Shown here: positions 1 to 64,000 of the stretch, in pieces | How positions within the stretch are numbered: position 1 is the stretch's first letter | Layout of the letters: each line of letters opens with the position of its first letter | Assembly: GCF_003334385.1 (NCBI RefSeq) | Contig: NZ_QOWN01000023.1 | From: Escherichia coli | GTDB lineage: Bacteria > Pseudomonadota > Gammaproteobacteria > Enterobacterales > Enterobacteriaceae | Strand: one strand, 5' to 3' | DNA: 64,000 nucleotides | The notes under the pieces: model-generated | Database searches by the model: none | What the model was told of the DNA's origin: nothing | What the model saw: the letters and a program-made list of their open reading frames with translations, nothing else | Translations under genes and position numbers: made by a program

Positions 1-87
1 ATCGTGAGAGTAATTCATCGGCACGTTAAATCATATCAGGCGTAATACCACAACCCTTAAGTTAGCGCTTATGGGATCATTCCCTGG

Positions 88-537
88 TTGGGCGTTGACG
101 AAAATACAGTGCTGACCAATCGGCAAAAAATCAGCGCCAACGGTGTGCTGCAATGGTCCACCATCCGCCGCCTGACCGAAGAGGTGATGCAGCGGATGAC
201 GGTCAAGGCCGCCAGTAGCGAAACACCCATCGGCACGCTTTCTGGTGGCAATCAGCAAAAAGTGGTGATCGGTCGTTGGGTCTATGCTGCCAGCCAGATT
301 TTGTTGCTCGACGAGCCAACGCGCGGCGTCGATATCGAAGCCAAACAGCAGATTTACCGTATTGTCCGTGAGCTGGCTGCCGAAGGAAAAAGCGTGGTGT
401 TTATCTCCAGTGAAGTGGAGGAGTTGCCGCTGGTGTGTGACCGCATCCTGTTATTACAGCACGGCACGTTCTCGCAGGAGTTTCACGCTCCGGTCAATGT
501 GGATGAGCTGATGTCCGCCATTCTGTCTGTGCACTGA
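88..537 (+). CDS. yphE: Sugar-type ABC transporter ATP-binding protein, C-terminal part only (second nucleotide-binding domain); reading frame is closed upstream by TAA at 43-45 and 58-60
   Basis: ABC signature LSGGNQQK and Walker B LLLDEPTRGVD in translation; 24 bp upstream of the permease gene; the frame has in-frame stops within the first 60 nt of the window. Confidence 0.7.
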   Translation: MGVDENTVLTNRQKISANGVLQWSTIRRLTEEVMQRMTVKAASSETPIGTLSGGNQQKVVIGRWVYAASQILLLDEPTRGVDIEAKQQIYRIVRELAAEGKSVVFISSEVEELPLVCDRILLLQHGTFSQEFHAPVNVDELMSAILSVH

Positions 538-561
538 TGAATTTTACCGAGGAACCTGAAG

Positions 562-1560
562 ATGTCTGCTTCGTCATTACCATTGCCGCAGGGCAAGAGC
601 GTCTCGCTCAAACAATTTGTCAGTCGCCATATTAATGAGATCGGTTTGCTGGTGGTGATTGCCATTCTTTATCTGGTCTTCTCCCTGAACGCGCCTGGCT
701 TTATCTCATTGAATAACCAGATGAACGTGCTGCGCGATGCCGCCACCATTGGGATTGCCGCCTGGGCGATGACGCTGATTATTATCTCCGGTGAAATTGA
801 TGTCAGCGTTGGGCCGATGGTGGCTTTTGTCTCGGTGTGCCTGGCATTTTTGCTGCAATTTGAAGTTCCGCTGGCGGTGGCGTGCCTGCTGGTGTTGCTG
901 TTAGGCGCGCTGATGGGAACGCTGGCCGGGGTGCTGCGCGGCGTGTTTAATGTACCAAGTTTCGTTGCCACACTGGGGCTGTGGAGCGCCCTGCGCGGAA
1001 TGGGGCTGTTTATGACGAACGCACTGCCAGTGCCGATTGATGAAAACGAGGTGCTGGACTGGCTGGGCGGACAATTTCTCGGTGTGCCGGTATCCGCGCT
1101 GATCATGATTGTGTTGTTTGCGCTGTTTGTGTTCATCAGCCGCAAAACCGCCTTCGGGCGCTCGGTTTTTGCCGTTGGCGGTAATGCTACGGCGGCGCAG
1201 TTGTGCGGCATCAACGTTCGTCGGGTGCGCATTCTTATCTTTACCCTTTCGGGATTATTAGCGGCGGTGACCGGCATTTTGTTGGCGGCGCGCCTCGGTT
1301 CTGGTAACGCAGGTGCCGCAAACGGTCTGGAGTTTGACGTCATCGCCGCGGTCGTGGTCGGCGGTACGGCACTTTCCGGCGGTCGCGGTTCCCTGTTCGG
1401 TACATTGCTTGGTGTGCTGGTGATTACGCTAATCGGTAACGGTCTGGTGCTGCTCGGTATTAACTCCTTTTTCCAGCAGGTGGTACGCGGCGTCATCATC
1501 GTGGTGGCGGTGCTGGCGAATATCTTGCTGACCCAGCGAAGCAGTAAAGCGAAACGCTAA
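562..1560 (+). CDS. yphD: ABC transporter permease (ribose/xylose-type, multi-TM)
   Basis: 332 aa hydrophobic ORF directly downstream of ATPase gene; start codon at 562 preceded by GAGG. Confidence 0.88.
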   Translation: MSASSLPLPQGKSVSLKQFVSRHINEIGLLVVIAILYLVFSLNAPGFISLNNQMNVLRDAATIGIAAWAMTLIIISGEIDVSVGPMVAFVSVCLAFLLQFEVPLAVACLLVLLLGALMGTLAGVLRGVFNVPSFVATLGLWSALRGMGLFMTNALPVPIDENEVLDWLGGQFLGVPVSALIMIVLFALFVFISRKTAFGRSVFAVGGNATAAQLCGINVRRVRILIFTLSGLLAAVTGILLAARLGSGNAGAANGLEFDVIAAVVVGGTALSGGRGSLFGTLLGVLVITLIGNGLVLLGINSFFQQVVRGVIIVVAVLANILLTQRSSKAKR

Positions 1561-1625
1561 ACCTTAACGCCCCTGGCGCGGGTGCGGCAGGGATGAAAAT
1601 TAATCGTATTGTTAATGAGGGATTT

Positions 1626-2687
1626 ATGAAAACGATGCTGGCAGCTTATTTACCAGGAAATTCGACCGTCGATCTGCGGGAAGTTGCGGTGCCGACGCCG
1701 GGGATTAACCAGGTACTGATCAAAATGAAATCCTCCGGGATTTGCGGAAGCGATGTCCACTATATCTATCATCAACACCGTGCCACAGCGGCGGCACCCG
1801 ATAAACCGTTATACCAGGGCTTTATCAACGGTCATGAACCGTGCGGGCAGATTGTGGCGATGGGGCAAGGCTGCCGCCATTTTAAAGAGGGCGACCGCGT
1901 GCTGGTGTATCACATTTCTGGCTGTGGTTTTTGCCCGAACTGCCGTCGCGGTTTTCCTATTTCTTGTACTGGCGAAGGAAAAGCGGCTTACGGCTGGCAG
2001 CGTGACGGCGGTCATGCCGAATACTTGCTGGCGGAAGAAAAAGATCTGATCCTCCTGCCGGATGCGCTGAGCTACGAAGATGGTGCGTTTATCAGTTGCG
2101 GCGTTGGTACAGCGTATGAAGGAATTTTGCGCGGCGAAGTTTCCGGCAGTGATAACGTGCTGGTGGTCGGTCTGGGGCCAGTCGGCATGATGGCGATGAT
2201 GCTGGCGAAAGGTCGCGGTGCAAAACGGATCATCGGCGTTGATATGCTGCCGGAACGTCTGGCGATGGCAAAACAGTTAGGGGTGATGGATCACGGCTAT
2301 TTAGCAACCACCGAAGGTCTGCCGCAGATTATCGCCGAACTCACCCACGGTGGCGCGGATGTTGCGCTCGATTGTTCCGGTAATGCCGCAGGTCGCTTGC
2401 TGGCACTGCAATCCACCGCTGACTGGGGACGGGTGGTTTACATTGGTGAAACCGGAAAAGTGGAATTCGAGGTCAGCGCCGATCTGATGCACCATCAACG
2501 GCGGATTATCGGCTCCTGGGTGACCAGTCTGTTCCATATGGAAAAATGCGCCCATGATCTGACGGACTGGAAGCTGTGGCCGCGTAACGCCATTACCCAT
2601 CGCTTCTCGCTGGAACAGGCAGGTGATGCCTATGCGCTGATGGCGAGCGGCAAATGCGGGAAAGTTGTGATTAACTTCCCGGATTAA
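1626..2687 (+). CDS. yphC: Zn-dependent alcohol/threonine dehydrogenase-family oxidoreductase
   Basis: GHEPCG zinc motif and GLGPVG Rossmann motif; start chosen at internal Met (MKTMLAAY) giving 353 aa; longer ORF begins at 1593. Confidence 0.85.
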   Translation: MKTMLAAYLPGNSTVDLREVAVPTPGINQVLIKMKSSGICGSDVHYIYHQHRATAAAPDKPLYQGFINGHEPCGQIVAMGQGCRHFKEGDRVLVYHISGCGFCPNCRRGFPISCTGEGKAAYGWQRDGGHAEYLLAEEKDLILLPDALSYEDGAFISCGVGTAYEGILRGEVSGSDNVLVVGLGPVGMMAMMLAKGRGAKRIIGVDMLPERLAMAKQLGVMDHGYLATTEGLPQIIAELTHGGADVALDCSGNAAGRLLALQSTADWGRVVYIGETGKVEFEVSADLMHHQRRIIGSWVTSLFHMEKCAHDLTDWKLWPRNAITHRFSLEQAGDAYALMASGKCGKVVINFPD

Positions 2688-2698
2688 GGAGTTAGCGG

Positions 2699-3571
2699 AT
2701 GACCATCTATACCTTATCCCACGGGTCGCTAAAGCTGGACGTTTCTGACCAGGGCGGCGTAATCGAAGGCTTCTGGCGCGATACGACGCCGCTCTTACGT
2801 CCTGGTAAAAAAAGCGGTGTGGCAACCGATGCCTCATGTTTTCCGCTGGTGCCATTTGCAAACCGGGTGAGCGGCAATCGTTTTGTCTGGCAGGGGCGTG
2901 AGTATCAACTGCAACCGAATGTTGAGTGGGATGCGCACTATCTACACGGCGATGGCTGGCTGGGCGAGTGGCAATGTGTCTCGCACAGCGATGATAGTTT
3001 GTGTCTGGTGTATGAACATCGCAGCGGTGTCTATCACTATCGGGTAAGTCAGGCGTTTCATTTAACGGCGGATACGCTGACGGTGACGCTCTCTGTCACC
3101 AATCAAGGGGCAGAGACGCTGCCATTTGGTACCGGCTGGCATCCTTATTTTCCGTTGTCGCCGCAAACGCGGATTCAGGCACAGGCGAGCGGTTACTGGC
3201 TGGAGCGGGAGCAGTGGCTGGCGGGTGAGTTTTGCGAGCAGCTACCGCAGGAACTGGATTTTAACCAGCCCGCGCCGTTGCCGCGCCAGTGGGTGAACAA
3301 TGGTTTTGCCGGATGGAATGGTCAGGCCCGCATCGAGCAGCCGCAGGAAGGTTATGCCATCATCATGGAAACGACGCCACCTGCACCGTGTTATTTCATC
3401 TTTGTTTCCGACCCTGCGTTTGATAAAGGATATGCGTTTGATTTCTTCTGTCTGGAACCGATGAGCCATGCGCCGGATGATCATCATCGCCCGGAAGGGG
3501 GTGATCTCATTGCGCTAGCACCAGGGGAATCAACAACTTCAGAGATGTCGTTGCGGGTAGAGTGGCTGTAA
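2699..3571 (+). CDS. yphB: Aldose 1-epimerase (mutarotase) family protein
   Basis: 290 aa ORF, position after yphC; family call from recognition of sequence. Confidence 0.8.
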   Translation: MTIYTLSHGSLKLDVSDQGGVIEGFWRDTTPLLRPGKKSGVATDASCFPLVPFANRVSGNRFVWQGREYQLQPNVEWDAHYLHGDGWLGEWQCVSHSDDSLCLVYEHRSGVYHYRVSQAFHLTADTLTVTLSVTNQGAETLPFGTGWHPYFPLSPQTRIQAQASGYWLEREQWLAGEFCEQLPQELDFNQPAPLPRQWVNNGFAGWNGQARIEQPQEGYAIIMETTPPAPCYFIFVSDPAFDKGYAFDFFCLEPMSHAPDDHHRPEGGDLIALAPGESTTSEMSLRVEWL

Positions 3572-3622
3572 TTTATTAAATGCCGGATAAGGCGTTCACG
3601 CCGCATCCGGCATCTTTCCTAA
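3572..3622. repeat. Single REP palindrome between convergent yphB and yphA
   Basis: GCCGGATAAGGCGTTCACGCCGCATCCGGCA. Confidence 0.8.
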
Positions 3623-4041
3623 CGCCGATCGAGAGAAATTGCCCCCGGCCCGGTAATTGCCAATAGCAAGAACGCGCCAGCGATACTGACATTCTTCCAG
3701 AAATTAATCATATTTGGCCCAACCGCATCGCCGGTCATATCCCAGTAATGGTGACCAATCACCGCCGTACCCAGCGTGTAGAAAATAAACAGCACCGCCA
3801 GCGGACGGGTGAAAAAGCCAAGCACGATTAATATCGCGGCGGGCACTTCCATAACTACCGCAATAATCGCTGCCAGCATCGGCATTGGCGCGCCCAACGA
3901 GGCCATATATTGGACCGTACCGTCAAAGCCCATCATTTTGGGAAAACCAAAAATAATGAAAATTAAGACCACGGCGATACGGGCAATTAATAACAAAACG
4001 GGGCGGGCACCTCCAAAATCAAAATAACGTAGTGTGTTCAT
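3619..4041 (-). CDS. yphA: DoxX-family small inner membrane protein
   Basis: Hydrophobic 140 aa product from internal Met ([11 protein letters not shown]); longer ORF extends to 4113. Confidence 0.8.
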
Positions 4042-4137
4042 AACCAATCCCTTTGCAAGATAATGTGATTTAAACGTAATACACACTCTTGCACCTCGCC
4101 ACGCCCCAGGCATTGAGATATTCGCTAATTATCCTGG

Positions 4138-5349
<1,212 letters not shown>

Positions 5350-6162
5350 TTAAAGATCCAGCCCAGCCGCTACGTGGCGAATGCCGCGAATCGCTAAACC
5401 CGCATCAGCGTTGATCATCACACCGCTTAATGCGCGATTATTGCGCCGCGATGTCAACATCACATACGGCCCCGTAAAATCCGCCGGTTGCGGGAAAAAT
5501 TGCAGCGGTAAAATGGCGGCAATTTTCTCCGGCGTCAGAGACTGCATTATCGAGGTTTCACTTTGCCCGAGCGCCTGTGGGCCGCGCAGGTCGCTGGCCA
5601 TACCACACGGGCCGACGCCATTCACCCGCACTTTCGGTGCCAGTTCATAAGCCAGTTGGCGAATAAGTCCGGTTGCGGCATGTTTACTGGCGGTGTACAG
5701 CGGGCCACCGCCGCCAGGATACCAGGCGGCATTTGACAGTGTGAAAATCATGCTGCCTTCACTGGCGATTAACGCCGGAGCGCAGGCTTTTGCGCCCAGC
5801 AGGTAACCGAGAACATTGACGTTAAACAGCTCGTGGAAGCCGGTTTCGAGCGTCTCTGCGGGAGTATTAACCAGTGAGGCATTGTGATCCCAGATGCCTG
5901 CATTGCCGATAAAACAATCCAGCTTGCCGGAACGAGTCAGGATCTGATCGACCGCGCGTTGATAATCGGCATAACAGGTCACGTTACCTTCCACCGCCAG
6001 AATATGTTCGCCAAATCGCTGACGCAGACTGGCGACTTTTGCCGCCGACAGTTCCAGCGTGGCAACCTGCGCGCCTTCTTCGATAAATCGCTCGACCAGC
6101 GCCAGCCCTAATCCCGATCCGCCGCCGGTAATAAAAATGGACTCGTTATGCAGATCGCTCAT
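5350..6162 (-). CDS. hcaB: 2,3-dihydroxy-2,3-dihydrophenylpropionate dehydrogenase (short-chain dehydrogenase)
   Basis: SDR N-terminal motif ITGGGSGLG; 4-nt overlap with upstream hcaC. Confidence 0.92.
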
Positions 6163-6478
6163 GGCTGCGCCTCCGGTAAGTCGATGAAAATGTCACCACC
6201 TTCAACGTGTACTGGATAAGTGGTGAGCGGATCGGTGGCGGGCAGGCATAACGCTTTCCCCGTTTTCAGGCAAAAACTGGCGGCGTGTAGCGGGCACTCC
6301 ACCGTGGCGTCATCTTCCAGATACCCTTCTGACATTGACGCATTACCATGGCTGCAACGATCGTTAATGGCATAAAACTCGCCGCCAACGTTGAACAGGG
6401 CGATGACGGGCGAGGTATCGATCCGGAGAGCCTCACCCTCCGGCACATCCGCAACGGGACACGCATAAATTCGATTCA

Positions 6479-6479
<1 letters not shown>
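6159..6479 (-). CDS. hcaC: Rieske-type ferredoxin of the dioxygenase system
   Basis: Rieske CxH...CxxH pattern (CSHGNAS ... CPLHAA); 106 aa. Confidence 0.92.
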
Positions 6480-8391
<1,912 letters not shown>

Positions 8392-8490
8392 CTATTTTTG
8401 TGCCATAAGGATGTTGCTGGTTGGTTGCTAATATGTGAAATAGTTAATTTCTACCAGCTGAGACGTTTTTTCGATAACAAGGGGAAGGTG

Positions 8491-9381
8491 ATGGAACTAC
8501 GGCATTTACGCTATTTCGTCGCAGTGGCGCAGGCACTGAACTTTACCCGTGCGGCGGAAAAACTGCATACCTCACAGCCTTCGTTAAGCAGCCAGATCCG
8601 CGATCTTGAAAACTGTGTCGGTGTTCCGTTACTGGTGAGGGATAAGCGCAAAGTCGCGTTGACGGCGGCGGGAGAATGTTTTCTCCAGGACGCGCTGGCA
8701 ATCCTCGAACAAGCGGAAAATGCCAAATTACGGGCGCGGAAAATTGTTCAGGAAGACAGACAATTAACCATTGGCTTTGTGCCATCGGCGGAAGTGAATT
8801 TACTGCCAAAAGTATTACCGATGTTTCGTCTCAGACAGCCAGACACCTTGATTGAGCTGGTGAGTTTAATCACCACGCAACAGGAGGAAAAAATTCGCCG
8901 TGGTGAACTCGACGTCGGCTTAATGCGCCATCCTGTTTATAGCCCGGAGATTGATTATCTGGAGCTTTTTGACGAACCATTAGTGGTTGTGTTACCGGTT
9001 GATCACCCTTTAGCACATGAAAAAGAGATCACCGCCGCGCAACTGGATGGCGTGAATTTCGTCAGTACCGATCCGGTGTATTCCGGTTCGCTTGCGCCGA
9101 TCGTTAAAGCGTGGTTTGCGCAAGAAAACAGCCAGCCAAATATCGTCCAGGTGGCAACGAATATTCTGGTGACCATGAATCTGGTGGGCATGGGGCTGGG
9201 CGTCACTTTGATACCCGGTTATATGAATAATTTTAATACCGGACAGGTTGTTTTTCGTCCCATTGCCGGAAATGTGCCTTCCATTGCTTTACTGATGGCG
9301 TGGAAGAAAGGGGAGATGAAGCCGGCATTACGCGATTTCATCGCCATTGTGCAGGAACGTTTGGCAAGCGTAACGGCATAA
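8491..9381 (+). CDS. hcaR: LysR-type transcriptional regulator, divergent from hcaE
   Basis: N-terminal LysR HTH (MELRHLRYFVAVAQALNFTRAAEKLHTSQPSLS); start taken at internal Met for 296 aa. Confidence 0.9.
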   Translation: MELRHLRYFVAVAQALNFTRAAEKLHTSQPSLSSQIRDLENCVGVPLLVRDKRKVALTAAGECFLQDALAILEQAENAKLRARKIVQEDRQLTIGFVPSAEVNLLPKVLPMFRLRQPDTLIELVSLITTQQEEKIRRGELDVGLMRHPVYSPEIDYLELFDEPLVVVLPVDHPLAHEKEITAAQLDGVNFVSTDPVYSGSLAPIVKAWFAQENSQPNIVQVATNILVTMNLVGMGLGVTLIPGYMNNFNTGQVVFRPIAGNVPSIALLMAWKKGEMKPALRDFIAIVQERLASVTA

Positions 9382-9540
9382 TTACGCATTATTTTTGCAA
9401 CATGCGTCGCGGATCTCAGTTTTTTAGTGCTTGTGAACTGGCGTTACAGACATCGGGAAGCAGGCTCGAATATTCTTATTTTTCAACTTGCACCAACATT
9501 CGATTAACCCCAGACTAACGCCTCCTGACGGGAGGGACTC

Positions 9541-10680
9541 ATGGTTTTGCAATCCACGCGCTGGTTGGCGCTCGGCTATTTCACATACTTTTTTAGTTAC
9601 GGCATTTTTCTACCTTTCTGGAGCGTCTGGCTTAAAGGGATTGGTTTAACGCCAGAAACCATCGGCCTGTTATTGGGGGCAGGTCTGGTTGCCCGTTTCC
9701 TCGGGAGTTTGCTCATCGCGCCCCGCGTCAGCGATCCTTCCCGCCTGATTTCCGCCTTGCGCGTGCTGGCACTGCTGACACTTCTCTTTGCTGTCGCCTT
9801 CTGGGCGGGGGCGCACGTAGCGTGGCTGATGCTGGTGATGATTGGCTTTAACCTCTTTTTCTCACCACTGGTACCGTTGACCGATGCACTGGCGAATACG
9901 TGGCAAAAGCAGTTCCCGCTTGATTACGGCAAAGTGCGACTGTGGGGCTCGGTGGCGTTTGTCATTGGCTCGGCGCTGACGGGCAAACTGGTCACTATGT
10001 TTGATTATCGGGTGATCCTCGCGCTGTTGACGTTGGGCGTGGCATCCATGCTGCTCGGCTTTCTCATCCGTCCGACGATTCAGCCACAAGGGGCAAGTCG
10101 CCAGCAGGAGAGCACCGGTTGGTCTGCGTGGTTGGCGCTGGTTCGCCAGAACTGGCGCTTTCTGGCCTGCGTTTGTTTATTGCAGGGGGCACATGCGGCC
10201 TATTACGGTTTTAGCGCCATTTACTGGCAGGCAGCTGGCTACTCGGCCTCGGCGGTGGGGTATTTGTGGTCGCTGGGCGTGGTGGCGGAAGTCATTATCT
10301 TTGCGCTGAGTAATAAACTTTTCCGCCGTTGTAGTGCACGCGATATGCTGTTGATCTCGGCGATTTGCGGCGTAGTGCGCTGGGGCATTATGGGAGCAAC
10401 TACGGCGTTGCCGTGGTTGATAGTGGTGCAAATTCTGCATTGCGGCACCTTCACGGTCTGCCACCTGGCCGCCATGCGTTATATTGCTGCTCGCCAGGGT
10501 AGCGAAGTCATCCGTTTACAGGCGGTTTACTCTGCCGTCGCGATGGGCGGCAGTATCGCTATCATGACCGTTTTCGCCGGTTTCCTGTATCAATATCTGG
10601 GCCACGGCGTGTTCTGGGTAATGGCGCTGGTGGCGCTTCCGGCAATGTTTTTGCGCCCGAAAGTTGTTCCCTCATGCTGA
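9541..10680 (+). CDS. hcaT: MFS-family transporter (probable phenylpropionate permease)
   Basis: 379 aa, 12-TM-like hydrophobic profile; last 9 nt overlap the 3' end of convergent csiE. Confidence 0.88.
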   Translation: MVLQSTRWLALGYFTYFFSYGIFLPFWSVWLKGIGLTPETIGLLLGAGLVARFLGSLLIAPRVSDPSRLISALRVLALLTLLFAVAFWAGAHVAWLMLVMIGFNLFFSPLVPLTDALANTWQKQFPLDYGKVRLWGSVAFVIGSALTGKLVTMFDYRVILALLTLGVASMLLGFLIRPTIQPQGASRQQESTGWSAWLALVRQNWRFLACVCLLQGAHAAYYGFSAIYWQAAGYSASAVGYLWSLGVVAEVIIFALSNKLFRRCSARDMLLISAICGVVRWGIMGATTALPWLIVVQILHCGTFTVCHLAAMRYIAARQGSEVIRLQAVYSAVAMGGSIAIMTVFAGFLYQYLGHGVFWVMALVALPAMFLRPKVVPSC

Positions 10681-11952
10681 TTCGAGCATTTTGCGGATCT
10701 GCTCCTGTTGATGTGTTGTCAGCGTCAGGTCCGTATAGATCAGCGGTGGTGAAAAGAGCGGTAATGGCATGGTATAAGGCGCAATAATCAGTGCCGCGCC
10801 ACGCGGAGCGCCTGTCTGCAAAAATGCCTTTACCGACATATGCTTAATGTTGAGCGGCAGTAACGTTAGTTCGCGTAACTGCTGCTCAATCTGCGCTTCT
10901 CGCTCGCTATCATTCCCGGTAAGAAGAATAATCTGTTTTTCATGCAGATCGTTTTCCTGCATTAGCCAGGCACCGAAAATCACCGCGACCAGACCACTTT
11001 CCTCATCAGAAAGATGGACGCCGTATTCACTTTCAAATCCGGCCAGCGCCGCGCGGGTGGTGCGCACCAGGCGTGGGTACAGTCTGGCGAACTCTTCCGG
11101 CAGGGTATTATCAATACCGATGGCAAACAAACTGCGATTTAACGCCTGGGCGAGGTGGGTATAAAGCTGATCACATAACCCCTGTTCATCATAAAAACGA
11201 ACATTTCCCAGCTCACGAAAATGGTTTACCAGACGTTTGATAGACTGACGCAATTGTCTGTCCCGCTGATGCGCATCCCGCAATGGATCGGGAACCCGCA
11301 ACATGGAAAAAAGTAGTGCCATAAACAGTGGCTCATCAGGTGGTACAGGCTGGAGCGCCCGACGCTGCCAGTGGCGTCCAATTTCCTGCGCTACCTGAAA
11401 TTCAAGGCAGGATTCCGCCCAGCGACGTTGGAGCGGATTAAACTGAGGCGTAATTCCAGCGTGGTGCTGCAGCAAACAATATTGCAGATACAGACACAGG
11501 AAATGAATATCGCGCGATTCAAAGCGTTTTTGCAGCCGTCGGGAGCAGAGATTCACTAACGCTTGTAGATTGGTATCGTCGTAAAAGTTACGCGCAATTC
11601 CGCGCCGCTTCAGTTCACTCTTCAGGGCGGGGGTGAATTGGCTGGTAATAAATGACGGACACAGACGGAAACCACGTCGTAGCCAGTGAAATAAACACAA
11701 ACGTTGGTTAAGCACTGTACCTTCAACCCGGTAGCTACCGTCATAACCAGTCGTCAGTGTGAGTTGATGATAGCGCAGGATCTCCCGTCCTGTTTCGCTG
11801 ATATCAAGACTGGCAATATCATCATCCACACCATTAAGCTCGCTGAAGGTTGCCATGGTGGCGGTCAACCCCGGCTGAAAGAGCGTCAGCAAGATCTGGC
11901 AGCGGCGCTGGGGAGCCGAAAGGACAGATGGTGGAGCAAGCGTAGGCATCAT
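10672..11952 (-). CDS. csiE: Stationary-phase inducible protein CsiE
   Basis: 426 aa from second Met (MMPTLAPP); matches my recollection of CsiE; convergent with hcaT. Confidence 0.85.
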   Translation of the reverse strand: MMPTLAPPSVLSAPQRRCQILLTLFQPGLTATMATFSELNGVDDDIASLDISETGREILRYHQLTLTTGYDGSYRVEGTVLNQRLCLFHWLRRGFRLCPSFITSQFTPALKSELKRRGIARNFYDDTNLQALVNLCSRRLQKRFESRDIHFLCLYLQYCLLQHHAGITPQFNPLQRRWAESCLEFQVAQEIGRHWQRRALQPVPPDEPLFMALLFSMLRVPDPLRDAHQRDRQLRQSIKRLVNHFRELGNVRFYDEQGLCDQLYTHLAQALNRSLFAIGIDNTLPEEFARLYPRLVRTTRAALAGFESEYGVHLSDEESGLVAVIFGAWLMQENDLHEKQIILLTGNDSEREAQIEQQLRELTLLPLNIKHMSVKAFLQTGAPRGAALIIAPYTMPLPLFSPPLIYTDLTLTTHQQEQIRKMLESA

Positions 11953-12142
11953 CTGTAGATCTCCCATAAGCATAATTGATAAGAATAGCTAAAGTTTGCT
12001 CAAGGAAATGGCGAAGGGAATGCTAATCATCAGAAATGTTGGCAAGCGTCACAGAATTTTTCTCATCTTAAACTGTTCTGACCAGTGGATTAGCATGTCT
12101 TAAGGTGGTTTTGTGAATGATTATCGTGCTAGCGATCATGGG

Positions 12143-12997
12143 TTAGTTCTGCGGATTCAACGCGCTAAGGATAAAGTCCACCATCTGTTCGCGATAAACA
12201 TCGCCGTGACGATCGGAAAAAGCATCAATGTGTTCGCCATCCGGGATTAGGATCAACCGTTTTGGCTCTTTTGCCAGGCTATACAACTTTTCGCTGTGCT
12301 GCCATGGGATAACGTGATCAGCTTTACCGTGAATGAGTAAAAGCGGGATCGGGCTGACGCTGGCGATATAATTTTCGCCGCTGTAACTCTCATCAAGTAA
12401 GTAGCCACTGCCGGGGATCATCTGGTTGGCGATGGTTGCATAAGAGGCAAATGTGGAGTCGAGGATCACCGCACGTATGCCTTTACGATCACCCCGACCA
12501 ATAACATCCAGAATATTCGCCCCGCCAATACTCTGCCCGAACAGCACCAGACGTTGTGGGTTTACATCACTGCGATGGCGCACCACATTGATGGCACTTT
12601 GCGTATCGTCCAGCAATCCGGCCTGGGACGGCGTGCCTTTTGATTTACCAAACCCGCGATAATCAAACATAAAAACGTTGAAATTACGCTCGGGTAACCA
12701 ACTGACCAGCGGCCAGTGGGCGGACATATTTCCGGCATTGCCGTGAGCATGAATGATGGTTGCGATGGCGTTGTCAGCAGGGCCCGTCGAAGAAGGGATA
12801 AACCAGCCTTGCAGACGAGTACCGTCCTTAGCCGTAAATTCGACGGATTCCGCCGACCAGGGATCGGGACCGTAAATTTTATCGTCGGGATAATAGAAGA
12901 AGTTGATGGCAACGCGCGGCACTAAATAAACGCAGAAGGCAACAACAAAGAGAATAAACAGAATTTTGGGAACGCGTTTGTTCACTGGCAGTGCCAT
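12143..12997 (-). CDS. yfhR: Alpha/beta-hydrolase family protein with N-terminal membrane anchor
   Basis: Catalytic-serine nucleophile elbow GQSIGG; hydrophobic N-terminus; start could also be 13024. Confidence 0.82.
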   Translation of the reverse strand: MALPVNKRVPKILFILFVVAFCVYLVPRVAINFFYYPDDKIYGPDPWSAESVEFTAKDGTRLQGWFIPSSTGPADNAIATIIHAHGNAGNMSAHWPLVSWLPERNFNVFMFDYRGFGKSKGTPSQAGLLDDTQSAINVVRHRSDVNPQRLVLFGQSIGGANILDVIGRGDRKGIRAVILDSTFASYATIANQMIPGSGYLLDESYSGENYIASVSPIPLLLIHGKADHVIPWQHSEKLYSLAKEPKRLILIPDGEHIDAFSDRHGDVYREQMVDFILSALNPQN

Positions 12998-13141
12998 AAC
13001 CTTTCCTTGCGACTTCTTTATCATCCATTAATCGGGGAAAGATGGTGGGAGAGTGACGAAAGAAAGTAAAGCAGTGAGGAAGTATTTCGGAATAGCGCCT
13101 GAAAGGCGAGGGCGGGTGAGTGATATCACCCGCCTGAGTCA

Positions 13142-13945
13142 TTAACGCTTCAGAGCGTCGCTTAACTCGTCACGCATGTTCGCCAGCATGGCTTTAACAA
13201 CGCGCGGGTTACCAGCAACGATGTTACCGGTCAGCATGTAGTTATGACCACCGGTGAAGTCGCTGACGATGCCGCCCGCTTCACGAACCAGCAGCTCGCC
13301 TGCGGCGAAGTCCCACGGGCGCAGACCGATTTCAAAGAAACCGTCAACACGACCCGCAGCGACGTAAGCCAGATCCAGCGCCGCAGAACCGGTACGACGG
13401 AAGTCTGCACATTCGTTGAACAGTTTGCCGACGATGTTGATGTAGGTAGTGGCGTACTGTTTTGCTTTGAACGGGAAGCCGGTCGCCAGAATAGTACCGT
13501 CGAGATCGCGAGCGGTGCTGCCGCGCAGTCGGTAGCCGTTCAGCTGTGCGCCCTGACCGCGAGTGGCGGTGAACAGTTCGTTACGCATAGGATCGTATAC
13601 CACAGCAACTTCGGTGCGGCCTTTGATACGAACAGCGATAGATACCGCGAAGTGCGGCAGACGTTTGATAAAGTTGGTAGTGCCATCCAGTGGATCGATA
13701 ACCCATTGAACATCCTGATCAGTACCTTCAAGTTCACCGCTTTCTTCGGTGATGATGGTGTGCTGTGGGTAAGATTTACGAATCGTGTCGATAATCACCG
13801 CTTCGGCAGCTTTATCTACGTTGGTCACGAAATCGTTACTGCCTTTCTGGCTCGCTTCTACAGCGTCCGGGGTTTCATAGTTTTTGGCAATTAAATTACC
13901 CGCCTTGCGCGCTGCGCGCACGGCGATGTTCAGCATCGGATGCAT
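13142..13945 (-). CDS. suhB: Inositol monophosphatase family protein SuhB
   Basis: IMPase motifs WVIDPLDGT and metal-binding region; 267 aa. Confidence 0.93.
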   Translation of the reverse strand: MHPMLNIAVRAARKAGNLIAKNYETPDAVEASQKGSNDFVTNVDKAAEAVIIDTIRKSYPQHTIITEESGELEGTDQDVQWVIDPLDGTTNFIKRLPHFAVSIAVRIKGRTEVAVVYDPMRNELFTATRGQGAQLNGYRLRGSTARDLDGTILATGFPFKAKQYATTYINIVGKLFNECADFRRTGSAALDLAYVAAGRVDGFFEIGLRPWDFAAGELLVREAGGIVSDFTGGHNYMLTGNIVAGNPRVVKAMLANMRDELSDALKR

Positions 13946-14063
13946 CGGTCTCTCTCACTGGATGTTAAAGAACGGGAAAACGGCGCAGAGTATAGCAGCG
14001 AGATCGGCATCTGTCTTCGTTTTATGATAAGATGCGTGAATAATCTTTAGATGAAGAAAGACA

Positions 14064-14803
14064 ATGCTGCAAAATATTCGAATTGTGCTGGTGGAGACGT
14101 CACACACCGGCAATATGGGTTCTGTTGCCCGTGCCATGAAAACAATGGGATTAACCAATCTGTGGCTGGTTAATCCACTGGTGAAACCCGACTCCCAGGC
14201 GATTGCCCTGGCAGCAGGGGCCAGCGATGTGATTGGTAATGCTCACATCGTCGATACGCTCGACGAAGCGTTAGCCGGTTGTAGCCTGGTGGTGGGCACC
14301 AGCGCACGTTCCCGCACGCTGCCATGGCCGATGCTCGACCCGCGCGAATGCGGCCTGAAAAGCGTCGCTGAAGCGGCAAATACCCCGGTGGCGCTGGTGT
14401 TTGGTCGCGAGCGCGTCGGCTTGACCAATGAAGAGTTGCAGAAATGCCATTATCATGTCGCGATTGCGGCTAACCCGGAATACAGCTCGCTGAACCTGGC
14501 GATGGCGGTTCAGGTTATTGCCTATGAAGTGCGCATGGCCTGGCTGGCAACTCAGGAAAACGGCGAGCAGGTCGAGCATGAAGAGACGCCGTATCCGCTG
14601 GTCGATGATCTGGAGCGTTTTTATGGTCATCTGGAACAAACGCTGCTGGCAACCGGTTTTATCCGTGAAAACCATCCGGGGCAGGTGATGAATAAATTGC
14701 GCCGTCTGTTTACCCGTGCGCGCCCGGAAAGCCAGGAGTTGAATATCCTGCGCGGGATTCTGGCTTCTATTGAGCAGCAGAATAAAGGTAACAAGGCCGA
14801 ATA

Positions 14804-14804
<1 letters not shown>
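14064..14804 (+). CDS. trmJ: tRNA (cytidine/uridine-2'-O)-methyltransferase (SPOUT)
   Basis: 246 aa SpoU-type product; immediately upstream of isc region. Confidence 0.9.
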
Positions 14805-15180
<376 letters not shown>

Positions 15181-15238
15181 ACGCCACGATAAAAAAATGG
15201 CACTGAAGGTTAAATACCCGACTAAATCAGTCAAGTAA

Positions 15239-15263
15239 ATAGTTGACCAATTTACTCGGGAAT
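15239..15263 (+). promoter_or_regulatory. IscR type-1-like binding site in iscR promoter region
   Basis: ATAGTTGACCAATTTACTCGGGAAT matches the type-1 IscR consensus as I recall it at about 22 of 25 positions; lies ~85-110 bp upstream of iscR ATG. Confidence 0.5.
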
Positions 15264-15346
15264 GTCAGACTTGACCCTGCTATGCAATACCCCCACTTTT
15301 ACAATAAAAAACCCCGGGCAGGGGCGAGTTTGAGGTGAAGTAAGAC

Positions 15347-15835
15347 ATGAGACTGACATCTAAAGGGCGCTATGCCGTGACCGCAATGCTTGACGTTGCG
15401 CTCAACTCTGAAGCGGGCCCGGTACCGTTGGCTGATATTTCCGAACGTCAGGGAATTTCCCTTTCTTATCTGGAACAACTGTTTTCCCGTCTGCGTAAAA
15501 ATGGTCTGGTTTCCAGCGTACGTGGACCAGGCGGTGGTTATCTGTTAGGCAAAGATGCCAGCAGCATCGCCGTTGGCGAAGTAATTAGCGCCGTTGACGA
15601 ATCTGTAGATGCCACCCGTTGTCAGGGTAAAGGCGGCTGCCAGGGCGGCGATAAATGCCTGACCCACGCGCTGTGGCGTGATTTGAGCGACCGTCTCACC
15701 GGTTTTCTCAACAACATTACTTTAGGCGAACTGGTTAATAACCAGGAAGTGCTGGATGTGTCTGGTCGTCAGCATACTCACGACGCGCCACGCACCCGCA
15801 CACAAGACGCGATCGACGTTAAGTTACGCGCTTAA
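15347..15835 (+). CDS. iscR: Fe-S cluster assembly transcriptional regulator (Rrf2 family)
   Basis: 162 aa; N-terminal [19 protein letters not shown]; cluster-ligand cysteines in [13 protein letters not shown]. Confidence 0.95.
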
Positions 15836-15946
15836 TAAAAAGAATTCAGAATCAGGCCGGAGTGCTAAATACTCCGTAAACACGGTCGTACATCCAGCCG
15901 GTAGCCTGATTCCTTGCATTGAGTGATGTACGGAGTTTATAGAGCA

Positions 15947-17161
15947 ATGAAATTACCGATTTATCTCGACTACTCCGCAACCACGCCGGTGGACCCGCGT
16001 GTTGCCGAGAAAATGATGCAGTTTATGACGATGGACGGAACCTTTGGTAACCCGGCCTCCCGTTCTCACCGTTTCGGCTGGCAGGCTGAAGAAGCGGTAG
16101 ATATCGCCCGTAATCAGATTGCCGATCTGGTCGGCGCTGATCCGCGTGAAATCGTCTTTACCTCTGGTGCAACCGAATCTGACAACCTGGCGATCAAAGG
16201 TGCAGCCAACTTTTATCAGAAAAAAGGCAAGCACATCATCACCAGCAAAACCGAACACAAAGCGGTACTGGATACCTGCCGTCAGCTGGAGCGCGAAGGT
16301 TTTGAAGTCACCTACCTGGCACCGCAGCGTAACGGCATTATCGACCTGAAAGAACTTGAAGCAGCGATGCGTGACGACACCATCCTCGTGTCCATCATGC
16401 ACGTAAATAACGAAATCGGCGTGGTGCAGGATATCGCGGCTATCGGCGAAATGTGCCGTGCTCGTGGCATTATCTATCACGTTGATGCAACCCAGAGCGT
16501 GGGTAAACTGCCTATCGACCTGAGCCAGTTGAAAGTTGACCTGATGTCTTTCTCCGGTCACAAAATCTATGGCCCGAAAGGTATCGGTGCGCTGTATGTA
16601 CGTCGTAAACCGCGCGTACGCATCGAAGCGCAAATGCACGGCGGCGGTCACGAGCGCGGTATGCGTTCCGGCACTCTGCCTGTTCACCAGATCGTCGGAA
16701 TGGGCGAGGCCTATCGCATCGCAAAAGAAGAGATGGCGACCGAGATGGAACGTCTGCGCGGCCTGCGTAACCGTCTGTGGAACGGCATCAAAGATATCGA
16801 AGAAGTTTACCTGAACGGTGACCTGGAACACGGTGCGCCGAACATTCTCAACGTCAGCTTCAACTACGTTGAAGGTGAGTCGCTGATTATGGCGCTGAAA
16901 GACCTCGCAGTTTCTTCAGGTTCCGCCTGTACGTCAGCAAGCCTCGAACCGTCCTACGTGCTGCGCGCGCTGGGGCTGAACGACGAGCTGGCACATAGCT
17001 CTATCCGTTTCTCTTTAGGTCGTTTTACTACTGAAGAAGAGATCGACTACACCATCGAGTTAGTTCGTAAATCCATCGGTCGTCTGCGTGACCTTTCTCC
17101 GCTGTGGGAAATGTACAAGCAGGGCGTGGATCTGAACAGCATCGAATGGGCTCATCATTAA
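15947..17161 (+). CDS. iscS: Cysteine desulfurase IscS
   Basis: PLP-lysine motif [12 protein letters not shown] and active-site region SSGSACTS; 404 aa from [16 protein letters not shown]. Confidence 0.96.
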
Positions 17162-17188
17162 TCGGTATCGGAATCAGGAGAATTTATA

Positions 17189-17575
17189 ATGGCTTACAGC
17201 GAAAAAGTTATCGACCATTACGAGAATCCGCGTAACGTGGGTTCCTTTGACAACAACGACGAGAACGTCGGCAGCGGCATGGTGGGGGCACCGGCCTGTG
17301 GCGACGTGATGAAGTTGCAGATTAAAGTCAACGATGAAGGTATCATTGAAGACGCGCGTTTTAAAACTTACGGCTGCGGTTCCGCTATCGCTTCCAGCTC
17401 CCTGGTCACCGAATGGGTGAAAGGGAAGTCTCTCGACGAAGCGCAGGCGATCAAAAACACCGATATTGCTGAAGAACTTGAACTGCCGCCGGTGAAAATT
17501 CACTGTTCTATTCTGGCAGAAGACGCGATCAAAGCCGCCATTGCGGACTATAAAAGCAAACGTGAAGCAAAATAA
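17189..17575 (+). CDS. iscU: Fe-S cluster scaffold protein IscU
   Basis: Conserved cysteines in GAPACGDVMKL and LPPVKIHCS; 128 aa. Confidence 0.96.
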   Translation: MAYSEKVIDHYENPRNVGSFDNNDENVGSGMVGAPACGDVMKLQIKVNDEGIIEDARFKTYGCGSAIASSSLVTEWVKGKSLDEAQAIKNTDIAEELELPPVKIHCSILAEDAIKAAIADYKSKREAK

Positions 17576-17591
17576 GAGTTGAGGTTTGGTT

Positions 17592-17915
17592 ATGTCGATT
17601 ACACTGAGCGACAGTGCAGCAGCGCGAGTAAATACCTTTCTGGCTAACCGCGGTAAAGGGTTTGGCCTGCGTCTGGGCGTGAGAACCTCCGGGTGTTCAG
17701 GTATGGCTTATGTACTGGAATTTGTTGACGAACCGACGCCGGAAGACATCGTGTTTGAAGACAAAGGCGTGAAAGTCGTGGTCGATGGCAAGAGCCTGCA
17801 ATTTCTGGACGGTACGCAGCTGGACTTCGTAAAAGAAGGCCTGAACGAAGGGTTTAAATTCACCAACCCGAACGTCAAAGATGAGTGTGGTTGCGGCGAA
17901 AGCTTCCACGTTTGA
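17592..17915 (+). CDS. iscA: A-type Fe-S carrier IscA
   Basis: C-terminal CGCGESF motif; 107 aa. Confidence 0.95.
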
Positions 17916-18010
17916 TGCGCATACCGATAACCCCACCGTGGTCGCCTGCGCGTGGGGTTTGTTTTACCTGATTCGCCGTTATCGCGGCGGATCGCAGCCC
18001 TGAGAATGTT

Positions 18011-18526
18011 ATGGATTACTTCACCCTCTTTGGCTTGCCTGCCCGCTATCAACTCGATACCCAGGCGCTGAGCCTGCGTTTTCAGGATCTACAACGTCAG
18101 TATCATCCTGATAAATTCGCCAGCGGAAGCCAGGCGGAACAACTCGCCGCCGTACAGCAATCTGCAACCATTAACCAGGCCTGGCAAACGCTGCGTCATC
18201 CGTTAATGCGCGCGGAATATTTGCTTTCTTTGCACGGCTTTGATCTCGCCAGCGAGCAGCATACTGTGCGCGACACCGCGTTCCTGATGGAACAGTTGGA
18301 GCTGCGCGAAGAGCTGGACGAGATCGAACAGGCGAAAGATGAAGCGCGGCTGGAAAGCTTTATCAAACGTGTGAAAAAGATGTTTGATACCCGCCATCAG
18401 TTGATGGTTGAACAGTTAGACAACGAGACGTGGGACGCGGCGGCGGATACCGTGCGTAAGCTGCGTTTTCTCGATAAACTGCGAAGCAGTGCCGAACAAC
18501 TCGAAGAAAAACTGCTCGATTTTTAA
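18011..18526 (+). CDS. hscB: J-type co-chaperone HscB
   Basis: J-domain with HPD tripeptide (RQYHPDKFA); 171 aa. Confidence 0.95.
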
Positions 18527-18542
18527 TTTCTGGAAGCTAAAC

Positions 18543-20393
18543 ATGGCCTTATTACAAATTAGTGAACCTGGTTTGAGTGCTGCGCCGCATCAGCGTCGTC
18601 TGGCGGCCGGTATTGACCTGGGCACAACCAACTCGCTGGTGGCGACAGTGCGCAGCGGTCAGGCCGAAACGTTAGCCGATCATGAAGGCCGTCACCTGCT
18701 GCCATCTGTTGTTCACTATCAACAGCAAGGGCATTCGGTGGGTTATGACGCGCGTACTAATGCAGCGCTCGATACCGCCAACACAATTAGTTCTGTTAAA
18801 CGCCTGATGGGACGCTCGCTGGCTGATATCCAGCAACGCTATCCGCATCTGCCTTATCAATTCCAGGCCAGCGAAAACGGCCTGCCGATGATTGAAACGG
18901 CGGCGGGGCTGCTGAACCCGGTGCGCGTTTCTGCGGACATCCTCAAAGCACTGGCGGCGCGGGCAACTGAAGCCCTGGCAGGCGAGCTGGATGGTGTAGT
19001 TATCACCGTTCCGGCGTACTTTGACGATGCCCAGCGTCAGGGCACCAAAGACGCGGCGCGTCTGGCGGGCCTTCACGTCCTGCGCTTACTTAACGAACCG
19101 ACCGCTGCGGCTATCGCCTACGGGCTGGATTCCGGTCAGGAAGGCGTGATCGCCGTTTATGACCTCGGTGGCGGGACGTTTGATATTTCCATTCTGCGCT
19201 TAAGTCGCGGCGTGTTTGAAGTGCTGGCAACCGGCGGTGATTCCGCGCTCGGCGGCGATGATTTCGACCATCTGCTGGCGGATTACATTCGCGAGCAGGC
19301 GGGCATTCCTGATCGTAGCGATAACCGCGTTCAGCGTGAACTGCTGGATGCCGCCATTGCAGCCAAAATCGCGCTGAGCGATGCGGACTCCGTGACCGTT
19401 AACGTTGCGGGCTGGCAGGGCGAAATCAGCCGTGAACAATTCAATGAACTGATCGCGCCACTGGTAAAACGAACCTTACTGGCTTGTCGTCGCGCGCTGA
19501 AAGACGCGGGTGTAGAAGCTGATGAAGTGCTGGAAGTGGTGATGGTGGGCGGTTCTACTCGCGTGCCGCTGGTGCGTGAACGGGTAGGCGAATTTTTCGG
19601 TCGTCCACCGCTGACTTCCATCGACCCGGATAAAGTCGTCGCTATTGGCGCGGCGATTCAGGCGGATATTCTGGTGGGTAACAAGCCAGACAGCGAAATG
19701 CTGTTGCTTGATGTGATCCCACTGTCGCTGGGCCTCGAAACGATGGGCGGCCTGGTGGAGAAAGTGATTCCGCGTAATACCACTATTCCGGTGGCCCGCG
19801 CTCAGGATTTCACCACCTTTAAAGATGGTCAGACGGCGATGTCTATCCATGTAATGCAGGGTGAGCGCGAACTGGTGCAGGACTGCCGCTCACTGGCGCG
19901 TTTTGCGCTGCGTGGTATTCCGGCGCTACCGGCTGGCGGTGCGCATATTCGCGTGACGTTCCAGGTCGATGCCGACGGTCTTTTGAGCGTGACGGCGATG
20001 GAGAAATCCACCGGCGTTGAGGCGTCTATTCAGGTCAAACCGTCTTACGGTCTGACCGATAGCGAAATCGCTTCGATGATCAAAGACTCAATGAGCTATG
20101 CCGAGCAGGACGTAAAAGCCCGAATGCTGGCAGAACAAAAAGTAGAAGCGGCGCGTGTGCTGGAAAGTCTGCACGGCGCGCTGGCTGCTGATGCCGCGCT
20201 GTTAAGCGCCGCAGAACGTCAGGTCATTGACGATGCTGCCGCTCACCTGAGTGAAGTGGCGCAGGGCGATGATGTTGACGCCATCGAACAAGCGATTAAA
20301 AACGTAGACAAACAAACCCAGGATTTCGCCGCTCGCCGCATGGACCAGTCGGTTCGTCGTGCGCTGAAAGGCCATTCCGTGGACGAGGTTTAA
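18543..20393 (+). CDS. hscA: Hsp70-type chaperone HscA
   Basis: Hsp70 signatures IDLGTTNS and DLGGGTFD; 616 aa from MALLQISEP. Confidence 0.96.
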
Positions 20394-20394
20394 T

Positions 20395-20730
20395 ATGCCA
20401 AAGATTGTTATTTTGCCTCATCAGGATCTCTGCCCTGATGGCGCTGTTCTGGAAGCTAATAGCGGTGAAACCATTCTCGACGCAGCTCTGCGTAACGGTA
20501 TCGAGATTGAACACGCCTGTGAAAAATCCTGTGCTTGCACCACCTGCCACTGCATCGTTCGTGAAGGTTTTGACTCACTGCCGGAAAGCTCAGAGCAGGA
20601 AGACGACATGCTGGACAAAGCCTGGGGACTGGAGCCGGAAAGCCGTTTAAGCTGCCAGGCGCGCGTTACCGACGAAGATTTAGTAGTCGAAATCCCGCGT
20701 TACACTATCAACCATGCGCGTGAGCATTAA
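20395..20730 (+). CDS. fdx: [2Fe-2S] ferredoxin of the isc operon
   Basis: Cysteine cluster [12 protein letters not shown]; starts 1 nt after hscA stop. Confidence 0.95.
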
Positions 20731-20741
20731 CAGAGGTTAGT

Positions 20742-20942
20742 ATGGGACTTAAGTGGACCGATAGCCGCGAAATTGGCGAAGCACTGTACGATGCGTATCC
20801 CGATCTTGATCCGAAAACGGTTCGATTCACCGATATGCATCAGTGGATTTGCGATCTGGAAGATTTCGACGACGACCCGCAGGCATCCAACGAGAAAATC
20901 CTCGAAGCGATTTTGTTAGTCTGGCTGGACGAGGCCGAATAA
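20742..20942 (+). CDS. iscX: Small acidic Fe-S assembly protein IscX
   Basis: 66 aa acidic product [24 protein letters not shown]. Confidence 0.9.
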
Positions 20943-21119
20943 TTTCCGCGTCATGCTTCACGCCGCAGATGCGTTGGCTGCGCTCGTTCACCCCAGTCAC
21001 ATAGTTATCTATGCTCCTGGGGCTTCACTCACTTGCCGCCTTCCTGCAACGCGAATCATTTAGCGGAAAAATCCTGGGGCTGCCAACTGGCGGCCCTTTT
21101 ACAAAGAAGGATAACTAAA

Positions 21120-22403
21120 ATGACAGAAGCGATGAAGATTACCCTCTCTACCCAACCTGCCGACGCGCGCTGGGGAGAAAAAGCAACTTACAGCATTAAT
21201 AATGACGGCATTACCCTGCATTTGAACGGGGCAGACGATCTGGGGCTGATCCAGCGTGCGGCGCGCAAGATTGACGGTCTGGGCATCAAGCATGTTCAGT
21301 TAAGCGGTGAAGGCTGGGATGCGGATCGCTGCTGGGCATTCTGGCAAGGTTACAAAGCCCCGAAAGGCACGCGTAAAGTGGTGTGGCCGGATCTGGACGA
21401 TGCCCAGCGCCAGGAACTGGATAACCGCCTGATGATCATCGACTGGGTGCGTGACACCATCAACGCACCGGCAGAAGAATTGGGACCATCGCAACTGGCA
21501 CAGCGTGCTGTTGATCTGATCAGCAACGTCGCGGGCGATCGTGTGACTTATCGGATCACCAAAGGCGAAGATCTGCGTGAGCAAGGTTATATGGGGCTGC
21601 ACACAGTCGGACGCGGTTCAGAACGTTCTCCGGTATTGCTGGCGCTGGATTACAACCCAACTGGCGATAAAGAAGCGCCAGTGTACGCGTGCCTGGTAGG
21701 TAAAGGTATCACTTTTGACTCCGGCGGCTACAGCATCAAACAGACTGCGTTTATGGACTCGATGAAGTCGGACATGGGCGGCGCGGCAACGGTTACCGGG
21801 GCGCTGGCATTTGCCATTACGCGCGGACTGAACAAGCGCGTGAAGCTGTTCCTCTGCTGTGCGGATAACCTGATTAGCGGCAATGCGTTCAAGCTGGGCG
21901 ATATCATCACCTATCGCAACGGTAAAAAAGTTGAAGTGATGAACACTGATGCCGAAGGGCGTCTGGTGCTTGCCGATGGTCTGATTGATGCCAGTGCGCA
22001 GAAACCGGAAATGATCATTGATGCGGCGACCCTCACCGGGGCGGCGAAAACTGCGCTGGGTAATGATTATCACGCGCTGTTCAGTTTTGACGATGCGCTG
22101 GCCGGTCGCTTGCTGGCGAGTGCCGCGCAGGAGAACGAACCGTTCTGGCGTCTGCCGCTGGCGGAGTTCCACCGCAGCCAGCTGCCGTCTAACTTTGCCG
22201 AACTGAACAATACCGGAAGCGCGGCGTATCCGGCAGGCGCGAGCACGGCGGCGGGCTTCCTGTCGCACTTTGTTGAGAACTATCAGCAAGGCTGGCTGCA
22301 TATCGACTGCTCGGCGACTTACCGTAAAGCGCCGGTTGAACAGTGGTCTGCGGGCGCTACGGGACTTGGTGTGCGCACGATAGCTAATCTGTTAACGGCG
22401 TAA
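21120..22403 (+). CDS. pepB: Aminopeptidase B (M17 leucyl aminopeptidase family)
   Basis: M17 signature NTDAEGRL; 427 aa from [11 protein letters not shown]. Confidence 0.93.
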
Positions 22404-22512
<109 letters not shown>

Positions 22513-22544
22513 GCGCCCCGAACGTTGAATGAATTGTGGTTCTT

Positions 22545-23321
22545 ATGTCCGAAACAAAAAACGAACTTGAAGACCTGCTGGAAAAAGCAGCAACTGAACC
22601 GGCGCACCGCCCGGCCTTTTTCCGTACTCTACTGGAATCCACCGTCTGGGTGCCTGGTACGGCGGCGCAGGGCGAGGCTGTGGTTGAAGATAGCGCGCTT
22701 GATTTACAGCACTGGGAAAAAGAAGACGGCACCAGCGTCATTCCTTTTTTCACCTCGTTAGAAGCACTTCAACAGGCGGTTGAAGACGAACAGGCATTTG
22801 TCGTAATGCCCGTTCGCACGCTGTTTGAGATGACACTTGGCGAAACGCTCTTCCTTAATGCCAAACTGCCAACCGGTAAAGAATTTATGCCGCGTGAAAT
22901 CAGTTTGTTGATTGGTGAAGAGGGAAATCCGCTGAGCAGCCAGGAAATCCTGGAAGGCGGTGAATCGCTGATATTATCGGAAGTCGCAGAGCCGCCAGCA
23001 CAAATGATTGATTCACTCACCACCTTATTTAAAACCATTAAGCCGGTGAAGCGTGCTTTTATTTGTTCAATTAAAGAGAACGAAGAGGCACAGCCTAATT
23101 TACTTATTGGCATTGAAGCCGATGGTGATATCGAAGAAATTATTCAGGCGACGGGAAGTGTAGCGACCGATACATTACCTGGCGATGAACCAATCGATAT
23201 TTGTCAGGTGAAAAAAGGGGAAAAAGGAATTAGCCACTTTATTACCGAACATATTGCGCCATTCTATGAACGTCGCTGGGGTGGTTTTTTGCGTGACTTT
23301 AAACAGAATCGGATAATCTAA
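22545..23321 (+). CDS. sseB: Enhanced serine sensitivity protein SseB
   Basis: 258 aa from MSETKNELEDLL; gene order pepB-sseB. Confidence 0.88.
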   Translation: MSETKNELEDLLEKAATEPAHRPAFFRTLLESTVWVPGTAAQGEAVVEDSALDLQHWEKEDGTSVIPFFTSLEALQQAVEDEQAFVVMPVRTLFEMTLGETLFLNAKLPTGKEFMPREISLLIGEEGNPLSSQEILEGGESLILSEVAEPPAQMIDSLTTLFKTIKPVKRAFICSIKENEEAQPNLLIGIEADGDIEEIIQATGSVATDTLPGDEPIDICQVKKGEKGISHFITEHIAPFYERRWGGFLRDFKQNRII

Positions 23322-23625
23322 AATATGCCGCCCAAAGGGCGGCATTCGGGCTTACTTGCTGCTCTGAAGGTTGTTAACCACCAGTAAATTGTCGCCGGAG
23401 AGACTCCGGTTATTATTTACCTCGGTTAACAGCGCACCAGAAACAATAAGTACGATACAAAAGCACCGTATCTTCATTGTGCGGTCCATGCGAAGACCGC
23501 ATCACGACAGCACCACTGGCGATATTGCCGCGATAGCAAGCGCTGTGAAACACCTGCATTTACGGCCACGGAACATCCTTTCCTAAAGCCAGCGCCCGTT
23601 TGCGAGACGGCGGAAAGGGCCGCAG
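23318..23625 (-). ncRNA. ryfA: Candidate ~300 nt RNA (RyfA-like), minus strand, carrying small ORFs
   Basis: Minus-strand -10 TATTAT (plus coordinates 23629-23634); GC hairpin 23325-23345 followed on the minus strand by AUUUUAG; span fits the ~300 nt RyfA RNA of the sseA-sseB spacer from memory. Confidence 0.4.
23352..23477 (-). CDS. Candidate small hydrophobic protein (41 aa; 45 aa if started at 23489)
   Basis: MKIRCFCIVLIVSGALLTEVNNNRSLSGDNLLVVNNLQSSK: basic N-terminus plus 15-residue hydrophobic stretch; ends 7 nt before terminator hairpin; no obvious SD; same frame as upstream 24-codon ORF (23502-23576) across a TGA. Confidence 0.3.
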   Translation of the reverse strand: MKIRCFCIVLIVSGALLTEVNNNRSLSGDNLLVVNNLQSSK

Positions 23626-23806
23626 TGGATAATACACTAACAGAACAATAATAACTCTCTTTTGCTTGACAAAAAGAGAGTTACTGGCGAGTATTGTCTC
23701 CGCTGAGACGCGCTTGCATTACTACGGTAATACAACCTGCTGGAAAGGCCGCGAACCGGACCAGCAACAAAAAACCGCCTGATTTTGGCGGTTTTTTGTT
23801 TTTTAA
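23609..23806 (+). repeat. Copy 1 of ~196 bp direct repeat: A/T-stem hairpin containing TTGACA (23666-23671) and a factor-independent terminator (23769-23804); candidate small RNA (RyfB-like)
   Basis: Near-identical core AACTCTCTTTTGCTTGACAAAAAGAGAGTTACTGG and CTGCTGGAAAGGCCGCGAACC shared with copy 2; GC stem plus T-run. Confidence 0.6.
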
Positions 23807-23930
23807 AGGAAAATGAATTTACATGTTTAAGTAATATCTTTTACCGGTTAGAATTTTTAATTTTGAGCAGGATTTGTTTATATTTGTCTGAATTCGGACT
23901 AATAAGCCAGGTTATTTTATTACCGAACAC

Positions 23931-24126
23931 GGCGGAAAGGGCCGGTGTCGATAATACGCTAAATAAACAATAATTACTCTCTTTTGCTTGACAAAAAGAG
24001 AGTTACTGGTGAGTATTGTTTTGCTGTGAAGCACCTGCGTTGCTCATGTAACACAAGTCAACCTGCTGGAAAGGCCGCGAACCAGACTAGCAATAAAAAA
24101 CCGCCAAATTCGGCGGTTTTTTATTG
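23931..24126 (+). repeat. Copy 2 of the same ~196 bp unit (TTGACA 23988-23993; terminator 24095-24123); candidate sibling small RNA (RyfC-like)
   Basis: Offset 322 bp from copy 1; diverged central segment, conserved ends and terminator. Confidence 0.6.
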
Positions 24127-24138
24127 CCTGTAAAATAC

Positions 24139-34633: not shown

Positions 34634-35647
34634 ATGAATACTGAAGCCACGCACGACCAAAATGAAGCACTTACTACCGGCGCTCGCCTGCGTAATGCTC
34701 GCGAACAACTAGGACTTAGTCAGCAGGCCGTTGCCGAGCGACTTTGCCTGAAGGTTTCCACGGTACGCGACATTGAAGAAGATAAGGCACCCGCCGATCT
34801 TGCTTCAACATTCCTGCGCGGATATATCCGCTCTTATGCGCGTCTGGTACATATTCCAGAAGAAGAACTGCTGCCAGGGCTGGAAAAGCAGGCTCCACTT
34901 CGGGCTGCAAAAGTTGCGCCGATGCAGAGTTTTTCCCTCGGTAAACGCCGCAAAAAACGCGACGGCTGGCTGATGACCTTCACTTGGCTGGTGTTGTTTG
35001 TGGTTATCGGCCTGAGCGGTGCCTGGTGGTGGCAAGACCACAAAGCTCAGCAGGAAGAGATCACCACTATGGCCGATCAATCTTCGGCGGAACTGAGCAG
35101 TAATAGCGAGCAGGGGCAGAGTGTTCCATTAAATACGTCGACAACTACAGACCCGGCTACAACGTCCACGCCGCCAGCGTCTGTGGATACTACCGCAACC
35201 AACACGCAAACACCTGCCGTAACTGCGCCAGCACCAGCTGTTGATCCGCAACAGAATGCGGTTGTTTCGCCTTCGCAGGCAAATGTTGATACCGCCGCGA
35301 CCCCGGCACCAACGGCAGCAACAACGCCAGATGGTGCTGCGCCGTTGCCAACCGATCAGGCTGGCGTGACCACGCCGGTGGCTGATCCGAATGCGCTGGT
35401 GATGAACTTTACTGCCGATTGCTGGCTGGAGGTCACTGATGCTACCGGTAAAAAATTGTTTAGCGGTATGCAGCGTAAAGACGGTAATTTGAACTTAACC
35501 GGCCAGGCACCGTACAAACTGAAAATTGGTGCGCCAGCCGCAGTACAGATCCAGTATCAAGGGAAACCTGTCGATCTGAGTCGTTTTATCAGAACTAACC
35601 AGGTTGCGCGTCTGACCCTCAATGCCGAACAATCACCGGCGCAGTAA
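34634..35647 (+). CDS. rodZ: Cytoskeleton protein RodZ (HTH, single TM, Pro/Thr/Ala-rich periplasmic linker)
   Basis: Xre-type [25 protein letters not shown]; TM segment [16 protein letters not shown]; low-complexity linker; 337 aa. Confidence 0.93.
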
Positions 35648-35673
35648 CAGACGGGTAACGCGGGAGATTTTTC

Positions 35674-36792
35674 ATGCATAACCAGGCTCCAATTCAACGT
35701 AGAAAATCAACACGTATTTACGTTGGGAATGTGCCGATTGGCGATGGTGCTCCCATCGCCGTACAGTCCATGACCAATACGCGTACGACAGACGTCGAAG
35801 CAACGGTCAATCAAATCAAGGCGCTGGAACGCGTTGGCGCTGATATCGTCCGTGTATCCGTACCGACGATGGACGCGGCAGAAGCGTTCAAACTCATCAA
35901 ACAGCAGGTTAACGTGCCGCTGGTGGCTGACATCCACTTCGACTATCGCATTGCGCTGAAAGTAGCGGAATACGGCGTCGATTGTCTGCGTATTAACCCT
36001 GGCAATATCGGTAATGAAGAGCGTATTCGCATGGTGGTTGACTGTGCGCGCGATAAAAACATTCCGATCCGTATTGGCGTTAACGCCGGATCGCTGGAAA
36101 AAGATCTGCAAGAAAAGTATGGCGAACCGACGCCGCAGGCGTTGCTGGAATCTGCCATGCGTCATGTTGATCATCTCGATCGCCTGAACTTCGATCAGTT
36201 CAAAGTCAGCGTGAAAGCGTCTGACGTCTTCCTCGCTGTTGAGTCTTATCGTTTGCTGGCAAAACAGATCGATCAGCCGTTGCATCTGGGGATCACCGAA
36301 GCCGGTGGTGCGCGCAGCGGGGCAGTAAAATCCGCCATTGGTTTAGGTCTGCTGCTGTCTGAAGGCATCGGCGACACGCTGCGCGTATCGCTGGCGGCCG
36401 ATCCGGTCGAAGAGATCAAAGTCGGTTTCGATATTTTGAAATCGCTGCGTATCCGTTCGCGAGGGATCAACTTCATCGCCTGCCCGACCTGTTCGCGTCA
36501 GGAATTTGATGTTATCGGTACGGTTAACGCGCTGGAGCAACGCCTGGAAGATATCATCACTCCGATGGACGTTTCGATTATCGGCTGCGTGGTGAATGGC
36601 CCAGGTGAGGCGCTGGTTTCTACACTCGGCGTCACCGGCGGCAACAAGAAAAGCGGCCTCTATGAAGATGGCGTGCGCAAAGACCGTCTGGACAACAACG
36701 ATATGATCGACCAGCTGGAAGCACGCATTCGTGCGAAAGCCAGTCAGCTGGACGAAGCGCGTCGAATTGACGTTCAGCAGGTTGAAAAATAA
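35674..36792 (+). CDS. ispG: 4-hydroxy-3-methylbut-2-enyl diphosphate synthase (IspG/GcpE)
   Basis: Fe-S cysteines in [10 protein letters not shown] and GCVVNGPGE; 372 aa. Confidence 0.95.
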
Positions 36793-36890
36793 TAACGTGA
36801 TGGGAAGCGCCTCGCTTCCCGTGTATGATTGAACCCGCATGGCTCCCGAAACATTGAGGGAAGCGTTGAGGGTTCATTTTTATATTCAGA
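36793..36890 (+). ncRNA. sroE: Candidate 3'-UTR-derived small RNA in the ispG-hisS spacer (SroE-like)
   Basis: Stable hairpin GGGAAGCG-CCT-CGCTTCCC at 36802-36820 right after ispG stop; an sRNA is known at this position from memory; ends not determinable from sequence. Confidence 0.35.
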
Positions 36891-36902
36891 AAGAGAATAA
36901 AC

Positions 36903-38177
36903 GTGGCAAAAAACATTCAAGCCATTCGCGGCATGAACGATTACCTGCCTGGCGAAACGGCCATCTGGCAGCGCATTGAAGGCACACTGAAAAACGTGCT
37001 CGGCAGCTACGGTTACAGTGAAATCCGCTTGCCGATTGTAGAGCAGACCCCGCTATTCAAACGTGCGATTGGTGAAGTCACCGACGTGGTTGAAAAAGAG
37101 ATGTACACCTTTGAGGATCGCAATGGCGACAGCCTGACTCTGCGCCCTGAAGGGACGGCGGGCTGTGTACGCGCCGGCATCGAGCATGGTCTTCTGTACA
37201 ATCAGGAACAGCGTCTGTGGTATATCGGGCCGATGTTCCGTCACGAGCGTCCGCAGAAAGGGCGTTATCGTCAGTTCCATCAGTTGGGCTGCGAAGTTTT
37301 CGGTCTGCAAGGTCCGGATATCGACGCTGAACTGATTATGCTCACTGCCCGCTGGTGGCGCGCGCTGGGTATTTCCGAGCACGTAACTCTTGAGCTGAAC
37401 TCTATCGGTTCGCTGGAAGCACGCGCCAATTACCGCGATGCGCTGGTGGCATTCCTTGAGCAGCATAAAGAAAAGCTGGACGAAGACTGCAAACGCCGCA
37501 TGTACACTAACCCGCTGCGCGTGCTGGATTCAAAAAATCCGGAAGTGCAGGCGCTTCTCAACGACGCTCCGGCATTAGGTGACTATCTGGACGAGGAATC
37601 TCGTGAGCATTTTGCCGGTCTGTGCAAACTGCTGGAGAGCGCGGGGATCGCTTACACCGTAAACCAGCGTCTGGTGCGTGGTCTGGATTACTACAACCGT
37701 ACCGTTTTCGAGTGGGTGACTAACAGTCTCGGCTCCCAGGGCACCGTGTGTGCAGGCGGTCGTTATGACGGTCTTGTGGAACAACTGGGCGGTCGTGCAA
37801 CACCGGCTGTCGGTTTTGCGATGGGCCTCGAACGTCTTGTATTGTTAGTACAGGCCGTTAATCCGGAATTTAAAGCCGATCCTGTTGTCGATATATACCT
37901 GGTGGCTTCAGGTGCTGATACACAATCTGCGGCTATGGCATTAGCTGAGCGTCTGCGTGATGAATTACCGGGCGTGAAATTGATGACCAACCACGGCGGC
38001 GGCAACTTTAAGAAACAGTTTGCCCGTGCTGATAAATGGGGTGCCCGCGTTGCTGTGGTGCTGGGTGAGTCTGAAGTGGCTAACGGCACAGCAGTAGTGA
38101 AGGATTTGCGCTCTGGTGAGCAAACGGCAGTTGCGCAGGATAGCGTAGCCGCGCATTTGCGCACGTTACTGGGTTAA
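36903..38177 (+). CDS. hisS: Histidyl-tRNA synthetase
   Basis: GTG start; class II motifs ([14 protein letters not shown]); 424 aa. Confidence 0.95.
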
Positions 38178-38194
38178 GGAAGGAGAAGGACAGC

Positions 38195-38815
38195 GTGGAA
38201 ATTTACGAGAACGAAAACGACCAGGTAGAAGCGGTTAAACGCTTTTTTGCTGAAAATGGCAAAGCACTGGCTGTTGGGGTGATTTTGGGCGTTGGCGCAC
38301 TGATTGGCTGGCGCTACTGGAACAGCCATCAGGTTGATTCTGCACGCTCCGCTTCTCTTGCCTATCAAAATGCGGTTACCGCAGTGAGCGAAGGCAAACC
38401 GGATAGCATCCCGGCGGCGGAAAAATTTGCTGCTGAAAATAAAAATACTTATGGTGCGCTGGCTTCTTTGGAACTTGCGCAGCAATTTGTTGACAAAAAT
38501 GAACTAGAGAAAGCTGCCGCCCAGTTACAACAGGGGCTGGCAGACACGAGCGATGAAAATCTCAAAGCCGTGATAAATCTGCGTCTTGCTCGCGTTCAGG
38601 TACAGCTCAAGCAGGCTGATGCCGCGCTGAAAACCCTTGATACCATCAAAGGTGAAGGGTGGGCTGCCATTGTTGCCGACCTGCGTGGTGAAGCATTGCT
38701 GAGCAAAGGTGATAAGCAAGGTGCGCGTAGTGCATGGGAAGCAGGCGTGAAAAGCGATGTTACTCCGGCACTGAGCGAAATGATGCAGATGAAAATTAAT
38801 AATTTGTCCATCTGA
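38195..38815 (+). CDS. yfgM: Membrane-anchored TPR-like protein YfgM
   Basis: GTG start; N-terminal TM anchor then helical repeats; 206 aa. Confidence 0.88.
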   Translation: MEIYENENDQVEAVKRFFAENGKALAVGVILGVGALIGWRYWNSHQVDSARSASLAYQNAVTAVSEGKPDSIPAAEKFAAENKNTYGALASLELAQQFVDKNELEKAAAQLQQGLADTSDENLKAVINLRLARVQVQLKQADAALKTLDTIKGEGWAAIVADLRGEALLSKGDKQGARSAWEAGVKSDVTPALSEMMQMKINNLSI

Positions 38816-38825
38816 GAGGGACCCG

Positions 38826-40004
38826 ATGCAATTGCGTAAATTACTGCTGCCAGGACTGCTTTCCGTTACCCTTTTAAGCGGCTGTTCGCTGTTTAACAGC
38901 GAAGAAGATGTGGTAAAGATGTCCCCATTGCCAACCGTTGAAAACCAGTTTACGCCGACCACGGCGTGGAGCACTTCCGTTGGTAGCGGCATTGGCAACT
39001 TCTATTCCAATCTTCATCCGGCACTGGCGGACAACGTTGTCTATGCAGCGGACCGCGCTGGTTTAGTAAAAGCGCTGAATGCGGATGATGGCAAAGAAAT
39101 CTGGTCTGTCAGCCTGGCCGAGAAAGATGGCTGGTTCTCTAAAGAGCCTGCATTACTTTCTGGCGGTGTGACCGTGTCTGGTGGGCATGTCTACATTGGC
39201 AGCGAAAAGGCGCAGGTTTACGCGCTGAATACCAGCGATGGTACTGTGGCATGGCAAACTAAAGTCGCGGGTGAAGCACTTTCGCGCCCGGTGGTCAGCG
39301 ACGGTCTGGTGTTAATCCACACCAGTAACGGTCAGTTACAAGCGCTGAACGAAGCTGACGGCGCTGTCAAATGGACAGTTAACCTCGATATGCCTTCGCT
39401 CTCTTTGCGTGGCGAGTCTGCGCCGGCAACGGCTTTTGGTGCGGCCGTCGTGGGGGGCGATAATGGTCGCGTCAGCGCAGTGCTGATGGAACAGGGCCAG
39501 ATGATTTGGCAGCAGCGTATTTCCCAGGCGACCGGTTCTACCGAAATTGACCGTCTGAGCGATGTTGACACGACTCCCGTCGTTGTTAACGGCGTTGTTT
39601 TCGCGCTGGCCTATAATGGTAACCTGACGGCGCTTGATCTGCGCAGTGGTCAGATTATGTGGAAACGCGAACTGGGTTCGGTGAATGATTTCATCGTCGA
39701 CGGCAATCGCATCTATCTGGTCGATCAAAATGACCGGGTGATGGCGTTGACCATTGATGGCGGCGTTACGCTGTGGACACAAAGCGATCTGCTGCATCGC
39801 CTGCTGACTTCTCCGGTGCTGTATAATGGCAACCTGGTGGTCGGTGACAGTGAAGGTTATCTGCACTGGATTAACGTCGAAGATGGTCGTTTCGTTGCCC
39901 AGCAAAAAGTTGATAGTTCCGGTTTCCAGACTGAACCGGTTGCCGCTGACGGCAAACTGCTGATCCAGGCAAAAGACGGAACCGTGTACTCTATTACACG
40001 TTAA
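38826..40004 (+). CDS. bamB: Outer membrane protein assembly lipoprotein BamB (PQQ beta-propeller)
   Basis: Lipobox LLSGCSLF; repeated propeller blades; 392 aa. Confidence 0.95.
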   Translation: MQLRKLLLPGLLSVTLLSGCSLFNSEEDVVKMSPLPTVENQFTPTTAWSTSVGSGIGNFYSNLHPALADNVVYAADRAGLVKALNADDGKEIWSVSLAEKDGWFSKEPALLSGGVTVSGGHVYIGSEKAQVYALNTSDGTVAWQTKVAGEALSRPVVSDGLVLIHTSNGQLQALNEADGAVKWTVNLDMPSLSLRGESAPATAFGAAVVGGDNGRVSAVLMEQGQMIWQQRISQATGSTEIDRLSDVDTTPVVVNGVVFALAYNGNLTALDLRSGQIMWKRELGSVNDFIVDGNRIYLVDQNDRVMALTIDGGVTLWTQSDLLHRLLTSPVLYNGNLVVGDSEGYLHWINVEDGRFVAQQKVDSSGFQTEPVAADGKLLIQAKDGTVYSITR

Positions 40005-40028
40005 TCGTCTCTGTCGTTCACTTTGAAA

Positions 40029-40062
40029 ACGGCTCCTGGACAGGGGCCGTTTTCCTGTTTTT
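40029..40062 (+). terminator. Intrinsic terminator after bamB
   Basis: Stem ACGGCTCC/GGGGCCGT followed by TTTCCTGTTTTT. Confidence 0.65.
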
Positions 40063-40121
40063 AACAACGACGCGAATATAGCGTGCGTTGTCTGATGATT
40101 TATAAAAATGAGGCTTTAAAC

Positions 40122-41594
40122 ATGGTACCTGTGGTCGCGCTTGTCGGGCGCCCTAACGTAGGAAAATCCACGTTATTTAACCGTCTAACTCGCACCCGAG
40201 ATGCGCTGGTTGCGGATTTCCCGGGTCTGACTCGTGACCGTAAGTACGGTCGTGCGGAAATTGAAGGCCGTGAGTTTATCTGTATTGATACCGGCGGGAT
40301 TGATGGCACAGAAGACGGTGTAGAAACCCGCATGGCGGAACAGTCGCTGCTGGCGATTGAAGAAGCGGACGTCGTACTGTTTATGGTGGATGCGCGCGCG
40401 GGCCTGATGCCGGCAGATGAAGCGATTGCCAAACATCTGCGCTCCCGTGAAAAACCGACCTTCCTGGTGGCAAACAAAACTGACGGTCTGGATCCCGATC
40501 AGGCAGTGGTTGATTTCTACTCGCTTGGTTTAGGTGAAATCTACCCGATCGCCGCGTCTCACGGTCGTGGCGTATTAAGTCTGCTGGAGCATGTGCTGCT
40601 GCCGTGGATGGAAGATCTCGCACCGCAAGAGGAAGTCGACGAAGACGCTGAATACTGGGCGCAATTTGAAGCGGAAGAGAACGGCGAAGAAGAAGAGGAA
40701 GACGACTTCGACCCGCAAAGTCTGCCGATCAAACTGGCGATTGTGGGTCGTCCGAACGTAGGTAAGTCTACACTCACTAACCGTATTCTTGGTGAAGAGC
40801 GCGTTGTTGTTTACGACATGCCTGGCACGACGCGTGACAGCATCTACATCCCAATGGAACGCGATGGACGTGAGTATGTGCTCATTGACACCGCTGGCGT
40901 ACGTAAACGCGGCAAAATCACCGATGCTGTAGAGAAATTCTCCGTAATCAAAACGTTGCAGGCCATTGAAGACGCCAACGTGGTGATGTTAGTGATTGAT
41001 GCGCGCGAAGGTATTTCCGATCAGGATCTCTCGCTGCTGGGCTTTATTCTCAATAGTGGGCGCTCACTTGTCATTGTGGTGAATAAGTGGGATGGCCTGA
41101 GTCAGGAAGTGAAAGAGCAGGTGAAAGAAACGCTGGACTTCCGTCTGGGCTTTATCGATTTTGCTCGTGTGCACTTTATCTCTGCCTTGCACGGCAGTGG
41201 TGTTGGTAACTTGTTTGAATCAGTACGTGAAGCGTATGACAGCTCCACCCGTCGTGTGGGGACCTCTATGCTGACGCGCATCATGACGATGGCTGTTGAA
41301 GATCACCAACCGCCGCTGGTACGCGGTCGTCGTGTGAAGCTGAAATATGCCCACGCCGGTGGTTATAACCCGCCGATTGTGGTGATTCACGGTAATCAGG
41401 TGAAAGACCTGCCTGATTCCTACAAGCGCTACTTGATGAACTACTTCCGCAAATCGCTGGACGTAATGGGATCGCCGATTCGTATTCAGTTCAAAGAAGG
41501 GGAAAACCCGTATGCGAATAAGCGTAACACCCTGACGCCAACCCAGATGCGTAAACGTAAGCGTCTGATGAAGCACATCAAGAAAAATAAATAA
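40122..41594 (+). CDS. der: Ribosome-associated double-GTPase Der (EngA)
   Basis: Two G domains each with P-loop GRPNVGKST; acidic linker [28 protein letters not shown]; KH-like C-terminus; 490 aa. Confidence 0.95.
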
Positions 41595-41663
41595 TTATCC
41601 GTAAGTATTTTATCTGCCATTCCCTCTATGAATGTAGAGGGAATGGCTACCGGAGGAATTCAT

Positions 41664-43276
<1,613 letters not shown>

Positions 43277-43358
43277 TTATTCAGTCGATAGTAACCCGCC
43301 CTTCGGGGATAGCAAGCATTTTTTGCAAAAAGGGGTAGATGCAATCGGTTACGCTCTG

Positions 43359-43364
43359 TATAAT
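43359..43364 (+). promoter_or_regulatory. Candidate guaB promoter -10 (TATAAT) followed by GC-rich discriminator GCCGCGG
   Basis: Perfect TATAAT 44 bp upstream of guaB ATG; upstream GCAATCGGTTACGC (43341-43354) resembles a PurR half-operator (about 10 of 14). Confidence 0.45.
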
Positions 43365-43407
43365 GCCGCGGCAATATTTATTAACCACTCTGGTCGAGAT
43401 ATTGCCC

Positions 43408-44874
43408 ATGCTACGTATCGCTAAAGAAGCTCTGACGTTTGACGACGTTCTCCTCGTTCCTGCTCACTCTACCGTTCTGCCGAATACTGCTGACCTCAGC
43501 ACCCAGCTGACGAAAACTATTCGTCTGAATATCCCTATGCTTTCCGCAGCAATGGATACCGTAACGGAAGCGCGCCTGGCTATTGCTCTGGCTCAGGAAG
43601 GCGGTATCGGCTTTATCCACAAAAACATGTCCATTGAACGCCAGGCAGAAGAAGTTCGCCGTGTGAAAAAACACGAATCTGGTGTGGTGACTGATCCGCA
43701 GACTGTTCTGCCAACCACGACGCTGCGCGAAGTGAAAGAACTGACCGAGCGTAACGGTTTTGCGGGCTATCCGGTCGTTACCGAAGAAAACGAACTGGTG
43801 GGTATTATCACCGGTCGTGACGTGCGTTTTGTTACCGACCTGAACCAGCCGGTTAGCGTTTACATGACGCCGAAAGAGCGTCTGGTCACCGTGCGTGAAG
43901 GTGAAGCCCGTGAAGTGGTGCTGGCAAAAATGCACGAAAAACGCGTTGAAAAAGCGCTGGTGGTTGATGACGAATTCCACCTGATCGGCATGATCACCGT
44001 GAAAGACTTCCAGAAAGCGGAACGTAAACCGAACGCCTGTAAAGACGAGCAAGGCCGTCTGCGTGTTGGTGCAGCGGTTGGCGCAGGTGCGGGTAACGAA
44101 GAGCGTGTTGACGCGCTGGTTGCCGCAGGCGTTGACGTTCTGCTGATCGACTCCTCCCACGGTCACTCAGAAGGTGTACTGCAACGTATCCGTGAAACCC
44201 GTGCTAAATATCCGGATCTGCAAATTATCGGCGGCAACGTGGCAACAGCTGCAGGTGCACGCGCTCTGGCAGAAGCTGGTTGCAGTGCGGTTAAAGTCGG
44301 CATTGGCCCTGGCTCTATCTGTACAACTCGTATCGTGACTGGCGTCGGTGTTCCGCAGATTACCGCTGTTGCTGACGCAGTAGAAGCCCTGGAAGGCACC
44401 GGTATTCCGGTTATCGCTGATGGCGGTATTCGCTTCTCCGGCGACATCGCCAAAGCTATCGCCGCTGGCGCAAGCGCGGTGATGGTAGGTTCCATGCTGG
44501 CGGGTACTGAAGAATCTCCGGGTGAAATCGAACTCTACCAGGGCCGTTCTTACAAATCTTACCGTGGTATGGGTTCCCTGGGCGCGATGTCCAAAGGTTC
44601 CTCTGACCGTTATTTCCAGAGCGATAACGCTGCCGACAAACTGGTGCCGGAAGGTATCGAAGGTCGCGTAGCCTATAAAGGTCGCCTGAAAGAGATCATT
44701 CACCAGCAGATGGGCGGCCTGCGCTCCTGTATGGGTCTGACCGGCTGTGGTACTATCGACGAACTGCGTACTAAAGCGGAGTTTGTACGTATCAGCGGTG
44801 CGGGCATTCAGGAAAGCCACGTTCACGACGTGACCATTACTAAAGAGTCCCCGAACTACCGTCTGGGCTCCTGA
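43408..44874 (+). CDS. guaB: IMP dehydrogenase
   Basis: Catalytic-cysteine loop [11 protein letters not shown]; CBS pair; 488 aa from [16 protein letters not shown]. Confidence 0.96.
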
Positions 44875-44942
44875 TTCTCTTCGCCCGACTTCATGTCGGG
44901 CGATTTATATTATCTGTTTCACTTGCCTCGGAATAAGCGTCA

Positions 44943-46520
44943 ATGACGGAAAACATTCATAAGCATCGCATCCTCATTCTGGACTTCGGTTCTCAGTACA
45001 CTCAACTGGTTGCGCGCCGCGTGCGTGAGCTGGGTGTTTACTGCGAACTGTGGGCGTGGGATGTGACAGAAGCACAAATTCGTGACTTCAATCCAAGCGG
45101 CATTATTCTTTCCGGCGGCCCGGAAAGTACTACTGAAGAAAACAGTCCGCGTGCGCCGCAGTATGTCTTTGAAGCAGGCGTACCGGTATTCGGCGTTTGC
45201 TATGGCATGCAGACCATGGCAATGCAGTTGGGCGGTCACGTTGAAGCCTCTAACGAACGTGAATTTGGCTACGCGCAGGTTGAAGTCGTAAACGACAGCG
45301 CACTGGTTCGCGGTATCGAAGATGCGCTGACCGCAGACGGTAAACCGCTGCTCGATGTCTGGATGAGCCACGGCGATAAAGTTACCGCTATTCCGTCCGA
45401 CTTCATCACCGTAGCCAGCACCGAAAGCTGCCCGTTTGCCATTATGGCTAACGAAGAAAAACGCTTCTATGGCGTACAGTTCCACCCGGAAGTGACTCAC
45501 ACCCGCCAGGGTATGCGCATGCTGGAGCGTTTTGTGTGTGATATCTGCCAGTGTGAAGCCCTGTGGACGCCAGCGAAAATTATCGACGATGCTGTAGCTC
45601 GCATCCGCGAGCAGGTAGGCGACGATAAAGTCATCCTCGGCCTCTCTGGTGGTGTGGATTCCTCCGTAACCGCAATGCTGCTGCACCGCGCTATCGGTAA
45701 AAACCTGACTTGCGTATTCGTCGACAACGGCCTGCTGCGCCTCAACGAAGCAGAGCAGGTTCTGGATATGTTTGGCGATCACTTTGGTCTTAACATTGTT
45801 CACGTACCGGCAGAAGATCGCTTCCTGTCAGCGCTGGCTGGCGAAAACGATCCGGAAGCAAAACGTAAAATCATCGGTCGCGTTTTCGTTGAAGTATTCG
45901 ATGAAGAAGCGCTGAAACTGGAAGACGTGAAGTGGCTGGCGCAGGGCACCATCTACCCTGACGTTATCGAATCTGCGGCGTCTGCAACCGGTAAAGCACA
46001 CGTCATCAAATCTCACCACAACGTGGGCGGCCTGCCGAAAGAGATGAAGATGGGCCTGGTTGAACCGCTGAAAGAGCTGTTCAAAGACGAAGTGCGTAAG
46101 ATTGGTCTGGAGCTGGGCCTGCCGTACGACATGCTGTACCGTCACCCGTTCCCGGGACCAGGCCTTGGCGTTCGTGTTCTGGGTGAAGTGAAGAAAGAGT
46201 ACTGTGACCTGCTGCGCCGTGCTGACGCCATCTTCATTGAAGAACTGCGTAAAGCGGACCTGTACGACAAAGTCAGCCAGGCGTTCACTGTGTTCCTGCC
46301 GGTACGTTCCGTTGGCGTAATGGGCGATGGTCGTAAGTATGACTGGGTTGTCTCTCTGCGTGCTGTCGAAACCATCGACTTTATGACCGCACACTGGGCG
46401 CATCTGCCGTACGATTTCCTCGGTCGCGTTTCCAACCGCATTATCAATGAAGTGAACGGTATTTCCCGCGTGGTGTATGACATCAGCGGCAAGCCGCCAG
46501 CTACCATTGAGTGGGAATGA
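44943..46520 (+). CDS. guaA: GMP synthase (glutamine-hydrolysing)
   Basis: GATase catalytic Cys in GVCYGMQ; ATP-PPase motif SGGVDSSV; 525 aa. Confidence 0.96.
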
Positions 46521-46546
46521 TTTGACCCTGCACTATGAATGAACAA

Positions 46547-46576
46547 AACCCTCTGTTACTACAGAGGGTTTTTTAT
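46547..46576 (+). terminator. Intrinsic terminator after guaA
   Basis: Stem AACCCTCTGT/ACAGAGGGTT followed by TTTT. Confidence 0.75.
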
Positions 46577-46612
46577 CTTCAAGAATTATAGGATTGAAGT
46601 TACTAACATCGA

Positions 46613-47152
46613 TTAATTAAACCAGCTGTCCGATTTGTTCTCTTCTGCTTTGCCCACGCTTTTCATCAGATCGCGACCGCCTTCAGTCATATTTCTGTTG
46701 GCGTCAGCTTCAGATTGCACCACATCGGTTTGCGCAGCTTTGTGCTTCAGTTCCTGATCGATAAATTCGTTTTCTCGCTTAACGCGGGCTTCTTCTTTCG
46801 CCAGCGCCAGTTTTTGTTTCTGAATCTCTAAGCTGCGTAGCTCATCTTCATAACTTTGATCGCGTTTTTTGTCCGCAGAGGCTTCGGCGTCCAGTTTATC
46901 CTGACGAGCTTTCTTATTTGCCGCTGCCGTTGCCGCTCTTTTGTTAGCGGCGGCCTGGGCATTTGCGCGACGTTGCTTCTCTTGCTGGATTTCCCTGTTG
47001 CGCTCCGCGACCCATTCGTCATGCTGCCTTTGCTCTTCATTTTTACCTTGCTGTTCCGCTTCTGCGACAGCAGAGAGTTGATCCTGCAATGATGAGGCGA
47101 TAGCCGGATAGCTTAAGGAGGCTAAGATGGCGCAAAGAAAAACTTTCTTCAT
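46613..47152 (-). CDS. yfgI: Secreted charged coiled-coil protein YfgI
   Basis: Signal peptide MKKVFLCAILASLSYPAIA then Lys/Glu/Gln-rich helical region; 179 aa. Confidence 0.82.
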   Translation of the reverse strand: MKKVFLCAILASLSYPAIASSLQDQLSAVAEAEQQGKNEEQRQHDEWVAERNREIQQEKQRRANAQAAANKRAATAAANKKARQDKLDAEASADKKRDQSYEDELRSLEIQKQKLALAKEEARVKRENEFIDQELKHKAAQTDVVQSEADANRNMTEGGRDLMKSVGKAEENKSDSWFN

Positions 47153-47167
47153 GACTCCTCCTGATTA

Positions 47168-47686
47168 TTAGCTCTTTTCAGGACATTTGGTATTTGGCTG
47201 AATACGCGTTTCGTTATACGTCGTGGTAATAACAACGGCTAAACCTGTCGTAAACTGGCACTCTTTACCCACCTGGGTAGAGGTATACACTTTGGTGCCT
47301 TCCTTATAGGTTAAAGAAACACCTTCCACTAAGGTTTTATCATTCACCATAGAACCCGCTGCCGCGCCTACAGCTCCGCCGCCAACTGCACCTGCCGTCG
47401 TTCCGGAATTGCTGCCAGACCCGACGTTGTGGCCGATAACACCGCCAGCGACTGCGCCAATAAGCGCGCCGAAGGCTTGTGCGTTCCGTTTATTTTGGGA
47501 GTTGTCTACGGCAACTTTTGCGGGAAGAATGGAAATAATATTAACGGTTTTAGTTTCTTGTTTGGTATTCAGTTGATCGGTTTGATAAACATCGGCAGCA
47601 TGATCGTCAGCATTTGACTGGCATCCTGCCAGAGTGAATGACGCTAACATTGCCACAGGCAGAAGACATTTTTTAAATTTCATCAC
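47168..47686 (-). CDS. yfgH: Lipoprotein with glycine-zipper segment YfgH
   Basis: Lipobox LAGC; Gly-rich tract GALIGAVAGGVIGHNVGSGSNSGTTAGAVGGGAVGAAAGS; 172 aa. Confidence 0.82.
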   Translation of the reverse strand: MMKFKKCLLPVAMLASFTLAGCQSNADDHAADVYQTDQLNTKQETKTVNIISILPAKVAVDNSQNKRNAQAFGALIGAVAGGVIGHNVGSGSNSGTTAGAVGGGAVGAAAGSMVNDKTLVEGVSLTYKEGTKVYTSTQVGKECQFTTGLAVVITTTYNETRIQPNTKCPEKS

Positions 47687-47996
47687 TATTCCTTGTTATA
47701 CACATTACGAAAAATAAGACATTTAAGATCATCAAAAGAGGAAAGTAAATGTATTGCGTATAAAGGGATAGATTAAATTTATTAAAATTCACGCAGGGAA
47801 TAATTTATAAAAATATATCATTACAACATATATATTAATTTTATATTTATTTCGCAGCCAAACAGGATAAACATCAGTCAGGATAAAGACGTAAAATTTA
47901 AGATGAAAGAATATCTGCCGCTTTGATAATCCCAAACAGCAAAAGCATCCGACAGCGAAGTGCCGTTATGTTCTGTGAAAGTGGAGAAGGTAACCG

Positions 47997-48188
47997 CTAA
48001 CGTTGTACCGGTGATTCGACGGAGAGTGTGGATTGCTGAGCTTCTTTTTTGCTCTGATGGTGCTGCCAGGCACCGACGGACGAGTAGATAAAACGGCCAA
48101 AGAAGAAGATAAAGCTGATGAGCAGTACGATACGGGTCATGCGACTGTTAAATCGGTGTCGTTTTCGCATACTGGTTGCCTGACTCAC
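47997..48188 (-). CDS. yfgG: Small membrane protein YfgG
   Basis: 63 aa with one hydrophobic helix (IVLLISFIFFFGRFIY); in AT-rich spacer. Confidence 0.65.
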   Translation of the reverse strand: MSQATSMRKRHRFNSRMTRIVLLISFIFFFGRFIYSSVGAWQHHQSKKEAQQSTLSVESPVQR

Positions 48189-48398
48189 AAAAGGTTCCTT
48201 GAAGTATGTCCCACGCTGTGGACGGTACTTACATTAAGGCACAACAGGACAAAATGGTCAATTCTTCGTTATGTAAAAAAGCGTCAGTGGATACATATTT
48301 TAATGTTATGGAAGTTAATTTAATTATTTACAATGATGATGTAATAATGATGAATTAACATGATAAACGTAATAATTCATTAATCAGGGTTATTTTGT

Positions 48399-48412
48399 TT
48401 GATATATATCAA
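48399..48412 (+). promoter_or_regulatory. FNR-type binding site, perfect consensus half-sites TTGAT-N4-ATCAA
   Basis: TTGATATATATCAA, ~128 bp upstream of pdeF ATG; TAGAAT -10-like hexamer at 48434-48439 gives a class II arrangement. Confidence 0.6.
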
Positions 48413-48539
48413 TTGGTACTTTCATATGACACTTAGAATCAATGCTCTCTATAGTGATGAATAATCATCATTCGAAGTCAGGTGGGATGCCTGTCTGAAT
48501 ACACCTCCTTCAGGATGTGGGGGATTCTGCTGAGCATCT

Positions 48540-50783
48540 ATGAAACTGAATGCAACTTATATAAAAATACGTGATAAATGGTGGGGGCTTCCGCTGTTCC
48601 TGCCTTCTTTAATCTTGCCCATTTTCGCCCACATTAATACTTTCGCGCATATTTCTTCCGGTGAGGTTTTTCTCTTTTATCTGCCTCTGGCACTGATGAT
48701 CAGCATGATGATGTTTTTCAGCTGGGCGGCATTGCCAGGGATCGCCTTAGGGATTTTTGTCCGCAAATATGCAGAGCTGGGTTTTTACGAAACGCTATCA
48801 TTAACGGCTAATTTTATTATCATTATCATTCTCTGTTGGGGCGGTTACAGGGTCTTTACTCCCCGGCGTAACAACGTTTCACATGGTGATACCCGTTTAA
48901 TTTCCCAGCGTATATTCTGGCAGATTGTGTTTCCTGCAACGCTGTTTCTGATACTTTTCCAGTTTGCTGCATTTGTAGGATTACTGGCGAGCAGAGAAAA
49001 TCTGGTCGGTGTCATGCCTTTTAACCTAGGGACTTTAATCAATTATCAGGCCTTACTGGTGGGTAATCTGATCGGTGTCCCGCTGTGCTACTTCATCATT
49101 CGGGTAGTGCGAAATCCATTTTATTTACGTAGCTATTATTCGCAATTAAAACAGCAGGTTGATGCCAAAGTCACCAAAAAAGAGTTCGCGCTCTGGCTAC
49201 TGGCATTAGGTGCTTTATTGTTGCTGTTATGCATGCCGTTAAATGAAAAAAGCACAATTTTTAGCACCAATTATACCTTGTCATTATTGCTGCCCCTGAT
49301 GATGTGGGGAGCGATGCGCTATGGTTATAAGCTGATTTCGCTGCTCTGGGCGGTCGTGTTGATGATCAGCATCCACAGCTATCAAAATTACATTCCCATT
49401 TATCCTGGCTATACCACGCAGCTGACCATAACCTCCTCCAGTTATCTGGTATTCTCTTTTATTGTCAATTATATGGCTGTACTGGCAACCCGTCAGAGAG
49501 CGGTAGTCAGACGCATTCAGCGGCTTGCGTATGTGGACCCGGTGGTTCATCTGCCAAATGTTCGCGCCCTGAATCGCGCGTTGCGTGATGCCCCCTGGTC
49601 TGCGCTTTGTTATTTACGCATCCCTGGCATGGAAATGCTGGTTAAGAACTATGGCATCATGCTGCGGATTCAATACAAGCAAAAACTTTCTCACTGGCTG
49701 TCACCCTTGCTGGAACCGGGTGAAGATGTTTATCAGCTTTCGGGTAACGATCTCGCGCTGCGACTGAATACAGAATCGCACCAGGAGCGCATTACCGCAC
49801 TGGATAGCCATCTCAAGCAATTTCGTTTCTTTTGGGATGGCATGCCGATGCAACCGCAGATTGGCGTCAGTTACTGCTATGTGCGCTCGCCAGTGAATCA
49901 TATCTACCTGCTGCTGGGAGAGCTAAATACGGTCGCCGAACTTTCCATCGTGACCAACGCCCCGGAAAATATGCAGCGTCGCGGGGCAATGTATTTGCAA
50001 CGCGAATTGAAAGATAAAGTCGCGATGATGAATCGACTACAGCAGGCGCTGGAACACAACCATTTTTTCCTGATGGCCCAGCCGATTACCGGTATGCGTG
50101 GTGATGTTTACCATGAAATTCTTCTGCGCATGAAAGGTGAGAATGATGAACTGATCAGCCCCGATAGCTTCTTGCCGGTCGCGCACGAATTTGGTTTATC
50201 GTCGAGTATCGACATGTGGGTCATTGAGCATACGCTGCAGTTTATGGCTGAAAACAGAGCGAAGATGCCCGCTCACCGTTTTGCTATTAATCTGTCTCCA
50301 ACCTCGGTATGTCAGGCTCGTTTTCCTGTTGAAGTCAGTCAGTTGCTGGCTAAATATCAGATTGAAGCGTGGCAACTTATTTTTGAAGTCACCGAAAGTA
50401 ATGCTCTGACCAATGTTAAGCAGGCGCAAATCACCTTGCAGCATCTTCAGGAATTAGGCTGCCAGATTGCGATTGATGATTTCGGCACCGGCTACGCCAG
50501 CTATGCGCGGCTTAAAAATGTGAATGCCGATCTGCTTAAAATTGACGGCAGTTTTATCCGCAATATTGTGTCAAATAGTCTGGATTATCAGATAGTGGCA
50601 TCGATTTGCCACCTGGCGCGAATGAAGAAAATGCTGGTAGTGGCAGAGTACGTTGAAAACGAAGAGATCCGCGAGGCGGTGCTCTCTTTGGGGATCGATT
50701 ATATGCAGGGTTATCTTATTGGTAAGCCGCAGCCGTTAATTGATACGCTGAATGAAATCGAACCCATTCGCGAAAGTGCCTGA
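48540..50783 (+). CDS. pdeF: Membrane c-di-GMP phosphodiesterase (MASE1 - degenerate GGDEF - EAL)
   Basis: N-terminal multi-TM region; degenerate GGDEF position (SGNDL); EAL-type motif EILLR and DDFGTGYAS; 747 aa. Confidence 0.92.
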   Translation: MKLNATYIKIRDKWWGLPLFLPSLILPIFAHINTFAHISSGEVFLFYLPLALMISMMMFFSWAALPGIALGIFVRKYAELGFYETLSLTANFIIIIILCWGGYRVFTPRRNNVSHGDTRLISQRIFWQIVFPATLFLILFQFAAFVGLLASRENLVGVMPFNLGTLINYQALLVGNLIGVPLCYFIIRVVRNPFYLRSYYSQLKQQVDAKVTKKEFALWLLALGALLLLLCMPLNEKSTIFSTNYTLSLLLPLMMWGAMRYGYKLISLLWAVVLMISIHSYQNYIPIYPGYTTQLTITSSSYLVFSFIVNYMAVLATRQRAVVRRIQRLAYVDPVVHLPNVRALNRALRDAPWSALCYLRIPGMEMLVKNYGIMLRIQYKQKLSHWLSPLLEPGEDVYQLSGNDLALRLNTESHQERITALDSHLKQFRFFWDGMPMQPQIGVSYCYVRSPVNHIYLLLGELNTVAELSIVTNAPENMQRRGAMYLQRELKDKVAMMNRLQQALEHNHFFLMAQPITGMRGDVYHEILLRMKGENDELISPDSFLPVAHEFGLSSSIDMWVIEHTLQFMAENRAKMPAHRFAINLSPTSVCQARFPVEVSQLLAKYQIEAWQLIFEVTESNALTNVKQAQITLQHLQELGCQIAIDDFGTGYASYARLKNVNADLLKIDGSFIRNIVSNSLDYQIVASICHLARMKKMLVVAEYVENEEIREAVLSLGIDYMQGYLIGKPQPLIDTLNEIEPIRESA

Positions 50784-50788
50784 ATAAT

Positions 50789-50815
50789 GCGGGCCGACAT
50801 TTCTCGTCGGCCCGC
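50789..50815. terminator. Hairpin between convergent pdeF and ppx (possible bidirectional terminator, weak U-tracts)
   Basis: 10-bp GC stem GCGGGCCGAC/GTCGGCCCGC. Confidence 0.45.
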
Positions 50816-50821
50816 AAAGTA

Positions 50822-54434
<3,613 letters not shown>

Positions 54435-54605
54435 TACCACTTTTACTCCGTTTTATTCACGGGACACTGCCTGGATATTATGGCGAGCAATATTGGCAGA
54501 TGTCCAACTATGCCAGAAAAGGGGGAAAAAAACTGCTGGAGCTTGCGATTTACAGGTGAATTGAAAAACGCCAGCGGCAGAGCTGGCGCTTTAATTACGG
54601 GGGTA

Positions 54606-55243
54606 TTACTCGTCGGCAGCGTAGCCCTGCGGCGGCAGACGTTGACCATCCAGCCACGCGGCGTTTTCGTGCATTTTCAGACGACCATCGGCAAACCAGC
54701 TAATCACCAGTGGATAAATGGCGTGTTCCTGGGTTTGCACGCGGGCGGTGATGTCATCTTCCGAATCACCAGCAAATACCGGGACTTTCGCCTGTAAAAT
54801 AACCGGGCCACCGTCCAGTTCATCGGTGACGAAATGCACCGATGTACCGTGCTCTTCATCGCCATTTTCCAGCGCCTGACGATGGGTGTGTAATCCGGGA
54901 TATTTCGGCAGCAGAGAAGGGTGAATGTTCAGCAAACGCCCGGCATAGTGGGAGACAAACGCCGGGCTGAGAATGCGCATAAAACCAGCCAGCACGACCA
55001 CATCGGGTGCGTACATGTCGATTTCATGAATCAACTCCCGGTCATAGGCTTCACGACTGTCAAACGCGCTGGCGATGAGCGTATGCGTTGCAATACCCGC
55101 CTGGCGGGCGCGTTCAAGGCCGAACGCGTCGGCCTTATTGCTGAAAACTGCCCGTACGGTGCCTTTAATTTTGTTGGTTTTACAGGCGTCAATAATTGCC
55201 TGTAAATTACTTCCGTTGCCGGAAATAAGCACCACAATATTCA

Positions 55244-55244
<1 letters not shown>
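54606..55244 (-). CDS. purN: Phosphoribosylglycinamide formyltransferase
   Basis: MNIVVLISGNGSNLQAII N-terminus; 212 aa; 1-nt overlap with purM stop. Confidence 0.95.
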
Positions 55245-56299
<1,055 letters not shown>

Positions 56300-56344
56300 T
56301 TACTTGCGGTAGAAAAATAAAATTCGGCGCAATTCTAACAGGGA

Positions 56345-56360
56345 AAGCAAACGTTTGCGA
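56345..56360. promoter_or_regulatory. PurR operator (pur box) upstream of purMN
   Basis: AAGCAAACGTTTGCGA with 12-bp palindromic core GCAAACGTTTGC, ~65 bp upstream of purM start. Confidence 0.7.
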
Positions 56361-56535
56361 GACTGCTTTACACAACCTTTTTGCACGTCTTTTCCCCAGG
56401 CGCGCGGCGAAAGAAGACTTGTGCCAGGGTAAAGGTTAGTTTTCGGATGGAATAATCTTCTTTCATAACCATCTGAATATAAAATAACTTTATCTCAAAC
56501 CGTTATCATTTTGACTAAAGTCAACGAAAAGAATA

Positions 56536-56578
56536 TTGCCGCCTTGAAGAAAGGAGGTATAATCCGTCGATTTTTTTT
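56536..56578 (+). promoter_or_regulatory. upp promoter with T8 initially-transcribed tract (UTP-sensitive reiterative-transcription type)
   Basis: -35-like TTGCCG, 16 bp spacer, TATAAT at 56558-56563, then CCGTCGATTTTTTTTG. Confidence 0.6.
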
Positions 56579-56605
56579 GTGGCTGCCCCTCAAAGGAGAA
56601 AGAGT

Positions 56606-57232
56606 ATGAAGATCGTGGAAGTCAAACACCCACTCGTCAAACACAAGCTGGGACTGATGCGTGAGCAAGATATCAGCACCAAGCGCTTTCGCGAACTCGC
56701 TTCCGAAGTGGGTAGCCTGCTGACTTACGAAGCGACCGCCGACCTCGAAACGGAAAAAGTAACTATCGAAGGCTGGAACGGCCCGGTAGAAATCGACCAG
56801 ATCAAAGGTAAGAAAATTACCGTTGTGCCAATTCTGCGTGCGGGTCTTGGTATGATGGACGGTGTGCTGGAAAACGTTCCGAGCGCGCGCATCAGCGTTG
56901 TCGGTATGTACCGTAATGAAGAAACGCTGGAGCCGGTACCGTACTTCCAGAAACTGGTTTCTAACATCGATGAGCGTATGGCGCTGATCGTTGACCCAAT
57001 GCTGGCAACCGGTGGTTCCGTTATCGCGACCATCGACCTGCTGAAAAAAGCGGGCTGCAGCAGCATCAAAGTTCTGGTGCTGGTAGCTGCGCCAGAAGGT
57101 ATCGCTGCGCTGGAAAAAGCGCACCCGGACGTCGAACTGTATACCGCATCGATTGATCAGGGACTGAACGAGCACGGATACATTATTCCGGGCCTCGGCG
57201 ATGCCGGTGACAAAATCTTTGGTACGAAATAA
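56606..57232 (+). CDS. upp: Uracil phosphoribosyltransferase
   Basis: 208 aa from [20 protein letters not shown]; PRPP-binding loop [10 protein letters not shown]. Confidence 0.96.
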
Positions 57233-57247
57233 AGAATAAAAATAATT

Positions 57248-57278
57248 AAAGCCGACTTTAAGAGTCGGCTTTTTTTTG
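57248..57278 (+). terminator. Intrinsic terminator/attenuator between upp and uraA
   Basis: Stem AGCCGACT/AGTCGGCT followed by TTTTTTT. Confidence 0.7.
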
Positions 57279-57317
57279 AGTAAAGCGCCTATAACACATA
57301 ATACAGAGGATAATACT

Positions 57318-58607
57318 ATGACGCGCCGTGCTATCGGGGTGAGTGAAAGACCGCCACTTTTACAGACAATCCCGCTTAGTTTGCAACATTTGTTCGCCAT
57401 GTTTGGTGCAACCGTCCTGGTGCCCGTCTTATTTCATATTAACCCGGCGACTGTACTGTTATTTAACGGTATTGGAACGCTGCTGTATCTCTTCATCTGT
57501 AAAGGGAAAATTCCGGCTTATCTTGGTTCCAGCTTTGCCTTTATTTCACCGGTATTGTTACTGTTGCCGTTAGGGTATGAAGTCGCGCTGGGCGGCTTTA
57601 TTATGTGCGGCGTGCTGTTCTGCCTGGTTTCTTTTATCGTGAAGAAAGCGGGGACCGGCTGGCTGGACGTGCTGTTTCCACCTGCGGCAATGGGCGCAAT
57701 CGTTGCCGTCATCGGTCTGGAGCTGGCGGGCGTAGCTGCCGGTATGGCGGGTTTACTCCCGGCTGAAGGGCAAACGCCAGACTCCAAAACCATCATCATC
57801 TCTATTACCACCCTGGCGGTCACGGTTTTAGGTTCCGTGCTGTTTCGTGGTTTCCTAGCAATTATCCCGATTTTAATTGGCGTGCTGGTGGGGTACGCGC
57901 TCTCTTTCGCAATGGGAATTGTCGATACCACGCCGATTATTAATGCTCACTGGTTTGCGCTGCCAACCCTCTATACGCCGCGCTTCGAGTGGTTTGCCAT
58001 TCTGACTATTCTGCCAGCGGCGTTAGTGGTTATTGCCGAACACGTAGGGCACCTGGTAGTAACGGCTAATATCGTCAAAAAAGATCTGCTGCGCGATCCA
58101 GGTCTGCACCGTTCGATGTTTGCTAATGGCTTGTCGACCGTGATTTCCGGCTTCTTTGGCTCTACGCCAAATACTACTTACGGAGAAAACATTGGCGTGA
58201 TGGCGATCACCCGTGTTTACAGTACCTGGGTTATCGGCGGGGCGGCGATTTTCGCTATCCTGCTTTCCTGCGTCGGTAAACTGGCTGCCGCTATCCAGAT
58301 GATCCCATTGCCGGTGATGGGCGGCGTTTCGCTGCTGCTTTATGGTGTCATCGGTGCTTCCGGTATTCGTGTTTTGATCGAATCGAAAGTGGATTACAAC
58401 AAAGCACAGAACCTGATCCTGACTTCCGTGATTTTGATCATCGGCGTCAGTGGCGCGAAGGTAAACATCGGCGCGGCGGAGTTAAAAGGTATGGCGCTGG
58501 CGACCATCGTCGGTATCGGCTTAAGTTTGATCTTCAAACTGATCAGTGTGCTGCGCCCTGAAGAAGTGGTGCTGGACGCAGAAGACGCGGATATAACAGA
58601 CAAATAA
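57318..58607 (+). CDS. uraA: Uracil:proton symporter (NCS2 family)
   Basis: 429 aa from [17 protein letters not shown]; multi-TM. Confidence 0.94.
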
Positions 58608-58656
58608 TGTACCGACCGGGCAGTGTTGCTGCCCGGTTCAAACATCATGGGATTCT

Positions 58657-59403
58657 GTGGTAAACTTCTCGCGATTTTGTGAAATCCTGGTTGAGGTATC
58701 TCTGAACACACCGGCACAGCTCTCTTTGCCACTTTATCTTCCTGACGACGAAACCTTTGCAAGTTTCTGGCCGGGGGATAACTCCTCTTTACTGGCCGCG
58801 CTGCAAAACGTGCTGCGTCAGGAACATAGCGGTTACATCTATCTCTGGGCACGCGAAGGCGCGGGGCGCAGCCATCTGCTGCACGCGGCTTGCGCGGAAT
58901 TGTCGCAGCGTGGCGATGCGGTGGGCTATGTCCCGCTGGATAAACGCACCTGGTTTGTTCCGGAAGTGCTCGACGGTATGGAGCATTTGTCGCTGGTCTG
59001 TATCGACAACATTGAGTGTATTGCAGGCGATGAGTTGTGGGAGATGGCGATTTTCGATCTCTACAATCGAATTCTGGAATCGGGCAAAACACGGTTGTTG
59101 ATCACCGGCGATCGTCCACCGCGGCAGTTGAATCTGGGATTACCGGATCTCGCGTCGCGACTCGACTGGGGGCAGATCTACAAATTGCAGCCACTTTCTG
59201 ATGAAGATAAGTTGCAGGCGCTACAGTTACGCGCGCGTTTGCGTGGTTTTGAACTGCCGGAAGATGTGGGGCGTTTCTTGCTGAAGCGGCTCGACAGAGA
59301 AATGCGCACGCTATTTATGACGTTGGATCAGTTGGATCGTGCGTCGATTACCGCGCAACGTAAGCTGACCATTCCGTTTGTGAAAGAAATTCTGAAGTTG
59401 TAG
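58657..59403 (+). CDS. hda: DnaA-inactivating AAA+ protein Hda (likely true start at CTG 58702)
   Basis: AAA+ motifs (Walker A-like [10 protein letters not shown]; box VII); longest ORF from 58657, but from memory translation starts at a CUG 15 codons downstream. Confidence 0.88.
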
Positions 59404-59404
59404 A

Positions 59405-59522
59405 TAAGGTGTTTATTGTCGGATGCGGCGCGAACGCCTTATCCGAACTACGCGAAGTTAATCCATAGTATTCGTAGGCCGGATAAGACGTGGCAAGCGT
59501 CGCATCCGGCAATGTGCTTCAA
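59405..59522. repeat. Two REP palindromes (BIME) between hda and yfgD
   Basis: TGTCGGATGCGGCGCGAACGCCTTATCCGAACTAC ... GTAGGCCGGATAAGACGTGGCAAGCGTCGCATCCGGCA. Confidence 0.85.
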
Positions 59523-59540
59523 CTAGCGATGGAGCACATC

Positions 59541-59900
59541 TTAACCCACGATTTCCAGTACCTGCTCCGGTGGACGACCAATCCGCGCTTTGCCATTCGC
59601 GACCACAATCGGGCGCTCCATCAGCTTCGGATTATCCACCATTGCCTGAATCAGCGCCTCTTCGCTAAGCGAACTGTCAGCCAGGTTCAGTTCTTTATAA
59701 AGATCCTCTTTCTGGCGCATCAATTCACGGGCGCTATTCATCCCCAGTATTTTCAGCAAATCGCGCAGCGTTGCCGCATCGGCGGGTGTCTCAAGGTAGA
59801 GCACCACTTCTGGCTCCACGCCGTTTTCTTTCAGCAGGTTCAGCGTTTCCCGGCTCTTTGAACAGCGTGGGTTATGGTAGATTTTTACCTGTTTGGTCAT
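59541..59900 (-). CDS. yfgD: ArsC/Spx-family thiol reductase-like protein
   Basis: N-terminal YHNPRCSKSR motif; 119 aa. Confidence 0.85.
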   Translation of the reverse strand: MTKQVKIYHNPRCSKSRETLNLLKENGVEPEVVLYLETPADAATLRDLLKILGMNSARELMRQKEDLYKELNLADSSLSEEALIQAMVDNPKLMERPIVVANGKARIGRPPEQVLEIVG

Positions 59901-59920
59901 TGTTCTTCCTTTAATGCGAA

Positions 59921-61384
59921 TTACATCTTGGTATAAGGCTTAAAGCGTTCCTGCAGCTGGCGCAACTGGTCGATGCGCGCATCGTAACGCGCTTGTTGCA
60001 GGCTGCCTAATTTCACCTGCGAACTGGCGCTACTCAACAGCGAAATGGCCTGATCGAGTCGTCCGGCGAGCGCATAACCTTCTGCTCGCGCAGCCAGCTC
60101 CTGATCGCGGTTATTTAGCGCGGCTTCCGCCTGTGCCAGCAAATCCCAGCCGTTGCTGTCATCTTTATTATTAAAGGTGTAGCGATTCAGAATATTGGCC
60201 GCTTCTTGTGGTTGACCGCCTTGCAAATAAGCGTTCGCCAGGTTGAGCTGCAACACCGGATTGGTGCGTAAATCGCGGGCATTTTTCAGACGATTGATCG
60301 CCTCATTGGCTTTGTTTTGCCCAAGATCGATATCAGTAGCCAGATCGAGATACCATGCGTTGCCAGGTTCTGCCGCCAGTAACGGTTGCAGCGTTTTACG
60401 CGCCTCGTCGTATTTATTGGCTTCCATCGCCTGTAAAGCACGACCATATTGTGCTGCTCGTTGCTGACGAACGTTTCCTTTCGCCCATTCATCCAGCAAA
60501 TCACTGGTGAGCTGGTTACGTCCGGAATTATACATCCCCAGTGTGCGCGCTTTCGCCAGATAGAAATCTTCCGACGACTGCACCACCATCGGGCGCATCT
60601 GATTAGCACGGTTGCGGGCATCTGCCAGACGACTTTCCGGCAACGGGTGAGTCAATAAAATTTCCGGCGGGCGCGAGGAGTAACGCGCCTGATCGAGTAA
60701 TTTTTCGAGGAAGGTTGGCATCGCCTGCGGATCGAATCCCGAGCGTTGCAGCACCTGAATACCAATGCGGTCCGCTTCCTGTTCATTTTGCTGGGTGAAA
60801 CTGATCATCCCCTGACGCGTTCCCGCCAGTGTACCGGTCAGCGCCGCCATCCCCGCCTGCGGACTGGCCATCGCCAGTAAAATAGAACCTAACGCGCCGA
60901 CCCAGGTCAGCGGCGCGCTGCGCTGCTGATCTTCCATCGCTCGCGCCAGGTGACGTTGGGTGACGTGGGAGATTTCGTGCGCCATAACTGAAGCCAGTTG
61001 ACTTTCGTTATCGGAATAACGGAACAGGGCAGAGTGCAGCACCACGTTGCCGCCAAAGAAAGCAAAGGCGTTAATTTCGTCGTTGTTGATCAGAAAAAAA
61101 TGAAACGGTGTCTTAACCGAATTGGCATGCGAAACCAGACGCATCCCCAGCGAATTAATATATTGCGTTAACAGCGGGTCATTAATTAACGGCGCGCTGC
61201 CGCGTAGCTGGCGGACATAATAGTCGCCCATCTGCATTTCCTGACCAATGGAAAGCGTGCTTCCTGCGGAGGTTCCCATATCCGGCAAGGTGTCTGCGCT
61301 GTCGGCAAACGCCGGGGCTACCTGACCAATGGTCATAGCAGCAATGAGGGTTGCAACCAGGTTTTTTTTCAACTGCCTGAACAT
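59921..61384 (-). CDS. bepA: Periplasmic M48 metalloprotease/chaperone with TPR domain (BepA)
   Basis: Signal peptide; zinc motif HEISH ([14 protein letters not shown]); TPR repeats at C-terminus; 487 aa. Confidence 0.93.
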
Positions 61385-61596
61385 AACCTCTATCCTGTAT
61401 TTCTGGAGATAGTCATTTGACCGATACTGTGAAATATCGTTCCCACCGCGCCGCCTTTGAGTGTAACGGCGAAGATTAGCCCACTCAAATGACTTTTCAG
61501 TTTCCTGAATCCGTCATAAAAAGCGAAGTCTTTTTTGTGACATTTCGATACAATTGCGGATCGCAATCCCGCTCTTGAGGTTCAGGGAAGGTCTTT

Positions 61597-62658
61597 ATGC
61601 TCGAAATGTTGATGCAATGGTATCGCCGCCGTTTTAGCGACCCGGAAGCGATTGCCTTGCTGGTTATTTTAGTTGCCGGATTTGGCATTATCTTTTTCTT
61701 TAGTGGCCTGCTTGCTCCGTTGCTGGTGGCTATTGTGCTGGCCTATTTGCTGGAATGGCCAACCGTGCGTCTGCAATCTATTGGCTGCTCCCGCCGCTGG
61801 GCGACGTCGATTGTATTGGTGGTTTTCGTCGGTATATTGCTACTGATGGCGTTCGTGGTACTGCCTATCGCCTGGCAACAGGGCATCTACTTAATCCGCG
61901 ATATGCCGGGGATGCTCAATAAGCTTTCTGACTTTGCCGCCACGTTGCCGCGCCGCTATCCGGCGTTAATGGACGCGGGCATTATTGATGCAATGGCCGA
62001 AAATATGCGCAGTCGGATGCTGACCATGGGCGATTCGGTGGTGAAAATTTCCCTCGCCTCGCTGGTCGGTTTGCTGACCATAGCCGTCTATCTGGTGCTG
62101 GTGCCATTGATGGTCTTCTTCCTGCTGAAAGACAAAGAGCAGATGCTGAACGCCGTTCGCCGGGTGCTGCCGCGTAACCGTGGGCTGGCAGGACAGGTGT
62201 GGAAGGAGATGAATCAACAAATCACCAACTATATCCGCGGCAAAGTGCTGGAGATGATCGTGGTGGGGATCGCCACCTGGCTGGGGTTCTTGCTCTTCGG
62301 GCTGAACTATTCGCTGCTGCTGGCAGTGCTGGTCGGCTTCTCGGTTCTTATTCCGTACATTGGCGCATTTGTGGTGACCATTCCGGTGGTTGGCGTGGCG
62401 CTATTCCAGTTTGGCGCAGGTACTGAATTCTGGAGCTGCTTCGCGGTGTATCTGATTATTCAGGCGCTGGACGGCAACCTGTTAGTGCCGGTGTTGTTCT
62501 CCGAAGCGGTTAACCTGCATCCGCTGGTGATTATTTTATCGGTGGTGATCTTCGGTGGTTTGTGGGGATTCTGGGGCGTATTCTTCGCCATTCCGTTGGC
62601 GACGCTGATCAAAGCCGTGATTCATGCCTGGCCCGATGGGCAAATCGCGCAAGAATAA
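61597..62658 (+). CDS. perM: AI-2E family (PerM-type) inner membrane transporter
   Basis: 353 aa, ~8 TM segments. Confidence 0.85.
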   Translation: MLEMLMQWYRRRFSDPEAIALLVILVAGFGIIFFFSGLLAPLLVAIVLAYLLEWPTVRLQSIGCSRRWATSIVLVVFVGILLLMAFVVLPIAWQQGIYLIRDMPGMLNKLSDFAATLPRRYPALMDAGIIDAMAENMRSRMLTMGDSVVKISLASLVGLLTIAVYLVLVPLMVFFLLKDKEQMLNAVRRVLPRNRGLAGQVWKEMNQQITNYIRGKVLEMIVVGIATWLGFLLFGLNYSLLLAVLVGFSVLIPYIGAFVVTIPVVGVALFQFGAGTEFWSCFAVYLIIQALDGNLLVPVLFSEAVNLHPLVIILSVVIFGGLWGFWGVFFAIPLATLIKAVIHAWPDGQIAQE

Positions 62659-62695
62659 TCTTCAGCCCGACGAACTGTTTCGCCGGGCTGATTTT

Positions 62696-64000: not shown

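Follow-up and report, generated by a model that had tools for sequence, protein, structure and literature searches.

Lipoproteins of the SlyB type have lately come to be seen as stress-induced organizers of the bacterial outer membrane. SlyB itself forms rings around BamA and lipid nanodomains (PDB 7OJF/7OJG), and YfgH of Escherichia coli has been studied, alone, as a second protein of this type. According to a 2025 preprint, YfgH fractionates with the outer membrane and stabilizes it, with a link to cardiolipin; loss of yfgH caused an outer-membrane defect that YfgH alone was able to correct, and suppressors of the deletion mapped to clsA, encoding cardiolipin synthase. AlphaFold3 models of YfgH oligomers and pull-downs were also presented, although the authors state that these are not strong biochemical evidence. 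An aggravating genetic interaction between yfgH and lptD had been reported in a 2011 study. Another lipoprotein that resembles YfgH in some respects is TraT, the lipoprotein that F-like plasmids encode for surface exclusion and serum resistance, which forms decamers (9FS5, 9FSM, 9E2V).

Phenotypes have also been described for the two genes that accompany yfgH in E. coli. Deletion of yfgG sensitizes cells to nickel and cobalt and its over-expression protects them, as found in gain- and loss-of-function screens, and in Dub-seq it was yfgG, not yfgH, to which the nickel phenotype was assigned. A yfgI mutant survived on nalidixic acid at 7% of the wild-type level, the figures for kasugamycin and ampicillin being 98% and 74%. 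Given these results on YfgG and yfgI, together with the YfgH preprint and the lptD interaction, the statement in a sequence-only reading of this locus that the functions of the three proteins are essentially unknown is outdated. Here, we report how the locus is organized and how it compares with the described systems.

Results

Layout of the guaA-pdeF Interval

The window that we analyzed, i.e., a 64-kb stretch of E. coli DNA, contains guaA (44943-46520) and pdeF (48540-50783) on the plus strand and, between them on the minus strand, yfgI (46613-47152; 179 aa), yfgH (47168-47686; 172 aa), and yfgG (47997-48188; 63 aa). The open reading frames (ORFs) confirmed that these are three genes for envelope proteins, at the positions given in the sequence-only reading. 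The whole yfgI-yfgH-yfgG stretch was 100% identical to that of E. coli K-12 J53, for which RefSeq lists these gene names, and was present in 5426/5426 complete E. coli genomes, with at least 80% of its length in 5400 of the 5426.

The guaA and yfgI genes are convergent, and a terminator scan revealed a GC-rich hairpin between them (46545-46572), with a stem of 12 pairs and, on the plus strand, a T-run behind it. Read on the minus strand, this hairpin is 40 nt past the stop codon of yfgI, and it is likely to be a bidirectional terminator for guaA and yfgI. The junction between yfgH and yfgI (47153-47167, minus strand) is 15 nt long, with AGGAGG close 5' of the yfgI ATG, and an operon yfgHI is listed in PMC9962212 and PMC11619404. 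Upstream of the pair, spacer 1 (47687-47996; GC 0.306) lies 5' of yfgHI and forms the 3' flank of yfgG, and contains a weak hairpin 3' of yfgG (47965-47950). Spacer 2 (48189-48539; GC 0.342) is the control region of the divergent genes yfgG and pdeF.

The AT-Rich Spacers

The AT-richness claimed for these spacers is real, and is beyond chance for the 64-kb window. When GC content was determined in 300-bp windows across the 64 kb, the mean was 0.522 (SD 0.045) and values of less than 0.35 occurred at two places only, i.e., spacers 1 and 2, with spacer 1 being the most AT-rich 300 bp of all. The description of the locus as an AT-rich island is appropriate for the spacers but not for the three coding sequences, whose GC content was 0.47-0.495.

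Spacer 1 must hold the promoter of yfgHI. On the minus strand, its matches to σ70-like sequences were all weak; scanning it for PhoP, CpxR, σE, RcsB, and SdiA boxes revealed none, and a motif scan yielded a single weak FNR-like site. This spacer is fast evolving and a target for IS insertion. Its identity was 73%-86% among Escherichia species, no similarity to it was found outside Escherichia, and a pair of IS1 elements was inserted in it in strain TA8571; insertions of both IS1 and IS5 were seen in the spacers. Identity of spacer 2 was 89%-97% within Escherichia and 71%-73% in Citrobacter and Salmonella, and on its plus strand a promoter scan identified a pdeF promoter (ATGACA-18-TATAGT; 48426-48455). 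Because an Rfam scan of positions 46400-48700, with E values up to 1, returned only a chance match to an lncRNA, the spacers contain no known RNA element. RefSeq (PGAP) annotates a 50-aa "hypothetical protein" on the plus strand inside spacer 2 (48206-48358). This ORF is probably not a gene. In Citrobacter, Salmonella, Pseudocitrobacter, and Klebsiella, stop codons break it, and within Escherichia its amino acid identity (82%-90%) is lower than its nucleotide identity (93%-97%); it had no family match in NCBIfam.

It had also been proposed that the locus is silenced by nucleoid proteins. In favor of this, in addition to the AT-rich spacers, a genomic-SELEX site for H-NS has been mapped to the yfgG-pdeF (yfgF/yfgG) spacer; the yfgF promoter listed in that study was identical to our match at 48426-48455, and a yfgG promoter was also flagged (PMC3946193). 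For spacer 1, 5' of yfgH, we found no published H-NS binding in the literature. Spacer 2 is also a SELEX target of PgrR. Against silencing, a σS ChIP peak in spacer 2 has been published, the σ70 and σS holoenzymes were bound at the yfgG-pdeF spacer (PMC3946193 among the sources), and the YfgH and YfgI proteins have both been detected by proteomics, so that silencing under normal growth is not supported.

yfgH and yfgI Form an Almost Invariable Pair

Co-occurrence did not bear out a single co-conserved module of three genes, a result that the sequence-only reading had itself named as grounds for rejection: the yfgH-yfgI pair was kept almost everywhere that it could be assessed, whereas yfgG was adjacent only in close relatives of E. 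coli. The genome scan used a small alignment of YfgI, a larger one of 31 sequences being too heterogeneous for this purpose. This yielded 43 genome loci, 40 of them with enough upstream DNA, and in 40/40 a YfgH homologue was encoded directly upstream on the same strand. The pair occurred in Escherichia, Citrobacter, Kluyvera, Xenorhabdus, Pantoea, Ewingella, Pseudomonas, Haemophilus, and Avibacterium, and also in α- and β-proteobacteria and in methanotrophs of the Methylococcales. At three metagenome loci, with only 33%-37% identity, YfgH was likewise encoded upstream of YfgI.

The reciprocal search, anchored on YfgH by the motif ETRIQPN, returned 60 ORFs, which fell into 42 clusters at 90% identity; 54 of the ORFs were testable. 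Canonical YfgI was encoded directly downstream in 46/54, and a divergent ORF for a secreted, charged, helical protein in another 4. In two more, a match to the YfgI core was fused to the C terminus of YfgH, although with E values of 0.003 and 0.012 in a set of 5357 ORFs these matches were marginal; charged helices are prone to draw spurious matches. The ten loci that at first sight had YfgH without YfgI were checked singly, and eight had a canonical, divergent, or fused partner, leaving two of the 54 in which it was absent. In related loci, the gap between the two genes was ~0-15 nt, or they overlapped. Clustering of neighboring genes around yfgHI revealed no further conserved gene family as a third partner, the neighbors elsewhere being unrelated housekeeping or IS genes.

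Across the Proteobacteria, then, yfgH is hardly ever seen apart from yfgI. The genes themselves had been annotated before, so that what is new is only that YfgI nearly always travels with YfgH; we found no paper in the literature linking the two. Counting against a joint role, YfgI is not mentioned in the pull-down and mass spectrometry of YfgH in the 2025 preprint, and YfgH alone, supplied from a plasmid, rescued the yfgH deletion, although the chromosomal yfgI gene was still in that strain. In Salmonella, one locus has a frameshifted yfgH and an intact yfgI, and an E. coli gene call found on 724 contigs (P0056) resembles a yfgI allele with its signal peptide frameshifted away. Because the pair decays unevenly in this way, YfgI may be dispensable in some lineages.

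Features of the YfgH and YfgI Proteins

YfgH carries a lipobox (LAGC22) whose cysteine is invariant across the family alignment, followed by a Gly-zipper 2TM domain (PF05433; E = 7e-8) with invariant glycines (G77, G81, G103, G107, and G111) in a two-helix glycine zipper. The AlphaFold2 model, with a mean pLDDT of only 70, has helices at residues 63-88 and 93-112. Its C-terminal β domain carries a clade-specific pair of cysteines (Cys143/Cys168) and an invariant motif, E159-T-R-x-Q-P-N165. By phmmer, SlyB (7ojf) matched residues 8-164 of YfgH with E = 3.9e-10, and SlyB (7ojf_A) was also the top Foldseek match to the YfgH model (E = 3e-9; probability 1.00; TM 0.53/0.62). Matches to TraT were much weaker: the Pfam family (PF05818) gave E = 2.5e-6 over model positions 78-172 of 214 only, the TraT chains in the PDB gave E values of 0.002-0.14 with the YfgH sequence, and the TraT decamers gave E values of 0.008-0.03 (TM 0.31/0.25) with the YfgH model in Foldseek. 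In NCBIfam, YfgH matched models of glycine-zipper lipoproteins but fell under the cut-off of every one. By homology and modeling, YfgH is an outer-membrane, SlyB-type glycine-zipper lipoprotein that is a paralogue, and not an orthologue, of SlyB.

YfgI corresponds to PF17358 (DUF5384), with E = 9e-62 and a match that spans all 145 positions of the model. It has an AXA-type signal peptide, and 39% of the residues in the mature part are D, E, K, or R. The AlphaFold2 model is a continuous helix from residue 20 to 177 (mean pLDDT 87), so that YfgI is predicted to be a rod of ~158 residues, roughly 24 nm long as one helix. Because its N-terminal half lacks a heptad pattern of hydrophobic residues, it resembles a charged single helix more than a coiled coil. 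The family alignment revealed a conserved N-terminal motif (SLQDQLSAV), a middle part that is variable, charged, and rich in Ala, and a C-terminal core (residues ~94-178) that is again conserved, with W-F near the end; length differs by indels in the spacer-like tract, with natural alleles of 170-179 aa. The family comprised 252 representative clusters among 1.84 billion proteins, and a C-terminal transmembrane helix was present in 2 of 105 family representatives. No sequence relatives of YfgI were found in the PDB, and neither YfgI nor YfgG had a match in NCBIfam.

Mobility of the yfgHI Pair

The pair also occurs outside chromosomes. P7-like phage-plasmids carry it, as upf50.5/upf50.0, with the immunity region on one side and the late tail operon on the other, and it is present on ColE1-type plasmids of only 3.9-7.5 kb. 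YfgH was found in 205 plasmid records and YfgI in 200, with near-identical breakdowns by organism. On one plasmid the pair adjoins a phosphoethanolamine-transferase-like gene, and one metagenome copy lies between the HigBA toxin-antitoxin genes and an EcoRII-type restriction system. The patchy spread of yfgHI, its varied chromosomal sites, and its carriage by plasmids and phage-plasmids are signs of horizontal origin, seen for this part of the locus only.

None of the 5027 defence-system models of PADLOC matched YfgI, YfgH, or YfgG. A scan of IMG/VR with YfgH returned almost exclusively E. coli prophage predictions that ran into host yfgI-yfgH; the boundaries of these predictions exposed the attachment site, and they do not represent an independent test of the pairing. 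Matches to PHROG families (phrog_1094 and phrog_1277) most likely trace to the host flanks of prophage calls and to P7. The label "DNA methyltransferase" attached to phrog_1277 was rejected, since no methyltransferase domain is present in this lipoprotein.

yfgG Accompanies pdeF

YfgG corresponds to PF11119 (DUF2633; E = 4e-28), with a basic N terminus and a single hydrophobic stretch at residues ~20-41. Alignment revealed an invariant G-A-W-x-H-H-Q just past this stretch, although we regard the W-x-H-H-Q motif only as a lead. Of 475 relatives, the best 120 were all from Enterobacteriaceae (identity at least 71%), except for one metagenome-assembled genome labelled Acinetobacter. In every genus examined, yfgG was divergent from a MASE1-EAL gene (pdeF), the conserved block being ppk-ppx-pdeF with a divergent yfgG. 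It was adjacent to yfgHI only in Escherichia, Citrobacter, and Pseudocitrobacter; in Salmonella it lies beside a decaying copy of yfgHI, and in Klebsiella, Enterobacter, and Atlantibacter it occurs without yfgHI, still next to pdeF. In Salmonella, Klebsiella, Atlantibacter, and Enterobacter, different cargo occupies the stretch from yfgG to guaA.

Discussion

We consider it probable, taking the following points jointly, that the guaA-pdeF interval holds two independent units. One is yfgHI, a self-contained, horizontally mobile two-gene outer-membrane cassette, and the other is yfgG, a separate transcription unit unrelated to it. Control of each unit would lie in the AT-rich spacers, and the DNA from yfgG to guaA would be a cargo hotspot, occupied by yfgHI in Escherichia and Citrobacter and by other genes elsewhere.

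Judging from SlyB and the preprint data, YfgH would be held by its lipid anchor, with the glycine-zipper hairpin in the outer membrane and the β domain in the periplasm, and would surround outer-membrane proteins and lipids, stabilizing the membrane under stress. We propose that YfgI is its dedicated periplasmic partner, a Sec-exported protein with a very long, charged helix. Its conserved C-terminal core would most likely dock on the YfgH-specific Cys143-Cys168/ETRxQPN surface, leaving the variable, length-polymorphic N-terminal half to jut into the periplasm, and full barrier function would require both proteins together. The sensitivity of yfgI mutants to nalidixic acid would then reflect a permeability defect rather than a defect in DNA repair. 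YfgG would be an inner-membrane protein specific to the Enterobacteriaceae, with its N terminus probably in the cytoplasm, that works in nickel and cobalt tolerance without any functional tie to yfgHI. A bolder version, which we regard as rather improbable, would make YfgI a structural subunit, i.e., a rod of ~24 nm mounted by its conserved core on a YfgH assembly and extending through much of the periplasm, as a strut, tether, or guide for lipid traffic towards the cell wall or inner membrane, with the cassette as a portable unit for hardening the outer membrane that phage-plasmids and small plasmids disseminate. Such a strut could fit with the clsA suppressors of the yfgH deletion. The rare C-terminal transmembrane helix in the YfgI family hints at contact of this end with a membrane, and the marginal YfgH-YfgI fusions hint at contact with YfgH.

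Several observations could be read as favoring the original proposal that all three genes form one small-protein module of unknown function, silenced by nucleoid proteins: they are neighbors on the same strand, all encode envelope proteins, their spacers are extremely AT-rich and have received IS1 and IS5 insertions, and the yfgG-pdeF spacer was flagged by H-NS SELEX. Synteny, however, largely refutes it and leaves it very improbable. Outside the group of Escherichia, Citrobacter, Pseudocitrobacter, and Salmonella, yfgG is not found beside yfgHI, and it persists where the pair is missing (Klebsiella, Enterobacter, and Atlantibacter) or no longer intact (Salmonella). In addition, 310 bp and a hairpin separate the two units, the phenotypes differ (yfgG concerns metals, whereas yfgH and yfgI concern the outer-membrane barrier), and both proteins of the pair are expressed. 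We assign an equally slight probability to a role of YfgI alone in the response to DNA damage, with its adjacency to yfgH being incidental. A prediction from phyletic profiles and the 7% survival on nalidixic acid would fit this, but the signal peptide of YfgI is cleavable, the protein lacks any DNA-related domain, and its gene is nearly always 3' of one encoding an outer-membrane lipoprotein. Moreover, mutants with a defective outer-membrane barrier are hypersensitive to hydrophobic quinolones, so that a phenotype with a single drug of this class would be expected from a barrier defect. The SdiA-regulated yfgHI orthologues of Salmonella were also unconnected with sensitivity to nalidixic acid or UV (PMC11619404).

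It is also conceivable, although we think it unlikely, that yfgHI is a TraT-like mobile accessory for surface or superinfection exclusion or serum resistance, of which the chromosomal copy is a domesticated remnant. In favor of this are the weak but consistent likeness of YfgH to the TraT decamers, the patchy distribution in Proteobacteria, the ~200 plasmid records (including small mobilizable plasmids of the ColE1 type), the position next to the immunity region of P7-like phage-plasmids, and the metagenome copy flanked by HigBA and a restriction system. Yet the similarity of YfgH to SlyB far exceeds that to TraT, 0 of 5027 defence-system models matched YfgH or YfgI, and deletion of yfgH causes envelope defects without any phage or plasmid. 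The pair is also core in E. coli (5400/5426), and its neighbors in Pseudomonas, Haemophilus, and Avibacterium are housekeeping genes. On one plasmid, its phosphoethanolamine-transferase-like neighbor points to outer-membrane remodelling and not to exclusion.

If YfgI is an obligate partner of YfgH, over-expression, pull-downs, and oligomer models of YfgH only will have missed half of the system, and the database name "nalidixic acid resistance protein" would be misleading as to the biology of YfgI. The presence of yfgHI on phage-plasmids and mobilizable plasmids means that it may represent a transferable trait for envelope robustness and drug permeability in Enterobacteriaceae. With yfgG split from the cassette, the question of nickel and cobalt tolerance centers on yfgG and its constant neighbor, pdeF.

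Comparison with Known Systems

YfgH is most like SlyB, with which it shares an N-terminal lipobox, a two-helix glycine zipper, and a C-terminal β domain. According to the preprint, loss of either protein causes sensitivity to SDS plus EDTA, and each co-purifies with BamA, LptD, and porins; the suppressors of yfgH loss, however, are in clsA and not in the Mla pathway. Alignment revealed a further difference, in that the cysteine pair and the ETRxQPN motif of YfgH are absent from SlyB. Finally, yfgH is nearly always accompanied by a downstream yfgI gene, whereas we know of no downstream partner gene for slyB.

Both YfgH and TraT are outer-membrane lipoproteins that occur on mobile elements and have a helical hairpin in the membrane, but the similarity covers only part of TraT and superposition is poor (TM 0.31/0.25). 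To our knowledge, TraT has no partner protein, and YfgH has no exclusion phenotype. YfgI can be compared with Braun's lipoprotein Lpp, one of the elongated helical proteins of the periplasm that set or bridge distances within the envelope, in being predicted to be all-helical and rod-like, and in varying in length; it differs in having neither a lipid anchor nor a C-terminal lysine for linkage to peptidoglycan, and ends instead with W-F-N. For YfgG, DUF2633 is the only match, and no characterized family is related by sequence. It nevertheless resembles the small, single-pass modulators of membrane proteins, being itself a single-pass protein of 63 aa whose gene is always by that of a membrane sensor, pdeF, and it is like the RcnA/RcnB nickel-cobalt system in having a nickel/cobalt phenotype.

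Gene Order and Base Composition between guaA and pdeF

The window is from E. coli K-12: a query covering 46400-48700 was 100% identical to strain J53 and was found in every one of 5426 complete E. coli genomes, coverage reaching 80% or more in 5400. RefSeq annotation and the ORF list agreed on guaA (44943-46520, plus strand), the minus-strand genes yfgI (46613-47152), yfgH (47168-47686) and yfgG (47997-48188), pdeF (yfgF; 48540-50783, plus strand) and ppx (50822-52402, minus strand), confirming the positions that a sequence-only reading had given to three envelope-protein genes between guaA and pdeF. The finding is real and ordinary in kind, these being already annotated E. coli K-12 genes. 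RefSeq also lists a 50-residue PGAP "hypothetical protein" (48206-48358, plus strand) inside the yfgG-pdeF spacer. This is probably not a gene: stop codons break the frame in four other genera (Citrobacter, Salmonella, Pseudocitrobacter and Klebsiella), and Escherichia copies are more alike in nucleotide than in amino acid sequence. An Rfam scan of the region matched no family.

The reading had also described an AT-rich island, which holds for two spacers and not for the genes. GC content is 0.306 upstream of yfgH (47687-47996) and 0.342 between yfgG and pdeF (48189-48539), as against a mean of 0.522 (sd 0.045) for 300-bp windows over the 64 kb, where these two spacers alone fall below 0.35; the coding sequences of yfgI, yfgH and yfgG have an ordinary GC content (0.47-0.495). 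The only other part of the window with a 300-bp GC below 0.38 is 23621-24110, which is intergenic, with ORFs ending at 23321 and 24139.

YfgI Nearly Always Accompanies SlyB-like YfgH

YfgI is nearly always found together with the SlyB-like YfgH. A YfgI alignment, searched against a single genome from each species, yielded 43 loci, in Escherichia, Pseudocitrobacter, Citrobacter, Kluyvera, Xenorhabdus, Pantoea, Ewingella, Pseudomonas, Haemophilus, Avibacterium, alpha- and beta-proteobacteria and Methylococcales. Wherever there was enough upstream DNA (40 of 40 loci), a YfgH homologue lay directly upstream on the same strand, with a gap of 0-15 nt or with the genes overlapping; the same was true of three metagenome loci whose YfgI identity was 33-37%. 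YfgH is the better conserved partner (e.g., 71% versus 52% identity in Xenorhabdus). Clustering of all neighboring ORFs revealed no third family shared among distant loci, the neighbors being unrelated (among them allantoinase, iolD, def, glycogen phosphorylase, pntA and an IS5 transposase).

In the reverse test, a metagenome scan for the YfgH-specific motif ETRIQPN returned 60 YfgH-type ORFs (42 clusters at 90% identity), 54 of which had room downstream. A canonical YfgI followed in 46 of these 54, and a divergent secreted, charged helical ORF in four; two had a marginal match to the YfgI core fused to the C terminus (E = 0.003 and 0.012; 5357 ORFs), and two had no partner. The two with the fused match are mutually related proteins of about 280 residues (L192, 212-1036; L228, 1358-2203), each a complete YfgH-like lipoprotein with a C-terminal extension, the end of which weakly matches the YfgI core; they may be natural fusions of both partners. 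In the plasmid collection, YfgH occurred in 205 records and YfgI in 200, with nearly equal breakdowns by organism.

The Pair Is a Mobile Cassette

The present analysis also adds that the pair is a mobile cassette of phage-plasmids and small plasmids. P7 and P1-like phage-plasmids carry upf50.5 and upf50.0 (67% identity to YfgH and 47.5% to YfgI, respectively) between the c4/icd/ant immunity region and the tail operon late promoter, and the same P7-like pair recurs in records labeled "plasmid" (about 185, roughly 55-150 kb in size). E. coli and Salmonella also have the pair on mobilizable ColE1-type plasmids, 3.9-7.5 kb in size. One of these, the 7.5-kb E. coli plasmid CP056397.1, of which there are several near-identical relatives of about 7.5 kb, has a divergent phosphoethanolamine-transferase-like gene just upstream of the pair (L051, 3593-6967). 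This gene is not an MCR gene; it scores below all NCBIfam cut-offs, the best match being CptA (118 bits against a cut-off of 404).

yfgG Belongs with pdeF

A single three-gene module, as first proposed, does not survive these comparisons, co-conservation being the check named with the proposal itself. yfgG adjoins yfgHI only in Escherichia, Citrobacter and Pseudocitrobacter, while the pair is far more widespread; all three genes do not co-occur as a set, since yfgH and yfgI are paired and yfgG is retained elsewhere with other cargo. We conclude that yfgG goes with pdeF and not with yfgHI, a further addition of this analysis. Among the matches listed, relatives of YfgG (DUF2633, E = 4e-28) were from Enterobacteriaceae, apart from one MAG labeled Acinetobacter, with identities of at least 71%. 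The block ppk-ppx-pdeF with divergent yfgG is kept in Salmonella, Klebsiella aerogenes, Atlantibacter and Enterobacter hormaechei, in which the cargo between yfgG and guaA is one of four kinds: an iron-type ABC transporter; LysR together with MFS and Phd antitoxin genes; TetR and aldo-keto reductase genes; or a two-component system alongside a MipA-type gene. From these differences between genera it follows that the yfgG-guaA interval is a cargo hotspot, occupied in the Escherichia-Citrobacter group by yfgHI. In a Citrobacter-like genome (L012, 4309-5187), a gene for a 292-residue membrane protein, which by eye looks like a small mechanosensitive channel, lies between yfgG and yfgH, which means that either flank of the cassette can take up cargo.

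The cassette occupies the same site in the Salmonella enterica chromosome (L052 and L053, 5326-6281) and is decaying there: yfgH is frameshifted into two reading frames in both loci, and yfgI is intact in one and reduced to 27 codons in the other, followed by an iron-type ABC transporter. This fits published annotation of the Typhi yfgH orthologue as a pseudogene and the absence of the pair from Typhimurium.

The hypothesis that functions were essentially unknown has been overtaken: phenotypes have been published for two of the genes, and a recent preprint deals with the mechanism of one. In published screens, nickel and cobalt tolerance both requires yfgG and is conferred by it, and Dub-seq sets this metal effect apart from yfgH.

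TL-2011b-like prophages of roughly 40 kb integrate at the 3' end of guaA, beside yfgI, in a region running from about 46506 (the last 15 nt of guaA) to 46612. In 80 of 80 IMG/VR contigs, host identity ends 107 nt beyond yfgI (104 nt in one) and is followed by phage Rz, endolysin and holin genes; the TL-2011b GenBank record extends through host yfgI, yfgH and yfgG into pdeF. Our query is split at this junction in some E. coli genomes; K-12 has no prophage there.

The AT-Rich Spacers

Silencing of the locus was not borne out: YfgH and YfgI have both been detected in proteomes, and the locus is therefore not silent. Published genomic SELEX identified the yfgG-pdeF spacer as an H-NS site; this spacer has sigma-70 promoters for both genes, as well as a sigma-S ChIP peak and a PgrR SELEX hit, and a promoter scan placed the pdeF promoter at 48426-48455, the published site. 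It is well conserved (89-97% within Escherichia, 71-73% in Citrobacter and Salmonella). The spacer upstream of yfgH is fast-evolving; a motif scan found no recognizable stress-regulator box in it, and a literature search no H-NS data. An E. coli yfgHI reporter showed no regulation by SdiA, unlike the Typhi orthologue. Upstream of yfgH, the 9-mer CAGGATAAA occurs twice, 16 nt apart (47863-47887), and an imperfect 24-nt repeat is found at 47858-47881 and 47932-47955; neither matched a known regulator motif, and they may be due to chance. Insertion sequences are drawn to both spacers: strain TA8571 has an IS1 pair between yfgH and yfgG, and an IS5 insertion in the yfgF/yfgG spacer reached 50% in one gallium-evolved population.

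YfgI

YfgI matches DUF5384 over its full length (E = 9e-62). Three elements are conserved in family alignments: the signal peptide, the motif SLQDQLSAV immediately following the predicted cleavage position, and a C-terminal core (residues ~94-178), usually ending in W-F plus one residue; the stretch between motif and core is variable, charged and Ala-rich. AlphaFold2 predicted a single helix (residues 20-177; pLDDT >90 for 111 residues), which would be about 24 nm long. Because conserved hydrophobic positions are absent from it, the N-terminal half resembles a charged single helix; the core conserves hydrophobic positions without a clean heptad pattern. The differences among E. coli alleles of 179, 177, 175, 173, 172 and 170 residues are confined to in-frame indels within the Ala-rich tract ANAQAAANKRAATAAANKKA (residues 63-82, ~46907-46966), which has GC-rich repetitive codons. 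A C-terminal transmembrane helix and lysine-rich tail extend two of 105 representatives, one of them still preceded by a YfgH gene; in one 409-residue protein, which has no YfgH upstream, the core is linked to a long coiled coil. No solved structure is related in sequence, and a full-text literature search found no paper on DUF5384 or the P7 gene names.

A common 169-residue gene call (P0056; 724 contigs, named for O145:H28) begins in a different frame and coincides with YfgI from residue 26 onward. Reconstructed by hand, it would differ from yfgI by a 7-nt deletion (~47080-47095, YfgI residues 20-24) that would cut the signal peptide off from the mature part, in which case yfgI would be inactive across a large lineage that keeps yfgH intact.

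Hypersensitivity to hydrophobic quinolones is a known trait of outer-membrane mutants. The sole published phenotype of yfgI is sensitivity to nalidixic acid, with normal survival on kasugamycin and ampicillin, and because of that trait we read it as a barrier defect; any mechanism for YfgI is one that we infer.

YfgH and Its Relation to SlyB

A December 2025 preprint, in which YfgI is unmentioned throughout, located YfgH in the outer membrane. According to it, deletion of yfgH caused SDS/EDTA sensitivity, raised permeability and loss of outer-membrane proteins, and was suppressed by clsA mutations; extra YfgH rescued BamA and LptD depletion, and YfgH co-purified with BamA, LptD and porins. A yfgH-lptD link was already present in a 2011 genetic map.

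RefSeq phage records and PHROGs (phrog_1277) label YfgH homologues, including P7 upf50.5 (L049, 3476-3997) and L050 (2355-2870), "DNA methyltransferase"; this is a propagated error, as they are glycine-zipper lipoproteins with no methyltransferase domain. YfgI, YfgH and YfgG matched none of the defense-system models.

In profile HMM searches, YfgI and YfgG indeed remained at DUF level, and YfgH showed a Gly-zipper 2TM domain, with TraT matched weakly and in part. YfgH aligned with SlyB (PDB 7ojf) over its whole length (E = 3.9e-10), and SlyB was the top solved-structure match (E = 3e-9, TM 0.53/0.62) of an AlphaFold2 model built with 26 homologues (mean pLDDT 70), decameric TraT structures being far behind. 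However, Cys143, Cys168 and E159-T-R-x-Q-P-N165 in the periplasmic domain are common to all YfgH homologues, and SlyB has none of them; because the clade bearing this surface is the one accompanied by YfgI, we infer that it may be where YfgI docks.

Follow-up and report, generated by a model that had tools for sequence, protein, structure and literature searches.

The question raised by this locus is how transcription of pdeF (yfgF), which encodes a c-di-GMP phosphodiesterase with a MASE1-GGDEF-EAL architecture, is controlled, and whether the palindrome TTGATATATATCAA upstream of the gene connects it to anaerobiosis through FNR. In the initial annotation this sequence had been read as a perfect FNR box and as the basis for anaerobic, FNR-dependent expression of pdeF. 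We conclude that TTGATATATATCAA very probably serves as the operator through which FNR activates a class II sigma-70 promoter of pdeF. The site, its geometry and its conservation were determined in the present analysis, and the in vivo occupancy and the FNR- and anaerobiosis-dependent expression were taken from the literature.

The gene order in the analysed DNA (64 kb in total, hereafter the window) is guaB-guaA, then yfgI-yfgH-yfgG on the other strand, and then the divergent pdeF followed by ppx and ppk. Pfam MASE1 and EAL domains were found on homologues of PdeF, the product of the regulated gene. The yfgG/pdeF intergenic region is the same as in K-12 MG1655, where the box lies at 2629066-2629079 in U00096.3. 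The window strain and MG1655 differ at two of 2901 bases, both within the pdeF coding sequence. Of 5426 complete E. coli genomes, 5423 contain a match to the 801 bases around the box, and in each of them the match is chromosomal. Rearrangements close to the promoter were seen in individual strains. In E. coli ES6 (NZ_CM184335.1) a copy of IS1B ends right before GGAACTTTCAT, and the FNR box no longer adjoins the -10 hexamer. In E. coli SCZE5 an IS1A follows the base equivalent to window position 48268 and the box is intact, and in Escherichia sp. MOD1-EC7003 foreign sequence and a contig end start about 28 nt before the pdeF ATG. RefSeq also places a 50-amino-acid hypothetical protein (WP_000017552.1, 48206-48358, plus strand) between yfgG and the FNR box. 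This open reading frame is probably not a real gene, since its starts, stops and lengths (30-76 amino acids) vary when other genomes of Escherichia and Citrobacter are compared. The part of it that is conserved coincides with the region of the yfgG promoter, which lies on the opposite strand. The coordinates of the features discussed below are given in Table 1.

Table 1. Features of the pdeF control region, in window coordinates.
Feature	Position	Strand	Basis and remarks
AT-rich element GTAATAATTCATTAAT, consensus GTAATAATTGATTAAT	48369-48384	+	near-invariant positions in the alignment; about -78 to -63
FNR box TTGATATATATCAA	48399-48412	.	palindrome; all 10 of 10 specified consensus positions matched
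Sigma-70-like promoter ATGACA-18-TATAGT	48426-48455	+	consensus scan, 10/12 matches
-10 hexamer TAGAAT of the pdeF promoter	48434-48439	+	ortholog conservation; nirB gap; named as -10 in PMC3718329
Transcription start (inferred)	48447 (+/-1)	+	arithmetic; -41.5 stated in PMC3718329
pdeF 5' untranslated leader, about 93 nt	48447-48539	+	inferred start and ATG at 48540
Predicted hairpin near the leader 5' end, GUGAUGA-AUAA-UCAUCAU	48453-48472	+	MFE folds
Almost invariant leader element GTCAGGTGGGATGCCTGTCT, 20 nt	48477-48496	+	13-ortholog alignment; +31 to +50
pdeF (yfgF) coding sequence	48540-50783	+	747-amino-acid ORF; RefSeq annotation pdeF

Both half-sites of the box are exact and are separated by 4 bp, as had been claimed for it, and this is the sole exact occurrence of TTGAT-N4-ATCAA in the window. 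The half-sites are of the TTGAT type rather than the GTGA type, which identifies the box as an FNR site and not a CRP site; the T preceding the G is the base that separates the two kinds of site. When set against the CRP consensus TGTGA-N6-TCACA, the sequence reads TTTGATATATATCAAT and lacks the GTGA and TCAC cores. In dinucleotide-preserving shuffles of the window the exact FNR consensus occurred 0.06 times on average and was present at least once in 6 of 100 shuffles, so that from sequence statistics alone the chance of an exact box in the window is about 6%. When one mismatch is allowed, three sites are found in the window and 2.13 are expected. As this count is at the level expected by chance, only the perfect site is distinctive. 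One-mismatch FNR-like sequences were located at 18709-18722 (TTGTTCACTATCAA) and 30001-30014 (TTGATGAATACCAA). The shuffles give some room to the reading that the box is a functionless chance palindrome in AT-rich intergenic DNA, and its spacer, ATAT, fits the local AT-richness (GC 0.20-0.26 across 48250-48449). This reading is taken up again below together with the conservation and occupancy data.

The position of the box is that of an activator site in a class II FNR promoter. A consensus inverted repeat overlaps the -35 region, and the spacing to the -10 hexamer is the correct one for this class. The hexamer TAGAAT, previously noted at about 22 bp past the box, begins 22 bases after the final base of the box, leaving a gap of 21 bp. 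The K-12 nirB promoter was fetched as a calibration and has an FNR box that matches 10 of 10 positions (TTGATTTACATCAA), followed after exactly 21 bp by TAAGGT, which we take to be the nirB -10. The box centre at 48405.5 corresponds to -41.5 if transcription starts at 48447; with this start the hexamer spans -13 to -8 and is thus shifted by one base from the customary -12 to -7. No TG of an extended -10 motif precedes the hexamer, and the FNR box takes the place of the -35 hexamer. The distance of about 128 bp between the box and the pdeF start, as first annotated, agrees with the coordinates (48540 minus 48412). The same annotation had placed the box in an AT-rich leader. Its surroundings are indeed AT-rich, but the box belongs to the promoter and not to the leader.

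Conservation of this arrangement was analyzed in orthologous pdeF upstream regions, which were collected by a species genome scan (7 loci) and, for distant orthologs, by a protein search followed by contig look-ups. The resulting 13 regions represent E. coli clades, E. whittamii, E. fergusonii, four Citrobacter lineages, Salmonella, Enterobacter soli and three further enterobacterial contigs. All 13 promoters, which belong to PdeF proteins with 64-99% identity, contain a box that matches the FNR consensus at 9 or 10 of 10 positions and lies 138-157 bp before the ATG. In the alignment the TTGA and TCAA bases are invariant, and variation is found in the fifth base of each half-site (T/C and A/G), in the 4-bp spacer and in the flanks. 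Judged from the alignment, this is the pattern expected from selection on the FNR contacts. In the -10 hexamer (TAnAAT) all bases except the third are invariant, and no insertion or deletion occurs between box and hexamer. The box at the Salmonella locus, TTGACTTAAATCAA, agrees with the published promoter of Salmonella Enteritidis yfgF, for which TTGAC--ATCAA and TACAAT are given (PMC3718329). Among the complete E. coli genomes, 5373 of 5426 (about 99%) contain a 33-bp stretch that covers the box. This query was chosen over a 56-bp megablast query, by which some 1100 genomes were lost, since megablast needs a 28-base word and position 48417, between box and hexamer, is commonly polymorphic (T/A). 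What the present analysis adds to the published site is confirmation: its recognition bases, the -10 hexamer and the spacing between them do not vary over four genera of enterobacteria, and the same holds for about 99% of the complete genomes of E. coli.

The FNR site of the pdeF promoter is already characterised and known in full; it was published in 2010 and has been curated in RegulonDB. As quoted in Lacey 2013 (PMC3718329), Lacey, Partridge and Green (2010, Microbiology 156:2873) assigned the yfgF promoter of E. coli to the class II FNR promoters, placing the box TTGAT--ATCAA at -41.5 and naming TAGAAT as the -10. The RegulonDB curation paper lists FNR as an activator of yfgF under anaerobiosis, and Sarenko et al. 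(2017) found the PdeF protein to be undetectable aerobically and cited its anaerobic induction. The published support for FNR- and anaerobiosis-dependent yfgF expression in these three sources (PMC3718329, the RegulonDB curation, Sarenko 2017) all goes back to Lacey 2010. The earlier report of such expression to which the initial annotation refers does exist, in the form in which PMC3718329 quotes it and RegulonDB curates it. Occupancy was described by Myers 2013, who reported an FNR ChIP-chip/ChIP-seq peak at 2627146/2627100 between yfgF and yfgG (Table S5). Within this peak, TTGATATATATCAA is listed in Table S6 at 2627088 (U00096.2) as a predicted FNR site that has a PatSer score of 16.08 and is not overlapped by a nucleoid protein. 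The two sequence versions are offset by 1978 bp, and the coordinate becomes 2629066, which is exactly the FNR box. The comparison with FNR ChIP-seq peaks that had been proposed as a check thus places a published peak on the exact 14-mer and shows anaerobic occupancy by FNR in vivo. In the same study yfgF was estimated to be the target of the peak, with one known transcription start recorded under reference Lacey 2010 (Table S9). Two other FNR ChIP-seq sites of Myers 2013 fall in the window, namely TTGACTTTAGTCAA at upp/purM (56511-56524, minus strand) and TTGATCTCGCTCAC at guaB/xseA (43247-43260, minus strand); no FNR-dependent expression change is listed for either.

Position, conservation and published ChIP data raise the FNR box far above what chance would give. 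The recognition bases are invariant over four genera while neighbouring bases drift, the distance from the box to the conserved -10 does not change, and a published FNR ChIP-seq peak covers the site. The conservation and the ChIP data effectively refute the chance reading introduced above, and the probability that remains for it is negligible. It is also highly improbable that the box controls the divergent yfgG instead of pdeF. The box does lie in the spacer shared by the two genes, and yfgG is expressed about 2.2-fold higher anaerobically (ratio 0.45; Myers 2013, Table S12), but the peak was assigned to yfgF by Myers, and a search of the supplement did not find yfgG in the table of FNR-dependent expression (Table S8). 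Moreover, with the yfgG start of Peano 2015 (2627275 in U00096.2; window position 48225, minus strand) the box centre comes to lie about 180 bp upstream, outside the known FNR activation positions, and the box is therefore not placed to regulate yfgG.

Expression of yfgF is reportedly highest in stationary phase and at 28 C. During exponential growth in glucose minimal medium, yfgF was among the FNR peaks without an FNR-dependent change in mRNA (Myers 2013, Table S9). This result is the caveat to the claim that the box underlies anaerobic, FNR-dependent expression of pdeF, a claim that is otherwise supported by the literature, by the alignment and by the comparison with nirB. An effect of O2 on yfgF was seen solely in an hns/stpA double mutant (Myers 2013, Table S11), in which the FNR ChIP-chip signal at yfgF rose from 0.35 to 1.68 (Table S7), and H-NS has been flagged in the yfgF/yfgG spacer (Shimada 2014). 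In addition, for BasR a 2025 paper (PMC12419081) reported gel-shift binding to the yfgF promoter and a 2.3-fold repression. The growth-phase and temperature dependence, the Myers data on Table S9 and on H-NS/StpA, the H-NS assignment of Shimada and the BasR binding together suggest that FNR is probably necessary but not sufficient for pdeF expression.

The lack of FNR dependence in exponential cells (Myers 2013, Table S9) would also fit transcription of pdeF mainly from an overlapping sigma-70 promoter, ATGACA-18-TATAGT, with a start near 48462. The box would then be centred at about -56.5 and be non-activating, and FNR would be neutral or inhibitory. The same pair of hexamers was predicted to be a constitutive yfgF promoter after SELEX with RpoD holoenzyme (Shimada 2014). 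Against this, neither hexamer is kept outside Escherichia whereas TAnAAT is invariant, the scan returned one promoter-like match, which is below the 2.4 expected from shuffles, and the position given for the box in the literature is -41.5 (PMC3718329). The lack of detectable PdeF under aerobic conditions further argues that an effective constitutive promoter is not present. Because its hexamers are unconserved beyond Escherichia and PdeF is absent aerobically, we give little weight to this promoter and consider it very unlikely to be the main source of pdeF transcripts.

Somewhat less improbable, although still unlikely, is that FNR acts mainly as an anti-silencer, countering H-NS/StpA on the AT-rich DNA just upstream and not recruiting RNA polymerase directly. 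The low GC content of the region, the H-NS assignment to the spacer, and the rise in FNR binding and the appearance of O2-dependent expression upon loss of H-NS and StpA would all agree with such a role. Against it stand the exact class II geometry, with the box 21 bp from an invariant -10 hexamer that has no -35 hexamer, and Table S6 of Myers 2013, in which the site itself is free of nucleoid proteins. Anti-silencing and class II activation are compatible, and FNR may do both.

We therefore retain class II activation by FNR as the preferred reading and propose the following mechanism. When oxygen is lacking, [4Fe-4S]-FNR would dimerise and bind the palindrome centred at about -41.5, which replaces a -35 hexamer, and would recruit RNA polymerase. 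With TAGAAT used as the -10, transcription would start near 48447 and yield a 93-nt leader followed by pdeF. When oxygen is present, the cluster would be lost, FNR would be released from the DNA and the promoter would be silent. Silencing of the AT-rich upstream DNA by H-NS/StpA, as well as growth phase, may also gate the output. The FNR site ties oxygen sensing to c-di-GMP signalling and hence to motility, the cell surface and the peroxide response.

Besides the FNR box and the -10 hexamer, the alignment revealed that the most conserved stretch of the yfgG/pdeF intergenic region is not the FNR box but the element GTCAGGTGGGATGCCTGTCT in the leader, with an identity over the 13 orthologs (four genera) of 0.97-0.98 compared to 0.85-0.90 for the box. 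GTCAGGTGGGATGCCTGTCT is present as a single copy per E. coli genome, and 5363 of 5408 genomes matched a 73-bp leader query that contains it with an identity of 99% or more. The element can fold as a small hairpin, CAGG-UGGGAUG-CCUG, with GGA(U) in the loop, whereas other folds pair it with the nucleotides that immediately precede the pdeF AUG. Covariation in RNAalifold was weak (-0.77 kcal/mol, one compensatory pair) and does not discriminate between these folds, and the whole leader folded no better than shuffled sequences (z = -0.63); these values do not allow a conserved RNA structure to be assigned to GTCAGGTGGGATGCCTGTCT. An Rfam search of 48150-48650 at a permissive E-value gave no match. 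A mini-ORF in the element (ATG-CCT-GTC-TGA) was considered and rejected, as ATG is replaced by ATA in two orthologs and the TGA stop is missing in E. fergusonii.

Leaders regulated by CsrA contain at least two GGA motifs, of which at least one is in a hairpin loop and usually one overlaps the Shine-Dalgarno sequence. The pdeF leader has an invariant GGA at 48485-48487 and a second one at 48513-48515, which, as read from the alignment, is present in 12 of the 13 orthologs; neither overlaps the Shine-Dalgarno region. No entry for yfgF/pdeF was found in the supplements of E. coli CsrA CLIP-seq studies, which says little because pdeF is not expressed aerobically, and neither yfgF nor STM2503 was found in the supplements of a Salmonella CsrA paper. 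Literature searches found no paper that links yfgF to CsrA and no published function for GTCAGGTGGGATGCCTGTCT. We tentatively suggest, as a possibility well short of a probable one, that the FNR box is just one part of a composite control region with deep conservation, in which GTCAGGTGGGATGCCTGTCT would act as an undescribed post-transcriptional switch, involving CsrA, a small RNA or sequestration of the ribosome site. If so, the switch might explain why FNR occupies the promoter without expression in exponential glucose medium. GTCAGGTGGGATGCCTGTCT is the only item reported here that is possibly new.

Beyond its published parts, the promoter region carries two further conserved elements, which are apparently uncharacterised. 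The AT-rich element at 48369-48384 is conserved across genera with a sliding identity of 0.82-0.86 and might bind either the C-terminal domain of the RNA polymerase alpha subunit or a second regulator. When it was inspected by eye as a NarL 7-2-7, IHF, ArgR, PurR, Fur, BasR or H-NS motif, none of these matches was convincing. In addition, folding of the leaders predicts a hairpin close to their 5' end, which recurs at this position in 12 of 13 orthologs although the sequences differ between genera (Z-scores of -0.9 to -3.6); this would fit a stem that stabilises the 5' end, with transcription starting upstream of it.

Among known systems, nirB serves as the model for class II FNR promoters; FNR is bound there at -41.5, and it shares with pdeF an identical gap between box and hexamer (21 bp). 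It also has a NarL/NarP site at -69.5 as well as Fis and IHF sites, whereas the element near -70 in the pdeF promoter does not, as judged by eye, resemble a NarL 7-2-7 site. A further difference from nirB is the long leader of pdeF (93 nt). Class II promoters activated by CRP (TGTGA-N6-TCACA) likewise have a palindrome for a dimeric activator of the CRP/FNR family that overlaps the -35 region, but their half-sites are of the GTGA type and that of pdeF is TTGAT. The closest system is the K-12 yfgF promoter itself (Lacey 2010, in the part quoted in PMC3718329), which represents the same locus with the same sequence and has a promoter identical to the one described here.

Follow-up and report, generated by a model that had tools for sequence, protein, structure and literature searches.

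A PurR operator in the purMN promoter of an Escherichia coli genome

In a 64,000-nucleotide stretch of Escherichia coli DNA (hereafter the window), the 16 nucleotides at positions 56345-56360 are, with a probability that we put at about 0.97, the operator through which the LacI-family repressor PurR controls purMN. This operator is already known: it is documented by ChIP-chip and by site deletion, as well as by footprinting and expression studies to which the papers concerned refer, and is a textbook site. What is mildly new is incidental to it, namely a look-alike inside uraA and a clade-specific spacing between the operator and the -10 hexamer.

Results

Sequence and gene context of the operator

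Direct reading of the plus strand gives AAGCAAACGTTTGCGA at 56345-56360, or TCGCAAACGTTTGCTT on the purM strand, and this 16-mer contains a perfect 12-bp palindrome, GCAAACGTTTGC, at 56347-56358 with a central CpG at 56352-56353. The original prediction of a 16-mer with a 12-bp palindrome was thus exact in both sequence and coordinates. The site should preferably be read on the purM strand, with the promoter and not the start codon as its relevant landmark; we therefore annotate it as the PurR operator of the purMN promoter on the minus strand, relying on its sequence, its identity with the motif of Cho et al. 2011, its matrix score and its conservation.

The box lies within the 325-bp gap that separates purMN, on the minus strand, from the divergent upp (56607-57232, plus strand), which like uraA is transcribed from the plus strand. 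The first gene of the regulated operon, purM (55244-56281, minus strand), encodes phosphoribosylformylglycinamidine cyclo-ligase, or AIR synthetase, and begins with GTG; the second, purN (54606-55244, minus strand), encodes phosphoribosylglycinamide formyltransferase; the purN start and the purM stop share one base. These assignments come from the open reading frames and from the RefSeq annotation of E. coli K-12 MG1655, to which the 601 bp around the box are 100% identical and in which the same genes are annotated, so that the predicted placement between divergent purMN and upp is borne out. The distance to the purM GTG, predicted as about 65 bp, was measured as 64 nt from the box edge nearest purM (56345) to the first base of the annotated start codon (56281).

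An in-frame GTG at 56296 lengthens the mechanically called purM reading frame. We rejected this GTG as the purM start, since it has the support neither of the annotation nor of the GTGACCGATAAA start conserved in other genera. A Shine-Dalgarno-like GGGGA at 56290-56294 (minus strand) stands 8 nt before the annotated GTG, and the motif cgtGGGGAc is kept in most enterobacterial loci of the box-anchored stack described below.

Published binding and regulation at the same site

By ChIP-chip, Cho et al. 2011 (Table 1, PMC3159470) found a PurR region at 2,618,847-2,619,484, which they assign to purM-purN, with the motif TCGCAAACGTTTGCTT at 2,619,140-2,619,155 and a log2 enrichment of 2.08 with adenine and 0.98 without. 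The region corresponds to window positions 56016-56653. In the same coordinates purM starts at 2,619,219 (Liu et al. 2011, PMC3266220), which leaves 64 nt between the edge of the published motif and the start codon, as in the window. For Liu et al., CGCAAACGTTTGCTT is the PurR site, which they set beside the consensus CGCAAACGTTTNCNT; they report that the protective effect of the intergenic region cloned at high copy, which they attribute to PurR titration, was weaker once AAACGTTTGCTT had been deleted (PMC3266220).

According to Cho et al. 2011, PurR as a rule binds between -35 and -10 and prevents initiation, and in their Discussion purMN is one of the IMP-synthesis transcription units that PurR-hypoxanthine represses; the same study places the K-12 purR locus, with its own operator, at 1,735,808 (PMC3159470). 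The purR gene itself lies outside the window. A 2024 review illustrates the blocking of polymerase by PurR in E. coli with purMN. For the original footprinting and genetic work, the RegulonDB methods paper (PMC3548332) and the 2024 review refer to He et al. 1990 and Meng et al. 1990; Cho et al. 2011 also cite Meng et al. 1990, by title, for the regulation of purMN by purR.

The matrix score is suggestive but not decisive

The 28 PurR motifs tabulated by Cho et al. 2011 (Table 1), less the purMN site, served to build log-odds matrices; a second set, from 25 published sites, also excluded two other published sites inside the window. With the 25-site matrices the purMN box scored 17.58 bits in the oriented form and 18.64 bits in the symmetrised form, ranking second and first, respectively, among the ~128,000 positions of the 64-kb window, with an exact per-position P of 3-6e-7. 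This is the weight-matrix scan that had been proposed as a check of the prediction. When the whole window was shuffled 200 times with dinucleotides preserved, the score was nevertheless equalled or exceeded somewhere in 41 shuffles with the oriented matrix and in 13 with the symmetrised one, and therefore does not by itself prove function. Scaled from these shuffle counts, the probability of such a match in this one 325-bp promoter region is ~1e-3. The matrix score alone is thus suggestive, not decisive, and becomes significant only once position is counted.

Leave-one-out scoring gave the purMN site 17.3 bits, tied 18th of the 28 accepted PurR sites, of which it is an ordinary member by score. 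The further proposal, a comparison with other PurR operators, therefore also came out within the accepted range. The sequence TCGCAAACGTTTGCTT fits 13 of 13 specified positions of the classical consensus CGCAAACGTTTNCNT and 13 of 14 of the Cho et al. consensus ACGNAAACGTTTGCNT; the description of the palindrome as typical of PurR operators agrees with the full fit to the classical consensus and with the score.

The exact 12-mer GCAAACGTTTGC occurs once in the window, where 0.02 occurrences are expected, and was present in 2 of 100 shuffles. Two observations could be held to favour a chance palindrome without function: an equal matrix score turns up somewhere in 6-20% of shuffled 64-kb windows, and the 12-mer with up to two mismatches is not enriched in the window (4 observed, 5.5 expected), so that the loosened pattern has no value as a test. 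The evidence on the other side comes from the position and the conservation of the box.

Conservation of the box upstream of purM

A scan for PurM relatives, with one genome per species, found 593 relatives, and 80 loci were used, drawn from Enterobacterales, Pasteurellales, Vibrionales, Aeromonadales, Orbales, Alteromonadales and others. At 60 of the 80 loci a symmetrised-matrix match of at least 12 bits was found within 300 bp upstream of purM, compared with 8 of 80 for the remaining ~3,100 positions per locus, a control comprising about ten times more sequence. The upstream match outscored the control match in 64 of 80 loci. Counting the box as present when 10 or more of its 12 core bases matched, we found it upstream of purM in all Enterobacterales (38/38) and Vibrionales (14/14), in 8/9 Pasteurellales and in 1/2 Aeromonadales; none of the Orbales (0/3) or of the Alteromonadales and others (0/14) carried it.

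A box-anchored stack of sequences from 32 genera gave an information content of 1.72 bits per column inside the box, compared with 0.16 for the 45 nt on the left and 0.17 for columns more than 30 nt away on the right. Of 5423 E. coli genomes, 5419 carry an identical 41-nt segment with the box and the -10, although over the 601 bp around it 1876 of 5426 genomes show less than 99% identity. A chance palindrome is hard to reconcile with this invariance, with a box that sits exactly in the purM promoter and is kept across three orders while its flanks diverge, and with the published ChIP occupancy and site-deletion effect (PMC3159470, PMC3266220); we give it next to no probability.

Promoter position and conservation settle the identity of the operator. 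The purine-repressible control of purMN that had been predicted is supported by the ChIP-chip data of Cho et al., by the site deletion of Liu et al., by the matrix rank and by the conservation footprint in three orders.

A different LacI/GalR-family regulator, RbsR for example, might instead be the main binder, with PurR in a secondary role. LacI-family operators have in common a central CG and A/T-rich half-sites, and cross-recognition is conceivable. Against such a regulator, the sequence fits the PurR consensus CGCAAACGTTTNCNT at all specified positions, and the box is absent upstream of purM in Alteromonadales and Orbales; the orders that carry it are presumably those for which the gammaproteobacterial PurR regulon has been described. 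Moreover, tagged PurR itself was detected at this region by ChIP-chip, more strongly when adenine was added (Cho et al. 2011, PMC3159470). We consider a main binder other than PurR very improbable.

Position of the operator in the purM promoter

The stack contains a second conserved block, CTGnTAGAAT (consensus at 80% or more), which starts 4 nt after the box. On the grounds of consensus and conservation, TGtTAGAAT at 56332-56340 (minus strand; TG at 56340-56339, TAGAAT at 56337-56332) is the probable extended -10 of purM. The distance from the box to the -10 hexamer is exactly 7 nt in 38/38 Enterobacterales and 5-7 nt in Pasteurellales, as against 16-18 nt in 14/14 Vibrionales and 23 nt in the single Aeromonas locus. 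Relative to Enterobacterales, the operator of Vibrionales is shifted upstream by about one helical turn, and this spacing might reflect a somewhat different interference with polymerase.

The -35 zone reads TCGCAA; this stretch forms the operator's left half and makes a poor -35. Because of this weak zone, a two-hexamer sigma-70 scan, which returned the upp promoter only, found none for purM; the purM promoter appears to rely on its extended -10, which such a scan does not model. With the usual spacing of 6-8 nt from the -10 hexamer, transcription of purM would start at G 56325 or A 56324 (minus strand), and the operator would extend from about -35/-36 to -20/-21, covering the -35 zone. This putative start is consistent with the range of -35 to -10 that Cho et al. 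2011 give for PurR sites in general (PMC3159470), and with the placement of the PurR site '28 nucleotides upstream' by Liu et al. 2011 (PMC3266220), if the distance meant is that between the site centre, 56352.5, and a start at 56324.

The promoter-operator block lies 85-132 nt from the start codon in Mangrovibacter, Hafnia, Pectobacterium and Serratia, as against about 55-69 nt otherwise, and these genera would therefore have longer leaders. An Rfam scan of 52000-64000 returned no matches and so gave no sign that the palindrome or the leader belongs to a described RNA element; a loopless 12-bp palindrome upstream of both inferred starts would not be a transcribed hairpin in any event.

The upp side of the intergenic region

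The box occupies the intergenic region common to purMN and upp, and PurR reaches pyrimidine genes such as carAB, pyrD, codBA and pyrLBI (Cho et al. 2011, PMC3159470). PurR bound at 56345-56360 might on these grounds also control the divergent upp-uraA, placing uracil salvage under purine control. The sole promoter-like site for upp, however, TTGCCG-16-TATAAT at 56536-56563 (plus strand, two-hexamer scan), is about 200 bp from the box, too far for occlusion, PurR being a dimeric repressor that is not known to loop DNA. The fixed 7-nt spacing to the purM -10 in 38/38 Enterobacterales ties the box to purM, and Cho et al. attribute the peak to no genes other than purM-purN, with upp unmentioned in their main text (PMC3159470). 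A shared operator is in our view highly unlikely, and we retain the reading of the box as the operator of purMN.

Two further elements were observed on the upp side. The sequence GATTTTTTTTG at 56569-56579 (plus strand) follows the upp promoter-like site; a T-run at the transcript start typifies the UTP-sensitive start-site selection and the reiterative transcription that have been described for upp. Upstream of upp, a perfect 14-bp palindrome, TTGACTAAAGTCAA, is located at 56511-56524; its other strand is described by Liu et al. 2011 as an FNR site matching TTGATN4ATCAA, the deletion of which lowered a titration effect attributed to FNR (PMC3266220).

A look-alike in uraA and other matrix matches in the window

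On the oriented matrix one match in the window surpasses the purMN box, namely ACGGCAACGATTGCGC at 57694-57709 (minus strand), inside uraA, with 17.97 bits; the symmetrised matrix gives it 14.41 bits. On the plus strand this region spans codons for A-I-V-A-V of UraA. It is located ~1.1 kb downstream of the upp promoter and 1.3 kb from the purMN operator, is absent from the PurR table of Cho et al. 2011 and falls ~1 kb outside their purM ChIP-chip region (PMC3159470). Since it marginally outscores the purMN box on the oriented matrix and yet is not a reported site of PurR binding, a high score is insufficient for function. The match is probably a coding-sequence coincidence. It is quite improbable either that PurR at this match acts as a purB-like roadblock, in which case uraA would be an unreported second target beside purMN, or that the Vibrionales spacing reflects a different interference with polymerase. 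If PurR did bind the uraA match, uracil uptake would come under purine control.

The matrix scan also recovered, at 13.6-15.0 bits, two published PurR ChIP-chip sites (Cho et al. 2011): the guaBA motif GCGTAACCGATTGCAT at 43339-43354 (minus strand) and the yfgO/yfgC motif CCGGAAGCGATTGCCT at 61642-61657 (plus strand). The latter sits 45 nt inside a 353-aa open reading frame at 61597-62658, in a region that Cho et al. treat as intergenic. Within the hda reading frame, ACGCGCGCGTTTGCGT at 59229-59244 scored 13.6 bits; ~0.8-1.1 such matches are expected per window, and this one is probably due to chance.

Discussion

The operator analysed here is the same object as the E. coli K-12 purMN operator (RegulonDB/EcoCyc, purMp): the 16-mer, the 64-nt offset, the flanking genes and the DNA itself are the same, with no difference. 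Its closest comparison is the purF (cvpA-purF) operator ACGCAAACGTTTTCTT, given on its other strand as AAGAAAACGTTTGCGT by Cho et al. (PMC3159470). Both are 16-bp near-palindromes with a central CpG and a GCAAAC half-site, both lie in a pur promoter and both serve corepressor-dependent repression. The purMN operator, with its perfect 12-bp core, is the more symmetric, and differs from that of purF in having T instead of A at position 1 and G instead of T at position 13; its leave-one-out score is 17.3 bits, that of purF 22.0. We take the purF operator to be the DNA used in the PurR-hypoxanthine-DNA crystal structures.

The operator of purB and the autoregulatory operator of purR have the repressor and the motif family in common with purMN, but they lie downstream of the transcription start, within DNA that is transcribed or coding, where they act against elongation (Cho et al. 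2011, PMC3159470), whereas the purMN operator, over -35 to -20, would be expected to block initiation. The PurR-PurBox systems of Bacillus subtilis and Lactococcus likewise control pur genes in response to purines, but with a non-homologous protein, another motif and PRPP as effector in place of hypoxanthine or guanine, and are unrelated (2024 review).

Repression most likely follows the established course, for which binding and its dependence on the corepressor have been demonstrated by others. When purines are plentiful, a PurR dimer loaded with hypoxanthine or guanine as corepressor binds the near-palindrome, each subunit taking one GCAAAC half-site and the central CpG being contacted from the minor groove, structural details that are established for complexes of this kind. 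Bound 7 nt upstream of the -10 hexamer, at about -35 to -20, PurR is predicted from this position to exclude RNA polymerase sterically and to prevent formation of the initiation complex, so that purM and purN are repressed. When purines become scarce PurR leaves the operator and purMN is transcribed.

The value of this result is that of a positive control, in which a reading made from sequence placed a real operator to the base and named the right regulator and target. It also indicates what separates a true PurR operator from a look-alike in a coding region: promoter position together with conservation across genomes, and not the matrix score.

What the first reader, a model, noticed from the sequence alone, without database searches (positions are those of the whole stretch)
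56536..56580. upp initiation region with a T8 tract
A good sigma-70 promoter (TTGCCG, 16 bp spacer, TATAAT) is followed by GATTTTTTTTG at the expected start site. This is the configuration for UTP-dependent start-site switching and reiterative transcription that regulates upp by pyrimidine availability.
Basis: partly seen in the sequence, partly recalled or inferred. Interest (0 to 1): 0.3.

Follow-up and report, generated by a model that had tools for sequence, protein, structure and literature searches.

The report
Known UTP-sensing upp promoter of E. coli

Summary
TTGCCG (56536-56541), a 16-bp spacer, TATAAT (56558-56563), CCGTC, then G (56569), A (56570), T8 (56571-56578) and G lie 37 nt upstream of the upp ATG (56606). 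The 401 bp around it are 100% identical to E. coli K-12 MG1655.

This is the promoter on which Tu & Turnbough (1997) and Cheng, Dylla & Turnbough (2001) established UTP-sensitive start-site selection (G6 versus A7) coupled to UTP-dependent, non-productive reiterative transcription. Held papers quote the same 5'-GATTTTTTTTG.

Three independent lines agree:
- A genome-wide TSS data set puts the upp start on the G at 56569.
- The composite motif never occurs in 100 shuffles of the window.
- In 111 of 120 upp loci, mostly from named Enterobacterales genera, TATAAT-N5-G-A-T(7-9) is almost invariant while the flanks drift.
- No Rfam family matches here, and the leader has no excess RNA structure.

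Verdict: real feature, correct interpretation, already known, low interest.

The one mildly new by-product is tract length. It is T7 in about 8% of complete E. coli genomes, against 0.24% at a neighbouring T8 control tract. It ranges from 7 to 9 across Enterobacterales.

The parts
56536..56541 (+). -35 hexamer TTGCCG of the upp-uraA promoter
   Evidence: 4 of 6 matches to TTGACA, 16-bp spacer. In other Enterobacterales the equivalent position is a weakly conserved (A/G)TGGCG.
56542..56557 (+). 16-bp spacer; its promoter-proximal part (GAAAGGAGG in E. coli, AAAAAGCGG consensus) is conserved across genera
   Evidence: information content is 1.0-2.0 bits at positions -9 to -1 relative to TATAAT, against 0.05-0.3 bits further upstream.
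56558..56563 (+). -10 hexamer TATAAT (perfect consensus)
   Evidence: Present in 111 of 120 upp loci from other species.
56564..56568 (+). G+C-rich 5-nt discriminator CCGTC
   Evidence: Variants are CCGGC, CCCGC, CTCGC and CCGTC; the length is always 5 nt.
56569..56569 (+). Start site G6, the productive start favoured at low UTP
   Evidence: Position read. Kim et al. 2012 Table S1 gives TSS NC_000913:2618931(-), 194 reads, 5'UTR 37 nt, last base of the listed sequence G. G in 110 of 111 orthologous promoters. The G6/A7 naming is recalled from the Tu & Turnbough 1997 abstract.
56570..56570 (+). Start site A7, favoured at high UTP; its transcripts enter reiterative U addition and are released
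   Evidence: Position read. A in 108 of 111 orthologous promoters. Mechanism from the literature.
56571..56578 (+). T8 tract (A8 on the template strand), the slippage site for UTP-dependent reiterative transcription
   Evidence: Quoted as GATTTTTTTTG in PMC7039003. Length is 7-9 in all 111 orthologous promoters. Title of Cheng et al. 2001.
56569..56605 (+). 37-nt upp 5' leader including the Shine-Dalgarno AGGAG (56594-56598)
   Evidence: No significant structure: z = +0.48, mean z = +0.73 over 75 orthologous leaders. No Rfam hit.
56606..57232 (+). upp, uracil phosphoribosyltransferase (208 aa)
   Evidence: WP_001295473.1.
57318..58607 (+). uraA, uracil permease, second gene of the regulated operon
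   Evidence: L001 4019-5308 corresponds to window 57318-58607. Called upp-uraA in PMC7039003.

Best explanation
This is the sigma-70 promoter of the E. coli upp-uraA (uracil salvage) operon, and it senses UTP directly through RNA polymerase with no regulatory protein. Polymerase can start at G (56569, "G6") or at the adjacent A (56570, "A7"). When UTP is high, initiation at A7 is favoured, because the second nucleotide is UTP. The short AUUU... transcript then slips backwards on the A8 template tract, U residues are added repeatedly (AUUUUn), and the product is released without ever reaching upp. When UTP is low, initiation at G6 is favoured. Those transcripts largely escape slippage and are elongated into upp-uraA mRNA, so salvage capacity rises when pyrimidines are scarce. 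Shown here: sequence identity with the studied promoter, the exact geometry, the in vivo start on the G, and strong evolutionary constraint on -10/N5/G/A/T(7-9). Taken from the literature and not tested here: the UTP dependence, the poly-U products and the G6/A7 switch.
For: - 100% identity over 401 bp to MG1655; the region is present in 5425 of 5426 complete E. coli genomes, always upstream of upp.
- Geometry TTGCCG-16-TATAAT-CCGTC-G-A-T8-G; the composite motif occurs in 0 of 100 shuffles.
- Literature: PMC7039003 lists upp-uraA 5'-GATTTTTTTTG among promoters with long, non-productive reiterative RNAs. [quoted passage not shown] The titles of Tu & Turnbough 1997 and Cheng et al. 2001 state the mechanism and the requirement for the long T.A tract.
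- An independent TSS-seq data set places the upp start on the G at 56569 with 194 reads.
- Phylogenetic footprint: 111 of 120 upp loci recovered by an Upp N-terminus pattern carry TATAAT-N5-[G 110/111]-[A 108/111]-T7-9. Columns beyond the tract fall to 0.1-0.6 bits.
- No alternative RNA element: no Rfam hit at the promoter or leader, and no excess folding energy.
Against: Nothing in the data contradicts it. The limits are as follows.
- The two primary papers are not in the held library, so the details (G6/A7 naming, direction of the UTP effect, tract-shortening results) rest on secondary quotations and on my recollection of the abstracts.
- The TSS data set reports only the G start in one growth condition. 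It cannot show the aborted AUUUn products.
- A few orthologues lack one start base (E. albertii has T at position 6; Photorhabdus has G at position 7), so the exact G/A pair is not strictly obligatory.
Confidence: 0.96

Rival explanations
1. The U8 tract of the full-length leader pairs with the purine-rich Shine-Dalgarno region and controls upp translation, either instead of or on top of the transcriptional mechanism.
For: The E. coli leader MFE pairs U3-U11 with CAAAGGAGAAA. In 59 of 75 distinct orthologous leaders at least 5 U-tract bases are paired in the MFE.
Against: The pairing is weak, only A-U and G-U pairs at -5 to -10 kcal/mol. It is no more stable than shuffles: z = +0.48 in E. coli; mean z = +0.73 with none below -2 in 75 leaders. 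The partner segment differs between species, being sometimes the SD and sometimes the first codons. Any U-run will pair with any purine run, so the pattern carries no information. No Rfam family matches.
Confidence: 0.03
2. The promoter-like hexamers and the T run are a chance juxtaposition in an A+T-rich intergenic region with no regulatory meaning.
For: Taken singly, promoter-like sites (2 against 1.9 expected) and T8 runs (3 against 6.3 expected) are not enriched.
Against: The composite motif occurs in 0 of 100 shuffles. It is conserved in 111 of 120 loci across many genera while the flanks diverge. A TSS is mapped on the G, and there is published mutational work (titles).
Confidence: 0.005
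3. The T/A tract is a protein-binding or DNA-curvature element (for example a nucleoid-protein site or an UP-like element) that serves the divergent purMN promoter or a repressor of upp.
For: It lies in a shared 310-bp divergent intergenic region (56297-56606), and A-tracts can bend DNA.
Against: The purM TSS maps about 245 bp away, at about 56325, with its own PurR-box-like palindrome at 56347-56358. The tract lies downstream of the upp start, in the transcribed region. Conservation is phased to the upp -10 with a fixed 5-nt discriminator, not to purM. The literature describes regulation without a repressor.
Confidence: 0.01

Closest known systems
E. coli K-12 upp-uraA promoter (Tu & Turnbough 1997; Cheng, Dylla & Turnbough 2001)
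   Same: It is the same sequence: 100% identity over 401 bp, the same GATTTTTTTTG initially transcribed region, and the same downstream genes.
   Different: Nothing; this is the type example itself.
E. coli codBA promoter (Qi & Turnbough 1995)
   Same: Same logic: UTP-sensitive start-site switching coupled to non-productive UTP-dependent reiterative transcription on a T tract, again in a pyrimidine-salvage operon.
   Different: Shorter tract (5'-ATTTTTTG, T6) and a different locus. It is not in this window.
E. coli pyrBI promoter (Liu, Heath & Turnbough 1994) and carAB P1 (Han & Turnbough 1998)
   Same: UTP-dependent reiterative transcription at a T run close to the start, with the products released.
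   Different: Only three T's (AATTTG; GTTTGC). UTP acts directly on the slip-or-extend choice without start-site switching. The regulatory range is smaller for carAB.
Bacillus subtilis pyrG (Meng, Turnbough & Switzer 2004)
   Same: Nucleotide-sensing reiterative transcription in the initially transcribed region.
   Different: It senses CTP and adds G's on a three-C template. The reiterated transcripts are productive and act by antitermination at a downstream attenuator. At upp the reiterated transcripts are dead ends.

Membership tests
UTP-sensitive start-site selection plus UTP-dependent reiterative transcription (upp/codBA class) | Sequence identity with the experimentally characterised E. 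coli K-12 upp promoter | tested here: met
   401 of 401 bp identical to MG1655 (H6). GATTTTTTTTG is quoted for upp-uraA in PMC7039003.
UTP-sensitive start-site selection plus UTP-dependent reiterative transcription (upp/codBA class) | Sigma-70 -10 hexamer placed so that two adjacent alternative start bases (G, then A) lie 6 and 7 nt downstream | tested here: met
   TATAAT 56558-56563, G 56569, A 56570. The 5-nt discriminator is invariant in length in 111 orthologues.
UTP-sensitive start-site selection plus UTP-dependent reiterative transcription (upp/codBA class) | Homopolymeric T run of at least 3 (non-template strand) beginning immediately after the downstream start base | tested here: met
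   T8 at 56571-56578. T7-T9 in all 111 orthologous promoters. The three-nucleotide minimum is stated in PMC6524683.
UTP-sensitive start-site selection plus UTP-dependent reiterative transcription (upp/codBA class) | Transcription actually starts at the head of the T tract in vivo | tested here: met
   Published TSS-seq table: NC_000913 2618931(-), 194 reads, 37-nt 5'UTR, sequence ending ...TATAATCCGTCG, which is window 56569.
UTP-sensitive start-site selection plus UTP-dependent reiterative transcription (upp/codBA class) | The controlled genes belong to pyrimidine metabolism | tested here: met
   upp (uracil phosphoribosyltransferase) and uraA (uracil permease) lie directly downstream.
UTP-sensitive start-site selection plus UTP-dependent reiterative transcription (upp/codBA class) | UTP-dependent shift between the two starts, and synthesis of released AUUUUn transcripts | not testable with these tools
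   This needs in vitro transcription or 5'-end mapping. It is reported in Tu & Turnbough 1997 (not held) and summarised in PMC12709180 and PMC7039003.
UTP-sensitive start-site selection plus UTP-dependent reiterative transcription (upp/codBA class) | A long T tract is required for regulation (mutational evidence) | not testable with these tools
   Stated in the title of Cheng, Dylla & Turnbough 2001; the paper is not held. Consistent with no orthologue in Enterobacterales having fewer than 7 T's.
Rfam cis-regulatory RNA leader or riboswitch | Match to a curated covariance model in the promoter or leader | tested here: not met
   There are no hits between 56000 and 57213. The only hits are weak, below-threshold ones on the upp terminator hairpin at 57214-57363.

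The most novel reading that the evidence does not exclude
The length of the slippage tract may be a naturally variable tuning knob. T7 is a genuine allele in about 8% of complete E. coli genomes, on at least three flanking haplotypes, which suggests recurrent slippage mutation. Across Enterobacterales the tract is held between 7 and 9. Lineages could therefore differ in the set-point or dynamic range of uracil-salvage regulation, and possibly in 5-fluorouracil sensitivity. The evidence does not exclude this. No phenotype was tested, and from memory of the Cheng et al. 2001 abstract the step from T8 to T7 has little effect.
Probability: 0.15. Interest if true: 0.25.

Novelty: already known. Interest (0 to 1): 0.06.

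Why it matters
The feature is a classic example of gene regulation without a regulator, in which RNA polymerase itself reads the UTP pool through start-site choice and transcript slippage. Finding it shows that the first-stage reader can recognise such signals from sequence alone. It adds nothing new for E. coli. The comparative result is a modest confirmation that the mechanism is general in the order: near-invariance of -10/N5/GA/T7-9 across Enterobacterales, and a real T7/T8 polymorphism within E. coli.

Tried and rejected
- Reading the primary papers (PMC179593, PMC94869), the MMBR review (PMC2415746) and the 2011 review (PMC3078970): none is held. I relied on held papers that cite and summarise them.
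- A full-text search for GATTTTTTTTG plus upp gave mostly irrelevant hits. One useful hit was a knockout primer containing this exact promoter sequence.
- An Rfam scan of 56000-57500 found nothing at the promoter or leader. It gave only sub-threshold hits on the upp terminator hairpin.
- RNA structure in the leader, as a rival translational mechanism, was rejected: z = +0.48 in E. coli and mean z = +0.73 across 75 orthologous leaders.
- An inverted-repeat search of the intergenic region at arm length 10 or more found nothing. The 12-bp PurR-type palindrome is too short for that setting and was read directly from the sequence.
- T7 in some E. coli assemblies as homopolymer sequencing error was rejected as the main cause. 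A control T8 tract 700 bp away is T7 in only 13 of 5427 records, against 439 of 5425 at the promoter.

Full report
**1. Observation**

The window reads ...AATATTGCCGCCTTGAAGAAAGGAGGTATAATCCGTCGATTTTTTTTGTGGCTGCCCCTCAAAGGAGAAAGAGTATG.... The elements are:
- -35 TTGCCG, 56536-56541
- a 16-bp spacer
- -10 TATAAT, 56558-56563
- discriminator CCGTC, 56564-56568
- G 56569 and A 56570
- T8, 56571-56578, then G 56579
- AGGAG, 56594-56598
- upp ATG at 56606

The consensus scan finds the same promoter with 10 of 12 matches.

Neither a promoter-like site nor a T8 run is unusual on its own. There are 2 promoter-like sites against 1.9 expected, and 3 T8 runs against 6.3 expected. The composite TATAAT-N5-GA-T7 occurs once in the window and in none of 100 dinucleotide-preserving shuffles, even with one mismatch allowed.

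**2. Identity of the locus**

Positions 56300-56700 are 100% identical to E. coli K-12 MG1655. The region is present once in 5425 of 5426 complete E. coli genomes, always on the chromosome and always under or next to upp.

The MG1655 annotation gives ppk1, purN and purM on the minus strand, with upp, uraA and hda diverging on the plus strand. The ORFs in the window agree with this.

**3. What is known**

The primary papers are:
[quoted passage not shown] Their citations were seen. Neither paper is in the held library.

Held papers summarise them:
- PMC7039003 lists "upp-uraA (5'-GATTTTTTTTG)" next to pyrBI (AATTTG) and codBA (ATTTTTTG). It describes these as promoters that make long reiterative RNAs and do not switch back to canonical transcription.
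- PMC6524683 gives the general rule that at least three T's shortly after the start are needed.

From my own recollection of the abstracts, marked as such:
- The two starts are named G6 and A7, counted from the -10 hexamer.
- High UTP favours A7, whose transcripts stutter and abort. Low UTP favours G6, whose transcripts mostly escape.
- Regulation declines gradually as the tract is shortened from 7 to 3 bp.

The geometry in the window (G at +6 and A at +7 after TATAAT) fits that naming exactly.

**4. Independent checks made here**

(a) In vivo start site. Table S1 of Kim et al. 2012 (PMC3415461) lists a upp TSS at NC_000913:2618931(-) with 194 reads and a 37-nt 5'UTR. Its "-50 + TSS" sequence is AGTCAACGAAAAGAATATTGCCGCCTTGAAGAAAGGAGGTATAATCCGTCG. 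The final G is window 56569, and 56606 minus 37 gives 56569, so coordinate and sequence agree.

(b) Phylogenetic footprint. Named genera include Citrobacter, Enterobacter, Klebsiella, Yersinia, Serratia, Pantoea, Erwinia, Dickeya, Pectobacterium, Providencia, Photorhabdus, Xenorhabdus and Edwardsiella, plus a few Pasteurellaceae. Results for the upstream regions:
- 111 of 120 carry TATAAT, a 5-nt discriminator, then G (110 of 111), A (108 of 111) and a T run of 7 (49 loci), 8 (48) or 9 (14). None has a shorter run.
- Anchoring on TATAAT forces those six columns and the first three T's to be invariant. The remaining T's, the G/A pair and the fixed discriminator length are free to vary, and they are nearly invariant.
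- Columns downstream of the tract and upstream of about -25 carry only 0.05-0.6 bits.

(c) No competing RNA element. Rfam gives nothing at the promoter or leader. The E. coli leader folds no better than shuffles, with z = +0.48. The MFE does pair the U tract with the Shine-Dalgarno region, and 59 of 75 orthologous leaders pair at least 5 U's with some purine run. However, the partner varies between species. The mean z-score against shuffles is +0.73 and no leader falls below -2. I treat this pairing as a trivial consequence of composition.

**5. Mechanism**

Best explanation, confidence about 0.96: RNA polymerase bound at this sigma-70 promoter chooses between G6 and A7 according to the UTP pool.
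- A7 starts give AUUU..., which slips on the A8 template tract. U's are added repeatedly and the RNA is released.
- G6 starts are extended into upp-uraA mRNA.
- Uracil salvage and uptake are therefore induced when UTP falls, with no repressor involved.

Shown here: identity with the studied promoter, the geometry, the in vivo G start, and evolutionary constraint on every element the model needs. Inferred from the literature: the UTP dependence, the poly-U products and their release.

**6. Comparison and novelty**

This is not a relative of a known system. It is the type example. codBA works the same way with a T6 tract. pyrBI and carAB use only three T's and no start switching. B. subtilis pyrG uses CTP-sensitive, productive G reiteration. 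The novelty class is "already known" and the interest is low.

**7. By-products**

Within E. coli the tract length varies. Exact-haplotype counts over about 75-81 nt among 5425 genomes are:

| Tract | Genomes |
|---|---|
| T6 | 4 |
| T7 | 439 |
| T8 | 4738 |
| T9 | 19 |

A control T8 run 700 bp downstream, in the upp terminator at 57270-57277, is T7 in only 13 records and T8 in 5339 of 5427. The promoter T7 allele is thus about 34 times more frequent than at the control tract. It also occurs on at least three flanking haplotypes. It is therefore mostly a real allele rather than homopolymer sequencing error.

Other side observations are listed under "noticed in passing".

Noticed in passing
window 56571-56578 (E. 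coli population): The T-tract length is polymorphic in complete E. coli genomes: T6 in 4, T7 in 439, T8 in 4738 and T9 in 19 of 5425. A control T8 tract at 57270-57277 is T7 in only 13 of 5427. The T7 allele lies on at least 3 flanking haplotypes, so it is probably a real, recurrent slippage allele and not sequencing error.
   Followed up: partly
L008-L127 (upp upstream regions): Across Enterobacterales the tract is T7 (49 loci), T8 (48) or T9 (14) and never shorter. Four Pasteurellaceae-type loci (L076, L080, L084, L099) keep a TAAAAT-like -10, a 5-nt discriminator and GA, but have only 3-4 T's before the run is interrupted.
   Followed up: partly
L010 (Escherichia albertii), L017 and L069 (Photorhabdus), L022 (Ca. 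Pantoea persica): These are rare departures from the G6/A7 pair. E. albertii NBRC 107761 has T in place of G6 (TATAATCCGTCTATTTTTTTT). Photorhabdus has G in place of A7. Ca. Pantoea persica has T at position 7. Under the model, the E. albertii change would remove the productive start.
   Followed up: no
L023, L038, L086 (Pectobacterium), L026 (Brenneria): About 75-135 nt of G+C-rich hairpins are inserted between the T tract and the Shine-Dalgarno sequence. The L023 leader folds at -40.3 kcal/mol with z = -1.77. The last hairpin is followed by a T5-T6 run and so looks like a terminator. This could be an added attenuator or a small repeat element.
   Followed up: partly
window 56549-56557 and 56564-56568: The spacer bases just upstream of the -10 (consensus AAAAAGCGG; GAAAGGAGG in E. 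coli) are almost as conserved across genera as the -10 itself, at 1.0-2.0 bits. The discriminator is always 5 nt long and G+C-rich. The reason for the spacer conservation is not explained by the reiterative-transcription model as I know it.
   Followed up: no
window 56345-56360 (minus-strand purMN promoter): A perfect 12-bp palindrome, GCAAACGTTTGC (56347-56358), matches the PurR operator core. It lies 20-35 bp upstream of the purM TSS, which Kim et al. 2012 place at NC_000913:2619175, equivalent to window position about 56325. It is the expected PurR box of purMN.
   Followed up: partly
window 57248-57277: An 11-bp-stem hairpin followed by T8 (terminator-like on the plus strand) sits between upp and uraA, although the two are described as one operon. 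It draws only sub-threshold Rfam hits (Trp_leader, STnc240). Kim et al. also list a weak internal TSS for uraA inside upp (2618609, 3 reads).
   Followed up: no

Follow-up and report, generated by a model that had tools for sequence, protein, structure and literature searches.

The hda locus

The window is the whole stretch of DNA that was analysed, 64,000 nucleotides of Escherichia coli. The gene at 58657–59403 on the plus strand is E. coli hda. Every one of the 5,426 complete E. coli genomes matches a 1-kb query from around the site at 95% identity or more, some of them at 100%, and the annotation of the match reads uraA and then "hda: DnaA inactivator Hda". The stop codon of uraA, the upstream neighbor, ends at 58607. 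An ArsC-family gene (arsC/yfgD) and bepA lie downstream on the opposite strand. The same uraA, arsC-yfgD and bepA context surrounds hda in Yersinia, Erwinia and Dickeya.

Hda is a low-copy protein that switches off DnaA, the replication initiator, after every round of initiation. The literature on the identical protein describes Hda as stimulating, together with the beta clamp, the hydrolysis of DnaA-bound ATP. The Hda encoded in the window matches the crystallized protein of PDB entry 5X06 (DnaA regulatory inactivator Hda) with 100% identity across 233 residues. Pfam domains PF00308 (Bac_DnaA AAA+) and PF22688 (Hda lid domain) were precomputed for the cluster that holds it. The gene does not differ from that of E. 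coli K-12 (b2496, NP_416991.2; UniProt HDA_ECOLI): protein, neighbors and annotated start are the same. The features discussed below are listed here in the order of their positions.

58614–58638, plus strand: strong hairpin CCGGGCAG...CTGCCCGG just past the uraA stop codon; terminator-like, with no U-tract
58637–58642, plus strand: possible −35 element TTCAAA; matches TTGACA at four of six positions and lies 18 nt upstream of the −10 hexamer
58657–58701, plus strand: spurious 15-codon extension of the ORF; no 3-nt periodicity, contains indels, excluded by RefSeq
58658–58666, plus strand: extended −10-like motif TGgTAAACT (TG at 58658–58659, hexamer at 58661–58666), overlapping GTG 58657
58672–58674, plus strand: predicted transcription start, placed by the sigma-70 position rule about 7 nt past the −10 hexamer
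58693–58697, plus strand: Shine–Dalgarno sequence GAGGT, 4 nt upstream of the CTG
58702–58704, plus strand: CTG initiation codon of hda; the RefSeq CDS start, and supported by the literature
58702–59403, plus strand: hda CDS, DnaA regulatory inactivator Hda; 233 codons and a stop codon, 702 nt
58717–58734, plus strand: beta-clamp-binding motif QLSLPL, codons 6–11 counted from the CTG

Two other observations were made around the gene. REP-type palindromic units (GTCGGATGCGGCG / GCCGGATGCGACG), arranged as nested inverted repeats, occupy the intergenic region between hda and arsC at 59415–59513. The window holds 16 copies of the unit where 3.7 would be expected, and some of them form a regular array at 14813–15169. 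An antisense RNA 3′ end lies inside hda, at MG1655 position 2618272 (+), approximately window position 59206 (Term-seq supplement of Adams et al. 2021, eLife).

The longest ORF and the annotated start

The longest ORF at the locus spans 58657–59403 (+) and would encode 248 amino acids. An earlier note on this DNA had it begin with an ATG at 58657. The coordinate is correct, but the codon there is GTG (58657–58659); the nearby ATG at 58647–58649 is out of frame with hda. The same note proposed that Hda instead starts at a CTG 15 codons further on. A CTG is indeed present in frame at 58702–58704, exactly 15 codons past the first codon of the longest ORF. An in-frame CTG is by itself unremarkable, because there is a second one at 58687–58689. 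This second CTG lacks a Shine–Dalgarno sequence, and the stretch around it is poorly conserved and contains indels. The CTG at 58702 is set apart by the GAGGT 4 nt upstream of it and by its invariance across species.

The CUG start of hda is already known: it was published in 2008 and is present in RefSeq, UniProt and the PDB. Experimental proof that the codon is used comes from the literature, while the sequence features, the conservation and the survey of annotations come from the present analysis. As cited in EcoGene 3.0, the CUG start was described by Su'etsugu et al. 2008 (J Biol Chem 283:36118). According to the same source, N-terminal sequencing of native Hda has been reported and gave M-NTPAQ. 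Chain E of 5X06, as deposited, consists of a 20-residue tag followed by M-NTPAQ..., so that the Hda part begins at the residue encoded by the CTG. The clamp motif is numbered 6-QLSLPL-11 by Kim et al. 2017, that is, counted from the CTG start. The RefSeq hda CDS begins at the equivalent of window position 58702 in all five E. coli genomes sampled (strain 720632, K-12 MG1655, PMV-1, B1172 and E24377A). In MG1655 coordinates this base is 2618776 on the minus strand; window position 58657 is 2618821, and the predicted transcription start corresponds to 2618804–2618806. RefSeq, EcoGene 3.0, the 5X06 construct and our comparison of Enterobacterales sequences, described below, all agree on this start. 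The literature search returned no further useful mention of the hda CUG start, the hda promoter or initiation profiling.

The databases hold several lengths of the protein. The 233-residue form is the UniRef/RefSeq entry HDA_ECOLI. A 248-residue form is common in Logan, ENA, JGI and some NCBI submissions, and a 241-residue form occurs in Salmonella. Predictions of 225 residues ("MPLYLPDD..."), which start at a TTG at codon 9, are annotated in some genomes. The expectation that automated annotation would over-extend hda is therefore borne out for longest-ORF and Prodigal-type callers, which give the 248-residue form, but not for the curated RefSeq pipeline, which uses the CTG.

Conservation of the CTG codon

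We took hda and its flanks from 80 Enterobacteriaceae species, and counts are given over 81 Enterobacteriaceae sequences. Six further Enterobacterales (Yersinia, Erwinia, Dickeya, Photorhabdus, Serratia and a Proteus-like contig) bring the total to 87 sequences. The start position is CTG in all 87 and is never AUG, GUG or UUG.

The strength of this invariance can be judged from other codons of the same gene. Among the 81 Enterobacteriaceae sequences, 31 alignment columns are leucine throughout. Codon 1 is the only one of these in which the codon does not vary; the other 30 vary synonymously. Degenerate columns with an invariant amino acid number 163, and only three of them, codon 1 included, keep a single codon. 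Ranking the columns in this way is a fair comparison because one phylogeny is common to all of them. The ranking shows a constraint on the nucleotides of codon 1 that goes beyond encoding leucine. The other two codon-invariant columns among the 163, across the 81 species, are CCG (Pro4, 58711–58713) and AGT (Ser21, 58762–58764). Codon 4 of hda may belong to the initiation region.

The earlier note had suggested comparing the conservation of the first 15 codons with that of the rest of the ORF. We made this comparison, and its outcome clearly favors the CTG start. Downstream of the CTG, the first, second and third positions of the codons have a mean conservation of 0.95, 0.99 and 0.68, and third-position variation begins immediately 3′ of the CTG. 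The 45 nt upstream of it are non-coding in pattern. They have no codon periodicity, their indels are not multiples of three, and in most species they contain in-frame stops. Stops or frameshifts are found even in an Escherichia genome (L004) and in Salmonella. We read 58657–58701 as non-coding DNA made up of promoter and 5′ UTR.

Many of these genes offer no conventional start codon in this region at all. In 47 of the 87 sequences (46 of the 81 Enterobacteriaceae), the frame contains no ATG, GTG or TTG from the closest stop upstream up to the CTG. Upstream of the CTG the reading frame stays open for only 4–14 codons in 60 of the 81, and for only six codons in 27 of the 81. Downstream, none of the 87 sequences has a canonical in-frame start before codon 9, so that initiation at the first such start would cost part or all of the clamp-binding motif. 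The CTG is thus the sole route to a functional Hda in about half of the species.

The Shine–Dalgarno sequence and the start region

The Shine–Dalgarno sequence GAGGT is present in 87/87 sequences, and its 4-nt spacer to the CTG is kept in 85/87. The predicted pairing with the 3′ end of 16S rRNA is −6.9 kcal mol−1 for CTG 58702, −4.0 kcal mol−1 for GTG 58657 and −1.7 kcal mol−1 for the TTG at codon 9. The residues "EV" appear conserved in over-extended protein predictions because GAGGT is read in frame.

The 5′ UTR and start region are not predicted to fold more stably than shuffled sequence does (z = +0.86). On this ground a structured regulatory 5′ UTR around the CUG was rejected. A start region predicted to be unstructured is in keeping with an initiation site that is accessible.

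In Yersinia, Erwinia and Dickeya the Shine–Dalgarno sequence reads GAGGTG, which places a GTG in frame two codons upstream of the CTG. NCBI and other annotations begin a 235-residue protein at this GTG in the three genera. The GTG has no Shine–Dalgarno sequence of its own. The 235-residue forms are probably two-codon over-extensions of a CUG-initiated hda.

The region between uraA and the CTG

The segment 58605–58660, which begins at the end of uraA, has a predicted folding energy of −24.9 kcal mol−1 (z = −3.9). The hairpin stem within it is kept across Enterobacteriaceae by paired changes, as in CCGGGCGG/CCGCCCGG, CCGGGTGG/CCACCCGG and CCAGGC/GCCTGG. The terminator scan did not call this hairpin. 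It may terminate transcription of uraA or stabilize the transcript.

The GTG at 58657 lies within a second conserved element. The pattern TGnTAnnnT is found in 87/87 sequences, 42–48 nt upstream of the CTG. Its −10-like hexamer is TAAACT in 75 sequences, TAGACT in nine, TACACT in two and TAAGCT in one, and the first T, the second A and the last T are kept in all 87. The xTG triplet of the motif, which in E. coli is the GTG, shares the frame of the CTG in only 13 of the 87 sequences, fewer than the one-third that chance alone would give. That E. coli has an open frame from the GTG is therefore a chance result of spacer length. The TGnTAnnnT motif is probably the extended −10 element of a sigma-70 promoter belonging to hda itself.

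The sequence GGTTC at the 3′ edge of the uraA hairpin is almost invariant in the alignment. This conserved flank may double as the −35 region of hda. Transcription from sigma-70 promoters starts about 7 nt past the −10 hexamer. With the predicted start at approximately 58673, the 5′ UTR would be about 28 nt long, and transcripts from the candidate promoter would not contain GTG 58657. We infer both the promoter and its start site from the positions and conservation of these motifs. The proposed promoter was not called in the consensus promoter scan. The published supplements that were searched gave no hda 5′ end; only an antisense 3′ end was seen in them.

The clamp-binding motif in the wider Hda family

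We searched 1.84 billion representative proteins and obtained 150 relatives of Hda, mostly at 40–55% identity. The clamp motif was located in 126 full-length distant Hda representatives. In 95 of these its glutamine stands at residues 2–8, with residue 4 the most frequent position. In E. coli the glutamine is residue 6 in the CTG form and residue 21 in the 248-residue form. The proteobacterial homologues Hda and HdaA (PDB IDs: 3BOS and 3SC3; Caulobacter HdaA) are DnaA-related AAA+ proteins. As in E. coli, their clamp motif is near the N terminus, mostly at residues 2–8.

Two outgroup loci of gammaproteobacterial type, at 64% and 52% identity, have a canonical GTG start 7–8 codons before the motif and an in-frame stop 2–8 codons further upstream. 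These two genes start at GTG, whereas E. coli hda starts at CUG. The CUG start is an Enterobacterales feature in this sample.

Alternative start sites

The original annotation, which longest-ORF callers reproduce, begins Hda at GTG 58657 and gives a protein of 248 residues. This codon does provide the longest ORF with a canonical start, and the resulting form is found in many Logan, ENA, JGI and NCBI records. However, its Shine–Dalgarno-like sequence is weak, at the −4.0 kcal mol−1 given above. It sits in the conserved promoter-like motif and is in frame in only the 13 sequences already mentioned, and in most relatives the 45 nt contain stops or frameshifts. With this start the clamp motif would fall at residue 21, whereas it stands at residues 2–8 in most of the homologues in which the motif was located. 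Both EcoGene 3.0 and RefSeq contradict it, and we consider a start at this GTG extremely unlikely. A compromise would be dual initiation in E. coli, in which the CUG yields the main 233-residue protein and uraA read-through transcripts that include GTG 58657 yield a minor 248-residue form. Such transcripts may exist because the uraA hairpin lacks a U-tract; read-through is conceivable on this ground and since the terminator scan leaves the hairpin uncalled. Both E. coli and E. albertii have an open frame running from the GTG. Against this, the long form is not conserved, which makes selection for it unlikely, and the Shine–Dalgarno match at the GTG is weak. The 15 additional residues are hydrophobic and would bury the N-terminal clamp motif. 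Dual initiation is, in our estimate, very improbable.

Initiation could also lie elsewhere, either at the TTG of codon 9 (58726, 225 residues) or at a near-cognate codon, CTG 58687 or ATC 58684. The 225-residue predictions in databases point to the first of these, and CTG 58687 is in frame. A start at the TTG, however, would remove Q6, L7 and S8 of the clamp-binding motif. The TTG has no Shine–Dalgarno sequence (−1.7 kcal mol−1), and in 37 of 81 species codon 9 is CTG rather than TTG. CTG 58687 and ATC 58684 also lack a Shine–Dalgarno sequence and lie in the variable stretch with indels. The chance that any of these codons is the start is close to negligible. GTG 58657, the TTG at codon 9 and the other near-cognate codons were thus each rejected on poor conservation, poor Shine–Dalgarno pairing or loss of the clamp motif. 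Taken together, the rival readings keep only a small share of the probability.

We are therefore nearly certain that hda starts at CUG 58702–58704 and encodes the 233-residue Hda. In this assignment the 15 codons upstream are non-coding and hold a probable −10 element and a 5′ UTR.

Proposed mechanism and comparison with other non-canonical starts

In the mechanism that we propose, the GAGGU 4 nt upstream of the CUG would position the 30S subunit. The fMet initiator tRNA would then read the CUG as methionine, giving the 233-residue protein. The exposed N-terminal QLSLPL (residues 6–11) would bind the DNA-loaded beta clamp, and the complex of Hda and clamp would stimulate hydrolysis of DnaA-bound ATP. 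The weakness of the CUG codon probably keeps Hda scarce; we infer this role in dosage. The invariant CUG fits selection for inefficient initiation that limits the Hda dose. Limitation of the dose by an inefficient CUG is reportedly not a new idea, having been proposed in 2008 by Su'etsugu and co-workers. Their abstract is said to propose that the inefficient CUG holds Hda at about 100 molecules per cell.

A conserved and inefficient start codon is also found in infC, the gene for IF3, which begins with AUU and forms a demonstrated autoregulatory loop through IF3. The likeness to hda lies in a start codon that is non-canonical, inefficient and conserved, and that limits or tunes expression. Unlike in infC, we know of no IF3-type feedback for hda. 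Another chromosomal gene with a true CTG start is yfjD, which is unrelated to hda. It is the second E. coli K-12 gene with a confirmed CTG start, predicted by conservation and inspection of the ribosome-binding site and confirmed by start-codon mutagenesis (EcoGene 3.0). The annotation errors went in opposite directions: the old annotation of yfjD was too short (TTG at codon 9), whereas that of hda was too long.

Confirming the CUG start of hda alters nothing in the field, and the comparative picture neatly confirms the known start but is not a discovery. The modest addition made here is comparative. Three elements are invariant in 87 Enterobacterales sequences: the CUG, the Shine–Dalgarno sequence and a probable extended −10 element in which the old "start codon" lies. 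Invariance of this kind offers a purely computational route to spotting such mis-annotation. The correct start matters to anyone expressing, tagging or modeling Hda, since the N-terminal clamp-binding motif must be exposed and the copy number is low. A more speculative reading is that Enterobacterales maintain the CUG as an active control point sensitive to the initiation fidelity exerted by IF3. We think this rather unlikely on present grounds. If it were true, the dose of Hda, and hence the licensing of replication, would be coupled to the state of the translation machinery.
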